Below, piece by piece: positions 1-64,000 of a stretch of 64,000 bases of DNA. Within the stretch, counting starts at the first letter, position 1. Each line of letters starts with the position of its first letter. The stretch covers positions 416,001-480,000 of the forward strand of contig WJMO01000006.1 in assembly GCA_014727915.1 (NCBI GenBank), read 5' to 3'. The notes below the pieces were generated by a model. That model searched no databases. It was given only the letters and a program-made list of their open reading frames with translations, and had not been told where the DNA came from. A program made the translations under genes and the position numbers. This DNA comes from Candidatus Altiarchaeales archaeon (GTDB lineage Archaea; Altiarchaeota; Altiarchaeia; IMC4; SCGC-AAA252-I15).

Positions 1-1314
1 GTGCCTTTGATGGTCGCTTTTGTCTTGCAAAGCGCATTCAACATAGCGGATGCCTTTTTCGTGGGTAAGATAAGCGCTGAAGCCCTTGCCGCGGTCAGCA
101 TAAGCTTCCCCGTGGTATTCCTCATAATCGCCCTTGGAACCGGTATAGGGGCTGGCACCACCTCCGTGGTAGCCAGATACATAGGGGCAAAAGACTACGA
201 CAACGCGGATAACGCGGCTGAACACGCCCTTATATCCTCTGGTTTTGTGGGTTTGGGGCTTGGCATAGCAGGTTTCCTGATTTCACCGTACCTGTTCGAC
301 ATAATAGGCGCGGAAGGCAGCCTTAAGGCTCTCGCGCTCGAGTACATAAACATACTGTTGTTCTTCACGGTCTTCATGATGTTCGCCTTCGTCGGGAATA
401 GCATACTCAGGGGTGAGGGGGACATGAAGACGCCCATGAAGATAATGGGTTTGTCCTCCATACTAAACATAGTGTTCGACCCGTTCTTCATCTTCCCTGG
501 CGGCTATCATCTGCCCTTCGGCCTGGTTCTTCCGTTCGGTTTGGGCCTGGGAGTCCGGGGGGCTGCCATCGCCACGCTCACCGCCCGGGGAATCGGGATG
601 TCATGGCTCACATGGCACATACTGACAGGCAGATCCTGGGTAAAACTGGACTTCAGGCACTTCAGATACGATTTCAGCCACGTTAAGAACATATTCTTCG
701 TGGGGGTGCCGGCTTCATTGATAAACGTCACCATGAGCGTTGGCATGTTCCTGTGGACTGTCATAGTCGGGATGCACGGTACGGCTGCGTTGGCGGCCTA
801 CGGCATCGGTTTCAGGTTGGACACTGTCGCGTTGCTGCCTGCCATGGGAGTATCGGTCGCGGTTATAAGCATAGTAGGCCAGAACATCGGGGCCGGTAAG
901 CTTGGCCGCGCGAGGCAGGCAACCTACAAGGCAGGGATGATGGCTTCAGGTTTCATGGTCTTTATAGGGATATTGTTCAACCTTTTCTCTGTGCAGATAA
1001 TATCTGCTTTCAACACCGACCCCGAGGTGGTGGGTTATGGCGTTTCTTTTCTGCGCATAATACCCTGGAGCTATATCTTCGTGGGGTTGGCCATGTGCAT
1101 ATCCTCCGCCTTCGTGGGTTCCGGCCAGGCATTGCTGGCTCTGCTCATAACCATCATGAGGATCATCGTGTTCTCTGTTCCCCTGGCCTACCTGATATCC
1201 CTGGCCTATGGCGTCAGCGGCATTTGGATGGGCATAGCCGCTGGATCCATACTGGGGTCCCTATTCGCGCTTTTGCTGTTCAAGAGATGCTGCACACTCA
1301 AATATACAGCCTAA
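1..1314 (+). CDS. MATE family efflux transporter (probably 5'-truncated by the window edge)
   Basis: About 12 hydrophobic segments; MATE motifs NIADAFFVG, LRGEGDMKTP, NIVFDPFFI, GQNIGAG. Confidence 0.92.
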   Translation: MPLMVAFVLQSAFNIADAFFVGKISAEALAAVSISFPVVFLIIALGTGIGAGTTSVVARYIGAKDYDNADNAAEHALISSGFVGLGLGIAGFLISPYLFDIIGAEGSLKALALEYINILLFFTVFMMFAFVGNSILRGEGDMKTPMKIMGLSSILNIVFDPFFIFPGGYHLPFGLVLPFGLGLGVRGAAIATLTARGIGMSWLTWHILTGRSWVKLDFRHFRYDFSHVKNIFFVGVPASLINVTMSVGMFLWTVIVGMHGTAALAAYGIGFRLDTVALLPAMGVSVAVISIVGQNIGAGKLGRARQATYKAGMMASGFMVFIGILFNLFSVQIISAFNTDPEVVGYGVSFLRIIPWSYIFVGLAMCISSAFVGSGQALLALLITIMRIIVFSVPLAYLISLAYGVSGIWMGIAAGSILGSLFALLLFKRCCTLKYTA

Positions 1315-1373
1315 CCCATGGGTAATCACAAGGTATTTAAAGGTGTTGTGTTCTATATATCTACCAATCTAGG

Positions 1374-3551
1374 ATGTCAGAGCATATTATAGAACTCAAG
1401 GTCGCGGAGGCGCTGCAGAACGACGTCGGCAGAGGCATCGTGAGGATAGACTCTGAGTCGGCGAGGAAGCTGGACGTGACGACGGGAGACATCGTCGAAG
1501 TAAGCGGCGGCAGGACGACAGCCGCCAAAGTCTGGCAGAGCCACCAGGAAGACGAGGGCAAGGACATCATAAGGATGGACGGGCTGCTAAGGCAGAACTC
1601 GGGCTCAACCCTGGGGGACAAGGTGAAGGTGAGGAAGGCAGAGCTTAAGAGCGCAAAGAAGGTCGTGATAGCCCCGACACGCCACGAGATAAGCTTTGGA
1701 GAGGACTTCTCCAGCTACGTGAAGCAAAGGGTCCTCATGGGTCGGCCGCTCATCAGCGGCGACGCATTCTACATAACCGTCCTGGGCCAGGCCATATCCT
1801 TCACCGTCGCGAGCACTAAACCCAACGGGATAGTCAAGATAACAGAGTACACAAACCTGGAAGTCAAGAGCAAACCCATGTCCGTAACCTCTGTCCCCGG
1901 CCTGGCGGTACGGTACGAGGACATCGGCGGACTCCGGGACGAGGTAGGACGGGTTAGAGAGATGGTGGAACTCCCAATGAAACACCCGGAACTATTCGAA
2001 AAACTCGGGATAAAACCCCCGAAGGGAGTCCTACTATACGGTCCCCCTGGAACTGGAAAGACCCTGCTCGCCAAAGCGGTCGCCTCAGAGTCGAATGCGA
2101 ACTTCATGCACTTGAACGGGCCGGAGATAATGGACAAGTTCTACGGGGAATCGGAGCGGAAGTTGCGGGACATATTCGAGGAAGCCCAGCAGAACGCACC
2201 ATCCATAATATTCATCGACGAGATCGACAGCATCGCGCCCAAGAGGGACGAGACGAAGGGAGAGGTTGAGAGGAGGGTGGTGGCCCAGTTGCTCGCTCTC
2301 ATGGACGGGCTCGCATCAAGGGGCAACGTGATAGTCGTGGCAGCCACCAACCGACCGGACAGCCTGGATCCCGCACTGAGGAGGCCGGGAAGGTTCGACC
2401 GTGAGATAGAGATAGGAGTACCGGACGTGAACGGAAGGAAGGAGATACTGCAGATACACACGCGAGGCATGCCATTGGACGACGACGTGGACCTGGAGAA
2501 GATAGGGAGGATAACCCACGGGTTCGTCGGAGCGGACATAGAAGCCATCGCGAGAGAGGCCGCAATGCACGCGCTGAAGAGGAACCTGCCAAGGATAGAC
2601 CTTGAAAGCGACTCCATACCGGCCGAAGTGCTTGAAAGCCTAAAGGTCACAAGGGAGGACTTCTCCGAGGCCATGAAGATCGTGGACCCCTCTGCGTTGA
2701 GGGAAGTCATGGTAGAGGTGCCGAACGTCAAATGGAACGACATAGGAGGTTTGAAGAGGGTAAAGCAGGAGCTTGTCGAGGCGGTAGAATGGCCGCTGAA
2801 GAAGCCCGATACATTCAAGAAGCTCGGGATAAAAGCGCCCAATGCCGTGCTGCTATACGGGCCGCCCGGGTGCGGCAAGACCATGCTGGCAAAGGCTGTC
2901 GCCACCGAATCCGAGGCCAACTTCATAGCAGTCAAGGGCCCAGAGCTCCTGTCGATGTGGGTGGGAGAGTCAGAGCGGGGAGTCAGGGAGATATTCAAGA
3001 AAGCAAGGCAGACCGCGCCAACGATAATATTCTTCGACGAAATAGACGCCATCGCGCCCCGGAGGGGAACCAGCTTCGGCAGCCACGTGACCGAAACGGT
3101 CGTCAACCAGATACTGACCGAGATAGACGGGATAGAACGGCTGGAGAACGTAATGATAATCGGAGCCAGCAACCGGCCTGACATACTAGACCCCAGCCTT
3201 CTCAGACCCGGAAGGTTCGACCGGCTAGTACTGGTGCCATTGCCGGACCGCGAGGCAAGGGAGGAAGTTTTCAAGGTTCACACGAAGGGCATGCCACTGA
3301 GGGGAGTCAACATAGAGGACCTGGCCAAGAAGACCGAAGGATACACCGGCGCAGACATAGAATCGCTCTGCAGGGAGGCGGCCATGAACTCCCTCAGAGA
3401 GGACATGGAAGCCGGTTACGTGGACAGAAAACACTTCGAACACGCCCTCGAGGAGATAACACCCTCAGTGACAGCGGAGGAAGCCAAGAGCTACGAGAAC
3501 AACCTTCGCAGAGGCAGGAGAAAAGACGAGCAGCTGCCAGCCTACGGGTGA
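1374..3551 (+). CDS. cdc48: CDC48/VAT AAA+ ATPase
   Basis: N-domain plus two AAA modules ([16 protein letters not shown]; Walker B IFIDEID and FFDEID; SRH RPGRFDR); C-terminal HbYX-like PAYG. Confidence 0.97.
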
Positions 3552-3556
3552 AACGA

Positions 3557-4951
3557 TTAAATGGTGAATTTTTCCTCATTTAACACATAATATGCCCCCC
3601 TATATTTCCCAATTTTCCTAATGAATTTGAAACGTATTAACTCCCTTAAGTCATTTACAGCTGTGGGGACAGAAATATCATTTATAGAAGCATAAGTCTT
3701 GGATTTTATGCTCTGGTTCTGTTTGAGATAATCAATCGCTTTTATTTGTCTCTCATTTAAGTCTCCCATACCCTCGACCGGCTTTAAAACACCACGTAAG
3801 TTCATTAGGACAACAATGAAGAAATTGCCGGAATAATCGAATAATGGGTCTTTCAGGCCGGCTTTTCGCATTTCATTTCGCATCCTAGGAATGCCGGTTC
3901 CAAGACCCTCAACATATCCAAGATCACGTAGTAATCTATACGTAAGCGGATTTCTCTGAACGGATAGAAATCCCAGTTTATCTGGCGACATGCCAGACGG
4001 TAGTGATCCCGGGCTGATTATTTCTATTCTATCATCAAATATGTTTACTTGAATTGCATCCTTACTGAAATAATCTCTGTGTGCTACTGCATTTACAATT
4101 GACTCGCGAATCACGGTCAACGGATATTCGTATATCTCTGTTCTTATTGCTGATTCTGATGTTGGTTTAAGTCGTGTTATTATGTTTTCTTTTATGAAAG
4201 AATATGCCAACTCAATTTGTTCAATTGGATCGCTTTTAACCAGTTTATAAGAGATTATATCTACCGCCTCGGTACCAGAATATTTCACAAGCTTTAGTTC
4301 AGCCTGTGGGACAAATTGGCTTAGATTTTTTGAGAAGAATAATGCTGCTGCATTTTTTATTTTCAGATGATCATTTTGATGCGCCAGTCGATTGCTTAAT
4401 AGAAAATTATCTATTGAATTTTCAATCAGAAATTCTCCTTGCCCTCTTATTTTCAAAAATTTTTTTATTTTTTCTTCGTCTAAGTCTTCCAAGTTAGCTT
4501 CGCTTATGGCTTCGTCAAAACATAAGATTTGCCTGTCCCGGAGGTAATCCAACATAGAATGACCTTCTAATTTATGGACAGTGCTGCCAATTCTGACATA
4601 AATTAGTCCCTTAAAGGTGTGAAAATTGCCCTGGTTAGCCCGATGGATTATGACAAGTAATAAAGGTTTTCCGTCGATTTGTATGACTTCTTGGGAGATA
4701 AGAGGTGGAGAGCTGATGTCCTGAGATATTAATGAAATTTTTTGTTGTGCAGTATCTAAATCGCCTTCTAATCCAACAATTTTCCTTTTTCTATTTACCC
4801 CGAATACTATGGTTCCACCGTTAGTGTTTGCAAATGCACATATTTGTTTTGCTATCTTTTCTTTGCTCTGTAAAGATTCCTTAAATTCAACTTCTTGATT
4901 TTCTCCGGATTCAATAAGCCTTTTGACTTCGTCATAGTTCATATAAATCAC
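3557..4951 (-). CDS. Schlafen/AlbA_2 domain + HATPase_c_4 (RecG-C-like) + C-terminal HTH protein
   Basis: GENQEVEFKE, CAFANTNGGTIVFGV, REsivNAVAHRDY, IEIISPGSL, RNP..GLGTGI, C-terminal wHTH; much more AT-rich than flanking genes. Confidence 0.85.
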   Translation of the reverse strand: MIYMNYDEVKRLIESGENQEVEFKESLQSKEKIAKQICAFANTNGGTIVFGVNRKRKIVGLEGDLDTAQQKISLISQDISSPPLISQEVIQIDGKPLLLVIIHRANQGNFHTFKGLIYVRIGSTVHKLEGHSMLDYLRDRQILCFDEAISEANLEDLDEEKIKKFLKIRGQGEFLIENSIDNFLLSNRLAHQNDHLKIKNAAALFFSKNLSQFVPQAELKLVKYSGTEAVDIISYKLVKSDPIEQIELAYSFIKENIITRLKPTSESAIRTEIYEYPLTVIRESIVNAVAHRDYFSKDAIQVNIFDDRIEIISPGSLPSGMSPDKLGFLSVQRNPLTYRLLRDLGYVEGLGTGIPRMRNEMRKAGLKDPLFDYSGNFFIVVLMNLRGVLKPVEGMGDLNERQIKAIDYLKQNQSIKSKTYASINDISVPTAVNDLRELIRFKFIRKIGKYRGAYYVLNEEKFTI

Positions 4952-4954
4952 TTG

Positions 4955-5060
4955 ATATAAGTTATAAGTAACTTAAAGTATTTAAAAGTATTCAAGATTT
5001 TTAGGAAATCAAAAAACACCTTATATAAATTATAAGTAAATTAAAGTATTTAAAAGTATT
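4955..5060. repeat. 38-bp imperfect direct repeat x2 in the divergent promoter region
   Basis: ATATAAgTTATAAGTAAcTTAAAGTATTTAAAAGTATT (4955-4992) vs ATATAAaTTATAAGTAAaTTAAAGTATTTAAAAGTATT (5023-5060); 36/38 identical. Confidence 0.85.
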
Positions 5061-5111
5061 TAAAGCGGAAGAATTAACCTTAATAAATATAGATAAAACC
5101 ACTATTCATTG

Positions 5112-6461
5112 ATGGACTCCAGAGCCTTGGACCTCAACGCAGTATGGTTGGGCGTGCCGTTGGAGCGTTTGATGGAGAATGCCGGAGCAGCTGTAGCCCG
5201 AGAATGCGCTGGATTCAAGAGGATAGCAATATTCTGCGGGCGGGGGAACAACGGCGGCGACGGGCTCGTGGCAGCGCGGATACTGCACGAGGACGGAGTA
5301 GATGTCACCGTGTTCGCCCTGGAAGGAGACCGCACAAAACTGAATCAAAACAATTTGGGAAAAATCCCGGATAGCTTGAAGAAAATCATAGATAATCGTG
5401 AAGACTTCGAACTGGAGGGTTTTGACCTCATCGTCGACGCCCTGGTGGGCGTGGGTTTGGAGGGTGAAGCCCGTGAGCCGTTGAAAGGAGTAATAGAGAA
5501 GATGAACGAGTCGCACGCCCACAAGATCTCCGTTGATACGCCATCGGCTGGGATCGTGGAGGCTGACGCGGTAGTTTCACTCCACACTGCCAAGGTGCCG
5601 GGGGCGATAGTGGCGGACATAGGCATACCAGCCGAGGCGGAACGCTACTGCGGACCGGGAGACGTGGCAGTAGCGCTTCCGCGCAGGAAGAGCGATTCTC
5701 GCAAGGGAGACCACGGAAGGCTCATCGTCATGGGAGGGTGCAGGGAATACATCGGCACGCCAACACTGGTAGCGCAGGCCGCGTTGAAATCCGGCGTCGA
5801 CCTCGTGACTGTCTGCGTCCCACAGTATGTCGCGGACAAGATGCCCTTCGACCCCAACCTCATAGTCCACCCGCTGAAGAGCAGTGACGCCATAACAGCA
5901 GAGGACGTGAAGGAGGTTCTAGGCATGAAATGCGACGCAATAGTCTTCGGCAACGGCCTGGGACGTGAGAGCAGAGAGGCTGCGAAGTGGCTGATGGAGA
6001 AATCTAAGGTTCCGCTGGTATTGGACGCGGACGCGCTGAGCCTCGCGAAAAAGAGATGGCTAAAGGATAATATGATAGTCACCCCGCACGAGGCAGAGTA
6101 TAGGAGGCTGTTCGGGAGATTGGAGGACAGGGAAGAGAACGTCCTAGCAGACTCCAGGGAGACCGGCGCGGTCATAGTGTTGAAGGGGAGTGAGGACACC
6201 ATATCAGACGGCGAGACTGTCAGGTTGAACAGGACGGGAGACCCTAACATGACCGTCGGCGGCACAGGGGACGTGCTCGCGGGGGTGATAGGCTCCCTAC
6301 TCGCACAGACAGGGGACCGGATGAAGGCAGCATGCGCTGGAGCATACCTCACCGGCAGGTCAGGGGAACTGGCCTCCGAGGAGCTGGGAGTATCCATGAC
6401 AGCCACCGATGTGATAGCGAAGATACCGGAGGCCATAGGGGAAGTGAGGGATCTAGGGTGA
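5112..6461 (+). CDS. nnr: Bifunctional NAD(P)H-hydrate epimerase/dehydratase
   Basis: LMENAG, GRGNNGGDG, DAL.GVG (YjeF_N); KGDHG, LDADAL, TPHEAE, GGTGDVLAG (YjeF_C). Confidence 0.95.
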   Translation: MDSRALDLNAVWLGVPLERLMENAGAAVARECAGFKRIAIFCGRGNNGGDGLVAARILHEDGVDVTVFALEGDRTKLNQNNLGKIPDSLKKIIDNREDFELEGFDLIVDALVGVGLEGEAREPLKGVIEKMNESHAHKISVDTPSAGIVEADAVVSLHTAKVPGAIVADIGIPAEAERYCGPGDVAVALPRRKSDSRKGDHGRLIVMGGCREYIGTPTLVAQAALKSGVDLVTVCVPQYVADKMPFDPNLIVHPLKSSDAITAEDVKEVLGMKCDAIVFGNGLGRESREAAKWLMEKSKVPLVLDADALSLAKKRWLKDNMIVTPHEAEYRRLFGRLEDREENVLADSRETGAVIVLKGSEDTISDGETVRLNRTGDPNMTVGGTGDVLAGVIGSLLAQTGDRMKAACAGAYLTGRSGELASEELGVSMTATDVIAKIPEAIGEVRDLG

Positions 6462-6862
6462 AAGACGCCATCAAAGACATGGAAGGCCTGCGGGAGCACA
6501 TGAAATCCACGGACCTGAAGTTCAGAGAAGCCATCCTAGAATACTACAGGAAACTCGGGGAAAAACAGGGTTTCACCGTAGTCCAGGGAAGCAGCGCCAT
6601 AAGGAAGGCAGTGAACTTCGGGAAGTTGGACCTGGCATGGGTCGAGCCGAACATAGTCTTCACCAGCGAATTCGGATTGTTAGACGACATCTACAAGCAC
6701 CTTTGGAGGGTGATGGTGTTGAAGCCGTGCATTGCAGTTCTGCTGTTGAGCGGCAACAGCAGATGCAACCCGGGAAGGGTGAAGGAGATAGTTGAAAAGA
6801 CGGAGGAACTGAACGATGTGGAATTCATAATATTGGACGTGTCAAACTACAAGGCCTTCTAA
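6458..6862 (+). CDS. Hypothetical protein, possible degenerate PD-(D/E)XK nuclease-like fold
   Basis: GTGA overlap with the nnr stop supports a start at 6458; GKLDLAW..IVFTSEF pattern. Confidence 0.55.
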   Translation: MKDAIKDMEGLREHMKSTDLKFREAILEYYRKLGEKQGFTVVQGSSAIRKAVNFGKLDLAWVEPNIVFTSEFGLLDDIYKHLWRVMVLKPCIAVLLLSGNSRCNPGRVKEIVEKTEELNDVEFIILDVSNYKAF

Positions 6863-7416
6863 CGCAGCATCTCGATCTGGTAAACTTCCACCCTAGTAAC
6901 AGGGCATATCTTCTTTATGTCCTTGTATATCTCAGTGCCTAGCTTCCCGAACAATGCAGCCTGCAGCACCTTGTCCCGGCTATCGGTATGCTTTTCAAGG
7001 ATCCGGGTTATGCTCTTCTTTATGTCAGCCTTCTGGACCTCACTTACCTTGTGCCTTGAAAGCACCATAATCTTGAAGCGCATCATATCCCCCTCTACCT
7101 CCATCTCGCGGCCGTAGTCGATCTTAAGGGTCTTCTTACGAACCTTGGAGCGGAGGTAACCAGTTGGTATGAAGAACTTCTTGAATCTTGTCAGGGCCTT
7201 GTCCCCCTTTACGTCGTAGACTTCGAACCTCAGGTTCAGGTAGTTCTTGCTCCTGTCATTCATGAGGTCGCCGAGGGAAACCTGCACCGTCCTACCGGCC
7301 AGCTTCTCCGGGTCGGCAGACAGAGTGGTCCCGATCTCCTTCTTGTCGAAGTTATCAGGGGCCTGGAGTATGTAGAGCTTCTTGCTCTTCCATGAGGTGA
7401 CGGTCTTCTTAGCCAT
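6859..7416 (-). CDS. rps3ae: 30S ribosomal protein S3Ae (eS1)
   Basis: WKSKK.Y...AP..F, GRTVQVSLGDL, YLRSKVRK, KICPVTRVEV; follows rps15-pcc1. Confidence 0.92.
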   Translation of the reverse strand: MAKKTVTSWKSKKLYILQAPDNFDKKEIGTTLSADPEKLAGRTVQVSLGDLMNDRSKNYLNLRFEVYDVKGDKALTRFKKFFIPTGYLRSKVRKKTLKIDYGREMEVEGDMMRFKIMVLSRHKVSEVQKADIKKSITRILEKHTDSRDKVLQAALFGKLGTEIYKDIKKICPVTRVEVYQIEMLR

Positions 7417-7636
7417 TATCTATCATGCTCTCCGAGGTTATCTGGCACCTCAAAAGGTCGTCTAAAGTAGAGAGTAGAGTGTTCAGCGAATCTGATCTGA
7501 TCTCAGATGTCACCCTGTTCCCCGAAAGCGAAGTTTCCACTGACAGGGAGTTCATGACGACATTATCCGTGTTAAGAGACTCTGACACCGCAGCAGAACC
7601 CGCGGACTCCGTGACAAGCTTGGCGTAGCAAATCAT
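7409..7636 (-). CDS. pcc1: KEOPS complex subunit Pcc1
   Basis: About 75 aa, SL..DN and [10 protein letters not shown] motifs; ATGA overlap with the rps15 stop; conserved position between rps15 and rps3ae. Confidence 0.8.
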
Positions 7637-8091
7637 TTTGAAACCAGTAACCTCGCCTTCTCCGGATCGTATCTCCAATCTTCCGGGAGCTTGCCGGATT
7701 TCTTGTAGTATTTTGTCAATCTCCTGATCTTGGACTCGACCAAGTGCAGCCCCCTCTTGTTGTGCTTGTCGTGGGAGTGCTTCTCAACGTGCACCCTCAA
7801 CGCGACCGCCTTGTTTATGAGGCTCTGAAGGTCCTCGGGCAGCCTGGGCGCGATACCGTTCTTAGCCAGCACCTTCGTCAGCTTGGAGCCGAGCAGGGGC
7901 CTGACATCGGGGATTCCATACTGGTCCCTGAGTATGAGGCCTATCTTGCTGGGGCTGTGACCGTCCTTCGATAGCTTGACTATGATCTCCTCCACCTCGT
8001 CCTTGGTGTAGCCCACCCACTCGGGAACGCCCATTGACTCGGGCTTCTTGGACTTGCTCCTGCCTTTCTTGCGTGCGTGCATACGAGCCAT
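7633..8091 (-). CDS. rps15: 30S ribosomal protein S15 (uS15)
   Basis: [43 protein letters not shown]; start reassigned to ATG 8091. Confidence 0.97.
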
Positions 8092-8123
8092 TGTAAGAGT
8101 ATTTGTGGTGTTAGTGCTTTCCT

Positions 8124-8154
8124 TGGCGCAGCCCAGACGAATCCAGCCTGCCCA
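8124..8154 (-). promoter_or_regulatory. Candidate rps15 5' leader hairpin
   Basis: Minus strand UGG-GCAGGCUGGA-UUCG-UCUGGGCUGC-G-CCA, about 30 nt upstream of the rps15 ATG. Confidence 0.4.
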
Positions 8155-8198
8155 GAAAAAAAGGTAGATAATAACCAAGTAAAACATGTATATAAATC

Positions 8199-9008
8199 AT
8201 GAGGATTGGAGTGTCCACGAGGCTGCTGTGGGAGAGGGAGCAGAACATCTACGTGATATTGGATTTCATACGAAAGCATGCGGAGTCGGCGGAGATATGG
8301 GTGATGCCCCCGTTCTTCCCCTACTGGAGGACCAGCCAGATGAAGGGAGAGCTGGACAGGATCAGAGAAGTGTTGGAAGTATACGGGCTGTCTTCGACGG
8401 TGCACGCGCCACATCACGACCTCAACCTCAGCTCGCTCAACCCAAGGGCGTCCAAGGCAGCCTACGAGGACGTGTTGAAGAGCCTTGAATCAGCGGACAT
8501 AATGGGGTCGGAGACCGTGACATTCCACCCCGGCGGCGTCAGGTACGGGCGTGAAAGGGGATTGGAGATTTTGAAGGAGAGCCTGAAACGGCTGGACAAA
8601 AAAGCCGAAGAATACAATGCATTGTTGTGCCTGGAGAACCTGGTAGACGAGCACATGTATTGCAGGACCAGCGGTGAAGTGTTGGATGTGCTGGAGGGTT
8701 TGGAGAGCATCCACATCACATTGGACCTGGCCCACGCACTGGTGCAGGAGGAGGATATAGGAGACTACATCGGCATGCTGGGTGATAGGATAAGGCATGT
8801 GCACATCAGCGACTTCAAAGGCCTAGAACACCTCCACCTCCCGATCGGCAGAGGAGACCTGGACTTCACAGACGCTCTGAAGGCGCTGAAGAAGACAGGA
8901 TACAAGGGCGTCTTCAGCCTTGAAGGCGTTCCACAAAACCCGTTCACGGCCATACCGGAAGAGACAGAGGAGTTGAGGAATATACTAGGCGAAGCAGGTT
9001 TCAAATGA
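8199..9008 (+). CDS. Sugar phosphate isomerase/epimerase, AP-endonuclease-2-type TIM barrel
   Basis: HAP..DLN, TFHPG, CLENL, TLDLAH, HVHISD, HLPIG.GDLDF, SLE metal-ligand motifs. Confidence 0.88.
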   Translation: MRIGVSTRLLWEREQNIYVILDFIRKHAESAEIWVMPPFFPYWRTSQMKGELDRIREVLEVYGLSSTVHAPHHDLNLSSLNPRASKAAYEDVLKSLESADIMGSETVTFHPGGVRYGRERGLEILKESLKRLDKKAEEYNALLCLENLVDEHMYCRTSGEVLDVLEGLESIHITLDLAHALVQEEDIGDYIGMLGDRIRHVHISDFKGLEHLHLPIGRGDLDFTDALKALKKTGYKGVFSLEGVPQNPFTAIPEETEELRNILGEAGFK

Positions 9009-9016
9009 GGCTGTTC

Positions 9017-10414
9017 CTATTTCACCTGTTCGCCGAACAGTGTGTCCACGATATTCAGGAATTCTTTTAGTTTTTCTCTTGGGACTCTTGCCCCGGCTGC
9101 GATGTCGTGGCCGCCTCCTTCTCCGCCGAGCTTCCGACTGCATTCGCGCATGGCATTCCCTAGGTGTAGGCCGCGCCTCACCAGCCCCCAGTTGGCCCTC
9201 GCAGAAACCTTGAGGAAGCCCGGGTCGTCACGGTCCTCCGCGAACGCGAGTATGGGCTTACCAGGAGGTATGATACGCGCGCCATAGGCCATCCCAGCGA
9301 CAACACCGATGATCGACTCCTTTATGACCCCGCCGGCGTCGAAGTACCGTAGGTTGGACATGTCCTCAGTGCCATTTTCGGAGAGCCATTCGATGCCCTC
9401 CCTCAGGAGTTTCCTGTGCCTTTCAAGCATTCCCTGCGCCTTCTTCCACTGGCTCCCCCTGTCGCCAAGGCATACTTTCACTCCCAAGTCTGGCTGTTCC
9501 TGGCGGCCGCATGCGTTCAACACGGTCGCGAACTCCTTGGAGTCCCTCAGCTCGGACTTGAACTCCTCCCTCACGAGAGTGTAGACCTCGCCGAACATGC
9601 CGTGTATTATGAAGTCCGGAGTGTTCAAGTCCACCAATTTCATGTACAGTGCACTGGTCAGCTTCTCACGCTCGGCCTGCGAAAGCTCGACATATGAGCG
9701 GTAGTCTCCGTTGTCCCGCAAGGGGATGCCGAGCGACTCTATGAACTGGGCGCACGCCTGCTGGTTCCCCGTCAAACCCGGTATGACAGGATCGGAGGAG
9801 TAAGCTATCATCTGCGTCAGGCTCCGGGACTGACGGCCGAACATGCGAATGTCATTCTCGACCCCCATAAGCCCTGCATCCACGGCGTCACCCAGTATTA
9901 GCCTGTTTATCGACTCGAGCGCTCCGTTACTGTCCTGCATGTCCCCGACCGCACCCACCACCGCAACAGCCGCCATGGCAGTCCTGCCGAGGGATTTGGC
10001 GACGAAATAGGCCATGCCAGCGCCGCTCACCTCCCCACCGCCGTCGTAGCCGAAGTAGTGGGGATTTATCTGGCGGGAATATTCCATCTCAGGGGGATGA
10101 TGGTCTATTACAAAATAGTCCTTTACGCCGTGTTCAGCCAGGAGAGAATGATGGCCGCTGCCAAAGTCCGTGAGCACGAGGGTGCTGCCGTCGTATTCCC
10201 TAATCTTCTCCACAGTGACGGAGTCTATCTGCTTCATGCACGCGTAGTCCACGTTCTTACCGAGGGAACGCAAAAGGTCCACGGTGACAGAGCAGCTTGT
10301 TATGCCATCGGCGTCATGGTGGCTCAAAACGAAGTAGTCGTCGTTTTCCGAAAGCTCCGAGGAGAACTCACGTAGCGCCTTCTCAAACTCTGGACTGAGC
10401 GTCTCATTGGACAT
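9017..10414 (-). CDS. DHH/DHHA1 phosphoesterase, RecJ/GAN-like
   Basis: SHHDADG, TDFGSG, IDHH, GAVGDMQ, EFATVLNACGR, GGGHDIAAGA. Confidence 0.92.
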   Translation of the reverse strand: MSNETLSPEFEKALREFSSELSENDDYFVLSHHDADGITSCSVTVDLLRSLGKNVDYACMKQIDSVTVEKIREYDGSTLVLTDFGSGHHSLLAEHGVKDYFVIDHHPPEMEYSRQINPHYFGYDGGGEVSGAGMAYFVAKSLGRTAMAAVAVVGAVGDMQDSNGALESINRLILGDAVDAGLMGVENDIRMFGRQSRSLTQMIAYSSDPVIPGLTGNQQACAQFIESLGIPLRDNGDYRSYVELSQAEREKLTSALYMKLVDLNTPDFIIHGMFGEVYTLVREEFKSELRDSKEFATVLNACGRQEQPDLGVKVCLGDRGSQWKKAQGMLERHRKLLREGIEWLSENGTEDMSNLRYFDAGGVIKESIIGVVAGMAYGARIIPPGKPILAFAEDRDDPGFLKVSARANWGLVRRGLHLGNAMRECSRKLGGEGGGHDIAAGARVPREKLKEFLNIVDTLFGEQVK

Positions 10415-10437
10415 AGGAGAAGAAATAGGTTTTAATC

Positions 10438-10971
10438 CTATAAATTAGCAGCCCTCTCATTCAGCACTTCAGCCAGCTTCTCCAGCCAAGCAACCGGATT
10501 GTCAACGTACAACATGACCTCCGCGAACTGTAGGTTGACGTCCATGTACCTTACCCTCAGACCGTTCTGGTGGATCGCGAACTCTGATATCCTGTCCAAG
10601 GGTATGAACAACGAAGCCTCCCCGCTGTTGGACGTCTCAGCCATCAAACCCAGGTTTGTCAGGTAGATTATCGCCTTGGTGGGTGAGAAGGGAAAGTCCT
10701 TCTCGCCGATGCTAACGATAACGAAGTGTGAGCTGGGAGACGCGGAACGGAGGATTATCTCCTCTTCCTCGTGGAGTTCCAGCGTCTTCTCCTGGCTTAT
10801 GGAGAGGTATATGTAGTATGCTGACACTATGCCCGCCACCACCCCGAACCCGAGAGCCAGCGCCTCGAACTTCAGAGAGGGGCCAGATAGATAAGCATAT
10901 GAGAGGGCAAGCAACAGCACAGCGATGGCGACATACGGAAGGGCCCGCCCTATAATGGAGTCAAAGTCCAT
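10438..10971 (-). CDS. Two-TM membrane protein with a PH/GRAM-like C-terminal domain
   Basis: Two N-terminal hydrophobic helices; IIYLTNLGLM beta-pattern and terminal W-containing helix. Confidence 0.55.
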   Translation of the reverse strand: MDFDSIIGRALPYVAIAVLLLALSYAYLSGPSLKFEALALGFGVVAGIVSAYYIYLSISQEKTLELHEEEEIILRSASPSSHFVIVSIGEKDFPFSPTKAIIYLTNLGLMAETSNSGEASLFIPLDRISEFAIHQNGLRVRYMDVNLQFAEVMLYVDNPVAWLEKLAEVLNERAANL

Positions 10972-11009
10972 CGTTTAATATTTAGCCTCCCCCATAAAAA
11001 GTAGATAAC

Positions 11010-11513
11010 ATGAAGCTGCTATGGTGCATAACAGGAGGAGAATACCATCTGGAAGAGTGTGTCGAATATATCGAAGGATTAAATGACATTACATTAGTAT
11101 TCTCCCAGGCAGGGATGGAAGTCACTGCAATGTACGGTCTAATGGAGAGGATAAGGAATCTGGGCTGTGAGATAGTCCATGAGAAAGACCAGGGCAGTTC
11201 AGCGCCAATAATAAGGAGGCTGCGCCAGTACGGGAAAGTGGTTGTAGCCCCTTGCACAGCCAACACGGCTGCCAAGATAGCGAACGGCATCGCCGACAGC
11301 CTGGTTTCCAACATCGTCTCACAGGGCCTTAAGATGGGATTGGAGATAATAGTGTTGCCTACAGACTCGGCCGAGGAAGTTAAGGGAAAGGCTGTTGACG
11401 GGAGCGAAGTTAGCATAAGGTGCAGGGACATAGACCTGGAGAACGTAGATAAGATCAGAGGAGAGGTATTGGTAGTGTCAGAGCCAGGACACCTGGGAGA
11501 AGCACTGGGCTAG
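11010..11513 (+). CDS. HFCD-family archaeal flavoprotein (AfpA/DmrX-like, no ferredoxin insert)
   Basis: WCITG, FSQAGMEV..MYGL, APCTANTAAKIANGIADSLVSN, LPTD, R.IDLENV. Confidence 0.8.
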   Translation: MKLLWCITGGEYHLEECVEYIEGLNDITLVFSQAGMEVTAMYGLMERIRNLGCEIVHEKDQGSSAPIIRRLRQYGKVVVAPCTANTAAKIANGIADSLVSNIVSQGLKMGLEIIVLPTDSAEEVKGKAVDGSEVSIRCRDIDLENVDKIRGEVLVVSEPGHLGEALG

Positions 11514-11797
11514 CGCCTCTTCTTCCAGACGGCAATGCCTGCCAGGGTTACGAATGCTATGGCAAGGGATGATGTGAGGGTGTTTATGGGCATGCCTAGG
11601 TTTTTCGTGAGGAAATAGAGGAGTAACTGAGGAGCCAGGCCGAATATGAGGCTCAGTCCAAGCCTCTCAGACCATGTTAGGCCGCGCTTCTTTGGGAACA
11701 ACGCCAGGGTCACAGCCAAGCCTGGAACGAACACAAGCAGCACAAGAAAAGCCGACACCCATATTATCTGAAATGCCTCCATGTATAGAGATAACAA
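11510..11797 (-). CDS. Small 3-TM membrane protein (DUF1616-like)
   Basis: FVPGL...ALFPK....ERLGLSL pattern. Confidence 0.6.
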   Translation of the reverse strand: MLSLYMEAFQIIWVSAFLVLLVFVPGLAVTLALFPKKRGLTWSERLGLSLIFGLAPQLLLYFLTKNLGMPINTLTSSLAIAFVTLAGIAVWKKRR

Positions 11798-11814
11798 CAG
11801 CTTAAAATAAAACC

Positions 11815-12900
11815 TTAAATCATGTCCGCCAGGAGGTGGGGCATGTTAAAGAGGGCTTTGAACAGGAAACGGGGGTTTTTCATGAGTGCTGACAACGTCT
11901 TGGAAGCTAAGTCCATGTCACCCCCGGACTCAAGGGAAGCAGTGCCCTCCCTAGCAGCCCTGAACATGCGGTCCTTCGTGTCGTCAGACATCCTGCAGAG
12001 CATCCTGTGTATCATCAGATGCAACCTCAACTCTCCGCCCAGTTCACGCCTCCAACACGCCTCATAGTCGGGTCTGCACGAGTAGGCCGCTGAAATACCG
12101 CCAAAAACCACACCACCGCCCGTGGAGGCCTTTACTTGGCCTGCAGCATCCCCGACCGTTACGATGTTGTCATACTGTGTTCGCAGGGAAGGTTCGTGGA
12201 TGGGTATTATGCCAAAAGACTCTGAATGCCTACTGTCAGACCGCACCCTACCAGCCGACTTCAGGCGTTTCACGAAATCATCCAGGTAAGGCCGTGGATT
12301 GGACTTCACGCACAAACCCACCCTGGCGACATCCCCCGCAGGTATCACCCATGCGAAGAAGTCAGGAACTGTGAAGTGGAGCTCCACAAAGTCAGGGTCG
12401 CAGTCCACCTTCATCTCATACTGCCCTCCGATGAGGAAGTCACGGGGCATTTCAACGCCGCGCTGTCGGTGCAGGGTGTAGTCAGTGCCTGTCGCCAGCA
12501 CTATCCGGTCGGCCTTCAACTCTCCTCCAAACCTCAGGTTCACACCACCGTTCAAAGAAGACACCCAGTCCTCAACATAGGTGGCACCGGCTTTCAGCGC
12601 CTTGTCCTGCAATCGCATGTCAAACCCGGGCCTGTCCAAGGCGTAGGCTTTGGTTCGTCGCCCGTCTATCTCAACCTCGACTTTGCCTGGAGAGTACATG
12701 CGTGCGCCCCGGACCTTGTTCAGAACCGTATCCCCCGGGCTGGCATCAATCCTCTCCAAACCTGATTTGCTTATCAGCCCAGCGCACTGCATCCGCCTTA
12801 TGCCTGTGCCCACCAACGCGACCTCATTGGCCGAGCAACCACGCTCGGCTGCTATGCAACCCGCGGGTCCGTTGCCCACCACAGCAACATCGTATCTCAT
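11815..12900 (-). CDS. Geranylgeranyl reductase family FAD oxidoreductase
   Basis: DVAVVGNGPAG, CAGLIS, DR..FD, FFAWVIP, GDAAGQVKASTGGG. Confidence 0.88.
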   Translation of the reverse strand: MRYDVAVVGNGPAGCIAAERGCSANEVALVGTGIRRMQCAGLISKSGLERIDASPGDTVLNKVRGARMYSPGKVEVEIDGRRTKAYALDRPGFDMRLQDKALKAGATYVEDWVSSLNGGVNLRFGGELKADRIVLATGTDYTLHRQRGVEMPRDFLIGGQYEMKVDCDPDFVELHFTVPDFFAWVIPAGDVARVGLCVKSNPRPYLDDFVKRLKSAGRVRSDSRHSESFGIIPIHEPSLRTQYDNIVTVGDAAGQVKASTGGGVVFGGISAAYSCRPDYEACWRRELGGELRLHLMIHRMLCRMSDDTKDRMFRAAREGTASLESGGDMDLASKTLSALMKNPRFLFKALFNMPHLLADMI

Positions 12901-13529
12901 CTTTTCTTAAGCAGCTTGTCGGAGGCGACCAACGTCTTCTCCCTTGCGCCCTCAACCCTCACATAGCCCTTTTTCTCAAGGCCTTCAGCCCATTTTACTA
13001 TTGTCTCCTGGCTGACATCCAATAGCAGGGAGGCATCATACAATTTTATCCGCCCCATTCGCTGGATCAGCTGTATGAAATCCTTCACATTGTTCCGGGG
13101 CTTATCCCTCTTCGGGGGGTGGGACTCTGATATCGTCGACTCCAACAGGCTGTCAAGCTCGTCGTCGGAGGGGAGCCCACCGACCCCGAACCTCTGGCCT
13201 CCCAATCCCCCCTCCAACGAAGCGGACTCCTCCTTGAATTCCCTGAAATCTCTCTCTCGCTTCTTCAGCTTACGCTCCAACGCCTTGGCCTTGGCTTCAG
13301 CCGACTCGATCTTCCTCTCCTTTTCGCTGAGCTTCTTCTGCAATTCGGTTATCTGCTGCCTGCACTTCAACAGGTGGAATGTGAGAGACTCCATCTGCTG
13401 GGCTTGGACGGTCATGGCCAGCTGCTCGGGGGTGAGCCTGTCGATTGCGGACTGATGCCATGCTGAAAGCTCCTCCTCCAGCTTGATACGCCTGATCCTC
13501 TCCTCTTCAAGCTCCTTACTCGCGTCCAT
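12897..13529 (-). CDS. Coiled-coil protein with C-terminal winged helix
   Basis: Long E/K/R-rich heptad region, then IKLYDASLLLDVSQETIVKWAEGLEKKGYV; start reassigned to ATG 13529. Confidence 0.65.
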   Translation of the reverse strand: MDASKELEEERIRRIKLEEELSAWHQSAIDRLTPEQLAMTVQAQQMESLTFHLLKCRQQITELQKKLSEKERKIESAEAKAKALERKLKKRERDFREFKEESASLEGGLGGQRFGVGGLPSDDELDSLLESTISESHPPKRDKPRNNVKDFIQLIQRMGRIKLYDASLLLDVSQETIVKWAEGLEKKGYVRVEGAREKTLVASDKLLKKR

Positions 13530-14595
13530 CCCTAAAGTCAACCACGTCAAAGACATCAGGTCCCGTTGAAATCAATGTTGCCTTGACTCCAAGCTTCTCC
13601 TCGATGCCCCCAACATGGGATATCGCATCCTCGGAGAGCCTGTCATAATCCTTAACACCAGAGCACTCGGGGAACAGCTTGTCCAAGCATGTGATGCATA
13701 TCTGCGTTGCGCCATTTACCCGGGAACTGTAGCGTGCCAGGTCATAGTCGAAGGAGCCTATCTTCCTGGGCCTGCCGGTCACGGTCCCCACCTCCCCAAG
13801 GTGCTTGGCGAGCATCTCGTTGGTTGTGCCCTCATGACCCTCTGCTTTCGCACGCTCCAACAACGCAGTCCACATGCTGCTCTTCTCCACCTCCTCGTCC
13901 GTGAGGTAGTGTATGTACGGGTCCTCGCCGACCCGGCTCATATACGCCTTGAATATAACGTAGACGTCGTTGACACGGGTTGGGCCAACGCCCATGTCCG
14001 CCGCCGCCGTTGAGGCGGAGGTGTCCTTGCTCGTAACATAAGGGTAGTTCCCGTAGTATAGGCTGAGCCCGAAGCCCTGGCTCGCCTCTATGAGCACGTC
14101 CTCTCCGCCGTCTATGGCATCGTTAATCAACTGCGGCACGTCAGCAATGTAGCCTTCCAGTTCCTTGAAGTCCTTCGCCTGCCTGGCTACCCTGTTGACC
14201 CGGGCCGCGTTCGCGGGACCGCAGCCGGACCCGGTGGTGCCTATCTTCTTGCTGTTCGCTGAATGGTCCGCGTCCTTGTGCTCCTGCTCGATGACAGCGC
14301 ACCGCCTGTCCACCTTTATCCTGTCCCCCACGCCGGTCATCTCAACCTCCTCAAGGAAACGCTGTATGTCGACTAGTACTCCAGCACCTATCAGGAGGTG
14401 TGAGTTTGGGTTGACGAAACCGCAGGTTATCATCCTCAGCCCGTATTTCTTCCCGTCCTTGTATACCGTGTGGCCTGCGTTAGGGCCGACCCCAGCCCTT
14501 CCTATGTATGCTGGCTTGTCTTTCAAAGCCAGGTACGAAACCATCTTACCCTTTCCCTCGTCTCCGTAATGCCCGCCAACGACAACTGATACCAT
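13516..14595 (-). CDS. purA: Adenylosuccinate synthetase (short archaeal type)
   Basis: GDEGKGK, GPNAGHT, IGTTGSGCGP, YPYVTS, GTVTGRPR. Confidence 0.97.
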   Translation of the reverse strand: MVSVVVGGHYGDEGKGKMVSYLALKDKPAYIGRAGVGPNAGHTVYKDGKKYGLRMITCGFVNPNSHLLIGAGVLVDIQRFLEEVEMTGVGDRIKVDRRCAVIEQEHKDADHSANSKKIGTTGSGCGPANAARVNRVARQAKDFKELEGYIADVPQLINDAIDGGEDVLIEASQGFGLSLYYGNYPYVTSKDTSASTAAADMGVGPTRVNDVYVIFKAYMSRVGEDPYIHYLTDEEVEKSSMWTALLERAKAEGHEGTTNEMLAKHLGEVGTVTGRPRKIGSFDYDLARYSSRVNGATQICITCLDKLFPECSGVKDYDRLSEDAISHVGGIEEKLGVKATLISTGPDVFDVVDFRDGRE

Positions 14596-14705
14596 GTTAT
14601 TTCACCTAATCTCAAAGACAAGTTATACTAAGTGAAACGGTATATTAATGCTTGAAAACAAGCCGGGCAACGTATTTAACATGCGCATGACATGAATAAG
14701 GGAAG

Positions 14706-15284
14706 ATGATAGACGAGAAGGAGCTGGAGTCCATAAGAGACGACCTCAGCAGGCTGTCAAACGACAAGATAGAGCAGACCAAGGCCAGCCGAGACGTTGT
14801 TAAGAAGAGCAAGGAGCTCATCTACAGCATCCACCGGGGTGACATGGAGACTGCAAAGGACAAGGCCGCAGAGATAGAAGAGATGCGTAAAAAACTGGAT
14901 GAGATGGCGAAGACAGAGAAGCTCCGGGGACAGCACAGCTACAGCATCGCAGTCCAAGAGTACGTGGAAGCGGTCACATACCATGAGGTCATGACCAGCA
15001 AGCGGCTGCCCACCAGAAAGCAGTTGAACGCGGACACGGAGCTCTACCTGATGGGATTGTCAGACCTCACCGGGGAACTCGTACGAAAGGCCGTTGACGA
15101 CATGGTAAAAGAGAACTACGACCGCGCAACATGGCTGCGGGACGTGGTCTCGGAAATATACGGGGCGATACTCTCCCTCGACTTCGAAGGAGGGGAAGCC
15201 CGGCGTAAAAGCGACCAGATCAAATGGAACCTCAACAAACTCGAAGACCTAGTATACGACGCCAAAATCAGGGGGAAAATCTGA
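14706..15284 (+). CDS. Translin/Trax family protein (archaeal C3PO-like)
   Basis: SR....SK..I..IHRG, QEYVEA, YLMGLSDLTGELVR, RRKSD. Confidence 0.88.
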   Translation: MIDEKELESIRDDLSRLSNDKIEQTKASRDVVKKSKELIYSIHRGDMETAKDKAAEIEEMRKKLDEMAKTEKLRGQHSYSIAVQEYVEAVTYHEVMTSKRLPTRKQLNADTELYLMGLSDLTGELVRKAVDDMVKENYDRATWLRDVVSEIYGAILSLDFEGGEARRKSDQIKWNLNKLEDLVYDAKIRGKI

Positions 15285-15292
15285 ACCGTTCG

Positions 15293-16531
15293 CTAATGCG
15301 GTTTCAGCCTGTTCTTGGGTTGGCCACCGCCATCGGGTTTTAGTTCCATCCGGGTTGTAGGAGGCCCGGCAGCAAGCAGTTCATCGACTGTAGCTACCAA
15401 ATCTGTTTTTCCGTCAGCACGCCACGACCCGCCAGCAGATTCGAGCGCCTGCCTCATACCCTGCGGGTCCTTTTTCAACTGGCCGCGTATCACCTGTCCA
15501 GCAAGTTCCCTGTTCTCCCCGCTCTCGTCGTTGAGGGTGAACGCCAGCTGCTCCTGCATCTCCGTTGGAAAACGCTGGCGCCCACATATCCTGGAAAGAC
15601 GTTCCAGGCTGGATTTCCTCATGAAATCATCCTGATGGGATAAGTCAGCTCCAAAATCCTGGATGGCCTCAACCGGCAGTTCCTGCTTGTCGCTCAGGTT
15701 TATCAAAGCCCGTGAGGAGGCATTACTTGAATGTCTCGTCCCCTCCTGGGATATAAGGTGAAGCCTTCGGACTACATCCTCCGGGAAAGCCTGTATCTCG
15801 GCAGCGTCAGCCAACGCCTCCCCAGCCAGCCTGTTAACCTCCACATCAGGGTCGCCCCTCATGGGAATGCCGTTTGAAAGCCCTCCCTGGCATACGCCCC
15901 CCTCACCAGTTGAACAGCCCATGAGGCTTGCAACATGCCTAAGATAAGGTTCCGGGAGCTCCCGCTTGCCAGCCATGTACATGAAAAACGCCACCCCGTA
16001 CCTGCGGAACCAATAGTCCTTATCCCTCAACAGCTCCACCATGGGACGCAGGACCGTGTCCTCGGGGAAGTCCCGGGCGTAAACATCCCTCAACTGCACA
16101 CCCCTGCCGGCAGCCACCTGGTGTATGCCCCGGTAGTCGAGGAATAGCGTGTCATCTCTCCCGCATTGAGCCCTCAGATCAGAGTTAACATCCTCTACGG
16201 AAATTCCGCCTTCTTCTGCTATTCTATCAATCATGCCTTTCTTGCCGTTTCCACGGCCTGCATTATGGGTCGCGTTAAGGGCATGCTCTCTAACCTGCGT
16301 CAGTTTCCCGCGATCGCTGTAAGGAATCTCGGCAAGAATTTCTCCGGGTGGAATATGGGTGGGGGGGTATTCATCGACTGGTGTCGCGTCAAAACGCAAG
16401 GCAATCAAACCCTGCAAAACAGGCAGGGGCAACCTAGCCTGTTCAGCGTGTTTTTCCGCATCCCTGCATGCCGCCACGCGCACATAAGGATCAGATGACC
16501 TAAGCCCCTCTAGGACCGAAGCCTCGTCCAT
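15293..16531 (-). CDS. HEAT-repeat-like hypothetical protein
   Basis: Repeats of the type LRSSDPYVRVAA, LLRDKDYWFRR, GDPDVEVNRLA, LSHQDDFMRK, LNDESGENRELA. Confidence 0.65.
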   Translation of the reverse strand: MDEASVLEGLRSSDPYVRVAACRDAEKHAEQARLPLPVLQGLIALRFDATPVDEYPPTHIPPGEILAEIPYSDRGKLTQVREHALNATHNAGRGNGKKGMIDRIAEEGGISVEDVNSDLRAQCGRDDTLFLDYRGIHQVAAGRGVQLRDVYARDFPEDTVLRPMVELLRDKDYWFRRYGVAFFMYMAGKRELPEPYLRHVASLMGCSTGEGGVCQGGLSNGIPMRGDPDVEVNRLAGEALADAAEIQAFPEDVVRRLHLISQEGTRHSSNASSRALINLSDKQELPVEAIQDFGADLSHQDDFMRKSSLERLSRICGRQRFPTEMQEQLAFTLNDESGENRELAGQVIRGQLKKDPQGMRQALESAGGSWRADGKTDLVATVDELLAAGPPTTRMELKPDGGGQPKNRLKPH

Positions 16532-16635
16532 GTCATTTAAGAAATAGGCAAGGTTTTATAATATGTTGAAAAATGAGGCCTTGGCAGGTGATTTAATACC
16601 TCTTTTTCTATATGATAAACCTTGAGGTTTAGGCG

Positions 16636-16878
16636 ATGGACTACACGGTTGAAGTGAGGGTTGAACTGAAGCACGGGGTGTTGGACGCTGAAGGAGAGAC
16701 CGTGCAGAAGAGCCTTGGACTCCTGGGCTTCAATGTGGACAAGGTCGAGACGGTGAAGGTCTACAAGGTGATGTTGAAGGCTGACAGCGAGGAGAAGGCG
16801 TTGAAGACGATGAAGCAGGCCTGTGAAAAGCTCCTGGCCAACCCTGTGATACAGGATTACAGCGTCAAGGTGGTATGA
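16636..16878 (+). CDS. purS: FGAM synthase subunit PurS
   Basis: LKHGVLDAEG, CEKLLANPVIQDY. Confidence 0.95.
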   Translation: MDYTVEVRVELKHGVLDAEGETVQKSLGLLGFNVDKVETVKVYKVMLKADSEEKALKTMKQACEKLLANPVIQDYSVKVV

Positions 16879-19188
16879 TTGTACAAGAAGCTCACAGACG
16901 ACGTTTATGAAGTTGAGATACTGGAGGCGTCAAAGGAGGAGCTGGAGACCATAAGCAGGGAGCGGAACATCGGATTGTCCGACGACGAGATGGTGATGGT
17001 CCAAACCCACTTCAAAAAAGAGGGCCGGAACCCCACGGACATAGAGTTGGAGGCCATCGCCCAGAGCTGGAGCGAACACTGCTGCTACAAGAGCAGCAAA
17101 CCCATACTCAAGGAGACCGTGTTCAACATCGAGGCACCCCAGAACATCTGCGTCATAAGCGAGGACGCGGGCGTCGTAGACTTCGACGAAGACCACGCCT
17201 ACGTGGTAGCATTGGAATCACATAATCACCCGTCCGCCTTGGATCCCTACGGCGGCGCAGCCACGGGAGTCGGCGGCATATTGAGGGATGTCGTCTGCAT
17301 GGGCGCCCAGCCCATCGCGTTGATAGACCCATTGTTCTTCGGGCCGCTCGACTACGACGATAAGAAGCTGCCAGCGGGGACGAAACACCCCAAGTACCTC
17401 TTCCACGGCGTCGTGTCAGGCATCGCAGACTACGGGAACCGCGTGGGCATACCTACGGTCGCAGGCATGGTATGCTTCGACGAGAGCTACGTAAGCAATT
17501 GCCTGGTGAACGTCGGGTGCATCGGCATAGTGCCGAAGGACGAGATAATACACAGCTACGCCGGAGGCGCGGGCGACAAGCTCATACTGGCAGGTGGGAA
17601 GACAGGGAGGGACGGCATACACGGGGTAACATTCGCAAGCGCGGAACTGGACGAGAGCAGCGAATCAGAGTCACGCCCTGCAGTACAGCTGGGATATGCG
17701 ATCATGAAGGAGCCGCTGATGCACGCCTGCCTAGAAGCCAACCGGAAGAAACTGCTGACTGGTATGAAGGACTTCGGCGGCGGCGGACTGAGCTGCGTGT
17801 CGGCGGAGATGGCCCACGCAGCCGGATTGGGAGCCACCATAGACCTGGACAGGATAGCATTGAAGGAGCCGGGCGTGAAGCCATGGGAGATATGGGTGTC
17901 GGAAAGCCAGGAGAGGATGATGGTCTCGGTCAAACCGGAGGACGTGGACAAGGTATTGGAGATATTCGACTTCTGGGACGTCCCAGCCGCGGTGGTCGGG
18001 GAAGTAGACGAATCAACGAGGATCAAAGCCACCCACGGGGGGGTTAAGGTGTTGGACATGGACCTGGAATTCCTGATAAAAGGCGTTTGCTACACCCGCC
18101 CCTATAAGAAGGCTCCCGCCTGCATAGACGAAACAGATTTCAAGATGCCCGACCTGGAGAAGGCATGCCTGGACCTGCTGAACCTGGAGAACGTCGGCAG
18201 CAGGGAATCGGTTATCAGGAGGTACGACCATGAGGTCCGCGCCAACACCATATTGAAGCCCATGCAGGGCATCGTGAACAGGCAAACCCACGGGGACGCG
18301 GCGGTCATTAAGCCGTTGGACGAATCATACCGGGGACTGTCCATAACATCGGACGTGAACCCCTTCCTATGCAGGGCAGACCCCTACTGGGGCTCCGCGT
18401 CGGCGGTTGAGGAGGCGATAAGGAACCTTGTGGCAGTCAACAGCGCGCCCCATTCCATGGCCGACTGCCTCAACTTCGGGAACCCGGAGAAGGAAGACCG
18501 GCTTGGGGAGTTCGCGGCCGCGGCCGAAGGCCTCTACTTCGTAGCGAATGCCTTCGGGATACCGTTCGTGTCGGGGAACGTCAGCCTATACAACGAAGGA
18601 CCCACCGGACCCATCGCACCCACCCCAACCCTATTGGGCGTCGGGATAGTCGAGGACGTGCGGAAATGCGTCACCTCCGACTTGAAAGGGTCGGGCAACA
18701 ACATATACCTGGTTGGGGAGACCAGAAAGGAGATGAGGGGGTCACAGTATTACAGGATGATGGGTTTGGACGGCGGGTGCGTGCCAACAGTGGAGCCAGA
18801 GAAGACCAAAGAGAAGGTGAATGGGTTGTTGAAGGCCATGGAGAAGGAGCTGGTGAAGAGCTGCCACGATCCCTCGGAGGGCGGGTTGTTCATCGCGCTC
18901 GCAGAGATGTGCCTCGGAGGAGAAATGGGAGTAGAAGCCGACATCACACCCTTAGGAGAGCTGAGATCAGACTTCAAGCTGTTCAGCGAATCCAACGGGC
19001 GGTGGCTGGTGGAAGTCGCGGACGAGGACAGGAAGGAGTTCGAGAAGACCGTTGAGTGTGTGAAGATAGGAACCACAAAAGATGATAAAAAAATCAAAAT
19101 AATTGATAGAAAAGTTGAAATAGTTTTGAATTTGGATGATGTGAGGGGCGTTTGGTCGTCTGCAATTGAGCGGGAGGTGCCGGAATGA
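16879..19188 (+). CDS. purL: FGAM synthase subunit PurL
   Basis: [54 protein letters not shown]; TTG start directly after purS. Confidence 0.97.
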
Positions 19189-19985
19189 AAGCGGCCATCC
19201 TGGTGATAGAGGGGACCAACTGCGAGGACGAAGGCAGCAAAGCATTCGAGAAGGTCGGCTTCGAAACCGAGAAGGTCCACCTGAAGCAGCTGACAAAAGA
19301 CTGCAGTAGAGAGAGGCATAGGACTCTTTCCGACTATGACGTCCTGTTCATCCCCGGAGGCTGGAGCGCCGGCGACTACATACGGGCGGGAGCCATATTC
19401 GGAGCGAGGATGAAGAGCACGCTCGGAGACGAACTACAGGAGTTCATCGACGATGAAAAAATCATAGTCGGCGTCTGCAATGGGTTCCAGGTCCTGGTAG
19501 AGTCGGGGATCCTGCCGGGCGTCAACGGCATCAGCGAAAAGGCGGAGGGAGTTCTAACCATAAACGCGAACGGCAGGTTCCAGTGCAGGCCGACATACCT
19601 AAAACATGAGAACGCGTGCAGGATAACAGAAGGCATCGGCGTGGGCGAAATAATGCAGGTGCCCGTCGCACATGCAGAGGGCAGGCTCACATTCGGTGAT
19701 AGGGACGATGAGATGCTCGGAATGCTAGAGAAGAACGGACAGATAGTTTTCACCTACTGCCGCCCGGACGGAAGGCCGGCTGAGGGGATAGTCCCCTGGA
19801 ACCCCAACGGGTCGCTGGCGGACATCGCAGGCATATGCAACCCAAAGGGGAACGTGCTTGGCATGATGCCCCACCCAGAGAGGGTGATGGAATCCATACA
19901 GCAGGCCGAGTGGACAAGAAGATGCTACGTTGGCGGGGACGGGCTCAAACTATTCAAGAGCATAGCAGACAATCTGAAACCCTAG
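19185..19985 (+). CDS. purQ: FGAM synthase subunit PurQ
   Basis: [39 protein letters not shown]. Confidence 0.97.
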
Positions 19986-21178
19986 TTCGCAAGCAGGATC
20001 ATAGTCTTGTTAAGCCACTTGCCCATGCCTTCAGACTCATAGGAGACCATTACGTCGAACTCGTAGGCAACACCGGGGAAGACCTCGTCCGCCAGGTCGA
20101 AATCGAACTCTTCGAGGGAGTAGGGTTCCATTCTCGAGTCAGCGACCTGAGTGTGAGACCTGCCATCTATGAAAACCTTAACGTCCTTGACCAAAACATC
20201 CTTGTCCGCGTTTGAGACTGCCAGGGTAAGGCTGCCATCCTGCATCTTGGAGGACATCCAGGAGACCAGAAGATCAGATTCCGAATATGAGAAGTCGAGG
20301 TAGTATGAGTCCTCGGAGGTTGCAAGCGAGAGCGTATGGTCACCCTCAGGTATGTGGCCGTCGACTATTATGAAGGGGTATATCACGTATTTTCCCTTTA
20401 CAGAGCCGTCCACTGCTATCCTGCTGCCCCAAAGCTTATTCTCGGGTATGTTATACAGCAAGAGAAACGTCTTGTTGTACTGGGGGTAATATGCAAGGTA
20501 CAGTATCCCCTCCCAAGGGCTCTCACCGTCCAAGACACTCTCTACAAAAGATGTGCGGGCCAGGAAGACAGAGTAGGTCTTCGCTATATCGGCAACGAGC
20601 ATGTGATGCTCCAAGTTGTTGTATTCGCTGCACTTGTCCTCGAAGAGGTACAGGGAGTTGCCCCCTGCCATGTCAGTCAAGGTTATCCAGTTCAGCGAGC
20701 TCAGCAGCAGGCTCTTACCCCGCATGCCAGCCCACCGGGTCTTGAAGAGGTGAGTGGTCTCGGGGAATGGTGATTTCTCGACCGGGAAGAACTGCGAGGC
20801 CACTGCGGCAGGCCTGTACCTGTGCCATATCCTGAGGTACTCGCTCCTGGAGAGGTTCCTGCCATCACATGCGGAGAATACGCCCGTATCCCATAGGTTT
20901 ATGCCCATCTTGACCGAGTCGGTGTTCCACCAACCCACGAGAGTCAGCTTGTAAAGCCCGGCGTAGGGGTCGGCAGCCCTGGGCCTGTTGGCATAGTAGG
21001 CTTTGTAGGTTCCCGATATCAGGTAATCGTATATGGGGTCCCTGAACTTCATGGTCCCCTTGGAGACCATCTGGTCTAGGTTGCCCTCGCCTAGGAGGGG
21101 GCTCGACTCCACATAGTAGAGTTCGCCCAATGTCAGCAGTAAGCTGAAGGCGAACACTGATAAGAGTATCTTTTTCAT
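19982..21178 (-). CDS. Secreted/membrane-anchored hypothetical protein with a beta-sandwich-like C-terminus
   Basis: MKKILLSVFAFSLLLTLG signal/TM (ATG 21178, just after the upstream stop); C-terminal LTLAVSN...VKDVKV...YEFDVMVSY. Confidence 0.65.
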   Translation of the reverse strand: MKKILLSVFAFSLLLTLGELYYVESSPLLGEGNLDQMVSKGTMKFRDPIYDYLISGTYKAYYANRPRAADPYAGLYKLTLVGWWNTDSVKMGINLWDTGVFSACDGRNLSRSEYLRIWHRYRPAAVASQFFPVEKSPFPETTHLFKTRWAGMRGKSLLLSSLNWITLTDMAGGNSLYLFEDKCSEYNNLEHHMLVADIAKTYSVFLARTSFVESVLDGESPWEGILYLAYYPQYNKTFLLLYNIPENKLWGSRIAVDGSVKGKYVIYPFIIVDGHIPEGDHTLSLATSEDSYYLDFSYSESDLLVSWMSSKMQDGSLTLAVSNADKDVLVKDVKVFIDGRSHTQVADSRMEPYSLEEFDFDLADEVFPGVAYEFDVMVSYESEGMGKWLNKTMILLAN

Positions 21179-21179
21179 A

Positions 21180-21899
21180 TTATATGCCGAACGAGTTGAA
21201 CATGACCTCCACTGCATTGTTTACCGCGAACAGGTGGAAGTATATCCACCAGACCGGCCATATGATATTCAACGCGACCATAACTGATAGGGGAGCGACT
21301 GACATCCTAGCCCGCCTACCATCCAATGCCCCTATGAACTTGAGCCTCTCACCCACCGTGACATAGTATATCACCCACCCGAATGCGCTAGTTACCACCG
21401 TGTTCAAAAGCGATATGTTCCCTATGTAGTGGTAGGAGACCACGTTTAACAAGACCGGGAATGCGAAAACAACAACGGGTATTATGAGCAGCGAGACCAT
21501 CACCTGAAGTACCTTTATGAAATTGATGCTAGAACCCAGCAGCCGCATGATAAGATAGAGTATGGATGATATGGCGAGCGTCTCGGAAAGCTTCCCTGCG
21601 AAGGTGAACAATCCCATGTCAATGCTCGAGTTGAGTATGTCAGCTTCGAAACCCCAGAGCACCACGCCAATGTCTTCGAGGGAGTACCCCTGGCCCTGCA
21701 TCGAGAGCACCGCCACATCCACGAGGTAGTTGAACTTGCTGTACCCTAGGACGTAAGAGTTGACTCCGTGAAGAATTCCGAGAGAAAGAGAGAAGAAGAA
21801 TGCGAGTGTTAGCAGGTTGAACATGCTGGGCCGCTCCTCCTCCAAGAGTATGTAGAAGCTCTCAAGGTCTTTCAGCATAAGACCATAGTCCATGTTCAA
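21180..21899 (-). CDS. Multi-TM membrane protein (Yip1-like topology)
   Basis: About 5 hydrophobic helices; LYLIMRLLG...F pattern. Confidence 0.55.
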   Translation of the reverse strand: MNMDYGLMLKDLESFYILLEEERPSMFNLLTLAFFFSLSLGILHGVNSYVLGYSKFNYLVDVAVLSMQGQGYSLEDIGVVLWGFEADILNSSIDMGLFTFAGKLSETLAISSILYLIMRLLGSSINFIKVLQVMVSLLIIPVVVFAFPVLLNVVSYHYIGNISLLNTVVTSAFGWVIYYVTVGERLKFIGALDGRRARMSVAPLSVMVALNIIWPVWWIYFHLFAVNNAVEVMFNSFGI

Positions 21900-21921
21900 A
21901 TATCGTCAGCAATAAATATAA

Positions 21922-22398
21922 TTACCAGCTGACTGGTATCTCCTCTGGTAGGAAGCTCGAGTACGTCCGGTTTTCATCCATTCTTATGTCAAAGCCGCAT
22001 TGGAGGTCGTAGCACCTGAATACCGCATCCTCAAAGACCAAACCCTTCTTCATCACAATAGGCAGCGGAACGCCTTCGGAAGATAGAACATCCCCCCCAA
22101 CAGTCTTCAGAGAACATTGTCCGCCGCATTCCACCAGAAGGATGTCTACTGGATAGCATTCGAGAGGGCATTTCTGACATCTTTTCACGCATATGTCCGA
22201 AGAAACATGCTTGGAGGCGCCTGACAGGGATATGCGAGTCTCAGAACCTGAAATGGCATGTACCGCGTATCTTTCAGGTGCTGTAAGCCCGTAAACGTAG
22301 AACCCACCATCATATAACGCGTAAAACCCTAGCAGGACGTGGGGAGCCAATACCACGGCTATGAGAGTGAATCCCTTTCTCAGACGGTCATCCATCAT
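21922..22398 (-). CDS. Hypothetical protein, N-terminal TM and Cys-rich extracellular domain
   Basis: TM at about residues 10-29; C-x3-C-x2-C-x3-C cluster plus four further Cys; overlaps the PCNA stop. Confidence 0.6.
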   Translation of the reverse strand: MMDDRLRKGFTLIAVVLAPHVLLGFYALYDGGFYVYGLTAPERYAVHAISGSETRISLSGASKHVSSDICVKRCQKCPLECYPVDILLVECGGQCSLKTVGGDVLSSEGVPLPIVMKKGLVFEDAVFRCYDLQCGFDIRMDENRTYSSFLPEEIPVSW

Positions 22399-23138
22399 AC
22401 GGACTCTATCCTAGGGGCAAGGTAGTATATGACACGCCCGTCTCCTATGCTGTACTCCACCTTGAGGGGTGCGTCGGTCTTCAGGCTGATCATCACGACA
22501 CTCGGTATCTCAGCAGACTTGAGGATGTTGTTCAGGTAGTCGAGGGAATATACTGAGCGGGCCGGGGACTTCACGCTTATGCTCAGCAGCTTGTCCTCCG
22601 GGAACTCGATATCGGCGGAGCCCGTGTCTCCGTCGCTCTTGATGTTGAATCCCTTTTCCAGCTTCAGGGCAACGTGGTTGCTGATGAGCTCCGCATCCTT
22701 CAGCGCGTCCTTGATCATGTTCGGGGCTATCTTAACGTCAGCTGTGAACTCTATCTTCGGCTCCTTCGGGGGGTTGCCTGTGGAGTCGATTATTGCGGTG
22801 GTGAACTGCCTCCTCGTCTCGCCCTTAAAGACCATCTTGAGCCTGTTCTCGGCGAGCTTAAGCTCTATCTTGTCCTCGGGCTTGGAGCGTTTGGTGATCT
22901 TGCTGAGCTCAGAGAAGTCAACACCCAAGGATATGGGATTTTCGCACTTGAACTTCTCGAACGCCTTCGACGGGATCTCGAAGTCGACCAGGGCTATCTG
23001 GCTTGGGTCCATCGCCCTCAGCTTTATCCCTGAGGAGTCCACCTGGAAGGTTCCCTCGTCGATAAGCGCAGCGATGGCCTCAATGCTGTTACGCCAGGAT
23101 TTGGTATCGTTTATTACCGCTTCAAACAACTGCATCAC
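22395..23138 (-). CDS. pcn: DNA sliding clamp PCNA
   Basis: LRAMDPSQIALV, YSLDYL, DAPLKVEY, YYLAPRIE. Confidence 0.96.
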   Translation of the reverse strand: MMQLFEAVINDTKSWRNSIEAIAALIDEGTFQVDSSGIKLRAMDPSQIALVDFEIPSKAFEKFKCENPISLGVDFSELSKITKRSKPEDKIELKLAENRLKMVFKGETRRQFTTAIIDSTGNPPKEPKIEFTADVKIAPNMIKDALKDAELISNHVALKLEKGFNIKSDGDTGSADIEFPEDKLLSISVKSPARSVYSLDYLNNILKSAEIPSVVMISLKTDAPLKVEYSIGDGRVIYYLAPRIESV

Positions 23139-23177
23139 CCCTGAAATTGTTAGGTATATGGAAGTGGGGGTTAAAAA

Positions 23178-24716
23178 TCAACCGCCTCTAAAGCGGGCTA
23201 CGATGTGCTCTCTGCCCAGGCTGAGCATGAAAGCCGCAGCCTTGGGGCCCCGGTCATTTCCGATGAGCACCCTGTATATTGCCTTGAACAGTTTAGGCGG
23301 CTTAACACCGTTGGACCTGGCGACCTCGTATATTTTCTTGTGGAATTCCTCCGAGCTCCAATCACCATCCAGAAGACCCACAATCTCCTCCAGGCACTTT
23401 CGCTCGGAGTCAGATAGGCTGTCCCTCTCCCTACCAGCCTCTCCCTCCGAGTTCAACGTGAAGCGCAGATGATCGGGGCCGTATTTTTGAACCCAGTTGC
23501 CAGCCAACCTAACACGCCTATTAAGCCTTTCAACGTCGAATCCAGCGTATCCCATAGACTCCGCCTTGGAGGAGTACTCGCCTTCGAACGCCACTTGAGC
23601 TAGAACCGCGCATAGGGTGAAGGGAACATTAAGATACTTGGGTTCGCCCACTTGAGCGAGGTCGTACATCCTCGCCAGACCCATATCACCTTCCTGTCTC
23701 TTGTGGTATATCCGCTCGGCCTCGTCGTACTCGTCTGTGAGGTTGGATAGCAGGGATAGGTTAATGTCCCGCTGCTTCATGAGCCGCTTGTACATGAAGT
23801 ACTTAAGCACCTCCGGCTCGGCTATCACCAGCCAGTCAGCCAAGGTTATGACGTTACCCTTCGAGCTGGATATCTTCTCGCCGTTCAAGGTGAAGAACTC
23901 ATATACCAGGGGGACGGGGGGCGTCCAGTCGAACACCTCCTCCGATATTATCTTGCTGGTCTCATACGAGCCCCCTGCGGCAGCATGGTCTTTGCCGAAG
24001 GGTTCGCAGGTTACCTTGAACCGCCTCCACCGGGCAGCCCACTCAACCCTCCACGGCAGCTTACCCATGCCCTTGGAGGCGTCGCTGACGCCCTTGTGGC
24101 CGCATCCCTCGACTTCGCCGCCGGACACACCGGTTGAAACGCACTCGTAATCCGCCTTTAACCCATCGACTCCAAAGACTTTTGTGGTGCTTATCTTCCC
24201 GCATTTCTCGCATATGGGAGTCCAGGGCAGATAATCCTCTGGCAGGGGATCACGCCGGAATCTGTTCAATATATCCCTGATTTCAACCCTCTTCTCAAAC
24301 GCTGTTCTGATCTCCTCCACCAACTCCCCGTTCCTATAGAGGTCGGTGCCAGAGTGGACTTTAGGTTTTACGCCGAACTCTGACAAGTCCTGTATAAAGG
24401 GTTGGGCGAAGTGGTCGACGAAGTTACTGTGGCATCCGTCCAGGTCGGGGAGGTCCTTGACGGGGAACCCAAGATAATCATCTAATCCTTCCATTCCAGC
24501 GGGCACCTTCCGGAAGGGGTCGCTGTCGTCGCTTATCCAGATCAACTCCGCCTTGAGACCCGACTCCAACGCAGCCTTCCGTATGCAGTCCCCGCGGATG
24601 ACATCGCTTGCATTACCGATCTGAGGACGCCCAGATATGGAAGTGCCGGTGGCTATGACATGCTCCCCGCCCCGCTCTTCCAGCAGGCTGACAACATCGT
24701 CGCTCCAGTGCAACAT
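23178..24716 (-). CDS. lysS: Lysyl-tRNA synthetase, class I
   Basis: HW start, SISGRPQIGN, D..RKVP, C..CG, GKLPWRVEWAARW, EPFGKDH, KISSSKGN, GPK. Confidence 0.96.
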   Translation of the reverse strand: MLHWSDDVVSLLEERGGEHVIATGTSISGRPQIGNASDVIRGDCIRKAALESGLKAELIWISDDSDPFRKVPAGMEGLDDYLGFPVKDLPDLDGCHSNFVDHFAQPFIQDLSEFGVKPKVHSGTDLYRNGELVEEIRTAFEKRVEIRDILNRFRRDPLPEDYLPWTPICEKCGKISTTKVFGVDGLKADYECVSTGVSGGEVEGCGHKGVSDASKGMGKLPWRVEWAARWRRFKVTCEPFGKDHAAAGGSYETSKIISEEVFDWTPPVPLVYEFFTLNGEKISSSKGNVITLADWLVIAEPEVLKYFMYKRLMKQRDINLSLLSNLTDEYDEAERIYHKRQEGDMGLARMYDLAQVGEPKYLNVPFTLCAVLAQVAFEGEYSSKAESMGYAGFDVERLNRRVRLAGNWVQKYGPDHLRFTLNSEGEAGRERDSLSDSERKCLEEIVGLLDGDWSSEEFHKKIYEVARSNGVKPPKLFKAIYRVLIGNDRGPKAAAFMLSLGREHIVARFRGG

Positions 24717-24769
24717 CAGTATAGATAATAAAATGAAGCTATTAAAGGAATGCGTCGCTAATCATAAAC

Positions 24770-24829
24770 GGCGGTGTGATGACGCGAACAACCTCTGACA
24801 TATGATGAGTGATGGGCGACCTGACCGCC
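24770..24829 (+). ncRNA. Box C/D 2'-O-methylation guide sRNA (double guide)
   Basis: GGCGG stem, C box GTGATGA (24776-82), 12-nt guide CGCGAACAACCT, D' CTGA (24795-98), C' ATGATGA (24802-08), 12-nt guide GTGATGGGCGAC, D CTGA (24821-24), CCGCC stem; TATA-like ATTAAA about 25 nt upstream. Confidence 0.9.
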
Positions 24830-24932
24830 AAAAAAAGGTCACAAGCACTTCACAGGTGCGTCCCGTGAACGCGGGATGCGCCGTTTGTCGTCGGCAAACT
24901 CCGACGATGAGTGATGGGCGACCTGACCGCCA
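24804..24932 (+). repeat. 27-bp exact direct repeat of the sRNA 3' half
   Basis: GATGAGTGATGGGCGACCTGACCGCCA at 24804-24830 and 24906-24932. Confidence 0.92.
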
Positions 24933-24954
24933 TTTGAAGTTATGTTATGATAAG

Positions 24955-25833
24955 ATGAAGGACGAGATCAAGAGGAGCATCGATCATATGCTGGAGACGT
25001 CGCCGATCCGGAGGACCTTCTGGCACCAGGACGAGAAGGTGGAGGGCCTCAGGTATGGGATACAGCAGGGCGACGACGGAGCCGTGGTCGGAGACCTCGT
25101 GTACAACATGGAAGGCCCCTACCCCTTGAAAACCGGGCGGAAAACCGGTTTACTCCACAGTATAACCGATATCATCGGCATGGGCGCAAGGCCACTTTAC
25201 GCGTTCAATGCCATGCAGGTGGACAGCATAAAAGAGGCGGTTGAGGTTTCTGAGGACCTGAAGAAGCAGGCCAACGGAATCGGCGTTCCCATCATCGGCG
25301 GGAACACCCAGATGGAGAACGACCTGAAGCCGTGCATAAGCTTCGTCGTAGTTGGCAAGCTCATCCGGGAGCCATTGGCCGACTGCGGCTGCAGGATAGG
25401 GGACAAGATAGTCATGGTAGGCCATGTTATGGACGGCACCCTTGGGGAGAGGGTGTACCGGGCGAAGGTCAAGTACAAGACAATGCTCGAACTCTACGAT
25501 GAAGCGGTGGATATCCATGCGGTCAAGGACGCGAGCCGGGGAGGGTGGTTCGGGAACCTGGCTGAGATGCTGGTGAAGAGCAAGCGGGGATTCAAGATAA
25601 CGGCAGTGCCATACGCGAGCCCGACTAGGTACATGGGCACTTACATGATAAGCGTCCCCAAAAAGGAAGTGGACAAGGTGGTGTCAGTGGCAGCCAGGAA
25701 CAAGTGCCCATGCGTGGAAGTCGGGCAGGTGATGAAAGGACTTTACATAAAGCTCGGAGACGAGATGCTGGTAACTGAGGCTAGGATGAAGAAGCTGATA
25801 AGGGGAATGCCCTACCGGAAGCCGAAAAAATAG
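24955..25833 (+). CDS. AIR synthase-related (PurM/ThiL/HypE superfamily) protein
   Basis: GDDGAVV, DIIGMGARPL, IIGGNT, KDASRGGW.GNLAEM; start reassigned to ATG 24955 because the track's 5' extension overlaps the sRNA. Confidence 0.82.
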   Translation: MKDEIKRSIDHMLETSPIRRTFWHQDEKVEGLRYGIQQGDDGAVVGDLVYNMEGPYPLKTGRKTGLLHSITDIIGMGARPLYAFNAMQVDSIKEAVEVSEDLKKQANGIGVPIIGGNTQMENDLKPCISFVVVGKLIREPLADCGCRIGDKIVMVGHVMDGTLGERVYRAKVKYKTMLELYDEAVDIHAVKDASRGGWFGNLAEMLVKSKRGFKITAVPYASPTRYMGTYMISVPKKEVDKVVSVAARNKCPCVEVGQVMKGLYIKLGDEMLVTEARMKKLIRGMPYRKPKK

Positions 25834-25837
25834 TTTT

Positions 25838-26755
25838 TTATTCTATGAAGTTGTTGCGCGTGTACTTGTTCTGGCACTTGCCCTCCCCATCACGTGAGAT
25901 GAAGCACTGTTGCATGGGACCGCAGGGCTCCACCAGCTCCTCCACAACGTTGGTTTCACAGCTTGAAGCCCTTGTTTCCGGGTTTTTGCAGAAATGGGAG
26001 ATAGTAACCCTGAAAAGGTCATTTTCCCTGCACTCATACTCTGTCCTTATGGACCCGCAGTCGCCGTCGTCGTTGCAGCGGATGTAATCCGCCAATGTGG
26101 TGGTAGTCGACTCGTCCGCCTCGTCCTGGTCGCAGATGGTGTTGTTGTTCAAGTCAAGGCAGCACCCCAGGCCGAATCTCATGTAAGGCGGCGCACAAAC
26201 AATCTGTGGGAGAGTCGTCGTAGAGTCGGTCGTTGACGTTGTCGAGGTTGAAGTTGTTGAAGTTGTTGACACTGTAGTTGATGTCTCGATCATCTGACTC
26301 TCTTCTATTGTCGAGTTGGATTCAACCACGACCGCCTCCGGTTGGCTGTGGGTCAAAGCTAGGACGATGGATATGAGGAACATCCCGCCAAACACTGTAA
26401 CCAGCAAAAGGAATATGAAGATCAGAGAGTACTTCAACGGCTCTGGCATCCGGGAGAGTCTGCGATATGGGTCGGAGTGTTTGATCTCATCAACGCTTGA
26501 CCTGGCCCAAGTTGAAGCTTCATCTGCGAAGGACTTGGCCTGCACCTTCTTCTCTTCAACCTCCAACGCAAGCAGTTGCTTCTTCAACTGCTTCTTTTTC
26601 AACCTAATCTCGGAGGATTTACTCTCCAGAGGGGTTTCACCATCGGAGACAGGGTTTTCAGGAGCCTTCTTGGACTTGCCTGCCGTCTTTTTCTTTGCCT
26701 TCTTTTTAGCCTTCTTACGGCTCTTCTTGGCTTTTTTCGCTTTTTTAGCAGCCAT
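25838..26755 (-). CDS. Bitopic membrane protein: Lys-rich N-tail, TM, Thr-rich stalk, Cys-rich modules
   Basis: MAAKKAKKAKK N-terminus, TM, poly-T/S stalk, CAPPYMRFGLGCCLDLNNNTICDQDE, second Cys-rich domain. Confidence 0.75.
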   Translation of the reverse strand: MAAKKAKKAKKSRKKAKKKAKKKTAGKSKKAPENPVSDGETPLESKSSEIRLKKKQLKKQLLALEVEEKKVQAKSFADEASTWARSSVDEIKHSDPYRRLSRMPEPLKYSLIFIFLLLVTVFGGMFLISIVLALTHSQPEAVVVESNSTIEESQMIETSTTVSTTSTTSTSTTSTTDSTTTLPQIVCAPPYMRFGLGCCLDLNNNTICDQDEADESTTTTLADYIRCNDDGDCGSIRTEYECRENDLFRVTISHFCKNPETRASSCETNVVEELVEPCGPMQQCFISRDGEGKCQNKYTRNNFIE

Positions 26756-26824
26756 CGTACCCCACAGAGAAGAAAAATAAGTTATAAGATATAGTAAATA
26801 AGTCATAAAAAATAAGTCATGGGG

Positions 26825-27397
26825 TTATTTTGTGGTTGTGGAGGCTAGAGAATCGCCTCCGCATGCTCCGCCGCTGCAACCTCCCCCGCATATGATATCT
26901 ATCACCTTTATGAACCCGTCATCACAGTAGTACTCGTATATCCTGTCACCGACACAGTAGTCGTAGTATTGGATGCCCTCAAAATCAACCCATCCCTTGA
27001 TGTCAGTGTTGATGAGGCCTTCAGCTCCGTCGGAGTCGACGCATACCATACCTGCTGAGGTGGTGGCTGATAGGAGGTCGGGCATTAGTGGAACATGAAC
27101 ATCTTCGTCAAGCGCACTCGTGGAAGATGAAGGCTTAACTTCAGCTGAGGACTTCGAAGTCGCCACACCAGGTTGTGTTGTTGAAGTGGTAGCGTGCGAC
27201 ACCGGCCTGCGGAGAGTGTCCATTGATGTTGAAGTAGACACTACTATCTCGAAGTTGTCCCGTTCTCTTGGAGTTTCTATGGTGGTTGTTGACTCGTTGC
27301 CATAGAAGGTGACAGAGTGCACTTTTGGTTCTGGCTGGTAGCAGCAGCACAGGCACCCCGACAACAATACCAGGAAGGACAGGACCAGATACCTCAT
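26825..27397 (-). CDS. Lipoprotein-like surface protein with Cys-rich C-terminal module
   Basis: MRYLVLSFLVLLSGCLCCC; S/T-rich linker; CVDSDG...KG...DYC....EYYC...C..GC..GAC. Confidence 0.75.
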   Translation of the reverse strand: MRYLVLSFLVLLSGCLCCCYQPEPKVHSVTFYGNESTTTIETPRERDNFEIVVSTSTSMDTLRRPVSHATTSTTQPGVATSKSSAEVKPSSSTSALDEDVHVPLMPDLLSATTSAGMVCVDSDGAEGLINTDIKGWVDFEGIQYYDYCVGDRIYEYYCDDGFIKVIDIICGGGCSGGACGGDSLASTTTK

Positions 27398-27545
27398 CTC
27401 AGTTAGTGGATTGGAATAAATAAAGATAAACACAGTATTCAACAGCCAAACCCCCAAGACACGGAAGGGCGATAATCGTGGTTAAACGCGCCTTTTAAGT
27501 GGTTTTTGGGTATTTTGGTTTTTCAGGCTTTGATTTTGGGGTTCG

Positions 27546-28001
27546 ATGACGGTCAGGGTAAGGCGGTTCAGGGATGGGGACGCGAGGAAGGCTTCTGACA
27601 TGATACGGAAGACCCAGAGGGAAGTCAATAGTAGATACTACAGTAGGAGCGTCATCGAAAGACTATGCAAGACCATGACACCAGGCAAGATGAAGGAGTA
27701 CTCGGAGGAGAGGATCTTCTACGTCGCGGTCGACGGAGAAAAAATAGTCGGGACTGTGACGTTGGCAGAAGACAATCACATCGGCACATTATTCGTGCAC
27801 CCACGATACCATAACATGGGCGTGGGAAGGAAGCTGATGGAGAAGATTGAGGAAGTTGCGCGAAAGAGAGGTGTGAAGAGGATGCGCTTGAGCGCGGCAG
27901 TGAACGCCGTCGGATTCTACAAAAGGATAGGATACAAGCATCCGAGAAAATTCAAAGACAAATGCTGCAGCACAGTATACAAGATGAGCAAGAAACTCTG
28001 A
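27546..28001 (+). CDS. GNAT family N-acetyltransferase
   Basis: LFVHPRYHNMGVGRKLM (motif A), NAVGFYKRIGY (motif B). Confidence 0.92.
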   Translation: MTVRVRRFRDGDARKASDMIRKTQREVNSRYYSRSVIERLCKTMTPGKMKEYSEERIFYVAVDGEKIVGTVTLAEDNHIGTLFVHPRYHNMGVGRKLMEKIEEVARKRGVKRMRLSAAVNAVGFYKRIGYKHPRKFKDKCCSTVYKMSKKL

Positions 28002-28018
28002 CAGGGAAAAAATGGTTT

Positions 28019-28671
28019 TTTGCCGCCGGCCTAAACCGCGAGGCTACCGCCCCCCAGTTTCAAGTTCTTCCTGACCCCCGAAACGAAATGTGCCATCTAC
28101 GATGGCACAGAATGCATTATCTAACGAATAACTAATTACTTTTTCGGATTTTCAATCAGAAAATCATAAACAAAGGGAAACAACAAAAAGATCACCGCAG
28201 TTAAAATAACACCCAATAACTCCCAAAAACGTGGGTAAAACAGGTTTAATATCAATGGGGAAAAAATGAGATACACTATTCCAACGAATAATCTTCTGTT
28301 TTTATCAACAAAAACAATACCTCCACCAATTAATCCGCCGATATAGAAGCCCAAACGTTTTTGACTATTGTCTAACTGTTTTCCTATAAAATTAACCTAT
28401 GATGGTACTTCCATTAATTAGGGCTAATGATGAAAGAAAAAATACTGATAAAAGTATTATTAGAACCGGTGTGATATTTTTGAAATAAACAATAGTATTA
28501 GGAATTCCTAAAAAGAAAACAGCAGCAATCAGGGTTATTTCAAGATTATTAATTCTATCAGCAGTTGTATAGTCCTTGATTTTCTTCATTGTTGGTAGTG
28601 CGTTCGGTGGGGTCTTTAGACCCCACTGTACTCGCTGCGCGTGTAAACGGAGCGAGCCGTTTGCCGCCGGC
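28019..28671. mobile_element. Small AT-rich islet at the tRNA-Phe 3' end (putative integrative-element remnant)
   Basis: TTTGCCGCCGGC at 28019-28030 and 28660-28671 (tRNA 3' end); AT-rich interior; hairpins near both ends; no integrase present. Confidence 0.5.
28136..28589 (-). pseudogene. Hydrophobic membrane protein gene split by a frameshift/stop (or two small ORFs)
   Basis: ORF 28589-28392 (MKKIKDY...STIIG*) continues in a shifted frame (VNFIGKQLDNSQKRLGFYIGG...) to 28136. Confidence 0.45.
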
Positions 28672-28758
28672 GAGATTTGAACTCGCGACACCTCGGTTTC
28701 TACGCATTCGAGTTTTTGCGCTTCAGCCGAGTGCTCTCCCAGTCTGAGCTACAGCGGC
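28662..28758 (-). tRNA. tRNA-Phe(GAA) with an intron of about 23 nt at canonical position 37/38
   Basis: GCCGCTG acceptor stem paired with CGGCGGC-A; D arm GCTCAGACTGGGAGAGC; anticodon stem CTCGG/CCGAG with CT-GAA-G; intron CGCAAAAACTCGAATGCGTAGAA; T loop GTTCAAAT; CCA not encoded. Confidence 0.93.
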
Positions 28759-28830
28759 GATTTGTGAATTGGCTGGAGTGTTATTTGTAGGTTTGTTTGG
28801 TATAAAAGTTTGTCATTCGGATATTTTAAC

Positions 28831-29586
28831 GTGGCTCGTCAGTTGGAGTTTTGGGACCGGCGAACAGGGGGGCACAGTGATGATGCGCTGCGCTTGATTG
28901 AGGAGTTGAGGGAAGGAAAGGTCGAGGACATGGGGCCCATAATGGATGGGGAGGCGATCGTCGGCCGGGAGTGGGTTTTCGGGATTGGAAAGAGCAGGGT
29001 TGCGTTGAGGATGCGAGTCGACAAAGAGGGGAGTAGTGGGGAGTCACCGGCTTATGTGTTCACAATGAGGGATGCAGTCAGGTATCCGATAGCCGAGGAA
29101 GAGGGCGGCCCATACAGGTTGTTGGTCGACAGGAAGGACGAAAGCCCTGTTGAGGTGCCTGTGATGTTCGCGGGAAGCATAAAGTTGAGGAGGGGAAGCG
29201 GTTGGGAGGGCAGCCAACAGCCGAACACATGGGACATGGAAGTCACCCTACCGAACGGCCTCAAAGATCTTGACGAAGACAAAGCCACCCTTTCAAGGGC
29301 CGCGTTAAAGAGGTTGGCTAACGTCTGCGATAGCAGGGCAAAGAAGATATGGGCCGGCACCGAGAGGAAGCCAGCCATAGTCTGCAGATACAGTGAAGAA
29401 AGCCCCGGGGGGGATGAACGAACGGAATTTCTCACCGATGTTCTTGGATTCAGGGAGATATATCGGCTTGGGGGTAGCCAGAAGGGCATGACAAGGGAGG
29501 ACGACATAGGCGACCAGGTGACGCTAATCTACAACCTGAACGTAGGACCTGATAGGAGGGGAAGGCCTCCGCAAAAACCGCGGTAG
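28831..29586 (+). CDS. Hypothetical protein (no recognisable family)
   Basis: Long ORF with host-like codon usage; GTG 28831 lies about 25 nt after TATAAAA (28801); basic Pro-rich C-terminus. Confidence 0.6.
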   Translation: MARQLEFWDRRTGGHSDDALRLIEELREGKVEDMGPIMDGEAIVGREWVFGIGKSRVALRMRVDKEGSSGESPAYVFTMRDAVRYPIAEEEGGPYRLLVDRKDESPVEVPVMFAGSIKLRRGSGWEGSQQPNTWDMEVTLPNGLKDLDEDKATLSRAALKRLANVCDSRAKKIWAGTERKPAIVCRYSEESPGGDERTEFLTDVLGFREIYRLGGSQKGMTREDDIGDQVTLIYNLNVGPDRRGRPPQKPR

Positions 29587-29590
29587 AAGT

Positions 29591-29848
29591 TTATTTTATC
29601 TCTGCTTTGGTGCCGACTGCCTGCCCTGGAAGGCCGGGGTTGAACTGGGCGAGGACCGCGCCCTTGCTGCCGTGGGGTTTGCTCACTTTCCCCGCCATCT
29701 TCTTCCCGGAGGAGGTGGTCCACTCAACGGTCTTGCCCACCAGCTTCTCAGCATCGTCCTTGCTTTTGCTGTCTTTGGGCTGGAGTATCATCTGATTCGT
29801 GTTCTGGGTCCTCCGACCACGCCTATAGTTAACGATAACAGCATCCAT
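29591..29848 (-). CDS. rpl35ae: 50S ribosomal protein L35Ae (eL33)
   Basis: NYRRGRRTQ..NQMI, LVGKTVEW, GKVSKPHGSKGAV.AQF..GLPGQAVG. Confidence 0.95.
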   Translation of the reverse strand: MDAVIVNYRRGRRTQNTNQMILQPKDSKSKDDAEKLVGKTVEWTTSSGKKMAGKVSKPHGSKGAVLAQFNPGLPGQAVGTKAEIK

Positions 29849-29961
29849 CTTGAGATCAAATGGGTTTTATTATAATGCAGAGGTAGTTTAAAAAGGGCTG
29901 GTAAGTGGCGTCTTTGACACTAACTCTTTTTTAAGCTCGTTTTCATAATCTAAAACCCACG

Positions 29962-30498
29962 ATGGAGGAGATACGCTTTCACGGGCGGGGCGGCCAGGGA
30001 GCCGTCACAGCCGCCATGATACTAGCCGTCGGGGCTTTCAAGGACGGCAAGTACACTCAGGCGTTCCCCAAGTTCGGAGTGGAGCGGCGCGGCGCCCCCG
30101 TGGAGGCGTTCACCAGGATTTCTGAGGATTTCATCAGGAGGAAGAGCCAGGTATACGAGCCCAATTACCTGGTCGTCTTGGACAGCACACTGTTCGGTGC
30201 CGTTGACATAACCGCCGGTTTGAAAGAGGGCGGCATGGTCATAGTCAACACCAACCAGAGCCCGGAAGACCTTGGGCTGAAAGGTTTGAACGTGAAGACA
30301 CTGGACGTTTCCAAACTCGCACTGGACATGCTAGGCAGGGACATCGTGAACACCGCCATGCTCGGAGCATTCGGGGGATTCACCGGTTTAGTATCGCTTG
30401 AAGGGCTGTTCGCTGGCGTAGACGAGCACTTCTCAGGGTCGCTGGCGGAGAAGAACAAGAAACTCGTGGAAGAGGTTTACAATCAATCGAAAAAATAA
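29962..30498 (+). CDS. porG: Pyruvate/2-oxoacid:ferredoxin oxidoreductase gamma subunit
   Basis: [31 protein letters not shown]. Confidence 0.93.
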
Positions 30499-30499
30499 G

Positions 30500-30796
30500 A
30501 TGGTCGACATAGGCAAGAAGAAGGTCGGGGACGTGGAGGTCACAACCGGTTGCGTGCTACCCAGCGACGGGAGCACCCAGAAGAACAAAACCGGCGGATG
30601 GAGGGCACTGCGTCCTGTTACGGACCATGAGAAATGCACCGCCTGCGGCATATGCTGGGTGTACTGCCCGGACGCCTCGCGGATGAAATCGGACGACGGC
30701 AAATACGACTATGTTGAAGACTACTGCAAAGGGTGCGGGATATGCGCGGACGTGTGCCCCGTCAAATGCATCGAGATGGTGGTGGAAGAGAAATGA
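30500..30796 (+). CDS. porD: Pyruvate/2-oxoacid:ferredoxin oxidoreductase delta subunit
   Basis: KTGGWR..RP, CTACGICWVYCP, YCKGCGICADVCP (2x[4Fe-4S]). Confidence 0.93.
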   Translation: MVDIGKKKVGDVEVTTGCVLPSDGSTQKNKTGGWRALRPVTDHEKCTACGICWVYCPDASRMKSDDGKYDYVEDYCKGCGICADVCPVKCIEMVVEEK

Positions 30797-30887
30797 CCGT
30801 CAACTTCACAGGCATGTCAGGGTGGCTAAGCGAAGCGCGCGCCGCCCATTTTGATGAAACTTTTGGAAAAGTTTCGGTGGAGGAGAA

Positions 30888-32060
30888 ATGAAGGACGTGA
30901 TGGAGGCAAGCCATGCCGTGTCAGAGGCTGTGAAAGCCATCGAACCCGACGTAATAGCAGCCTACCCTATAACCCCGCAGACGCACATTGTCGAGCGGAT
31001 CAGCGAGTTCGTCGCCAACGGCGAGATAAAATCAGAGTACATACGGGTTGAGAGCGAGTTCAGCGCCATATCAGCCTGCCTCGGAGCTTCAGCCGCTGGG
31101 ACCCGGGCCTACACGTCAACTTCCTCCCAGGGGCTGGCGTTGATGCACGAGGTACTGTTCATAGTCTCGGGCATGAGATTGCCAGTGTGCATGAGCGTCG
31201 TGAACAGGGCTTTGAGCGCGCCCATCAACATATGGAACGACCACCAAGACAGCATATCAGAGAGGGACACCGGGTGGATACAGTTGTACGTTGAGACCGC
31301 GCAGGAAGCCTATGACATGACCATCATGCAGCACAGGATAAGCGAAGACCCGAGGGTACTGCTTCCGTCGATGGTGTGCATGGACGGATTCACACTATCG
31401 CACGTTTACGAGGCAGCGGACATACACGACAAGAAGGACGTGGACTCGTTCCTGCCAAAGTACAAGCCGGTTCATGCGGTGTTGGACCCGAAGGAGCCAT
31501 TGACGCAGGGGCCCATCGGATTTCCAAGCCACTATATGGAGTTCAGGAGCGAACTATGCAAGGCAATCGACGGTTCGCTCGACGTCATCGAAGAGGTCAT
31601 GAAGGATTACAGCAAGAAATTCCCCTGCACCATCGAGAACTCAAGACCCAAGGAATACTACCACGTGGAAGAGCACAGGATGGAAGACGCGGACGTGGTG
31701 TTAGTCGCCATGGGATCCGTATGCGGCACCATAAAGGTCGTCATAGACGAGCTAAGGGAGAAAGGAGTCAAGGCGGGTTTGTTGAAGCTCATAACCTACA
31801 GGCCGTTCCCGGCCGAACTGCTGAAGGAAAAGCTCAAGGGTGCGGGCAAGGTCGCCGTAGTCGAGAAGGCACTTTCTCCGGGTCTTGGAGGCCCATTGTA
31901 CCATGAGATATCCTCCGCCCTATACGAGTGCGAGGAAAGGCCTGAACTGAGGAACTTCATCGTGGGCTTGGGCGGGAAGGACGTGCGGCTCGACCATGTC
32001 GAGAAGATCATAGACATGACAATGAAAGGCGAAGGAAAAAGGGAGGAGTGGATGTTCTAA
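30888..32060 (+). CDS. porA: Pyruvate/2-oxoacid:ferredoxin oxidoreductase alpha subunit
   Basis: AAYPITPQT, VESEFSA, TSSQGLALMHE, NRALSAPINIWNDH, DGFTLSH. Confidence 0.94.
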   Translation: MKDVMEASHAVSEAVKAIEPDVIAAYPITPQTHIVERISEFVANGEIKSEYIRVESEFSAISACLGASAAGTRAYTSTSSQGLALMHEVLFIVSGMRLPVCMSVVNRALSAPINIWNDHQDSISERDTGWIQLYVETAQEAYDMTIMQHRISEDPRVLLPSMVCMDGFTLSHVYEAADIHDKKDVDSFLPKYKPVHAVLDPKEPLTQGPIGFPSHYMEFRSELCKAIDGSLDVIEEVMKDYSKKFPCTIENSRPKEYYHVEEHRMEDADVVLVAMGSVCGTIKVVIDELREKGVKAGLLKLITYRPFPAELLKEKLKGAGKVAVVEKALSPGLGGPLYHEISSALYECEERPELRNFIVGLGGKDVRLDHVEKIIDMTMKGEGKREEWMF

Positions 32061-32061
32061 G

Positions 32062-32976
32062 ATGGCCATACTAGGATTGGACGAGAAGGAGTATTTCGCC
32101 CGCGGGCACAGGGCATGCGCAGGATGCGGGGAGGCACTGGCCCTGAGGCTGGCCATGAAGGTGGCGGGCGAGAACACGGTCGTGGTCCAGTGCACAGGCT
32201 GCATGGAAGTGGTGTCCACACCCTACCCTGAGACCGCATGGGAGGTCCCATGGGTCCACGGAGCCTTCGAGAACAACGCCTCAATAGCATCAGGGGTCGA
32301 GAGAGCATTAAAGGTGCTCGGCAAAGAGGACGTGAACGTCATGGTCTTGGGAGGCGACGGAGGAACCTACGACATCGGATTCAGAGGACTCTCAGGCGCC
32401 TTCGAGAGAGGCCACAACATAACATACATTTGCACAGACAACGAAGCCTACATGAACACGGGGATACAGCGTAGCGGGGCGACACCATACGGGGCGTCAA
32501 CCACCACGTCCCCGGCAGGGAAGGTCATACCGGGGAAGGAAGAGCAGAAGAAGGACCTGGTAAGCATAATCGCGGCTCACGGGTCGCCTTATGTGGCGAC
32601 CGCGTCGGTCGGATACCACGCAGACCTCGTTAGGAAGGTGAAGACCGCGTTGGAGACGAAGGGGCCGACGTTCGTCAACATATACAGCCCCTGCGTGCCG
32701 GGTTGGAGGACCGACCCAGCCAAGAGCATCACAATCGCCAAACTAGGAGTGGAAACCGGGGCAACACCATTGTTCGAGATAATAGACGGGAAGCACGTTC
32801 TGAACATGCCCCAGAACCCGGAGAACCTCAAACCAGTGGAAGAATACCTGAAGCTCCAGGGAAGGTTCAGGCACCTGTTCAGGCCGGAGAAGAACGAGGA
32901 AATACTGTCATCCATAGAGGCGCACGCCAAAGAGAACCTTAAGAGGATAAAGGAGCTCGCGGAAAAGGGCTGCTGA
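32062..32976 (+). CDS. porB: Pyruvate/2-oxoacid:ferredoxin oxidoreductase beta subunit
   Basis: GHRACAGCG, TGCMEV, GGDGGTYDIG, DNEAYMNTGIQRS, SPCVPGW. Confidence 0.94.
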   Translation: MAILGLDEKEYFARGHRACAGCGEALALRLAMKVAGENTVVVQCTGCMEVVSTPYPETAWEVPWVHGAFENNASIASGVERALKVLGKEDVNVMVLGGDGGTYDIGFRGLSGAFERGHNITYICTDNEAYMNTGIQRSGATPYGASTTTSPAGKVIPGKEEQKKDLVSIIAAHGSPYVATASVGYHADLVRKVKTALETKGPTFVNIYSPCVPGWRTDPAKSITIAKLGVETGATPLFEIIDGKHVLNMPQNPENLKPVEEYLKLQGRFRHLFRPEKNEEILSSIEAHAKENLKRIKELAEKGC

Positions 32977-33055
32977 AGCTATGTTTTTTAAGGTATGGTT
33001 TCAATAGTAATAGACGTTTACGTTTGTTTTTTACTACGTAAGTGGGGTGTAACTG

Positions 33056-34201
33056 ATGGATTCGATAGTCCAGGAAGCGATTAACAAGGCGAATGCGGGA
33101 GGCAGTGAAAGTACAAGCAGACAAGGTCCCCAGGGCAGAGGCTCCGACAGCGATGAAGAGCTGCGGAGGATAGTCGAAGGGATCAAGACTTCAATAAAGG
33201 TTGTGGGCTGCGGAGGAGCAGGCTGCAACACCATAGACAGGCTGTTGGACATGGGCGTGGAAGGCGGCGAAGTCATAACAGTAAACACTGACGCACTGCA
33301 CCTACTGTACTCAAAGGCCCCCAGCAAGATACTCATAGGCACCAGCGTGACAGGCGGTGTGGGAGCAGGCAACGACCCGGAGATAGGGGAACAGTGCGCT
33401 GAAGCAGATGTTGACAAGATATCAAGCGCATTGCAGGGCGCGGACCTTGTTTTCGTGACCTGCGGCCTGGGCGGAGGCACCGGAACAGGCAGCGCCCCGG
33501 TAGTCGCTGAAATCGCCAAGGAACTGCAGGCACTTACAATAGCGATCGTTACACTCCCGTTCAGCGTGGAAGGGCATGTTAGAGCAGAAAACGCGCTTAA
33601 AGGCCTTAAGAAGCTGAGGAAATACGCGGACACAGTGATAGTCATACCCAACGACCGGCTCTTGGACATAGCACCCAACCTGCCGTTGAACGCCGCTTTC
33701 AAGGTCGCGGACGAGCTGTTGAGCAACAGCGTCAAGGGAATAACGGAGATGGTCACCAAGCCAGGACTGGTCAACCTGGACTTCGCGGACGTCCGCGCAA
33801 TCATGAAGGACGGCGGGACAGCGATGATAGGCTTGGGCGCCTCATCAAAGGACACGTCAATGGAGGCGAGGAGCAGGGAGTCCGTCGAGAAGGCGCTGAC
33901 ATCGCCGCTGCTGGACACGGACATAAGCAACGCCGTGGGAGCGCTGATAAACATCATAGGCTCGAGGGACATGACACTGGAGGAGTCCGAGGAGATCGTG
34001 AGGATAGTCTCTGAGAGGATAAGCCCCGACGCAGAGATAATATGGGGGGCCCAGATCGAGGAAGGCCTCGAGAGGAACGTCATAAAGACGCTGCTTATTC
34101 TGTCGGGAGTCAGCGTCCCAGGCTACGAGGAGGAGCTTGAGGACAAGGTCGAACGGCATGAGGGCAAGGGAGGCGCAGACATAGGGTTAAAGAGCCTCTG
34201 A
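33056..34201 (+). CDS. ftsZ: Cell division protein FtsZ
   Basis: [32 protein letters not shown]; lies upstream of secE-spt5-rpl11. Confidence 0.97.
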
Positions 34202-34265
34202 AACGCGGTATGAGCGTTTTAGGGAGGTTTTTATACCCTTACTTCCTTATAGTTGGAGTCAGAGT

Positions 34266-34430
34266 ATGATAGCTAAGGCCATCAGCGAGACACGGAGGAT
34301 ACTGAGGCTAACGAGGAAACCCAAGTCCTCTGAGTTCAACGAGAGCAGCAAGATATGCGCGGCAGGCATACTCTTGACAGGATTCGTAGGATTCATAATA
34401 TTCCTGATTTTCAGGGTATTATTCGACTAA
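34266..34430 (+). CDS. secE: Protein translocase subunit SecE/Sec61-gamma (absent from the ORF track)
   Basis: MIAKAISETRRILRLTRKPKSSEFNESSKICAAGILLTGFVGFIIFLIFRVLFD*; conserved ftsZ-secE-spt5 order. Confidence 0.93.
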   Translation: MIAKAISETRRILRLTRKPKSSEFNESSKICAAGILLTGFVGFIIFLIFRVLFD

Positions 34431-34431
34431 A

Positions 34432-34941
34432 ATGAGCGAGAACCCGAAGATATACGCTGTGAAGGCGACCGCCGGCCAGGAGCGCGTGGTAGCCGAGCTC
34501 CTATACCGGGAGGCCAACAACAAGAGAGACATGATAAAGGCCGAGGGAGGCGCCATATACAGCGTACTATACACCACCGGACTTAAAGGATATGTTCTGG
34601 TGGAGGCGAACAGCCCGGGCGTAGTGGACGACCTCGCGAGAGAGGTTCCTAAGACAAGGGGTCTGCTATTGAAGGAGAAGGGCAACCTGGAGAGCGCCGG
34701 GATAATACCCATCGAAGACCTGGAGAAAACACTGACTCCGACTTCGATAGTCTCTGAGGTGTCTCGCGGAGACCTGATAGAGCTGATAGCCGGCCCGTTC
34801 AAGGGTGAGAAGGCCAGGGTCGCCAGGATAGACAAGGACAAGAACGAGATAACGGTAGAGTTGATCGAAGCCGCCGTCCCCATACCGGTGATAGTGAGCG
34901 GAGACGACATCAAAGTGTTGGTGAGGGAGAAGGATGACTAA
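34432..34941 (+). CDS. spt5: Transcription elongation factor Spt5/NusG
   Basis: T.GQE..VA, KGYVLVEA, KOW motif GDLIELIAGPFKGEKARV. Confidence 0.95.
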   Translation: MSENPKIYAVKATAGQERVVAELLYREANNKRDMIKAEGGAIYSVLYTTGLKGYVLVEANSPGVVDDLAREVPKTRGLLLKEKGNLESAGIIPIEDLEKTLTPTSIVSEVSRGDLIELIAGPFKGEKARVARIDKDKNEITVELIEAAVPIPVIVSGDDIKVLVREKDD

Positions 34942-35596
34942 GAAGGAGACAGTCAAGATACTGGTCGACGGCGGAGCCGCCACCGCAGGACCGCCGCTAG
35001 GCCCAGCACTGGGCCCCATGGGAGTAAACGCCCAGAAGGTGGTCGAAGAGATCAACAAGGCCACGGAATCGTTCAAGGGCATGAAAGTCCCTGTGGAGGT
35101 CATAGTGGACCCCAGCACCAAGGAGTTCGAGGTCAAGATAGGCAGCCCGCCAACGTCAGCCCTACTGCTAAAGGCACTGGGCGCTGAGAAGGGAAGCGGA
35201 TCAAAGGACGCGACCGGCGACCTGAGCTTCGACCAGGTCCTGGAAGTGGCCAAGGGCAAGCAGGGCAGCATACTAGCCAACAGCCTGAAAGGGGCTGTGT
35301 TGGAGATCGTAGGCACCTGCCAGAGCCTCAACATCACAATAAACGGTTTGACCCCTAAGGAGATGACAGCCGCCTTGAAGGAGGGCAAGCTGGACGACTA
35401 CATCTCAGGCAAGACCGACAAGCTACCAGCACTAACACACCACGAGGAGGAGAAGGTAAAGATCGTGGGCATGGAAGAGAGGAAACCCGAGGAGAAACCA
35501 GCAGAGGAAGAAGGGGAGACGAAGGAGGGGGAAACCCCGGAAGAAGGTAAGGAAAAGGACGATAAAGCCCCAGAGAAGGGGGAAAAGAAGGGATAA
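34934..35596 (+). CDS. rpl11: 50S ribosomal protein L11 with charged C-terminal extension
   Basis: GGAATAGPPLGPALGP, F.GMKVPV, PPTSALL, EIVGTC. Confidence 0.95.
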   Translation: MTKKETVKILVDGGAATAGPPLGPALGPMGVNAQKVVEEINKATESFKGMKVPVEVIVDPSTKEFEVKIGSPPTSALLLKALGAEKGSGSKDATGDLSFDQVLEVAKGKQGSILANSLKGAVLEIVGTCQSLNITINGLTPKEMTAALKEGKLDDYISGKTDKLPALTHHEEEKVKIVGMEERKPEEKPAEEEGETKEGETPEEGKEKDDKAPEKGEKKG

Positions 35597-35671
35597 TTTT
35601 TAAAGGAGTATTACGTAGTGTTTTAAGCCCGTTTCACCAGCCGGCTCTATCTGGCTGGGAGGGAGCAAACC

Positions 35672-36301
35672 ATGGAGAAGGATCAGATAAAACCCAAGAT
35701 CGAGGACGCACTGTCCAAGAGGACAGAGCGAAAGTTCAAACAGTCAGTTGAGGTGATATTCAACTTCTCCGACGTCAACGTCGAAGGAGAGCACAAGCTG
35801 AACCTAAACGTCCAACTGCCAAGGGGAAGGGGGAAGGACGTTGAAGTGGGTGTCTTCGCCGACGGCGACATGAACGTGCGCGCCAAGAAGGTGAGCAAGC
35901 ACGTACTCAGCAAATCCGAACTGGAGGAATACGCGAAAGACAAGAGAGAGATGAGGAAGTTCGCGGGCAGATGCTACAGTTTCATAGCCCAGCCGGACCT
36001 GATGGCAACCATCGGTAAGTCCTGGGGCATCGTGTTGGGCCCGAGGGGCAAGATGCCCCAGCCGGTACCGCCCAACGCGAACATCGACGATGCCATGGAG
36101 AAGGTCAAGAACACCGTCAGGGTAAAGACCAAGAAGATGCCTAACGTCCAGGTTCCCGTGGGAACGGAGGACATGACCCCGGACGACCTTGCGGAAAACA
36201 TAATGGCCGTTTACACGGCAGTAGAGCGTGTGATACACGTCGACCATATTTCCTCGGTATATGTGAAGACGACCATGGGGGAGGCGGTGCAGATATGGTA
36301 G
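35672..36301 (+). CDS. rpl1: 50S ribosomal protein L1
   Basis: RKFKQSVE, LGPRGKMPQP, VGTEDM, LAENI, VKTTMG. Confidence 0.95.
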   Translation: MEKDQIKPKIEDALSKRTERKFKQSVEVIFNFSDVNVEGEHKLNLNVQLPRGRGKDVEVGVFADGDMNVRAKKVSKHVLSKSELEEYAKDKREMRKFAGRCYSFIAQPDLMATIGKSWGIVLGPRGKMPQPVPPNANIDDAMEKVKNTVRVKTKKMPNVQVPVGTEDMTPDDLAENIMAVYTAVERVIHVDHISSVYVKTTMGEAVQIW

Positions 36302-37347
36302 CCCCCTGGAAGAAGGACATGGTAAAGGAGGCGGCCAAGAGGATAAAATCCCGCAAGGTAGTGGGAGTAGTCAAGATCAGCGGCGTTCCATCAAAGCAGA
36401 TGCAGGACATGAGGAAGAAGCTCAAAGGGGACGCGGACATCATAGTCTCAAGGAGCACCATATTGAAGAGGGCCCTGGAGAAGGCGGGTGTGAAGGGCCT
36501 GGAAGAGTATCTTAAAGGCCCCTCAGGGCTTATATTGTCGGACCTCAACCCGTTCCAGCTTGAGAAGCTGCTTTACAGCAACAGATCAAAAGCCCCAGCA
36601 AAGCCGGGGAACATCGCACCATACGACCTAACAGTCCCCGAGGGTGACACTGGACTGCCTGCGGGGCCGGTGATCGGAGACCTCCAGGGCGCGGGAGTGA
36701 AAGCCAAGATACAAGGCGGGAAGATCATGGTGACCGAGGATTCTCTTCTCGTAAATGGGGGTGATCCCGTTAACGAGAAGGTCGCGACCGTGCTCGCGAG
36801 GCTCGGCATCGAGCCCATGGAGATCATGCTCAAACTTAACGCCGCCCACGAGGACGGAACGGTATACTCCGGTGACGTCCTGCACATCGACGAAGCTGAG
36901 ACGCTCGCCAGATTCCAGGACGCCCACAGGAAGGCGTTCAACCTCAGCTACCACGCGAGGATATTCAACAAGCACGTGGTCGAGGTGCTGCTGACCGAAG
37001 CCGTCTGCAACGCCAGGAACCTTATGGTGAACGCGGAGATAATCAACAAGGACACCATCGAGCTCTTCCTCGGTAAGGCGGACGCCCACGCCAAAGCATT
37101 GAGGAGCGCACTGCCCCCGGAGGCCTTCGACGGAAAGAAAGAAGAAGCTCCAGTTGACGGGAAGAAGGAGGACGCTCCGGCAGAAGAGAAAGAGACAGCG
37201 GCTGAGGAAAAGAAAGAGGAAGCTCTGGCAGAGGATAAAAAGGAGGATAAGCCAGCCGAGGAAAAGAAAGATGAGTCCCCGGATGCCGACGAGAAACCCG
37301 ATCCCCCAGAAGAAAAGCCAGCCGAACCCGAGAAAAAAGACGAGTAA
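36295..37347 (+). CDS. rplP0: 50S ribosomal protein L10/P0
   Basis: VAPWKK, QMQDMRKKL, NPFQL, APAKPG.IAP.D..VP.G.T, L.RLGIEP; three stalk helices; acidic tail. Confidence 0.95.
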   Translation: MVAPWKKDMVKEAAKRIKSRKVVGVVKISGVPSKQMQDMRKKLKGDADIIVSRSTILKRALEKAGVKGLEEYLKGPSGLILSDLNPFQLEKLLYSNRSKAPAKPGNIAPYDLTVPEGDTGLPAGPVIGDLQGAGVKAKIQGGKIMVTEDSLLVNGGDPVNEKVATVLARLGIEPMEIMLKLNAAHEDGTVYSGDVLHIDEAETLARFQDAHRKAFNLSYHARIFNKHVVEVLLTEAVCNARNLMVNAEIINKDTIELFLGKADAHAKALRSALPPEAFDGKKEEAPVDGKKEDAPAEEKETAAEEKKEEALAEDKKEDKPAEEKKDESPDADEKPDPPEEKPAEPEKKDE

Positions 37348-37428
37348 AAACTATTTGGGTTTTTCTTCAAATAATTTATAAAAATTTTCTATTTGTTTTA
37401 ATTCTCGTGTTTCCCCAAGTTTTAACAT

Positions 37429-38043
37429 ATGCCGGAGACAGTATACCGTATGATCAACTGCACCAGCCTGGTGGGTAACATCTGCGGCCGGGGAGAGGAC
37501 GCGCTACTCTACCTCGCAGACGAAGTCCGGAAGAGAGATGGCAGCCTCCCAGGTGACGGCATGTTCGGGCTTATGGGATTCGAACGGGATAGGGTAGAGT
37601 TGAACGTGGAGGAGGGCAGGAAAGCCGACGCCATGGTGACGAACACCATCTTCTACAGGTGCCCGGCAGCTTATGTTGCAATACCACGCCAGGAAGTTGG
37701 AGGATCAGGTGTTGGATTGAGCGTGTACCTGAACCGGCCCAGAACGGGGAGGAACCTGGAGAAGATATGCGACATAGCCAGCGAGGAAGTAGAACGCATA
37801 TGGGACGCTGGTGACCTCAACCCTGATTTCGCAGAGCGTGTTAAGCAAGGACCGGTCTACCACCGGGATGGGGACAGCATGGTAAGGTTCAGGCACAATA
37901 GAAAGGGAGAGCAGAGACCACAATCGACGGAAACATTAAAGGAAGACGTGATAACAGAGGAGCGGTGGACGTTGGATGGGAGGGGAGGGGCGACCATCAC
38001 CCTGAAATCATACACGCCGGAAGGCAGGAGAAGACAGGGATAA
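37429..38043 (+). CDS. Hypothetical protein
   Basis: 204-aa ORF with host-like codon usage after an AT-rich terminator/promoter region; no motif recognised. Confidence 0.6.
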   Translation: MPETVYRMINCTSLVGNICGRGEDALLYLADEVRKRDGSLPGDGMFGLMGFERDRVELNVEEGRKADAMVTNTIFYRCPAAYVAIPRQEVGGSGVGLSVYLNRPRTGRNLEKICDIASEEVERIWDAGDLNPDFAERVKQGPVYHRDGDSMVRFRHNRKGEQRPQSTETLKEDVITEERWTLDGRGGATITLKSYTPEGRRRQG

Positions 38044-38044
38044 T

Positions 38045-38359
38045 ATGGACTACATAGACGGATTCGGGTGGATAGGGATAACGTTGCTTGCGTTGATGTT
38101 AGTATACAGGCTTCTTCAGAGGATACTATTCACCCCCGAGGACGAGTTCGTGCCTGATGGATTGCTGGTCTGCCCCGCATGCGGGAGCAGGAACATATCA
38201 GGCCTGAAACACAATAAAAACTGGCTGAAACGGTTCGGGCCCATAATGGGAGTGTACACGTGCCAGGACTGCGACTACGACGGCCTGCCCCTGCAGGTGA
38301 ACACTGAAAGGGACCAGCAGCTTTTGGAGGACATGAAAAAGGATGAAGATAGAGTTTGA
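38045..38359 (+). CDS. Small membrane-anchored Zn-ribbon protein
   Basis: N-terminal TM; CPACGS...YTCQDCDY. Confidence 0.7.
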   Translation: MDYIDGFGWIGITLLALMLVYRLLQRILFTPEDEFVPDGLLVCPACGSRNISGLKHNKNWLKRFGPIMGVYTCQDCDYDGLPLQVNTERDQQLLEDMKKDEDRV

Positions 38360-39110
38360 CCTGAGGAAGACCGTTCCAGAGAACGCGACAGAACACTACA
38401 GCAGGTCCAAGAAGTACAAGAGGAAGCTACCAGGTATGGAGAAGGCCATAGCCGACACCAAAAAGAAACTGGAGAACGTGGTCGAAGACGCGCCGGAAGA
38501 GCCCAGGATGAGGAGGAAGGTAGAGCGCAGGTGGTATGAGAAGTTCCGGTGGTTCAGGAGCAGCGACGGCCTCCTCGTGCTAGGAGGGAGGGATGCGACC
38601 ACCAACGACATACTCGTGAAAAAGCACCTTGAAGCAAACGACTTGGTCTTCCACGCCAACGTCCAGGGCGCGCCCTTCATCGTCGTCAAGAACGAGAGGG
38701 GAGGCGAAGTGCCTGAGAGGACGATAACAGAGGCTGCGACCGCTGCCGCATCCTACAGCAAGGCCTGGAGCCGGGGGATGGGCAGCTGCGACGTCTACCA
38801 GGTGAACCCCGACCAGGTGAGCAAAACACCTCCAAGCGGCGAATACCTCCCCAAGGGGGCTTTCATGATATACGGGGAGAAGACCTGGCACAAGAACACA
38901 CCCCTGGAAGTGGCGGTAGGACTATTGGATGATAATGTCATCGGAGGGCCGGCGGAGGCCGTGAAATCCCGGACAGACAACTATGTAACCGTCGGCGTTG
39001 GTGATGTTAAGCAGGGAGCCCTCGCCAAACAAGTCCGCAGCAGGCTCGGAGGCGGAGACTTGGAAGAGATACAACGGCACCTGCCCGGAGGAAGCGGAAA
39101 AATAAAATGA
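38343..39110 (+). CDS. Short NFACT-R (Rqc2/NEMF-like) RNA-binding protein
   Basis: ENA..Y..SKK, WYEKFRWF, GGRDATTND..VKK, FHANVQGAP, YSKAW, SGEYLPKGAFMIYG; lacks the NFACT-N/HhH part. Confidence 0.9.
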   Translation: MKIEFDLRKTVPENATEHYSRSKKYKRKLPGMEKAIADTKKKLENVVEDAPEEPRMRRKVERRWYEKFRWFRSSDGLLVLGGRDATTNDILVKKHLEANDLVFHANVQGAPFIVVKNERGGEVPERTITEAATAAASYSKAWSRGMGSCDVYQVNPDQVSKTPPSGEYLPKGAFMIYGEKTWHKNTPLEVAVGLLDDNVIGGPAEAVKSRTDNYVTVGVGDVKQGALAKQVRSRLGGGDLEEIQRHLPGGSGKIK

Positions 39111-39313
39111 ACCCTGTTTTGCTGATAATAGGATTCATGCTTGTTGTTGCTGGCAGCGGGAATTTTCTGATAAAGAAACATTTCCTTGACAAGATGGAGT
39201 CAACGCCCATTCCAATATTCAAAGGAGATTTAGCAGGCAGAATACACACGATAGGTTCCATAATGATCATATCGGTTGGATTATCATTTATTGCTCTTGG
39301 AGTAGTCAGTTAG
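39107..39313 (+). CDS. Small two-TM hypothetical protein
   Basis: ATGA overlap with the upstream stop; two hydrophobic helices; AT-richer sequence. Confidence 0.5.
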   Translation: MNPVLLIIGFMLVVAGSGNFLIKKHFLDKMESTPIPIFKGDLAGRIHTIGSIMIISVGLSFIALGVVS

Positions 39314-40344
39314 GTCTGTTTTGCTAGTCTCGTCTTCCGGGGTTTGAATATCAGGTACGCTATCAGAAGCACTGCAGCTGCTGCCAGGGCAGCCAACCTT
39401 ATGCCCCTGGTTTCCAGCAGGAGCTGATATGCTAGCAGAGATGATGTTACAGGTATCGTCTTGGCTATGCCCTTTATCTCCGATAGCTTGATTGCGACGA
39501 AGGCGAGTGGTATTGCTATTAGGAGGAGCGAAGTGGACAGTAACAGCACTATTACCGTGAACTTCAACGCTATTGCAACATATGATGCGAGCTGGCCTTG
39601 AACCTGTTCGACTGGGAAGTAACCCTGGGATGTGAACACCAGCGCCGCCAGGAACGCAAGGAAGAACACCGCACTGAACAGGTTCTTAGAGAGTGAGCCA
39701 AATGATCCTCTGAAGTCAACGCTGCTGGGGGCGGCCCCAACTGCAAAGCAGAACTGCAGATAGATGAATAGGAACACAACAGGCTGGGTGAAATCCAACC
39801 GTGAAGCAGAGTCAACCATCAATGAGATGATGGAGGATGATAGGGCAAGTGCATCGCCAGAATTCCCTATGGGATCTGGATTCACCAGGTCCAAGAGCGT
39901 GCCGCCGTTCAGGAGGTTGAAGAGGAAGAGCATCAGCCCGCAGCCGAAGAAGGGAGCGAAACCCACAATGAACTCCCGGAAAACGATCCACTTGTCCCGG
40001 CGCTGGGTGTATGATACGAACCCGACGACGCCGGTGCGTGGGTTGGGCTTGAACAACGACACCTTCGTCACGGTGCAGCCGGTGATAAGCGCTGCGAACA
40101 AGTGACATAGCTCGTGCAGGATGGTCCCAGGGGCTATTAGCAGTGTGAACCACCGGGTCCTATACCCCACTTTGGACACGAGAATATCCTCCAATACGTC
40201 GCTCAAGGTCACCTGTACCGCGAATAAAGCCGGGATGGCGGATATGAGATAACGGTAGGTGAAAGCTTCCAGCAGGTGCCATAGGACGGCGGAAAACACG
40301 GCCAAAAGCAATATTGTTGGTAGTCTGCCCTTGAAGAAAGCCAT
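39310..40344 (-). CDS. Membrane metalloprotease-like protein (M50B-like, HExxH)
   Basis: APGTILHELCH, G.VSY, IVGFAPFF, APS..D; multiple TM helices. Confidence 0.75.
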   Translation of the reverse strand: MAFFKGRLPTILLLAVFSAVLWHLLEAFTYRYLISAIPALFAVQVTLSDVLEDILVSKVGYRTRWFTLLIAPGTILHELCHLFAALITGCTVTKVSLFKPNPRTGVVGFVSYTQRRDKWIVFREFIVGFAPFFGCGLMLFLFNLLNGGTLLDLVNPDPIGNSGDALALSSSIISLMVDSASRLDFTQPVVFLFIYLQFCFAVGAAPSSVDFRGSFGSLSKNLFSAVFFLAFLAALVFTSQGYFPVEQVQGQLASYVAIALKFTVIVLLLSTSLLLIAIPLAFVAIKLSEIKGIAKTIPVTSSLLAYQLLLETRGIRLAALAAAAVLLIAYLIFKPRKTRLAKQT

Positions 40345-40385
40345 ATCGTATATAACATTCCCTGGCATATAATAAACCTGTAATT

Positions 40386-41465
40386 ATGGAATTAGAGGAC
40401 CAGATACGCGAGATAGAAGAGGAAATAGCCAACACCAAATACAACAAGGCCACACAGCACCACATAGGGAAGCTGAAAGCCAAGCTCGCCCAGCTGAAGG
40501 AGAAGGTCGAAACACGCAAGAAGAGCAAGGGAAAAGGCCTTGGATTCGGGGTCCGGAAGACAGGTCACGCGACCGTCGTGTTCGTGGGGCTGCCGTCGGT
40601 GGGAAAGTCCACCCTCTTGAACAGGCTCACCAACGCCCAGAGCAGGGTGGGGGCCTACGAGTTCACCACATTGGAGGTGATACCCGGGATGATGAGCTAC
40701 GAGGGCGTGAACATCCAATTGCTCGACCTGCCGGGGCTGATAACCGGAGCCGCAGGCGGGAAAGGACGGGGTCGTGAGGTTCTTTCGATGGTTAGGAACG
40801 CGGACCTGTGCCTGATAGTGTTGGACGTGAACCGGATAGCGTCCGGGGAGGAGATAAAGAACGAGCTCGAGGACATAGGAGTCAGGCTGGACAAGGAAGA
40901 ACCCGACATAACCCTCAAGAGGAGAGACCGGGGAGGCATCAAGATAACCAAGACCCGGAAGGTCAGGAGATTGGACGAGCAGACAATAAAATCCATACTC
41001 GGCGTCCATGGAATACACAACGCTGACGTGCTCATCAGGGAGGACATAAACGAAGACCAACTGAACGACGCAATACTGGGGAACAGGGTATATGTTCCAT
41101 CCATAGTGGTGGTCAACAAGATAGACACCAAACCAGGCGCCCGGCTGCCCAGAGGATACCTGCCCATATCAGCCGAGGACGGGAGCAACCTGGAGGAGCT
41201 TAAGGACCTCATGTTCAAAAAACTGGACTTCATAAGGGTTTACATGAAGCCGCAGGGGGGTAAGGCAGACTACAAGGAGCCGATGATACTCAAGAAGGGG
41301 GCCACAGTTAAGGATTTATGCGAGAAAATGCATAAGGATTTCGTGGAGAAGTTCAGGTACGCGATCGTCTCGGGGGATAGCGTGAAACACGACGAGCAAC
41401 GGTGCGGGATAACCCATGTACTTAAAGACAGAGACACAGTAACAATAATCAAGGAGCTACAATGA
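40386..41465 (+). CDS. DRG/OBG family GTPase with TGS domain
   Basis: YNKATQHHIG.LKAKLA, GLPSVGKST, YEFTT, DLPG, NKID, C-terminal TGS. Confidence 0.94.
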   Translation: MELEDQIREIEEEIANTKYNKATQHHIGKLKAKLAQLKEKVETRKKSKGKGLGFGVRKTGHATVVFVGLPSVGKSTLLNRLTNAQSRVGAYEFTTLEVIPGMMSYEGVNIQLLDLPGLITGAAGGKGRGREVLSMVRNADLCLIVLDVNRIASGEEIKNELEDIGVRLDKEEPDITLKRRDRGGIKITKTRKVRRLDEQTIKSILGVHGIHNADVLIREDINEDQLNDAILGNRVYVPSIVVVNKIDTKPGARLPRGYLPISAEDGSNLEELKDLMFKKLDFIRVYMKPQGGKADYKEPMILKKGATVKDLCEKMHKDFVEKFRYAIVSGDSVKHDEQRCGITHVLKDRDTVTIIKELQ

Positions 41466-42109
41466 GGTGGATACTGGCTTTGGCGGGTATGATGCTCTTA
41501 AGCGGGTGCATATGCTGCGGAGGACTGGGAGGGGGAGACACGGTAGAATGCGACCCACCCTACATGGAATACGGGACAGGATGCTGCCTGGACGCCAACG
41601 GTAACAGCGTCTGCGACGGGGACGAGACCGTGGACACCACAGTGCCGTCGCCGCCTACACTGCCGCCGGAGACCCTTCCGCCATCTACGAACCCTCCCCA
41701 GACGACCATAGCCACCACATCATCAACACAGCCTACGGAGTTGACCGTGCCGCTCGCCACAATGCCCCCTAGCACCCTGAAGGCCACATACAACTGCGTC
41801 AAGAACGCGGGATACAACCCAGACCACTTCTTCTTCCTATACAGCAGGGGATGCGGGAGCAAATACACCGACGAGGCGAGGACCGCTTCATACCAGAAGG
41901 GCGTCGATGTGACGCTGGTGGACATTGGCATGCTGGAGCCTGAGGAGATACAGATGATGGAATGCTTCTACGGGACATACACGGAAGGCAACCCAACATT
42001 CGGGGAATGCCCGAAGCTCCTTTGCCCAAAGACGGGAGCGGTGGAAGTCGTCACAGGAAGGCCCGCAGTCCTAACCCAGATGAGGGGTTTCGCAGTCAAG
42101 TGCAGCTAG
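41462..42109 (+). CDS. Lipoprotein-like surface protein with Cys-rich module, P/T linker and thioredoxin-like C-terminal domain
   Basis: LLSGCICCGG; CDPPYMEYGTGCCLDANGNSVCDGDE; PPT repeats; FLYSRGCG...CPKLLC. Confidence 0.72.
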   Translation: MRWILALAGMMLLSGCICCGGLGGGDTVECDPPYMEYGTGCCLDANGNSVCDGDETVDTTVPSPPTLPPETLPPSTNPPQTTIATTSSTQPTELTVPLATMPPSTLKATYNCVKNAGYNPDHFFFLYSRGCGSKYTDEARTASYQKGVDVTLVDIGMLEPEEIQMMECFYGTYTEGNPTFGECPKLLCPKTGAVEVVTGRPAVLTQMRGFAVKCS

Positions 42110-42112
42110 AAG

Positions 42113-43285
42113 ATGCCCGTCGAAGAACTAGTCCTGGGAGACAAGACCGTATACATTGTAGGCACCGCCCACGTCAGCGACGAGAGCGTGAAATCGGTTG
42201 AAGAATCCATAAGAAAATACAGGCCGGACGCTGTGGCGGTGGAACTGTGCGAGCAGAGATACCAGGCACTGAAGGAAGAGCGCAAATGGGACGAGACAGA
42301 GATCACCGAGGTCCTGTCCTCCGGGAGGGTGTACCTGTTCCTGATGCAGCTGCTGCTGTCCAACTTCCAGCGGAAGATAGGGGAGGAAGTCGGGGTTAAA
42401 CCGGGAGCTGAGATGATGAAGGCCGTGGAAGTAGCAGAAGAGGAGGACATCAAAGTCGTGCTGGCCGACCGGGACGTGCGAGTGACGCTGAAGCGGGCCA
42501 TGGACCTCATGTCAGCGAAGGAGAAGATAAGGCTTCTCTACGGCATAGTCGGAGGCTTCATAGAGGGTGAGGAGATAAACGAGGAGCTCATAGAGAAGAT
42601 GAAGGAGAAGGACGTCCTCACCGAGCTCATGGAAGAGCTCGCAGTGGAAACACCCTCCATAAAGAGGGTCCTGGTGGATGAGAGGGACCAGCACATCGCC
42701 CACAGGATATACTCGGCTGAAGGGAGGAGGATAGTGGCCGTGATAGGAGCGGGACACATGGAAGGCGTGAAAAGATGGCTTAACAGATTCAACGAGACGG
42801 GAGGCGTCGTAACATACACGCACAGCATGGAAGGGGTCGAGATAGGCGGGGTGAGCAGGAAGAAGATAAACCTGATAGCATACGGGGTCCCCGCAGCCTT
42901 CATAATACTCATCATATGGGGTTACATACAACACGGGAGCGCCATGACCCTGGACATGATATTCAGGTGGTTCCTCATAAACGGGACACTGTCCGCCCTC
43001 GGAGCGGCGCTGGCGCTGGCACACCCTCTGACTGTGGTGTCAGCCTTCCTGGCAGCACCCTTCACATCCCTGAACCCTGCGATGGCAGCAGGGTGGGTGG
43101 CAGGATACGTGGAGCTGAAGATGAGAAAGCCCAGGGTAGTCGACTTCAAACAGCTTGTCAAGCTGGACACGAGAGAATACTGGAAGAACAGGGTCACAAG
43201 GGTGGTTTTGATAGTTGTGTTCGCGAACATAGGCAGCACCATAGGGACGTTCATAGCACTGCCCTATTTGGCCAGCCTATTATAA
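42113..43285 (+). CDS. TraB/GumN family protein (pheromone-shutdown-like) with C-terminal TM domain
   Basis: VGTAHVS, VAVELC..R, PGAEM, LADRD, ERD, VIGAGH..G, APFTSLNP. Confidence 0.92.
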   Translation: MPVEELVLGDKTVYIVGTAHVSDESVKSVEESIRKYRPDAVAVELCEQRYQALKEERKWDETEITEVLSSGRVYLFLMQLLLSNFQRKIGEEVGVKPGAEMMKAVEVAEEEDIKVVLADRDVRVTLKRAMDLMSAKEKIRLLYGIVGGFIEGEEINEELIEKMKEKDVLTELMEELAVETPSIKRVLVDERDQHIAHRIYSAEGRRIVAVIGAGHMEGVKRWLNRFNETGGVVTYTHSMEGVEIGGVSRKKINLIAYGVPAAFIILIIWGYIQHGSAMTLDMIFRWFLINGTLSALGAALALAHPLTVVSAFLAAPFTSLNPAMAAGWVAGYVELKMRKPRVVDFKQLVKLDTREYWKNRVTRVVLIVVFANIGSTIGTFIALPYLASLL

Positions 43286-43308
43286 ACCACTTTGGAGAAT
43301 ATTATACG

Positions 43309-44136
43309 ATGAGCGATTTCGGACTGATAGGCCATCCCGTCGAGCACAGCATGAGCAAGGTGATGCACGAGGCAGCCTTCGAAGAGATGGGATTGGAATA
43401 CGTATACGGGCTTTTCGACGTTGAGGAAGCAGAACTCGAGCTTTTCATGGAACACGCCAAATTCAGGGGTTTGAACGTGACCATACCGTTGAAGACGGCC
43501 GTCATCGAACACCTGGACGAAGTCAGCCCGGAAGCTGACTTCATAGGTTCGGTAAACACCGTGGAGTTCTCCGGGAACAGGAAGATAGGCCATAACACTG
43601 ACGTCCTGGGTTTCATGAAATGCCTGGAGGAGGCGGAGGTCGAGTTGGAGGAAAGCACGTTCCTAGTGCTGGGCAGCGGCGGAGCGGGAAGGGGGATCGT
43701 TTTCAAGCTGGCGATGGAAAAGCACAGGGTCTACAACTTCGACGTGGACGAGATGAAATGCGCCCGGCTGGCCGAGGACGTGATGGAGAAGGTTGGGGTG
43801 AGGGTGGAACCAGTGAAGGTGGATGGGATAAAGGACACGATAAAGAACGTTGACGTGCTAGTCAACGCAACACCAGTAGGCATGCACCCCAAGATAGACC
43901 GGATGCCCGTGCCACCCGACATCCTGCACCCAGCACTGACGGTCGTGGACATAGTATACAACCCGTTGGAGACCAAGCTGCTGAGATACGCGAGGCAACG
44001 CTGCGAGAAAGCAGTTAACGGCGTTGGTATGCTGGTACACCAGGGGGCTGAATCCCTCAGGATATGGCTTGGACAGGGCCCACCCGTCGAAGTCATGAGA
44101 AAAGCCGTCTTAGAGAGGCTAGAAAGTCAGGGTTGA
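43309..44136 (+). CDS. aroE: Shikimate dehydrogenase
   Basis: GHPVEHSMS..MH, GLNVTIPLK, SVNT, GHNTD, GSGGAGR, NATPVGM, DIVYNP, MLVHQGA; start reassigned to ATG 43309. Confidence 0.95.
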   Translation: MSDFGLIGHPVEHSMSKVMHEAAFEEMGLEYVYGLFDVEEAELELFMEHAKFRGLNVTIPLKTAVIEHLDEVSPEADFIGSVNTVEFSGNRKIGHNTDVLGFMKCLEEAEVELEESTFLVLGSGGAGRGIVFKLAMEKHRVYNFDVDEMKCARLAEDVMEKVGVRVEPVKVDGIKDTIKNVDVLVNATPVGMHPKIDRMPVPPDILHPALTVVDIVYNPLETKLLRYARQRCEKAVNGVGMLVHQGAESLRIWLGQGPPVEVMRKAVLERLESQG

Positions 44137-45016
44137 GCGCCTCCTCGAACAGCTTCCTCCTGCAGGATAGGTATTCCCCATATGATCTGTTGAAGTCCTC
44201 TATTCTGCCGTCCAGGTCACCCCGTAGGTACGAGTCCACGAAGGCTATCGACTTACTGTGCAATTCCATCTCCAAATCCTTCAGCTCCTCGCTTCCGTAT
44301 AGAAGGAAGAGCCTGTCGGAAACGCGCTTGAGCTCCGGTAGGGACATGCCAGAAAGCTGGGATTCATCCAGGTAACCCAGGTATTTGGTCAGCTGGAGGG
44401 AGACCGCCATCGAGCACATGAAATCCGAACAGCAGATAGGGCGTATGCCCTTAAGATACAACGAGCACCGGTCCCCGTCCAGGAAGGCGCATGCGACGGA
44501 CCTGCGGGTTATCCAAAGCCTTGTGCCATCCCACCTAAGCGGCAGGTTATAGAATTTCTCTGAGGATATCTCAGGCCCTGTGGCACGCACCTCGTAGAAT
44601 TTCTCCACACCATCCCGTTCGAACACGAATAGTTCCCGGGGAAGGGCCCTCATCAGCTTGTCGGGAAGGCCCTTGAACCGGCGCTCTGCAATATAGTTTT
44701 TGAAGTCCCGGCCTGAAGACTTCAGGAGGCGCTCTATACCGGATATGGAAGGCAAGTCCATCTGGACCGTTATCTCATTTGGGGGGAAGTGACAGCATAG
44801 GGCACCACAGCGTATGGTGCAAGACGTGTTCTGCGCGGCGTCTATCAGCTTGGCAAGCCGCATGTACATGTTCATCAGCACATCGAATGCAGTGTAGGAT
44901 TCGCTGGTGTTCCTAGGCTTGGAGGCTATCCTGTGCATGTTCAGGTCCAGGTACCTTAGCCTAGCGGCCTGCAGCTCAACCCACTCGCTCACCCCAGCCT
45001 CTTTCTCACCTTCCAA
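44093..45016 (-). CDS. YkgJ-family cysteine cluster protein
   Basis: CTIRCGALCC ... CAFLDGDRCSLY...RPICCSDFMC. Confidence 0.75.
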   Translation of the reverse strand: MEGEKEAGVSEWVELQAARLRYLDLNMHRIASKPRNTSESYTAFDVLMNMYMRLAKLIDAAQNTSCTIRCGALCCHFPPNEITVQMDLPSISGIERLLKSSGRDFKNYIAERRFKGLPDKLMRALPRELFVFERDGVEKFYEVRATGPEISSEKFYNLPLRWDGTRLWITRRSVACAFLDGDRCSLYLKGIRPICCSDFMCSMAVSLQLTKYLGYLDESQLSGMSLPELKRVSDRLFLLYGSEELKDLEMELHSKSIAFVDSYLRGDLDGRIEDFNRSYGEYLSCRRKLFEEALNPDFLASLRRLFS

Positions 45017-46062
45017 TTTACCCTATCCCCCGCCTCCTTGAACGATATGCCATGGGCTTCAGCCACCCTCTTAAGATCGTCATATTCCGGCTTGAAACCA
45101 TTGGGTGTGAACTTCACAGTAACCTCCTCATATCCGCGGCCGAACCTCAACTTGAAGGTCCTTGAAGACCTTGGAAGCTCATACCTGTACTCCAGGGGGT
45201 GCACGCGAACTCCCAAGGAGCCTGTCTCTGACATGATCTTAGAGGCGTGTTCCCCTGGACGGTCTGACAGCACCCTCACAAGGAATCCTATCCTGCCCTT
45301 CTTCATCACGCAAGGTATCGTATGAACGTCCAAGGCACCGGCTTTCATCAGTGAGGACATGGAGTAGGAGATCTGCTCGGGGGTGCAGTCGTCTATGTTG
45401 GACTCCAGTATCACCAGTTCCCTGCTCTCAGCAACTCCAAGAACGTTAGGCCGTTTCAACCGCATCGAACCAGCGCCAAACCCCGACGGGGAGCAATCCA
45501 TGTCCCTGTAGTCGGGGTTCAAGGCTGCCAGTATGGCGGCTCCCGTAGGGGTGACCAATTCACGGTCGGAGACATGGCGGACAGGTATGCCATATTCGGA
45601 TATTATCCCCATTGTCGCAGGGGCGTTGAAGCCGCAGGAAACAATCGAAGAGGTGAAGTCCATGTCAATCCATCCCAGGTCGTCCAACGCGACGGCAGCT
45701 GCAACGGAGTCCACGACGCAGTCAACTGCCTCGTGCAGGTGAACCCTTCGGAGCGTTATACCATGGGCTCTGGACTCCGCCTCCCCCAACACCTTAAGGA
45801 CCCGGAGGGCGAACCTGCGAACGCGTGGTTTCAGCTTCAAACTCCTGACCGTCCTCGCCAGGTCATAGTACCTCCGGGAATCTGGCTCGAATTGAACGTG
45901 AAATTTGACCGCTTTAACTCCAGCGCGGGAGACATTTGAGGCTGAAGTCTTTGCAACGCCCTTCAACGCCTTCCCTATCCTAGCGTGATCTGCGCCGGCG
46001 TCGATCAACGCGCCCACGAACATGTCGCCGGCGATGCCAGACCCGCAGTCCAAGTAGATCAT
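44989..46062 (-). CDS. larC: Nickel insertase LarC family
   Basis: YLDCGSGIAGDMFVGAL, AE..AHG....VHLHE, APAT, ELVTPTGAA, ESNIDD, GALDV, MKKGR, ETGSLGVR, KPEYDD. Confidence 0.9.
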   Translation of the reverse strand: MIYLDCGSGIAGDMFVGALIDAGADHARIGKALKGVAKTSASNVSRAGVKAVKFHVQFEPDSRRYYDLARTVRSLKLKPRVRRFALRVLKVLGEAESRAHGITLRRVHLHEAVDCVVDSVAAAVALDDLGWIDMDFTSSIVSCGFNAPATMGIISEYGIPVRHVSDRELVTPTGAAILAALNPDYRDMDCSPSGFGAGSMRLKRPNVLGVAESRELVILESNIDDCTPEQISYSMSSLMKAGALDVHTIPCVMKKGRIGFLVRVLSDRPGEHASKIMSETGSLGVRVHPLEYRYELPRSSRTFKLRFGRGYEEVTVKFTPNGFKPEYDDLKRVAEAHGISFKEAGDRVNWKVRKRLG

Positions 46063-46529
46063 CTTTCCTCGTCAAGGAGCATCATGCCCAGGCGCCTGAA
46101 CCGTATGTCATCGCCCGCAGACTCTATTATGCGGCCGTACTCCTCCCAAGCCTGGTCGAATCGGCCGGTGAAATAGTACAATAACGCCAGGTTATGGCGG
46201 GCCTCGTGGAATTCAGGATCCAGCTTAATCGCATATTTGAACGCCCTCTCAGCCTTATCAACCCGTTTCTCGTCCTCGATCAACTCTGGGGGGTTAGTGT
46301 AGAGGACGCCGATGTTATAGTGTGTGAGGGGGTTTTCGTAGTCGTAGAGGAGGGACAGCTTAAGCAGGGACTCCGTGAGGTCTGGGTACCCCTTCAGGTA
46401 GTTCAGGGTGCCGGCGAACTCCGTTAGCTTGGAGGCGAGCTGCTTCTTGTCCTCCACCGATTCCATGGCCTTCAAGGCCTCCTCGAACCTCAAACCCTTC
46501 AACAGGCCTACAACATCGTCTGAATTCAT
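46059..46529 (-). CDS. TPR-repeat protein
   Basis: HYNIGVLY, AERAFKYAIKLDPEFHEARHNLALLY...GRFDQA. Confidence 0.85.
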   Translation of the reverse strand: MNSDDVVGLLKGLRFEEALKAMESVEDKKQLASKLTEFAGTLNYLKGYPDLTESLLKLSLLYDYENPLTHYNIGVLYTNPPELIEDEKRVDKAERAFKYAIKLDPEFHEARHNLALLYYFTGRFDQAWEEYGRIIESAGDDIRFRRLGMMLLDEER

Positions 46530-47173
46530 CTTATTATCTGGTATGCAAGTACGGCAGCGCCGTATCCGTTGTCTATGTTAACCACTGCGACGGGAGTGCA
46601 TGAGGTCAGCATCGCGTTCAACGCCACCCTACCACCCCTTCCGACGCCGTAGCCGACAGACGTGGGAACACCTATTACCGGGACGTCAACCAGGCCAGAC
46701 ACCACTGAGGGGAGGGCTCCCTCCATCCCGGCGACCACTATCAGGACCTGTGCTTCCGTCATCTTCTCAAGGGCTGGGTATACCCGGTGAACGCCGGCTA
46801 CGCCCACATCATATGCGGTTATTGATTCGCATCCAAGCTCCTCGAGTATTGTCCTCGCCTCCTCTGCGACGCCTATGTCGGATGTGCCAGCGGTTATTAT
46901 CCCCGCCTTGCCCCTGGCCTCTACCTTGAATCCTCTTTTCTTCAAGACCAGTACGCCGGAGTCCTCGTTGTATTCGGAGTCACGGTCGGTGAACCTCTCT
47001 AGCAGGGGCTTCGCCTTTTCCGGGTTGACCTTGGTCACTATGACCCTGCCTGCCCTCTCGAGGAAAGTCTCGGCTATGCTCAATAGCTGTTCCTTTGACT
47101 TTCCCTGCCCGTAGACTATCTCAGGTATTCCGCAGCGTTCCATCCGTTCGAAGTCAGGCTCCACTATTTTCAT
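46526..47173 (-). CDS. larB: Nickel-pincer cofactor biosynthesis protein LarB
   Basis: D..R..RCGIPEIVYG.GK, AGTSD..VAEEA, DVGVAGVHR, AGMEGALPSVV, VPTSVGYG, VVNIDNGYGAA. Confidence 0.94.
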   Translation of the reverse strand: MKIVEPDFERMERCGIPEIVYGQGKSKEQLLSIAETFLERAGRVIVTKVNPEKAKPLLERFTDRDSEYNEDSGVLVLKKRGFKVEARGKAGIITAGTSDIGVAEEARTILEELGCESITAYDVGVAGVHRVYPALEKMTEAQVLIVVAGMEGALPSVVSGLVDVPVIGVPTSVGYGVGRGGRVALNAMLTSCTPVAVVNIDNGYGAAVLAYQIIR

Positions 47174-47838
47174 TTCCAGAGGATCTCCTTGAGAGCTTTC
47201 ATCTCATCCAATGTGTACTGTCCGGGAGCGGTTCTCTTCTCATGGGACACCGCAGCGAACGTAATGAATCCTCCCAGCAGGGGACCTACAACGCGGGTCA
47301 GACCTCCGAGCTCCCCCATGCTGAGCGCTATCACAGGTATCTTCAGCCCGGAGGAAGCCTGCGCCCGGAGGACTTCCACGACGTCGGCTCTGGTCTCGGG
47401 CTTGAAAGCCACCTTAGCTATGTCAGCGCCCGCGGACTCCTCCTCCTTCAAAAGGGCTATTATCTCGTCTGAGGGGGGTGTCTTCTCGAAGTCGTGGAAT
47501 GCGATGACCACCTTGACTCCGGCAGACTTCACCTCCTCTATTAGCTGGTTGCGCAGCTTCTCCTCCGCTCTCAACTCCACCGTCACATAGTCAGCGTGCT
47601 CCAGTGAAGCCCTGAGAAGGCCAAAGCGGTCCTCTTCAGAGCCCTTGAACCTCCCCCCCTCCCAAGCGGGCATGCAAGTAACCATGAGGGGCTGCTTGAG
47701 GTTGGAGAGCATTCTTAGGTCGGGGCTTCCGCTGAGGAAGTCCAATCTAGCCTCCACCAGGTCGCATTCCAGGCCCTCCGCTGATTTAACCTGAGAATCC
47801 AAAGATTCATCCATCAACGGCACGCATATCAAAGACAT
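47170..47838 (-). CDS. aroD: 3-dehydroquinate dehydratase type I
   Basis: ICVP, DLVEARLD, EGG.F, HDFEKTP, ADIAKVA, SMGELG..TR, TAPGQ; start reassigned to ATG 47838. Confidence 0.92.
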   Translation of the reverse strand: MSLICVPLMDESLDSQVKSAEGLECDLVEARLDFLSGSPDLRMLSNLKQPLMVTCMPAWEGGRFKGSEEDRFGLLRASLEHADYVTVELRAEEKLRNQLIEEVKSAGVKVVIAFHDFEKTPPSDEIIALLKEEESAGADIAKVAFKPETRADVVEVLRAQASSGLKIPVIALSMGELGGLTRVVGPLLGGFITFAAVSHEKRTAPGQYTLDEMKALKEILWK

Positions 47839-47865
47839 AAAAGATAGAAGGGAGTACAATATTAA

Positions 47866-48252
47866 ATGGGAGAGATGAGAGTAGTGGACGAGACGCGCGG
47901 GACAGTGATATCCGAGGAGGCGGAGCTTAGGAGCTCTTTCCTCGGGCGTTTCAGGGGTCTTATGCTGAGCGGGAGGAAGGATATCATACTGGAATGCCGG
48001 AGGGAGTCCATACTGGACTCGACCATACACATGATGTACATGCTATACCCCATAGACGTGGTATGGGTGAACGGTCAGATGGAGGTAGTGGACTTGGAAA
48101 AGGGCGTGAGGCCGTTCAACCCGTTGAAGCCCTGCACCTGGAGGCTGCACAAGCCGCGGTCTCCCGCAAGATACGTGATCGAGCTGGGAAAGGCCGGGTT
48201 AGAGGAGGACGTTAAGGTAGGGGACATGGTGTCATTTTCTGTTGATGAATAA
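47866..48252 (+). CDS. DUF192 family protein
   Basis: F.GRFRGLM, IHMMYMLYPIDVVW, ARYVIEL, VKVGD. Confidence 0.88.
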   Translation: MGEMRVVDETRGTVISEEAELRSSFLGRFRGLMLSGRKDIILECRRESILDSTIHMMYMLYPIDVVWVNGQMEVVDLEKGVRPFNPLKPCTWRLHKPRSPARYVIELGKAGLEEDVKVGDMVSFSVDE

Positions 48253-49056
48253 GCCTAGCATTATCAATGCCGTTCCGATGAAGAAGCGTAGGGTCATCTC
48301 CTCCCCTATGAACAAGCTGAAGAGGATTGCCAAGGGTATCGTGAAGAAGGATATGACACTCCCCCGGGTGGGTTGGACGTACCGGTAGCCGTATGTTAGA
48401 TTGAGCTGGCCGAGGAAGGTTAGGACCGCGACAGAAGATAGCAATAGGACCCCGGATAATTCCAGGTTGGCGGACTCCCCGATGGAAGGAGAGCAAGCTA
48501 GCAATCCTAGGAGGCAGGGAGCCAAGTATACGATGACGGGGTTGTTTCGCTCCCTCGACTTCCTTATGTAGTGCACCGCAAACCCTGAAAGAGCGCCCGA
48601 GGCCAGCCCAAGAAAGTTCCCGAACAGCGGGTAGTATGTTCCGTCATAGAAGACTGTCAAAACCCCTATGACGCAGAGCAGTATGCTGAAAACATTACGC
48701 CGGGTTATCGCCTCCTTGAAGAATAGGAATCCATAGAATGCGACGAATATGGGGTAGGTTAGGTTGAGTAGCGTGGCGCGGCCGCTGCTAGTGAACTGGA
48801 TGGCATGGTAGTAGGAGACCATGGCTGAGACTCCGAACACCGCCCTCAATGTGAGGTGCTTCAGATCATATGCTCTGAAGTCCCGGTGGAACGCCTTCAG
48901 TGCTAACATTGAGAGGACGGCCCCGAGTGAGAACCTGAAGAACGCTATGAACAGTCCAGAGAAGGACGAGGATGCTAGCTTTATCAACAATGCCGCCAGC
49001 GCAAAGAAAAGGCAGGAGGACAGGATCGAAACCTCCCCGCGGCGCACAGCATCCAT
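48232..49056 (-). CDS. DMT/EamA family transporter
   Basis: About 10 TM in two repeats; FFRF, ATLL..TYPIF....FLFFKE. Confidence 0.88.
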   Translation of the reverse strand: MDAVRRGEVSILSSCLFFALAALLIKLASSSFSGLFIAFFRFSLGAVLSMLALKAFHRDFRAYDLKHLTLRAVFGVSAMVSYYHAIQFTSSGRATLLNLTYPIFVAFYGFLFFKEAITRRNVFSILLCVIGVLTVFYDGTYYPLFGNFLGLASGALSGFAVHYIRKSRERNNPVIVYLAPCLLGLLACSPSIGESANLELSGVLLLSSVAVLTFLGQLNLTYGYRYVQPTRGSVISFFTIPLAILFSLFIGEEMTLRFFIGTALIMLGLFINRK

Positions 49057-49092
49057 TTTAAAATATTGTGACAAATAGCCGATTATATTAAA

Positions 49093-49899
49093 TTATTTCA
49101 ACTTTATCCTTTTCTTTAGTAGGTAGCCCGTGCAGAAACCGACCGCCAGCACGGAGGCTATCAGGACAACGACCTCAACGGTCGGGAAGGGAATCGACTG
49201 CACGCCAGCAGAGTCTGGTTGATGATACAACATGGGAGCGAGTGTTGTAGACACCGACTCTGAAACACGATCCACAATAGTGGATGCCACAGTGGTAGTG
49301 GTTTCTGTGATACTGTCCAACGCATTAGAGGCGGTCCCAGCTGCCTCCTGGACAGAGTCAAACGTGGCATTGACCGAATCATCCGGCAGATTGGATGGTG
49401 CGGAGTATTTCATCATGCGCGACCCTTCACCAGCGCCCTCCAACAGAGGCGACACCGTCTCGTTATAGACGACAGTCTTCGCGGCTTGTATCATTCCAGG
49501 CCCGCCCATCGCCATCTCATCAGCTGGTGCTGGCACAGACTTCAACATGTTCCCATAGGTTAACTTCGTGAAGATGGACATCGCGCTGCCGGCCAATGCC
49601 AGCAAGGAGGTCCCGAGGAGTATCCACACCTTTGTCTCGTTTGGGCTGACTATCCCCTTTCCCTTGGGGGTTAGATGATAGTACTTCCACTTGGTCCCCC
49701 TGTCCTCGGCCTCTATCAGTCCTGCCTCCACCAGACGGTCGAGGTGCTCCTTTATTGTCGAAGGCCGCATGCCCATCTGCTCGGCTATGTCCGAAAGGGT
49801 GAGCTTATGAAGCGAAAGCTTCTTAAGTATCTCTATGCGTGTGTCCGCAGCCAACACCTTGAACGTCTCCCGGTCCAAGGTTATCTTGTCACTCATCAT
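49093..49899 (-). CDS. Membrane-anchored ArsR-family HTH regulator
   Basis: FKVLAADTRIEILKKL, LSDIAE, TIKEHLDRLVEAGLI, KWKYYHLT; then TM, S/T-rich linker, second TM and basic tail. Confidence 0.85.
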   Translation of the reverse strand: MMSDKITLDRETFKVLAADTRIEILKKLSLHKLTLSDIAEQMGMRPSTIKEHLDRLVEAGLIEAEDRGTKWKYYHLTPKGKGIVSPNETKVWILLGTSLLALAGSAMSIFTKLTYGNMLKSVPAPADEMAMGGPGMIQAAKTVVYNETVSPLLEGAGEGSRMMKYSAPSNLPDDSVNATFDSVQEAAGTASNALDSITETTTTVASTIVDRVSESVSTTLAPMLYHQPDSAGVQSIPFPTVEVVVLIASVLAVGFCTGYLLKKRIKLK

Positions 49900-52540
49900 G
49901 CATCCACTCCGGCTTAACTGGCGGGTTGTCCTGGAGCATCTGACGCCATTTCTCGTCCGTCAGCCTGTCAGCCATGGGGTGCTTGAACTCGTAGTATGTG
50001 AAGACCGGGCCTGCACCGAGTATTACGCGGCCGTCCGGGACCTTGTAGGCGACAATCACCAAGTCCACGTAGCCGACACCCTCCTCCAACACCATCATGG
50101 AATTGGTGTCTGTGTGCACGTCCGCCACTAGGGTGGTCTTCTTGGCCTTGTCGTCGACCTCGGAGATGACGGCGTTCAATTCATCCCCGAAGTCCTTGAT
50201 GAACTCGTAATCCTCGTCTGAGAGCTCCCTATTCTCCAACTCCCTATCTGAGATATCTACAAGCCTTGAAAGTATCGTATCTAGTTTGGTGAGCCGCCTC
50301 TTGGAGGCTTCGCCCAACACTCCCATCTCGTCCAAGCCGGAGTTGGTCATCCTCGTCAGCGAAAGGAGGCGGGCGTAGAATTCGGGCACGGGTTCTACGT
50401 AGCCGACGACCGGCTTCTCCTCCGGTTCGACTGGCATCCCGGTCAATTTCATGGTGTAACTCTGCTTCGCATACAGTATTGTGTCGTGGCGGAGTTCCGT
50501 CCAGGAGGCCAATGCTGTGTTCAACTCCTTCTCCTCCCATTCGTCAGATTGCATGAACGTCGGATATCCGCTCCCATACTCTTTGAGCAACGGCTTAAGC
50601 GAATACAGCCAGCTCCAGTACAGGTTCCTGTTCCAGTCCTCCTCGGTGAAGCTGTTGAACTCGGCGGAGAGGTTCTGGTATGATTCGTCGTAGCGGGTGT
50701 ACATGGTGTCGTTAAGCTCGTCCAACAGCTCAGCCGCCCTCGCGGAGCCCAGCAATGCCATGACGTCCAAGCCCCGGGGGAACACCCGCGTGGAACCTCC
50801 GTCAGTGAATCCGTATGTGAAGGGAGTGGGTGCTCCGCCGGTGTAGAACCCGGCTCTACCAGCGCCTACAAGGTTCTGGAACATGTAGCTGTCGGGTATG
50901 AAACGCTGGCCCATCAGCCGGAATCCCTTAGTCGACTCGAGGCATTCTAGCACATCCTCCCTAGAACCCGGCGATACCTCGCACAAGCCCGTGCCGCCAT
51001 ATATTTTGGGGCTTGGGTAACCTGCCAGCTCCTCCCTGAGGCTCCATAGGAGGTCTTCGTCGAAGTCGGAGGGTCTGAACACGCCGCCAAAGCAGAGTTT
51101 GACCGTTTCCTTCACGTCACCCTGGAAGATGTCGACCTCACGGCACTCCTGGCCCGACAGGCATTCAAAGTCTGCCCTGCATCTCCTGTGGCATCGCAGG
51201 TCGCCGGTCTGAGGCCCGCAGTCCACACCCTCTGGTGTGGGGCTGCACTGCCGTGAGCTATAGCACATCTCATCATCGGAGCAGTTGGACTTGCAGTAGT
51301 CATAGCCTCCGGCGACAGCATCCAACGCTCCCATGTACTCGTAGGGGCCGAGGTCGTCGCTGAAGCCAACATAGAAGGCTGTCACCCCGTAGATGCGGTC
51401 CCACAAGGCCCTGGTCTCATCGTCTCTTTTCATCTGGTCGGCGAGCAACGAGGCCTGAAGGGTCTGTATCCTCGAGTCCTCCTCGGAGATGATGTCACTC
51501 TCCCGCAACAGGAAGCTCATCCTACCGTACCACATCAACGCCTTGAAGTAGTTCCTCAGCTTCTCGCTCCGAGTGTAGTGGCCGCGCGGCAGGTACTGGC
51601 TATAGTCCTCCTTGTATTTGAATACCTGGGACCTGGCGAATCCTGCGTGGGCTTCTATCAAAGAAAGCTCTGCCTCAACATCATCGGAAACGTAATCTGG
51701 CGGGTTGAACATGTGGCTCATGCGTTCGTCCTCTGTGAACTTCCCCCCCGAGTAGATACACTCGTGGTCTTTCCTAACGCAGTACTGGCCGTTCCTTGGC
51801 TTGAGCAGCTCCAACCCAACGGACAGGAAGGCAACGTTCCTCCGGTAGGCTTCCTTCAGCTCCCCAGTAGAGGAGCCGTAACCCACTATGTTCTCGGTCA
51901 GAAGGTCCATGGAGACGTTCCATATGCTGTCGTAGAACTCGCGCTCCTCGATTATCCGGAGGGTCTCGTCGAATTGTATGTGGTACATGTGCAGGAGGGA
52001 ATCAGCGGTTATGAACACGGGAATCTCATCGTCCTTAAGCCGGTCGTATACGTTGGTAATGTCCTCCTCCGCAGGGTTGAATGGATTCTCCACGGTCGCG
52101 AAACCGTATTCTAGCAGGTGTGCTTCAGAGTATGAGAGGCCCACCTTCGAGCTTACATCAGCATAGTTCGATATGGAGGATGCCTTCAACGGCAAGTCAT
52201 AGTCGGGAACCCGGGGGTTGACTTTTGCTTCGGTGGATGTGTAGTGCTTTAGGAACATCGACTCCATATTGGATTTGCCGGTCAAATCCTTAGATTCTGA
52301 ATCCAGGGGCATGTCAGGTATCGGGGGCAGTGTCTGCTCTGTCACCTCACATTCCCAGGCGCATTCTCCGGCAACACAGCTCCAACCACCGGTGCATTGT
52401 ATGTGGGGGCGGCCATCACAGTCGGATGGGGACCTACACATGGCGAACTCTGAGAGTGTCGTGGTGGTGACACCACCAGAAGGTGAGATACACCCGGATA
52501 ACAGTGCTAAAACTGCCAGTAACACGATTGAGGATTTCAT
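49889..52540 (-). CDS. DUF3160 domain lipoprotein with Cys-rich insertions
   Basis: LLSGC lipobox; PVFITADSLLH.YH..FD, EDYSQY.PRGHYTRS, YFKALMWYGR, GQRFIPDS, PRGLDVMA.LGS, ASWTELRHDTILYAKQ, GYVEP, RLTDEKWR. Confidence 0.88.
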   Translation of the reverse strand: MKSSIVLLAVLALLSGCISPSGGVTTTTLSEFAMCRSPSDCDGRPHIQCTGGWSCVAGECAWECEVTEQTLPPIPDMPLDSESKDLTGKSNMESMFLKHYTSTEAKVNPRVPDYDLPLKASSISNYADVSSKVGLSYSEAHLLEYGFATVENPFNPAEEDITNVYDRLKDDEIPVFITADSLLHMYHIQFDETLRIIEEREFYDSIWNVSMDLLTENIVGYGSSTGELKEAYRRNVAFLSVGLELLKPRNGQYCVRKDHECIYSGGKFTEDERMSHMFNPPDYVSDDVEAELSLIEAHAGFARSQVFKYKEDYSQYLPRGHYTRSEKLRNYFKALMWYGRMSFLLRESDIISEEDSRIQTLQASLLADQMKRDDETRALWDRIYGVTAFYVGFSDDLGPYEYMGALDAVAGGYDYCKSNCSDDEMCYSSRQCSPTPEGVDCGPQTGDLRCHRRCRADFECLSGQECREVDIFQGDVKETVKLCFGGVFRPSDFDEDLLWSLREELAGYPSPKIYGGTGLCEVSPGSREDVLECLESTKGFRLMGQRFIPDSYMFQNLVGAGRAGFYTGGAPTPFTYGFTDGGSTRVFPRGLDVMALLGSARAAELLDELNDTMYTRYDESYQNLSAEFNSFTEEDWNRNLYWSWLYSLKPLLKEYGSGYPTFMQSDEWEEKELNTALASWTELRHDTILYAKQSYTMKLTGMPVEPEEKPVVGYVEPVPEFYARLLSLTRMTNSGLDEMGVLGEASKRRLTKLDTILSRLVDISDRELENRELSDEDYEFIKDFGDELNAVISEVDDKAKKTTLVADVHTDTNSMMVLEEGVGYVDLVIVAYKVPDGRVILGAGPVFTYYEFKHPMADRLTDEKWRQMLQDNPPVKPEWMHDE

Positions 52541-52619
52541 TGTAAAGGATTAGCCAGAGCGCATATAAACCTGTTATCCTTTGTTTCGGCGATCGCCGAA
52601 AAAAGGTTTTCCAGGGTTT

Positions 52620-53216
52620 TCAGATGGTTTTTAGGAATGTTTGGACGCCGGCGAGCGTCATCTGGACTGCTATGGTGGCTACTATAAGACCTGTGATGCG
52701 TATGAGAGCGCCCATCATGTTATGGTTCACAAGGAAAGATCCTATTATCCTCGAGCATAGCATTACTGATAGGTTAATCAGAACTGCCAGGGACATTGCA
52801 GCGGCCGTCAATGCGAAGCCGTACTCTGGGGAGAATGATATCACAGCCGTTATGGTGGCGGGGCCGGCTATCATGGGCGAGGCCAAGGGCACTATGGACA
52901 GTTCTTCAAGGGACTCCTGCTCGCCGACCTCGAAGAAAACCCCCTTTGTCAAGGCCTGGAATCCGAAGTAGAACAGGACCAGGCCCCCGGCAATCTTCAG
53001 GCTGTAGATGTCAACGTGGAATACGTTGTGGAGTATCAGGTTCCCCACCGCCGCTGATGCCAGGAGCATTGCCATGGCGATCAACGTTGACTTTATCGCG
53101 ATCAAACGTATGTCTCTGTAGTGGTTGTCCTTGAGCAGGACGGAGAAGATGAAGACTTTGCTTATGGGGTTTATCAGTGCGAGGATATACAGGGTTAGGT
53201 CGAATAGTCCGCTGAT
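52620..53216 (-). CDS. MarC family integral membrane protein; putative ATC start
   Basis: Frame is open upstream of the track's TTG and includes MarC-type LALINPIS; IAGGLVLF, IVPLASPMIAGPATI, RITGLI; GGTGA Shine-Dalgarno 4 nt before ATC at 53216. Confidence 0.8.
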   Translation of the reverse strand: MSGLFDLTLYILALINPISKVFIFSVLLKDNHYRDIRLIAIKSTLIAMAMLLASAAVGNLILHNVFHVDIYSLKIAGGLVLFYFGFQALTKGVFFEVGEQESLEELSIVPLASPMIAGPATITAVISFSPEYGFALTAAAMSLAVLINLSVMLCSRIIGSFLVNHNMMGALIRITGLIVATIAVQMTLAGVQTFLKTI

Positions 53217-53234
53217 GGTATCACCTTGGGTTCG

Positions 53235-53285
53235 ACCCTACTGGGGATCCGGCGAGCCAAATGGACCCGCCGGACCCAGTGGGGT
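53235..53285. other. Long imperfect hairpin upstream of marC
   Basis: ACCCTACTGGG-GA-TCCGGCGAGCC-AAAT-GGACCCGCCGGA-CCCAGTGGGGT; about 20 bp stem. Confidence 0.6.
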
Positions 53286-53342
53286 GCGATAACAGGCTTA
53301 AGTAATACATACGCAGACTCCATTAAAAAGCATGAAGGTGGT

Positions 53343-53699
53343 TTAGGGACGGTTTTGTATCAGCTTCCTCTTTCTCGCCTCGTTCAACAGCATCTCGTCA
53401 TCTGCCGATTCCAGGGTATTGCCTTCCAGTTCGACTATTACCCTGCCGAGCTCCCTTTGGGCTTCCGACTTGGATTTTATCTCCTGGAGGATTATGTGCC
53501 GGTAGAAGCGGTCCTTGTCTGATTGTACTGTGAGGTCGCCGCAGAATACCATGCTGTCAGCGGATTCATTCTGTGCTGCGAGTTTTTGGACCCTCTTTTG
53601 CTCGCGATTCGAGAGGGCGGGCATGATGTCCCATAGGTATGTGTCGTCGCATGCGAGGACTCCCGCCTCGCCTTTGAACACGCGTACTCTCCGGCGCAT
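53343..53699 (-). CDS. Hypothetical protein
   Basis: 118-aa ATG-started ORF; no motif recognised; basic C-terminus. Confidence 0.55.
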   Translation of the reverse strand: MRRRVRVFKGEAGVLACDDTYLWDIMPALSNREQKRVQKLAAQNESADSMVFCGDLTVQSDKDRFYRHIILQEIKSKSEAQRELGRVIVELEGNTLESADDEMLLNEARKRKLIQNRP

Positions 53700-53756
53700 C
53701 TTCTAGAGGTTATATGTGATTGTGTTTTTTTAGATTTGAATCCTCAAATTGATACC

Positions 53757-54503
53757 ATGAGGGCGGCTTATGTTATGCTGGCGACTATGCTGTTGTGCGG
53801 GTGCACTTCCGACGACATCGGGACTGCCACGACAACCTCCACTCCGGAGACTGTGCAGACTACGCCGACAGCCCATGAGATGCCGCTTGAGTACCTTACA
53901 GTTGACATTAGCGCTTTCGAAGGCTATGGTTGCGTGGACCGGGGGAGCTATGTGGATTGTTTTGCTGTCGGCTTCGAAGACGACTTTGACGTCTCAGAGT
54001 TCACTCGCGCCTCCGACTATCTCGGAGGATTAAGCCCAGGATATCAGATGCTAGAAGCCCATGTCCAAAACCCGGGTATTGGCAGGGATGAGGCGCTCCA
54101 TTGGATGGGATGTAGGATGCCGACTGCGGTGAAGTACCTTGTCAAGTTGGAGGACAGGTTGGAGCTGGTGGACGATCGGGAGGAGTTCAGGTCCTTGTTC
54201 GCTCCCGTGGGGAGCAGGGGTGAAGCCCTGGGTTTTGCAATAGCGCACAGCGGAGGGGAGCCGATGTTCGAAGTGGGTCTGCCGGAGGGGTATGTGAAGG
54301 TCATGGAGGAAATACCGCCGACTAATGTCGAAGAAGCTGGGGGGCTATACAAGGTCAGGCTGTACAAGAAGCAGGTGTGCGGCTGCGGACCACATCCATA
54401 CTTTATGGTAGAGTATCTTGTGAGAAGGAACGGGGAGGTCAGCGAGTTCAACCGAAAGGAAGCGTACAGGAACCCTGAAGAGGACGGCCTGTGCGTTGAC
54501 TGA
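53757..54503 (+). CDS. Putative lipoprotein with Cys-containing globular domain
   Basis: MRAAYVMLATMLLCGC lipobox (ATG 53757), Thr-rich linker, FAPV.S..EALGFA, CGCGPHP. Confidence 0.72.
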   Translation: MRAAYVMLATMLLCGCTSDDIGTATTTSTPETVQTTPTAHEMPLEYLTVDISAFEGYGCVDRGSYVDCFAVGFEDDFDVSEFTRASDYLGGLSPGYQMLEAHVQNPGIGRDEALHWMGCRMPTAVKYLVKLEDRLELVDDREEFRSLFAPVGSRGEALGFAIAHSGGEPMFEVGLPEGYVKVMEEIPPTNVEEAGGLYKVRLYKKQVCGCGPHPYFMVEYLVRRNGEVSEFNRKEAYRNPEEDGLCVD

Positions 54504-54515
54504 CTGTTAGGACTG

Positions 54516-55457
54516 TTAGATGTGTATCCAGAACCTGCGATAGTGGCCTGCGAGTTCTTCTGGGGTCCTGGCAACCAGGATCTTGCGTTCGGGGAAGGCC
54601 TTTGCTAGCATCTGCTGGAACCTGTTCATGTCTGCTCCAAGCTTTTCCTCATCTATTTTGAAGGGTTCATCGTATGATCCGGGGTCGAATGCGAGAGGGT
54701 GGGCGACTATAGTGGCTGCTATCTCCGAGTTGCGCACTTTCTTGGTGATTTTGAGTAGGCCGATCTCGGGTCCGGCCTCGCCCCTGGCCCTCCAGTCGGC
54801 TGCGATCGAATATATCTGCTCCAATGGCATGTCCGCGTGTACAGGGGAACCGCGGGTGAGGAACTCAGTCTCCGTTGCTGGCCGGATGACGTGAACAAAA
54901 GACGCTTCCAATTCATGTTTTAGCCTGGGCAGCCCATCATCGCTCACCTCGCCCAATGCCATGTCCCTTATCATCAGGGGACCTCCCAGTTTAACTGTGT
55001 TCCCATAACCTAGTAGCATTTCCTTCAAGGCCTCGTCAGCTATGAAACGCTGGCCTGAAGCCTGTATTCCCCCGGATTGTATCTGGTGGATTATGGCGTC
55101 CTTCTGGCAGTGATGGAGTACGCAGGCGGTCTCGGGTGTTATGACCCCATGGCGGTTCTCCAGGAATACGATCGAGCGTAGTCTGCCGTCAACTCCGAAG
55201 TATGCGTTAGAGTTGTCCCCAAGCGGATGTGGGGGTATGCCGAGCGTGACAGCCTGCGCAGAGTATGCTTGATAGTCAGCGATTTCAGCCACTCCCAGCT
55301 CTGCTTTTGCAACCTCCAGGCTGGGATAGGATTTTACGGGCGGTTCGGAGAAGATGCCGGGATGGCCGCCAGCAGTCTTTGAAGCTTCGAGTATCTCGGG
55401 TGGTATGTTAGGGTTGTTGGAGGCTATGAAGACGCAGTGTTTCCGGGCTTCTTCCAT
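54516..55457 (-). CDS. Hypothetical protein, probably co-transcribed with srp54
   Basis: 313-aa ORF starting 2 nt after the srp54 stop; no confident motif. Confidence 0.65.
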   Translation of the reverse strand: MEEARKHCVFIASNNPNIPPEILEASKTAGGHPGIFSEPPVKSYPSLEVAKAELGVAEIADYQAYSAQAVTLGIPPHPLGDNSNAYFGVDGRLRSIVFLENRHGVITPETACVLHHCQKDAIIHQIQSGGIQASGQRFIADEALKEMLLGYGNTVKLGGPLMIRDMALGEVSDDGLPRLKHELEASFVHVIRPATETEFLTRGSPVHADMPLEQIYSIAADWRARGEAGPEIGLLKITKKVRNSEIAATIVAHPLAFDPGSYDEPFKIDEEKLGADMNRFQQMLAKAFPERKILVARTPEELAGHYRRFWIHI

Positions 55458-55458
55458 C

Positions 55459-56766
55459 TTACATCCCCATCTGTTTCATGAGTTGTTTCATCTTGCGGCC
55501 GCCACCGCTTCCTTTCATCATCTTCTTCATGCGCTTGTAGTATGTGAGTAGTTCGCGGACTTCTGACGGGTCTGTGCCGGAGCCTGCTGCAATCCGTTCT
55601 ATGCGGTCTTTTTTGATTATTGAGGGGTCTTCTTTCTCGGCCCAGGTCATGGAGTCCATTATGTACTTGAACTTTTTTATCTTCTCTTCCTGCATTCCCA
55701 CGAGCTCTTTGGGTATCTTAGCGCCGAATGGTAGCATCTCCATTATCTTGTCCATGCTTCCCATGCCCTGCATCTGCTCTATCTGCTGGTAGACGTCCGT
55801 GAGGGTGAACTTTCCGGATAGCATCCTCTTAGCGGATTCCTCGTCCAGGTCGACTTCCTTTGCTTTCTCGAGTAGCCCTTCCATGTCGCCGAATCCCAGG
55901 AGTTTGCTAACGAACCGTTTGGGGTCAAATACTTCCAGGTCCTCTATGTGCTCTCCGACTCCGATGAAGTATACGGGGCTGCTTGTTTCGGCGCATGCCG
56001 CCAGCGAACCTCCGCCTTTGGCGCTGCCGTCCAGTTTGGATATGATGACCCCGTCTATATTGCAGGATTCGTTGAAGGCCTTGGCCTGCTCGCCAGCCGA
56101 CTGCCCTATGGTGCCGTCCAACACGAGGAAGGTCCGGTCGGGTTCTATCTCCCTGTGTATCCTGTTGATCTGGGACATTAGGTCCTTGTCGAGCTTGTGG
56201 CGGCCTTCGCTGTCGACTATTATGAGGCCCTGGTTCTTGAACTCCCTCAGCCCTGACTGTATTATCTTCAGCGTGTCCTTCTCTTTGTTGTCGCCGTAGA
56301 AGGGGGTTTGGGATTCTTCGGCTAGTTGTTTGAGCTGGTCGTAGGCTGCGGGGCGGAAGGTGTCTGCGCATATGAGCTTCGAGTTCAACCCCTTCTTCTT
56401 GTAGTGTTTGGCGAGCTTGGCCGCGGTGGTGGTCTTTCCGCTTCCCTGGACCCCGACCAACATCACCTTCATGCCGTCTGAGAGCTCGACCTCCCCTCCA
56501 GTGCCGAGTAGGTTGGTGAGCTCGTCGTAGGTTATCTTTATGAGGTTCTCCTTGCGGGTCAGCGTGCCGGGGGGCTTCTCGAGCAGCCCCCGGTCCTCGA
56601 TCTTCTTGGAAAGTTCTAGGACCAGTTTGACGTTTACGTCCGCAGATATGAGGGCCTTCTGTATGTCCTTGAGGTAGGCTTTGATGGTCTTCTTGTCCAC
56701 CACCACCGCCTTCTTCAGGTTGTTGATCGCCCCCTGAAGTCCGTCCCGTAGCTTGTCAAAGGCCAT
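55459..56766 (-). CDS. srp54: Signal recognition particle protein SRP54
   Basis: ALISADVNV, GVQGSGKTT, DTFRPAA, KLDGSAKGGG, FIGVGE, Met-rich M domain with IMDSMT..E and RIAAGSG. Confidence 0.96.
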   Translation of the reverse strand: MAFDKLRDGLQGAINNLKKAVVVDKKTIKAYLKDIQKALISADVNVKLVLELSKKIEDRGLLEKPPGTLTRKENLIKITYDELTNLLGTGGEVELSDGMKVMLVGVQGSGKTTTAAKLAKHYKKKGLNSKLICADTFRPAAYDQLKQLAEESQTPFYGDNKEKDTLKIIQSGLREFKNQGLIIVDSEGRHKLDKDLMSQINRIHREIEPDRTFLVLDGTIGQSAGEQAKAFNESCNIDGVIISKLDGSAKGGGSLAACAETSSPVYFIGVGEHIEDLEVFDPKRFVSKLLGFGDMEGLLEKAKEVDLDEESAKRMLSGKFTLTDVYQQIEQMQGMGSMDKIMEMLPFGAKIPKELVGMQEEKIKKFKYIMDSMTWAEKEDPSIIKKDRIERIAAGSGTDPSEVRELLTYYKRMKKMMKGSGGGRKMKQLMKQMGM

Positions 56767-56883
56767 GTTGTAGGTTTTAGATTAAGAAGAAGGGGTAAAT
56801 AAGGACGGGGATGAGGTGGTTGAACGGCCCTTTTATTCATTGCAGGGATGTTTAATTTTAGGGCAGTCTAATATGTTGGATGT

Positions 56884-58233
56884 ATGGTTTGCGGGTTTTT
56901 TCATGATCGGCGACGGACCATATTCCTCTTCTCCATTTCAACCGCATTCTTCCTCTACCAGCACATGATCGGTTTATCATGGGATTTCTCCGTTTACGTG
57001 TTGAACGCACGTTACATGTTCGGGGGCGGTCATTATATGGAGTGGTTGAGGGCGCCGCTCATGCCGTTCCTCCTTTTCACATTGAGCTTTGCAGGATACA
57101 GGTTAGGGGAGTATCTGTACATAGTGTTGGCTTCCATGTTGTTCGCTGTGGCTTCGGTGAAGTTCGCCGGAAAGGCGGGGTTGGACGGGAACATTTTCTA
57201 TGCGCTGATGTTAAGCCCGTATGTGTTGAATTGGGGGCTGCTAGCAGGCACGGAGCTGCTGACCCTGTCCTTGCTCATGCTGGCCTTAACGTATCTGAAG
57301 ACGTGGAGGTCGTGTGTTTTCTTCGGTTTGGGAGTTCTCGCGAGATACACGACGGTGTCGTATCTTGTCCTGCTAGCGTACAAGAGGAACGTGAAGGACG
57401 TTATACTCTGCCTTGCCGTATTGGTATTGGTTTTCACGCCGTGGATGGCGTACAACAAGGCCCTGAAAGGCCATCCACTGTACTCGGTGGGGGATTCGAT
57501 GTTCTTCAACATGGTATACCGGAGACAATACGCCACCGAATTCAGCCTATGGCATGTGGCAGGCGTCATAGGAGCGTATCTGCCGTTCATGGCCTATGGT
57601 TTGTGTGCGTGTTTAAGGCGGAGGCTGCCAGGCTATGAGGGGCTGGTGCTCGCCTTCATGATACTGGCACTGATCTCATACTGGAGGATCCCTGTGAAGG
57701 AGATAAGACACCTGTTCAACCTCTCCCTGCCGGCGGCATATTTCACCGCCGTCGCATTGAAGAGGCTTGAGCCAAGTGTCGGGAGGGAACTGGTGCTCGC
57801 CTCCATTGTTCTGCTGAACTTCTCGATGGGTACTCTGACCTTTGAGAGCATCGGACTGTGGCCAGGCTTCTATGAAGGGGCAGAGGCTGTTCGCGGCGAT
57901 TGCATGGTAATGTCCAACATGTGGCCGCAGCTGAACTACCTGGGAGTCAGGGCGGAGACCTACCCGGAACGTGTTGAAGTGCGGGCTGAGATAGGGGAGG
58001 GCAAGAGGATAATACTGTACAAGTACGGGCCAGAGAGCGAGCCAGAGTACATGCACGACGTGGATTTCATGGGCGGCCTGCCTACGATCGATGAGACGTA
58101 CTCCTATGTCATCTTGGGGGAAATCGGCAGGTGCGCCCCACAAGAGGATGTTGACGGTTCGATGATGGAATTGCTCGACAATAGGGGATACGACGCCGAG
58201 CTGTGCCCGCTCCTTCCTTTGATGTGCGGTTAG
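56884..58233 (+). CDS. GT-C (PMT/GT39-like) polytopic glycosyltransferase
   Basis: WDFSVYVLNA, YMEWLRAPLMP, TE, LARY, KEIRHL; about 11 TM plus a soluble C-terminal domain. Confidence 0.75.
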   Translation: MVCGFFHDRRRTIFLFSISTAFFLYQHMIGLSWDFSVYVLNARYMFGGGHYMEWLRAPLMPFLLFTLSFAGYRLGEYLYIVLASMLFAVASVKFAGKAGLDGNIFYALMLSPYVLNWGLLAGTELLTLSLLMLALTYLKTWRSCVFFGLGVLARYTTVSYLVLLAYKRNVKDVILCLAVLVLVFTPWMAYNKALKGHPLYSVGDSMFFNMVYRRQYATEFSLWHVAGVIGAYLPFMAYGLCACLRRRLPGYEGLVLAFMILALISYWRIPVKEIRHLFNLSLPAAYFTAVALKRLEPSVGRELVLASIVLLNFSMGTLTFESIGLWPGFYEGAEAVRGDCMVMSNMWPQLNYLGVRAETYPERVEVRAEIGEGKRIILYKYGPESEPEYMHDVDFMGGLPTIDETYSYVILGEIGRCAPQEDVDGSMMELLDNRGYDAELCPLLPLMCG

Positions 58234-58234
58234 G

Positions 58235-59509
58235 TCAGCGGTTCTTCTCCCAGATGTTTATGTGCCCGCCCATCCGAGTCCATGGTAGCACCTCCAACAG
58301 GAAGGGTAAGACGAAGTAGACGAGTGTTAGTAGGTAGTAGGGGAAGAGGAAGAATATCACCAATAGTATGCGCAGGTTCAACCGTCCGATCCTCTCAACC
58401 GAGAGGAAGTTGTAGAGCATGTTAAGTATGTAGGATACAATGAAATAGGGGAATATGGGTGTCATCGGCCACACCCCAGATAACGTGTTGTATATGAACT
58501 GCAGGGTTCCGTACATGGAGAAGGACGCGAAAAAGTACTGTAACACGGTGAGCGACAGGTAGTTGCCGTGGGCCACGTACCACCTCATGTACCCCCCAAA
58601 TATCTGATAGAAGGTTATGGGAAGTATGAAGAAGGATTGGACGAAGAAGTATATCTGGTTGGGAAGGCCGTACAATCCTATGAACCCGTATCGTGGGTTC
58701 AAAACCATATCCCAGTGCTTTCTTATGACCTGGACTGTGCCCCGCCCCCACCTGAACCTCTGCCTTGCGAGACCGCCGACTGTCTGGGGCACGTTGGTAT
58801 ACATTACCGCCTTGGACATGACAAGCCTCCACCCTGCCTTGTGCAGCTTCAAACCGATGTCGAAGTCCTCCGACAGCGTATCAGTGCAGAAGAGCCCTAC
58901 ATTCACCAGAGCCTCCCGCCTGAACGCGGCGAACCCCGGCAGGACATAAGTGCATCCGAGCTTGTCGAATATGTACCTCCACATGGAGCTGAGTATGTAC
59001 TCGAAGTCCTGGAACCATACAAGTGGGTTGCGGTTTATCACCACCCTTATTATCCCCGAGACCGCTCCTACCTTGGGGTCTGAGAAGGGAGCGGCCAGGT
59101 TCGACAGCGCGTCCCCCGCCAGCTGGGAGTCGGCATCGAGGAAAGCCACTATCTCGCCGGAACACTCCTCAACTCCGCGGTTGACGGCCAATGCCTTCCC
59201 CAGATGGTCTGTTTCGATCAGGCGCAGCCTCTCATCCTCGGAGGCCATCTTGGACACTATATCGCCTGTGCGATCCTTTGAGCCGTCATCGACGACCACC
59301 ACCTCCACCCTGCCAGGGTAGTCTGAGTCCAATATGCTCCTGACCGTTTCCTCGATAACGCTCTCCTCGTCGTGTGCGGGAACAACAACAGATATGTGGG
59401 GGTGATTTTTCAGCTTGTGCCTGCGCTCTGGCATGAAGCCGAGGACGGTCCAGAACACGAAGGTGAAGATGGAGATTACGAAGGTCGCGAGGAGTATCTC
59501 GTCTATCAT
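58235..59509 (-). CDS. Processive GT2 glycosyltransferase (IcaA/PgaC/HasA-like)
   Basis: VVPAHDE, VDDGSKD, GKA.A.N, DADS, QDFEY, LPGFAAFRR, SEDFD, QRFRW; N- and C-terminal TMs. Confidence 0.9.
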   Translation of the reverse strand: MIDEILLATFVISIFTFVFWTVLGFMPERRHKLKNHPHISVVVPAHDEESVIEETVRSILDSDYPGRVEVVVVDDGSKDRTGDIVSKMASEDERLRLIETDHLGKALAVNRGVEECSGEIVAFLDADSQLAGDALSNLAAPFSDPKVGAVSGIIRVVINRNPLVWFQDFEYILSSMWRYIFDKLGCTYVLPGFAAFRREALVNVGLFCTDTLSEDFDIGLKLHKAGWRLVMSKAVMYTNVPQTVGGLARQRFRWGRGTVQVIRKHWDMVLNPRYGFIGLYGLPNQIYFFVQSFFILPITFYQIFGGYMRWYVAHGNYLSLTVLQYFFASFSMYGTLQFIYNTLSGVWPMTPIFPYFIVSYILNMLYNFLSVERIGRLNLRILLVIFFLFPYYLLTLVYFVLPFLLEVLPWTRMGGHINIWEKNR

Positions 59510-59516
59510 TTTTTAG

Positions 59517-60200
59517 TCAGTTGCATATGGAGACGTTGGGAGAGTTCTCGCACAATAGCCGCTCTATCTCGTCCTTGTCCCTGAGGCCGCAGTAGGTGTT
59601 CCCCTCTATCACCGTGCACGGGTGCTCGCCCACGCCGTACACTTCAGCCAGAACGTTTACCGAGGACACGTTCAAGTCCGAGTCGAAGCTGAATATGGCA
59701 AGCTCCTCGTCTATCCTCTTGTTCAGGTGGTCTAGGACGTAGGCCTGGTCGTCGCATTGCTTGCAGTCCTCGCCGCGCCGGTAGAAGTAGAGTATGACCG
59801 TCTGGTCTATGTCGCATTTGTCCCGTACCTGGGTGAGAAGCGACAGGTACAGCACTTCCTGGCGGTTGAACCTCCTCTTCTGCTTCAGGTAGTAGGGGTC
59901 TGTCATGTACTCTTCCGTCAGCCGCTTGTAGAGCTCGATCTTGTCGCCTAGCCTCCAGATGTTCTGGTCCAACAACTCAAGCTGGGACTTCAAAGTGACG
60001 CAGGTGGCGTTCTCTCCGAACATGCGCATAAGCTGCGTCAACGCCTCCATCTCCTCCAGCGTGTCGATGGTGGCCTCCATCCTCGACTCCAGGTTGGCCT
60101 CCCGCTTCTCGTTGATGTAGACGTTGATCGAGTATATCACCACAAGGACAAAGACCGTCAAGACAAGGGCTTTGGCGAATATCCACCTGCTCACCTCCAT
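59517..60200 (-). CDS. Membrane-anchored coiled-coil + thioredoxin-like (CxxC) protein
   Basis: N-terminal TM, helical region, ILYFY...CKQC...YGVGEHPCTVI; overlaps the upstream GT2 gene and ends 8 nt before the downstream one. Confidence 0.75.
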   Translation of the reverse strand: MEVSRWIFAKALVLTVFVLVVIYSINVYINEKREANLESRMEATIDTLEEMEALTQLMRMFGENATCVTLKSQLELLDQNIWRLGDKIELYKRLTEEYMTDPYYLKQKRRFNRQEVLYLSLLTQVRDKCDIDQTVILYFYRRGEDCKQCDDQAYVLDHLNKRIDEELAIFSFDSDLNVSSVNVLAEVYGVGEHPCTVIEGNTYCGLRDKDEIERLLCENSPNVSICN

Positions 60201-61438
60201 TTTACCTTCCTCCCCGCGAGGACAGAGTAAAAGGAGCTGAGCCAGAAGAACTGGTAGAGTAGGAAGAAGAAGATGAACCCTATGAAGCCCGATATGTTCT
60301 CCCTGAGCCTCCTGTGCATCACGCTCATGCTGGCCTTGGTCATCAAAGCGATTGACAGCATGGAAGACAGCATGAGAAAGTGGAATATGCTAACCGTCAA
60401 CAGGTCGAAGTCCAATATGTCAAATGGGAGCAGCTCGAAGTTCGTCAGGATCAGGTGTTTCACATGCTGGAATATGTTGTTGGCCAATAGCCCGGCCGAG
60501 TATACGCCCATCAGCAGGCCCAATGTTATGGTCAGGTAGTTGAGGGGCAGGAAGAAGACGCCGAAGCAGCCGAGAGCCCGGTTGAACATGGTGTCCTTAT
60601 GCTGCAGCAGGGTTATGAGGGATCCGCTGTACCACCTCTTCCTCTGCCTGTACAAACCGTTCAAGGTGGAAGGCACGATTGTGTAGACGCCTGTGTGGAG
60701 GGTGTTCTCTATCCTGTAGCCTGCCTTGTGTATCCTAAAGGCTATCTCCATGTCCTCCACTATGTTGTGCTCGTCGAAGCCGCCAATCTCCAAGAGCATG
60801 GACTTCCGGTAGATGCTGAACGGCCCGGGGGTTACATGCATGGCATTCAGGTAGGAGAGTATCTTGAGCGAGAGCGAGAGGCCGACCACGTATTCTATGT
60901 CGACTATCCTCTCCAAAAGGTTCCTGGGCTCGCTAACGTGAACGCGGACCGTCACAGCCCCGACGCCCTCGTCCCGGAACATGCCAACGGTCTTCTTCAA
61001 TATGTCACTTTTGACCACGCTGTCAGAGTCCATCGTAGCAACATAATCCCCCTTGGCTGCTTCAATGCCCTCGTTCAGGGAGAACGCCTTCCCATGGTTT
61101 TCGCTCCGGTCTATGAAAACCGCCCGCATTTCTTTGTGGGAGGAGATGAAGTCTCTTATGAAATCAGAAGTCCGATCGGTGCTTCCGTCGTTAACGACTA
61201 TAACCTCATACCTGCCCCATGGATAGTCCATGTCATAAAGCGACTGAAGGGCCGGTAGAACCCCTTTTTCCTCGTTTAGAGCCGGAACTACAACGCTTAC
61301 AAAGGGCAGGCTATCATCTGGTTCCCCATATGATTTCAGGTCCTCACGCTTCTCAAGCATGATCAACAACACCAATGCTATGAAGTAAGTGGACAGGAAC
61401 CATACGGTCAACGTTAATATGGAATACATCAAATCCAT
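60191..61438 (-). CDS. Processive GT2 glycosyltransferase (IcaA/PgaC/HasA-like)
   Basis: VVPALNEE, VNDGSTD, GKAFSLN, DSDS, DIEY, TPGPFSIYRK, VEDME, QRKRW; TMs. Confidence 0.9.
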   Translation of the reverse strand: MDLMYSILTLTVWFLSTYFIALVLLIMLEKREDLKSYGEPDDSLPFVSVVVPALNEEKGVLPALQSLYDMDYPWGRYEVIVVNDGSTDRTSDFIRDFISSHKEMRAVFIDRSENHGKAFSLNEGIEAAKGDYVATMDSDSVVKSDILKKTVGMFRDEGVGAVTVRVHVSEPRNLLERIVDIEYVVGLSLSLKILSYLNAMHVTPGPFSIYRKSMLLEIGGFDEHNIVEDMEIAFRIHKAGYRIENTLHTGVYTIVPSTLNGLYRQRKRWYSGSLITLLQHKDTMFNRALGCFGVFFLPLNYLTITLGLLMGVYSAGLLANNIFQHVKHLILTNFELLPFDILDFDLLTVSIFHFLMLSSMLSIALMTKASMSVMHRRLRENISGFIGFIFFFLLYQFFWLSSFYSVLAGRKVKWR

Positions 61439-61526
61439 GGTCTAAAACACTCCCCCGCAACCAGCCCACTATATGATTAGCTGATATTATAATAAATAAA
61501 GTCTATATATTGGTCTGGTGTCGTCT

Positions 61527-62090
61527 ATGGATGAGGACAGGCTAGAATTTAAGCGGCAGATGGTCCATCTATTCAACGGATCGGTCATTGGAGGCCTCGT
61601 ATACGCCCTAAAGCCCGTATACGGGCTTTGGATACTTGTGCCGCTGGTATTATCGCTTTTCATATTGCACGCGGTCCCAAAGCTAACACCGGATTTGAAG
61701 GTGGCAAACCACTTATTATACCATTTTGAGCGTCGGAAGGACATAGACAACTTCCCCTTCAAAGGCGCCATATTCTACGGATACGGGATAATATTCCCAA
61801 TAGTCCTCTTGGAGACAGAGTATGCGGTCGCAACCATACTCGTTTTGAGCGTTGGAGACGCCTTCAGCAACCTCGTAGGGAGGAAATATGGGAGGATAAG
61901 GATATTAGACAAGAGCATGGAGGGCACGCTGGGTTTCTTCTTCAGCGCATGGCTGGCAGCATCCCTGCTAGTTGACCCAACCCACGCGCTCATAATGGCA
62001 GCAGTAGCTTCCGTAATAGAACTGTTCAGCTTCTGGGATGACAATATCACAATACCCTTAGGCCTCTCCCTGCTTGTTCAACTCCTCTGA
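61527..62090 (+). CDS. Dolichol/polyprenol kinase (SEC59/CTP_transf) family membrane protein
   Basis: EFKRQMVH, GDAFSNLVGRKYG, KSMEGT, DDNITIP. Confidence 0.88.
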   Translation: MDEDRLEFKRQMVHLFNGSVIGGLVYALKPVYGLWILVPLVLSLFILHAVPKLTPDLKVANHLLYHFERRKDIDNFPFKGAIFYGYGIIFPIVLLETEYAVATILVLSVGDAFSNLVGRKYGRIRILDKSMEGTLGFFFSAWLAASLLVDPTHALIMAAVASVIELFSFWDDNITIPLGLSLLVQLL

Positions 62091-62688
62091 CCCGGACCCT
62101 CCGGCCTTCAACGGTTAGCCTGCCCTCAACGTACCATTTCACCGCCTGGGGGTAGATGAGATGCTCCTGCTCCAATATCCTGCCGGCAAGACTGTTGACG
62201 TCGTCGCCTTCGAGCACGGGAACAGCCGCCTGTACGATTATGGGACCGTGGTCGACTTCCTCGTCGACGAAGTGTACGGTGCAGCCTGAGACCTTGACAC
62301 CGTAGTCGAATGCCTGCTGCTGGCCATGCACCCCCGGAAAAGACGGCAACAGCGCGGGATGGATGTTCATAAGCCTGTCCTTGAAAGCCCTTACAAAATA
62401 GGGGGTTATTATCCGCATGTAACCAGCTAGGAGAACCAGGTCAACATCGCGCTTCCCCAGCTCTTTCACAACTTCCTTGTCGTAGTCCTCCCGCGAAACA
62501 TATCCGCTGGGGTCCAGGTGAAGGGATTCAATTCCGTGGCTCTCAGCCCGCTCCAACGCGTAGGCGTCCTTCTTGTCGGATACTACGACGACCACCTGGG
62601 AGTCGGGTATCCACCCAGACTCCACATTGTCTATGATGGACTGCAGGTTGCTACCCCCGCCGGAGGCCAGGACGCCGATTAGGGCCAT
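62047..62688 (-). CDS. purN: Phosphoribosylglycinamide formyltransferase (folate-dependent)
   Basis: ASGGGSNLQSI, LAGYMRI, NIHPALLPSFPG, SGCTVHFV...VDHGPII. Confidence 0.96.
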   Translation of the reverse strand: MALIGVLASGGGSNLQSIIDNVESGWIPDSQVVVVVSDKKDAYALERAESHGIESLHLDPSGYVSREDYDKEVVKELGKRDVDLVLLAGYMRIITPYFVRAFKDRLMNIHPALLPSFPGVHGQQQAFDYGVKVSGCTVHFVDEEVDHGPIIVQAAVPVLEGDDVNSLAGRILEQEHLIYPQAVKWYVEGRLTVEGRRVRVRGVEQAGRGLRVL

Positions 62689-62726
62689 ACGAGAATATTA
62701 TATGTTGAGTTTTATAATGTGTATGT

Positions 62727-63218
62727 ATGAGGTTACTGGCCGTCCTGGCGCTCGCCCTGCTGGCCTGCGGGTGCATGACAGGAGCTTCAGAAGAGCCTGT
62801 GAAGGTCGTGGACGTGGGCTCTGACCAGGGGAGAGTCGTGGAATCGGTGGTCGAGACTACCACAACAACTGTAGAGGTGGCGGAGACGGTCGATACGGCG
62901 GAACCCCAGGAAGGCGATGTCATCGAGGTCGGAGACGACGTGGTCATAGAGATAAGACAGACCACAACATCAACCACCGCAACTTCAACTACCACAACAT
63001 CCTCCACTACAACAACCACTACGGATTCCACGACCACAACAACTTCCACGACCACGTCGAGCACATCTTCGACCACGCTTCCGTGCACCATAGAATGCTA
63101 TGAGATAGAATACCCCAACCCCAGCAGCTGCGAACGGGGATGCTGCATAAGCGAGAACACCAGATGCCAGTACATAACCGGCGGACTGAGCCAGGGCGGA
63201 CGGTGCAGGTGCCGTTAG
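62727..63218 (+). CDS. Putative lipoprotein, Thr-rich stalk with C-terminal 8-Cys module
   Basis: LLACGC lipobox; long poly-Thr/Ser; CTIEC...SCERGCC...CQY...CRC. Confidence 0.7.
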   Translation: MRLLAVLALALLACGCMTGASEEPVKVVDVGSDQGRVVESVVETTTTTVEVAETVDTAEPQEGDVIEVGDDVVIEIRQTTTSTTATSTTTTSSTTTTTTDSTTTTTSTTTSSTSSTTLPCTIECYEIEYPNPSSCERGCCISENTRCQYITGGLSQGGRCRCR

Positions 63219-64000
63219 AGGTCGATCCTGTCCCTCCACTTCCTTATGGCCTCTCCAGCAACGTAGATGGAGCCAGTGATGAGCACTAGGTCGTCCTCGG
63301 ATGCAATGGACAATGCGTGGTCGACCGCGTCGGACACGCGCTCAACCGGGACGCCGTCCGCGTGCTTGAGGATTTCGCACGCCCCAAGAGCCCTCTTCAA
63401 ATCGGCTCTGGTGGCGATGAGCACGTCAGCCTCTGAAAGAAGCCCTATCATGGGCTTGTATTCCTTGTCGGACATGAAACCCGCCACCACGACCAGCCTA
63501 TCGTAATCCAGGGACCTTATGAAAGCCAGGGACTCACGCATACCCGCCGCGTTATGTGCTGAGTCAACTATTACCCTCGGGTTTTCCCGGACCAGGTCCA
63601 GCCTGCCGGGCCAATAGGCCTTCGGGACCGCTGACAGAATGTCACCACGCGTAGTGCCTAACTCTTCTGCTGCTGAGACCGCGCAGGCAATATTCAACGC
63701 CTGGAAGCCTCCGCGCATGGGAGACCTCAGCACATAGGATTCCCGGCCGGTCTTCATCTTGAACGAAACACCATCAAGGGAGGACTCGACATCACATAGG
63801 ACTACATCCCCCCCGACCTTAACAACCCTTGAACCCCGCTCAGCCGCCGCGGAAGATATTATGTCCAATGCCTCCCCGGACGCAGCGGTCACAACCACCG
63901 ACCCGCCGTGGATTATCCCTGCTTTCTCGACGGCGATCTCGCCGACTGTCGAGCCTAGATAGCTGGTGTGGTCGATCTCGACGTTCGTTATCACCTGGAG
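63215..64000 (-). CDS. folC: Folylpolyglutamate synthase/dihydrofolate synthase, 3' part (5'-truncated by the window edge)
   Basis: ITNV.IDH..YLG.T..EIA.EKAGII, Q..N...A, WPGRL, DSAHN, ITGSIYVAGEA. Confidence 0.92.
   Translation of the reverse strand, partial: LQVITNVEIDHTSYLGSTVGEIAVEKAGIIHGGSVVVTAASGEALDIISSAAAERGSRVVKVGGDVVLCDVESSLDGVSFKMKTGRESYVLRSPMRGGFQALNIACAVSAAEELGTTRGDILSAVPKAYWPGRLDLVRENPRVIVDSAHNAAGMRESLAFIRSLDYDRLVVVAGFMSDKEYKPMIGLLSEADVLIATRADLKRALGACEILKHADGVPVERVSDAVDHALSIASEDDLVLITGSIYVAGEAIRKWRDRIDL

Follow-up and report, generated by a model that had tools for sequence, protein, structure and literature searches.

The 60-nt stretch at 24770-24829 is best explained as a genuine double-guide box C/D sRNA that would direct methylation of U2552 in 23S rRNA, that carries a D guide fitting 16S C1402 and/or 23S C2558, and whose 3' half would have been duplicated because a 75-nt structured element inserted with a 27-bp target-site duplication. 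We give this explanation as a whole a probability of roughly 0.8. The host is an uncultivated Altiarchaeales archaeon, represented by a MAG of 1.81 Mb that is 90.6% complete; coordinates are positions in the window, the whole 64,000-nt stretch of DNA that was analysed. A preliminary description of this DNA had drawn the sRNA and proposed targets for both guides, but neither the 27-nt duplicate nor the insertion element had been noticed there.

The sRNA gene and its surroundings

Each part attributed to the sRNA in the preliminary description (perfect C, D', C', and D boxes, two 12-nt guides, and a 5-bp terminal stem) is found at 24770-24829. A single U lies between the 5' stem strand and the C box, and a CAU linker joins the D' box to the C' box. 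The gene, its parts, and its neighbours are as follows:

23178-24716, minus strand: class I lysyl-tRNA synthetase gene, the divergent upstream neighbour (tRNA-synt_1f, 370.2 bits)
24740-24747, plus strand: TATA-like A/T-rich box TATTAAAG, a putative promoter picked out by eye some 23-30 nt before the start of the sRNA
24770-24829, plus strand: box C/D sRNA, whole gene, 60 nt, recognised by its boxes, Rfam C/D matches, pattern scan, and conservation
24770-24774, plus strand: terminal stem 5' strand GGCGG, pairing with 24825-24829 (read from the sequence; covariation)
24776-24782, plus strand: C box GUGAUGA (read from the sequence)
24783-24794, plus strand: D' guide CGCGAACAACCU, 12 nt; N1-N11 pair with the genome's own 23S 2525-2535, N5 opposite U2552 (E. 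coli numbering)
24795-24798, plus strand: D' box CUGA (read from the sequence)
24802-24808, plus strand: C' box AUGAUGA (read from the sequence)
24809-24820, plus strand: D guide GUGAUGGGCGAC, 12 nt; N3-N12 pair with 16S (N5 = C1402), N2-N11 with 23S 2555-2564 (N5 = C2558)
24821-24824, plus strand: D box CUGA (read from the sequence)
24825-24829, plus strand: terminal stem 3' strand CCGCC (read from the sequence; covariation)
24955-25833, plus strand: AIR-synthase-related protein gene, probable true start 24955 (AIRS 43.9 bits, AIRS_C 46.5 bits)

The RUGAUGA C box, the CUGA D box, the terminal stem, the D' and C' boxes, and the spacers of exactly 12 nt are those of an archaeal box C/D sRNA, and the strict double-guide C/D pattern matches once in the 1.81-Mb genome and not at all in any of five shuffled genomes. 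The module made up of C box, U2552 guide, and D box recurs in 50 of the 61 genomes of the phylum, with no match to the reversed-pattern controls. In addition, the five positions of the terminal stem are paired in 38/38, 38/38, 38/38, 37/38, and 35/38 distinct homologues, with three to five pair types each, a covariation that contrasts with the invariant guides.

A search of the surroundings against Rfam (24500-25100, E up to 10) gives 16 matches, 15 of them to C/D families and one a chance match to a lncRNA. The best of these, Pyrococcus sR2 (RF01139), scores 32.4 bits (E 2.3e-5) and does not reach the gathering score of 42; at gathering threshold only a tRNA passes in the whole window. The sR2 RNA has the same C/D architecture and box spacing, but its guides are unrelated, and the sRNA is therefore not a member of the sR2 family. 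It could be argued from a best score below the family threshold that the boxes match only by chance, in DNA between two genes, and that no sRNA is made. However, the empty shuffled genomes, the recurrence of the module in the phylum, the covarying stem beside invariant guides, and the complete set of RNP proteins encoded by the genome make such a reading scarcely credible. By its sequence and conservation, 24770-24829 is confirmed as a genuine archaeal double-guide box C/D sRNA, ordinary in kind.

The preliminary description had named the C/D machinery and the stand-alone enzymes RlmE and RsmI as things to look for. The machinery is present, with fibrillarin (266 bits), Nop5 (220.6 bits), and L7Ae (86.9 bits) encoded in the same genome; by the known mechanism of the family, L7Ae, Nop5, and fibrillarin would assemble with the sRNA into a methylation sRNP. 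Neither enzyme was detected in this 90.6%-complete genome, where the FtsJ matches are a generic methyltransferase and RsmB/F. A clear RlmE was not found across the 61 genomes of the phylum either, the top FtsJ match being a 71-bit fragment in G007 and the rest scoring 38 bits or less.

The sRNA is covered by two mechanical ORFs, 24802-25833 and 24637-24798. In relatives, the orthologues of the AIR-synthase-related gene start 16-23 nt past the sRNA. Most likely, the start of this ORF at 24802 is a spurious extension through the sRNA, the element, and the repeat, and the real start lies at 24955, which agrees with the earlier statement that the sRNA is hidden under a spurious ORF extension. Similar A/T-rich boxes are seen by eye at a like distance upstream of the homologous sRNA loci of relatives.

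Guides and their predicted rRNA targets

The D' guide forms 11 contiguous bp (10 Watson-Crick and one G-U) with 2525-2535 of the genome's own 23S rRNA, and alignment to E. coli K-12 rRNA places its N5 (A) opposite U2552. The A-loop strand in this 23S is GGGUUGUUCGC, not AGGUUGUUCGC, the euryarchaeal sequence given in the preliminary description, and because of this the pair at N1 is a G-U. All 40 distinct homologues (40 of 40) share the core of the guide, GAACAACC (N2-N9), without a change, and 28 of 30 relatives have the very same target sequence in their 23S. Since both rRNA targets are nearly invariant, covariation between guide and target is unusable. Shuffled guides reach 10 contiguous bp over N5 in 130 and 140 of 3000 trials, or about 4.5% per guide. 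Both guides show the pairing of at least 9 bp with a Watson-Crick pair at N5 that is expected of C/D sRNAs (D', 11 bp with A-U2552; D, 10 bp with G-C1402 or G-C2558). A comparison of the guides with the genome's own rRNAs, another check suggested earlier, thus yields at least 10 bp at each named site, and the best tRNA match, among 35 tRNAs found by aragorn, has only 9 bp with two G-U pairs. No other box-preceded guide for the U2552, C1402, or C2558 sites was found in this genome.

In the predicted mechanism, the D' guide would bind helix 92 of the 23S along its 5' strand and its loop, and U2552 would be the fifth position from box D'. The pairing, the position of N5, the presence of the module in 50 of 61 genomes, and the failure to find RlmE all favour the U2552 assignment of the preliminary description, and most likely the sRNA makes Um2552 in a lineage where RlmE was not found. 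In the available portion of Dennis et al. (2015, PMC4644070), U2552 is a predicted target of double-guide C/D sRNAs in five archaeal species studied. The Altiarchaeales sRNA shares with the A-loop sRNAs described there the box order, the 12-nt guides, the N+5 rule, the L7Ae/Nop5/fibrillarin set, and U2552 itself. It differs from them, as far as that portion goes, in belonging to a new lineage (Altiarchaeota), in having a partner guide that fits two rRNA sites, in guide modules that occupy swapped slots in some relatives (6 of the 36 sequences carrying xUGAUGGGCGAx), and in being apparently one of only two canonical C/D sRNA genes that pattern scans find in the 1.8-Mb genome.

The D guide matches two places equally well. 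With the genome's own 16S 1359-1368 (E. coli 1400-1409), it forms nine Watson-Crick pairs and one G-U with N5 at C1402, and with 23S 2532-2541 (E. coli 2555-2564), again nine Watson-Crick pairs and one G-U with N5 at C2558. The second duplex, which adjoins and overlaps the D' target, is the pairing just 3' of the A loop that the preliminary description had already mentioned as an alternative.

Conservation of the guide points to the 23S register. Of 40 distinct sRNA sequences, 36 carry xUGAUGGGCGAx, in which N2-N11 are invariant and N1 and N12 vary, and this invariant window (36/36 distinct sequences in the order Altiarchaeales) is exactly the part complementary to 23S UCGCCCAUUA; the conserved core of the D' guide likewise starts at N2. 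Furthermore, the invariant N2 (A) and N8 (U) form Watson-Crick pairs only in this register; in G026, N8 faces G instead of A (U-G for U-A, the guide unchanged), and in G034, N10 faces C instead of U. In the 16S register, N2 is unpaired, facing C1399 in 36/36 sequences, and N8 wobbles with G1405, while the tenth pair depends on the variable N12. The G needed there occurs in a minority of sequences, and consequently the 16S duplex is 9 bp including one G-U in most genomes. By reading, N12 pairs with 16S position 1409 in about 9 of 24 genomes, with no covariation signal.

These features, together with the statement in the accessible part of Dennis et al. (PMC4644070) that archaeal double guides usually hit sites less than 100 nt apart, are consistent with a D guide whose only target is 23S C2558, in the 3' strand of helix 92. 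The two guides would then share one 18-nt stretch of 23S, where they would direct methylation, help the A-loop hairpin to fold as a chaperone, or do both. However, the D and D' duplexes overlap by 4 nt (2555-2558), so that the two guides could not hold one 23S molecule simultaneously. N10 also stays G, a wobble in the 23S register, in 36/36 sequences, though A would pair better. In addition, no report of 2'-O-methylation at C2558 was found in the literature consulted, where the portion of Dennis et al. seen mentions U2552 and C2556, and the sister family f8 has a guide for 16S. On balance, an exclusive role at C2558 seems possible but doubtful.

The evidence from family f8 bears on the opposite alternative, a guide for 16S C1402 only, with one site per subunit and a 23S match that arises only because 16S CGCCCGUCA and 23S CGCCCAUUA resemble each other. 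The f8 guide AACGGGCGGU (GA/UAACGGGCGGU) is position-for-position homologous, in the same register, and forms 9 Watson-Crick bp with f8's own 16S with N5 at C1402 but only 6 bp with 23S. The 10-bp pairing in the present genome places N5 at C1402 as well, the invariant G at N10 forms a G-C pair with C1407 but only a G-U with 23S, and RsmI was not found. Outside bacteria, Cm1402 has been detected by RiboMeth-seq in Nanoarchaeum equitans, where the passage available gives no guide for it (PMC5389701), and in plants a C/D snoRNP guides the equivalent modification, 18S-Cm1645 (PMC11542601, as far as the available text goes). C1402 ribose methylation is the theme shared with these two cases in the excerpts cited, but the Altiarchaeales guide has only 9-10 bp, wobble included, and an equally good 23S alternative. 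Against an exclusive C1402 guide stand the invariance of the mispaired N2, the invariant U at N8, where f8 has C, and the rarity of G at N12. We therefore regard this alternative, too, with some scepticism.

Judged from the f8 homologue, the D guide of the Altiarchaeales probably descends from a 16S C1402 guide; it forms 9-10 bp with 16S 1400-1409 and also 10 bp with 23S 2555-2564. At least one of C1402 and C2558 is probably used, the choice between them being ambiguous, and both may be; a wobble-degenerate guide serving the two sites may be what is seen. The earlier assignment of the D guide to C1402 thus gains from the 10-bp pairing, the f8 homologue, and the failure to find RsmI, but C1402 is not singled out, and the invariant window fits C2558. 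Likewise, of the proposal that one sRNA serves both subunits, the 23S half (U2552) stands and the 16S half is possible, with C2558 as an equal alternative. The guide offers a clean case in which to ask whether two rRNAs can share one guide, or how guides drift towards look-alike targets.

Elsewhere, the same nucleotides are handled by RlmE/RrmJ and RsmI in E. coli, by an RlmE homologue in haloarchaea, and by Spb1/snR52 in yeast, according to the portion of PMC11542601 available. The stand-alone Um2552 and Cm1402 enzymes have the same predicted substrates, two nucleotides that are conserved in the A loop and at the decoding site, but the specificity of the Altiarchaeales sRNA would come from an RNA guide. 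The best matches of the two sRNAs found in this genome are U2552, C2498, and possibly C1402, positions for which E. coli has dedicated methylation enzymes. This mesophilic archaeal phylum with small genomes keeps the C/D machinery with very few guides (two here, by pattern scans), and such a repertoire fits the view that these ribose methylations are an indispensable core for which RNA guide and protein enzyme are interchangeable.

The duplicated 3' half and a probable insertion

Directly behind the sRNA lies a structured segment, read as an insertion, that is bracketed by two copies of the sRNA 3' half:

24804-24830, plus strand: direct repeat, left copy, 27 nt; the sRNA 3' half plus one base, 27/27 identical to 24906-24932
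24831-24905, plus strand: insertion, 75 nt; A-rich/variable lead (24831-24854), hairpin, and pseudoknot motif
24855-24882, plus strand: element hairpin, 12-13 bp, from the folding of element plus repeat
24884-24905, plus strand: conserved 22-nt 3' end of the element, UUUGUCGUCGGCAAACUCCGAC; helices 1-4/12-15 and 7-11/18-22 are interleaved, forming an H-type pseudoknot
24906-24932, plus strand: direct repeat, right copy, 27 nt; orphan C'-box end, D guide, D box, and 3' stem, adjoining the last base of the element

The folding energy of element and repeat together is -49.2 kcal/mol (z = -5.0), a stability that none of 200 shuffles attains. The right copy has neither a C box nor a 5' stem strand, and it ends 22 nt before the ATG of the AIR-synthase-related gene, a distance that is 16-23 nt in G031, G023, and G010. 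In most relatives, the homologous sRNA locus has no insert and a single copy of the sRNA half. Taken together, these results suggest that the 75-nt element would have inserted at the end of the sRNA gene with a 27-bp target-site duplication. The 3' half would thus have been duplicated 102 nt downstream, with the left copy keeping the sRNA intact and the right copy left as an orphan fragment. In G015, an element is present at the same sRNA position with the same left repeat boundary; consequently, the insertion may be an old one that other genomes have lost, and not a recent event.

Another hypothesis is that the right copy and the structured RNA preceding it constitute a second functional gene, either a half-mer guide RNA or a tandem duplication. 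The perfect identity of the copy and the same arrangement in G015 would fit this, as would the fact that the element hairpin can be extended here by pairing of UUGUC with GAUGA of the repeat. However, a copy that lacks the C box and the 5' stem strand cannot form a C/D kink-turn, and in G015 the copy is mismatched at 2 of its 27 positions, one of which falls within the guide that is invariant elsewhere. Moreover, the repeats around copies of the element at other loci are unrelated in sequence, such as tRNA ends, the end of an ORF, and other elements, and relatives have empty sites. A second gene is consequently very unlikely, and insertion with target-site duplication is the preferred account.

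The element family in the phylum

The 3'-end motif of the element gives 88 matches in 21 of the 61 genomes and none in reversed controls, and its pseudoknot helices covary (66 instances). Copy number is high in G036, G019, and G038, whereas other genomes have no copy. Duplications flanking the copies measure 13-85 nt. Exact flanking repeats of at least 12 nt accompany 38 of 61 motif instances but only 13 of 1220 random positions, and at the site of a second G000 copy, G001 and G003 lack the element and have the 71-nt repeat only once. Within the model, insertion would occur at the ends of small-RNA, tRNA, and protein genes or close to them, as well as at the ends of the element's own copies, and the 13-85 nt target duplications would rebuild the end of the struck gene.

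Known prokaryotic transposons make duplications far shorter than these. The pattern of insertion is by analogy one otherwise typical of RNA-mediated (SINE-like) retroposition, which to our knowledge is not known in archaea. As in SINE-type retroposons, the 3' end of the element is precisely conserved, its 5' part varies or is shortened, the target duplications differ in length, and insertions are found nested. Like SINEs and prokaryotic MITEs, it is also small, non-coding, multi-copy, and patchy among relatives. The structural features of SINE-like elements (3' end, 5' end, duplications) are thus present, but a host reverse transcriptase was mostly not found: RVT_1 was missed in G000, G036, G019, G015, or G038 and is present in G021 only, which, in six incomplete MAGs, is weak evidence. 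A SINE-like mechanism is therefore unsupported.

No mobilising enzyme was identified. When ORFs within 2.5 kb of the motif were compared all against all, only orthologous housekeeping genes recur; viral contigs contain no motif match. Rfam passes only a tRNA in the element array of G036, and no description of the element was found in the literature.

Several known classes were considered and rejected. Of the four inverted repeats reported in 24400-25300, none brackets 24831-24905, and duplications of 13-85 nt are neither fixed nor short, which speaks against a MITE; in the part of PMC11602168 available, Ca. Altiarchaeum hamiconexum has the highest reported archaeal cMITE density, 146 per Mb. 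The internal hairpin with GAG...CGAA recalls a hammerhead ribozyme, but Hammerhead_3, whose gathering score is 48.5, reaches no more than 20.8 and 17.3 bits in the G036 array, and by eye the CUGA turn is missing. An IS200/IS605 TnpB guide (omega-RNA) was dismissed, as PF07282 was not found in G000 and there is no recurrent neighbouring protein, and group II intron domain V/VI because the hairpin lacks the 2-nt bulge, Rfam gives no match, and RT was not found. A solitary CRISPR-like repeat is at odds with the spacing and with an upstream hairpin that is structured and variable, and repeats that differ at each site do not fit an integrase att site.

We tentatively raise the possibility, itself rather unlikely, that a new class of archaeal mobile element left the duplicated sRNA half behind as its footprint. 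Such an element would be about 60-135 nt long, non-coding, and RNA-like, with an H-type pseudoknot end and long, variable duplications (13-85 nt) that rebuild the ends of the genes it hits. If confirmed, this would be a new type of small mobile element that lands in essential RNA genes without harm by regenerating their ends, and it may outweigh the sRNA in importance. The lead of the present copy, 24831-24854, matches 16 nt of a coding region (C12:462953-462968), apparently by chance.

A conserved box C/D gene and its surroundings

The stretch at 24770-24829 is a conserved C/D sRNA gene of a well-known kind, and it shares its DNA with two mechanically called reading frames:

24770-24829, plus strand: double-guide box C/D sRNA, GGCGG-U-GUGAUGA-CGCGAACAACCU-CUGA-CAU-AUGAUGA-GUGAUGGGCGAC-CUGA-CCGCC
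24637-24798: mechanical ORF over the sRNA gene
24802-25833: mechanical ORF over the sRNA gene, an upstream extension of the AIR-synthase-related gene (AIRS and AIRS_C domains)

As the preliminary description stated, the C, D', C' and D boxes are all perfect, the two spacers measure 12 nt each, and the terminal stem has 5 bp. When this architecture was searched for with a strict regular expression, the 1,808,974-base genome gave a single match and five block-shuffled copies gave none. Rfam gives no family above threshold at the locus; at the E-value threshold, C/D families account for 15 of the 16 matches within 24500-25100, and the top match at the sRNA is Pyrococcus sR2 (32.4 bits, E 2.3e-5; gathering score 42). 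The ORF covering the gene from 24802 was likewise correctly called spurious there, being the AIR-synthase-related gene lengthened at its 5' end. In relatives, the orthologues of that gene begin 16-23 nt past the sRNA, a start equivalent to the ATG at 24955. The upstream neighbour, on the opposite strand, encodes a class I LysRS.

DNA similarity finds the sRNA stretch in 13 relatives (E <=3.4e-13), and a regular expression applied to fetched homologous loci yielded 40 distinct sRNA sequences. Along the terminal stem, the five positions are paired in 38, 38, 38, 37 and 35 of 38 distinct sequences, and three to five kinds of pair occur at each. By this comparison, the boxes and guides are under selection, whereas the terminal stem needs only to pair. 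Furthermore, in 6 of 36 Altiarchaeales-type sequences (loci L021, L024, L026, L027, L154 and L155) the two box-guide-box modules have exchanged slots, so that the D slot holds the U2552 guide; each guide is therefore kept as a unit regardless of slot. In family f9 (L156-L165) and in extra sRNAs of the genomes G014 and G015, including the second sRNA of G015 (L166, L168), the U2552 guide is partnered by a different guide, CCUUAUGAGC. In many of these sRNAs the D' and C' boxes are separated by a long hairpin, which starts CAGCC...GCUGGCGGAAAA and resembles the 5' hairpin found in the insertion elements treated below.

The source genome (13 contigs, 90.6% complete) encodes all three proteins of the C/D machinery that were sought, namely fibrillarin (266 bits), Nop5 (220.6 bits) and L7Ae (86.9 bits). 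A check for the stand-alone enzyme RlmE with the FtsJ model found two low-scoring proteins of other kinds in this incomplete genome (27.7 and 23 bits); Pfam assigns one to a generic class I methyltransferase and the other to an RsmB/F m5C enzyme. Across the 61 genomes of the phylum, FtsJ scores highest (71 bits) on a fragment that lies at a contig end in G007; the remaining matches are partial and score 38.2 bits or less. RsmI (TIGR00096) was not found in the source genome, and all of these negatives come from incomplete genomes.

Targets of the two guides

Guides were paired with the genome's own 16S and 23S rRNAs, numbered by alignment to E. coli K-12 rrsH and rrlH; guide positions are counted from box D' or D, and N5 is opposite the predicted methylation site. 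N1-N11 of the D' guide (24783-24794) pair with 23S GGGUUGUUCGC through 10 Watson-Crick pairs and one G-U (at N1), with N5 opposite U2529 of the organism's own 23S, which is E. coli U2552. The U2552 target first proposed from the sequence is thus borne out by an 11-bp pairing with the native rRNA, and it is solid as a prediction. The pattern UGAUGA-N-GCGAACAACC-N-CUGA (up to 2 mismatches) occurs in 50 of the 61 phylum genomes and in 12 of the 13 high-quality ones, while the reversed pattern occurs in none. N2-N9 of this guide, GAACAACC, are constant in all 40 distinct sRNA sequences, of which 27 have GC at N10-N11 and the other 13 have AU, AC or similar. Of 30 relatives, 28 have the identical 23S target, GGGUUGUUCGCCCAUUAA.

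The D guide (24809-24820) has two matches of equal length. N3-N12 pair with 16S CGCCCGUCAC and N2-N11 with 23S UCGCCCAUUA, in each case through nine Watson-Crick pairs and one G-U; N5 falls on C1361 of the native 16S (C1402) or on C2535 of the native 23S (C2558). It had been postulated that this guide is aimed at C1402, with a pairing near the A loop as the alternative. The 10-bp fit and the position of N5 on C1402 stand, but the alternative pairing also reaches 10 bp in the native 23S, and so C2558 competes.

In all 36 distinct sequences from the order Altiarchaeales the guide reads xUGAUGGGCGAx, with N2-N11 constant and N1 and N12 freely variable. This constant window is exactly the one complementary to the 23S, and the conserved core of the D' guide also starts at N2. 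In addition, A at N2 pairs with U2555 but stands opposite C1399 in the 16S, and U at N8 forms a Watson-Crick pair with A2561 but only a wobble with G1405. These features favour the 23S site. Its use would make the D and D' duplexes overlap by 4 nt and hence exclude each other on one molecule. On the other side, G at N10 is Watson-Crick to C1407 and a mere wobble to U2563, and A is never seen at N10. Furthermore, the guide of family f8 (G041-G044), GA/UAACGGGCGGU, lies in the same register with GGGCG at N7-N3; its N1-N9 are all Watson-Crick with ACCGCCCGU in f8's own 16S, and it reaches just 6 bp at the 23S site in a hand alignment. N12 does not mirror whether a relative has C or A at 16S 1409; by our own reading, it pairs in about 9 of 24 genomes. 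Service at C1402 only has a probability of roughly 0.3, as do service at C2558 only and service at both sites. That neither site is served is improbable. In a chance test, shuffled guides formed an uninterrupted 10-bp pairing somewhere in the rRNAs, covering N5 and with no more than one G-U, in 130 and 140 of 3000 trials.

Taken together, these comparisons make it plausible that C1402 is the target by descent and that in this order the adjacent 23S site competes. In this model, the D guide would be a C1402 guide by ancestry that, within the Altiarchaeales, shifted to a sequence fitting both look-alike sites, the 23S fit being the tighter. Among 35 predicted tRNAs, the best pairing with the guides was 9 bp with two G-U. 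No second guide for the rRNA sites of this sRNA (a 12-mer with a C-type box before and a D-type box after) was found in the genome.

A relaxed scan (C box, D box, terminal stem of at least 4 bp, imperfect internal boxes allowed) gave 2 genes in the genome and 0 in five shuffles, although such a pattern-based scan may miss degenerate sRNAs. The additional gene is:

Contig C6 near 132050 (L185 ~1474-1530), minus strand: second C/D sRNA, GUGAUGA-CAGCGAAGUAGU-CCGA-CUCUG-UGACGA-CAAGGGUAGCUG-CUGA

It is present, at 0-1 mismatch, in 10 of the 61 genomes. Its D' guide forms 12 bp (11 Watson-Crick and one G-U) with positions 2471-2482 of the native 23S, placing N5 on C2498; its D guide fits best near E. 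coli 1076 (10 bp) or near 2438 (8 bp). The D' duplex takes in a lineage-specific C at the equivalent of E. coli A2503, a position in the exit tunnel that is usually A. This position (2480 in the native 23S) is C in 21 of 21 readable Altiarchaeota 23S sequences (L093 and 20 loci among L094-L122). A passage in PMC11542601 gives the ribose methylations of E. coli rRNA as four, Cm1402, Gm2251, Cm2498 and Um2552; two, possibly three, of these match the best targets of the two Altiarchaeales sRNAs.

A small insertion element beside the sRNA

Just outside 24770-24829, a small, structured and non-coding insertion element has left its footprint on the sRNA gene:

24804-24830: left direct repeat
24831-24905: 75-nt insert, comprising a variable lead, a 12-13-bp hairpin (24855-24882) and the 22-nt motif UUUGUCGUCGGCAAACUCCGAC (24884-24905)
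24906-24932: right direct repeat

The repeats are identical at 27 of 27 positions, the last base of the motif adjoins the right repeat, and the right repeat stands at the ancestral distance from the AIRS gene. Most relatives have the sRNA without the duplicate. In G015, however, a type-1 element occupies the equivalent position; it shares the boundary of the left repeat and shows 2 mismatches in the right one. For this reason, the insertion could be an old one that recombination between the repeats has removed repeatedly. By eye, a related type of element, whose 3' motif differs (AUUUGRUCAACCUUU...AAAGGUUG), lies right after the same sRNA in G011, G003 and G008 (L008, L026, L167), and a partial copy of the sRNA again comes next.

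With up to 1 mismatch, the motif has 88 matches in 21 of the 61 phylum genomes (1 to 27 per genome, with additional copies in the source genome), and reversed controls have 0. A collection of species-representative genomes gave 49 matching stretches, all in archaeal records except one in a Cloacimonadota MAG, and viral contigs gave 0. The Cloacimonadota match (L076 5610-5631) is single, with no hairpin or repeat nearby, and looks like chance or mis-binning.

Among 66 distinct instances, motif positions 3/13 are A-U in 32, U-A in 30 and unpaired in 4, and positions 7/22 are G-C in 42, C-G in 18, other pairs in 2 and unpaired in 4. This covariation does not stem from the search pattern, which admitted every combination. 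Because helices 1-4/12-15 and 7-11/18-22 interleave, the fold is an H-type pseudoknot; judged by eye, the G-U pairs of the hairpins point to the plus strand as the folded one. The 44 nt upstream of the motif have a median z of -3.0 against shuffles (z < -2 in 51/66), and a GAG...CGAA-type internal motif occurs in 45/66. Full-length units in G036 and G038 (121-136 nt, 14 distinct sequences) have three more hairpins ahead of the pseudoknot, the first ~11 nt being missing in some copies. Rfam has no family for the element (Hammerhead_3 reaches 20.8 bits, its gathering score being 48.5).

Flanking repeats and possible origin of the element

Loci with flanking repeats include the following:

24831-24932 of the window
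L190 (contig C3 of the source genome, 498200-499300)
L191, L192 and L193
L033, 2950-3650

An exact repeat of at least 12 nt, after the motif and upstream of the element, is present in 38 of 61 instances (10 of the 38 being unit-to-unit repeats within G036 tandem arrays, not host sequence), with offset 0 in 25 of the 38; the same test at random positions of the same DNA succeeded in 13 of 1220. Flanking repeats are 13 to 85 nt long. Nine overlap predicted tRNAs, and in seven of these the inner end is within 4 nt of the tRNA 5' or 3' end (+25 and +44 in the other two). Further sources are an ORF 3' end through the stop codon, the 3' parts of C/D sRNAs (in the window, in G015 and in the second sRNA in G021), and the 3' end of another element copy, which gives nested insertions. 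For the source-genome copy at C3:498756, G001 and G003 have the orthologous ORF end once and without the element, that is, an empty site. The first base of this insert (L190 449-650) completes the TGA stop of the ORF it struck; a G follows the right repeat, and without the insert the frame would continue for ~11 codons.

Target-primed or template-switching retroposition produces the same set of features: a 3' end that is precise and a 5' part that varies, duplications that are long and differ in length, copies nested in one another, and insertion at the ends of RNA genes. Such an origin is offered as an analogy, because there is no polymerase candidate: RVT_1 reverse transcriptase was not found in G000 (the source genome), G036, G019, G015 or G038, and G021 has three. 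No recurrent protein was found next to the motif, nor TnpB in the source genome, and the insert is not enclosed by any of the four inverted repeats that 24400-25300 was reported to contain. The literature on Altiarchaeota repeats and archaeal non-autonomous elements yielded no published description of such an element, although the supplements of PMC11602168 may list it; a passage in that paper credits Ca. Altiarchaeum hamiconexum with the highest conserved-MITE density among archaea.

Elsewhere in the window, a tRNA gene at 28662-28758 on the minus strand (Rfam 54 bits) probably carries an intron, since it spans 97 nt against a 71-position model.
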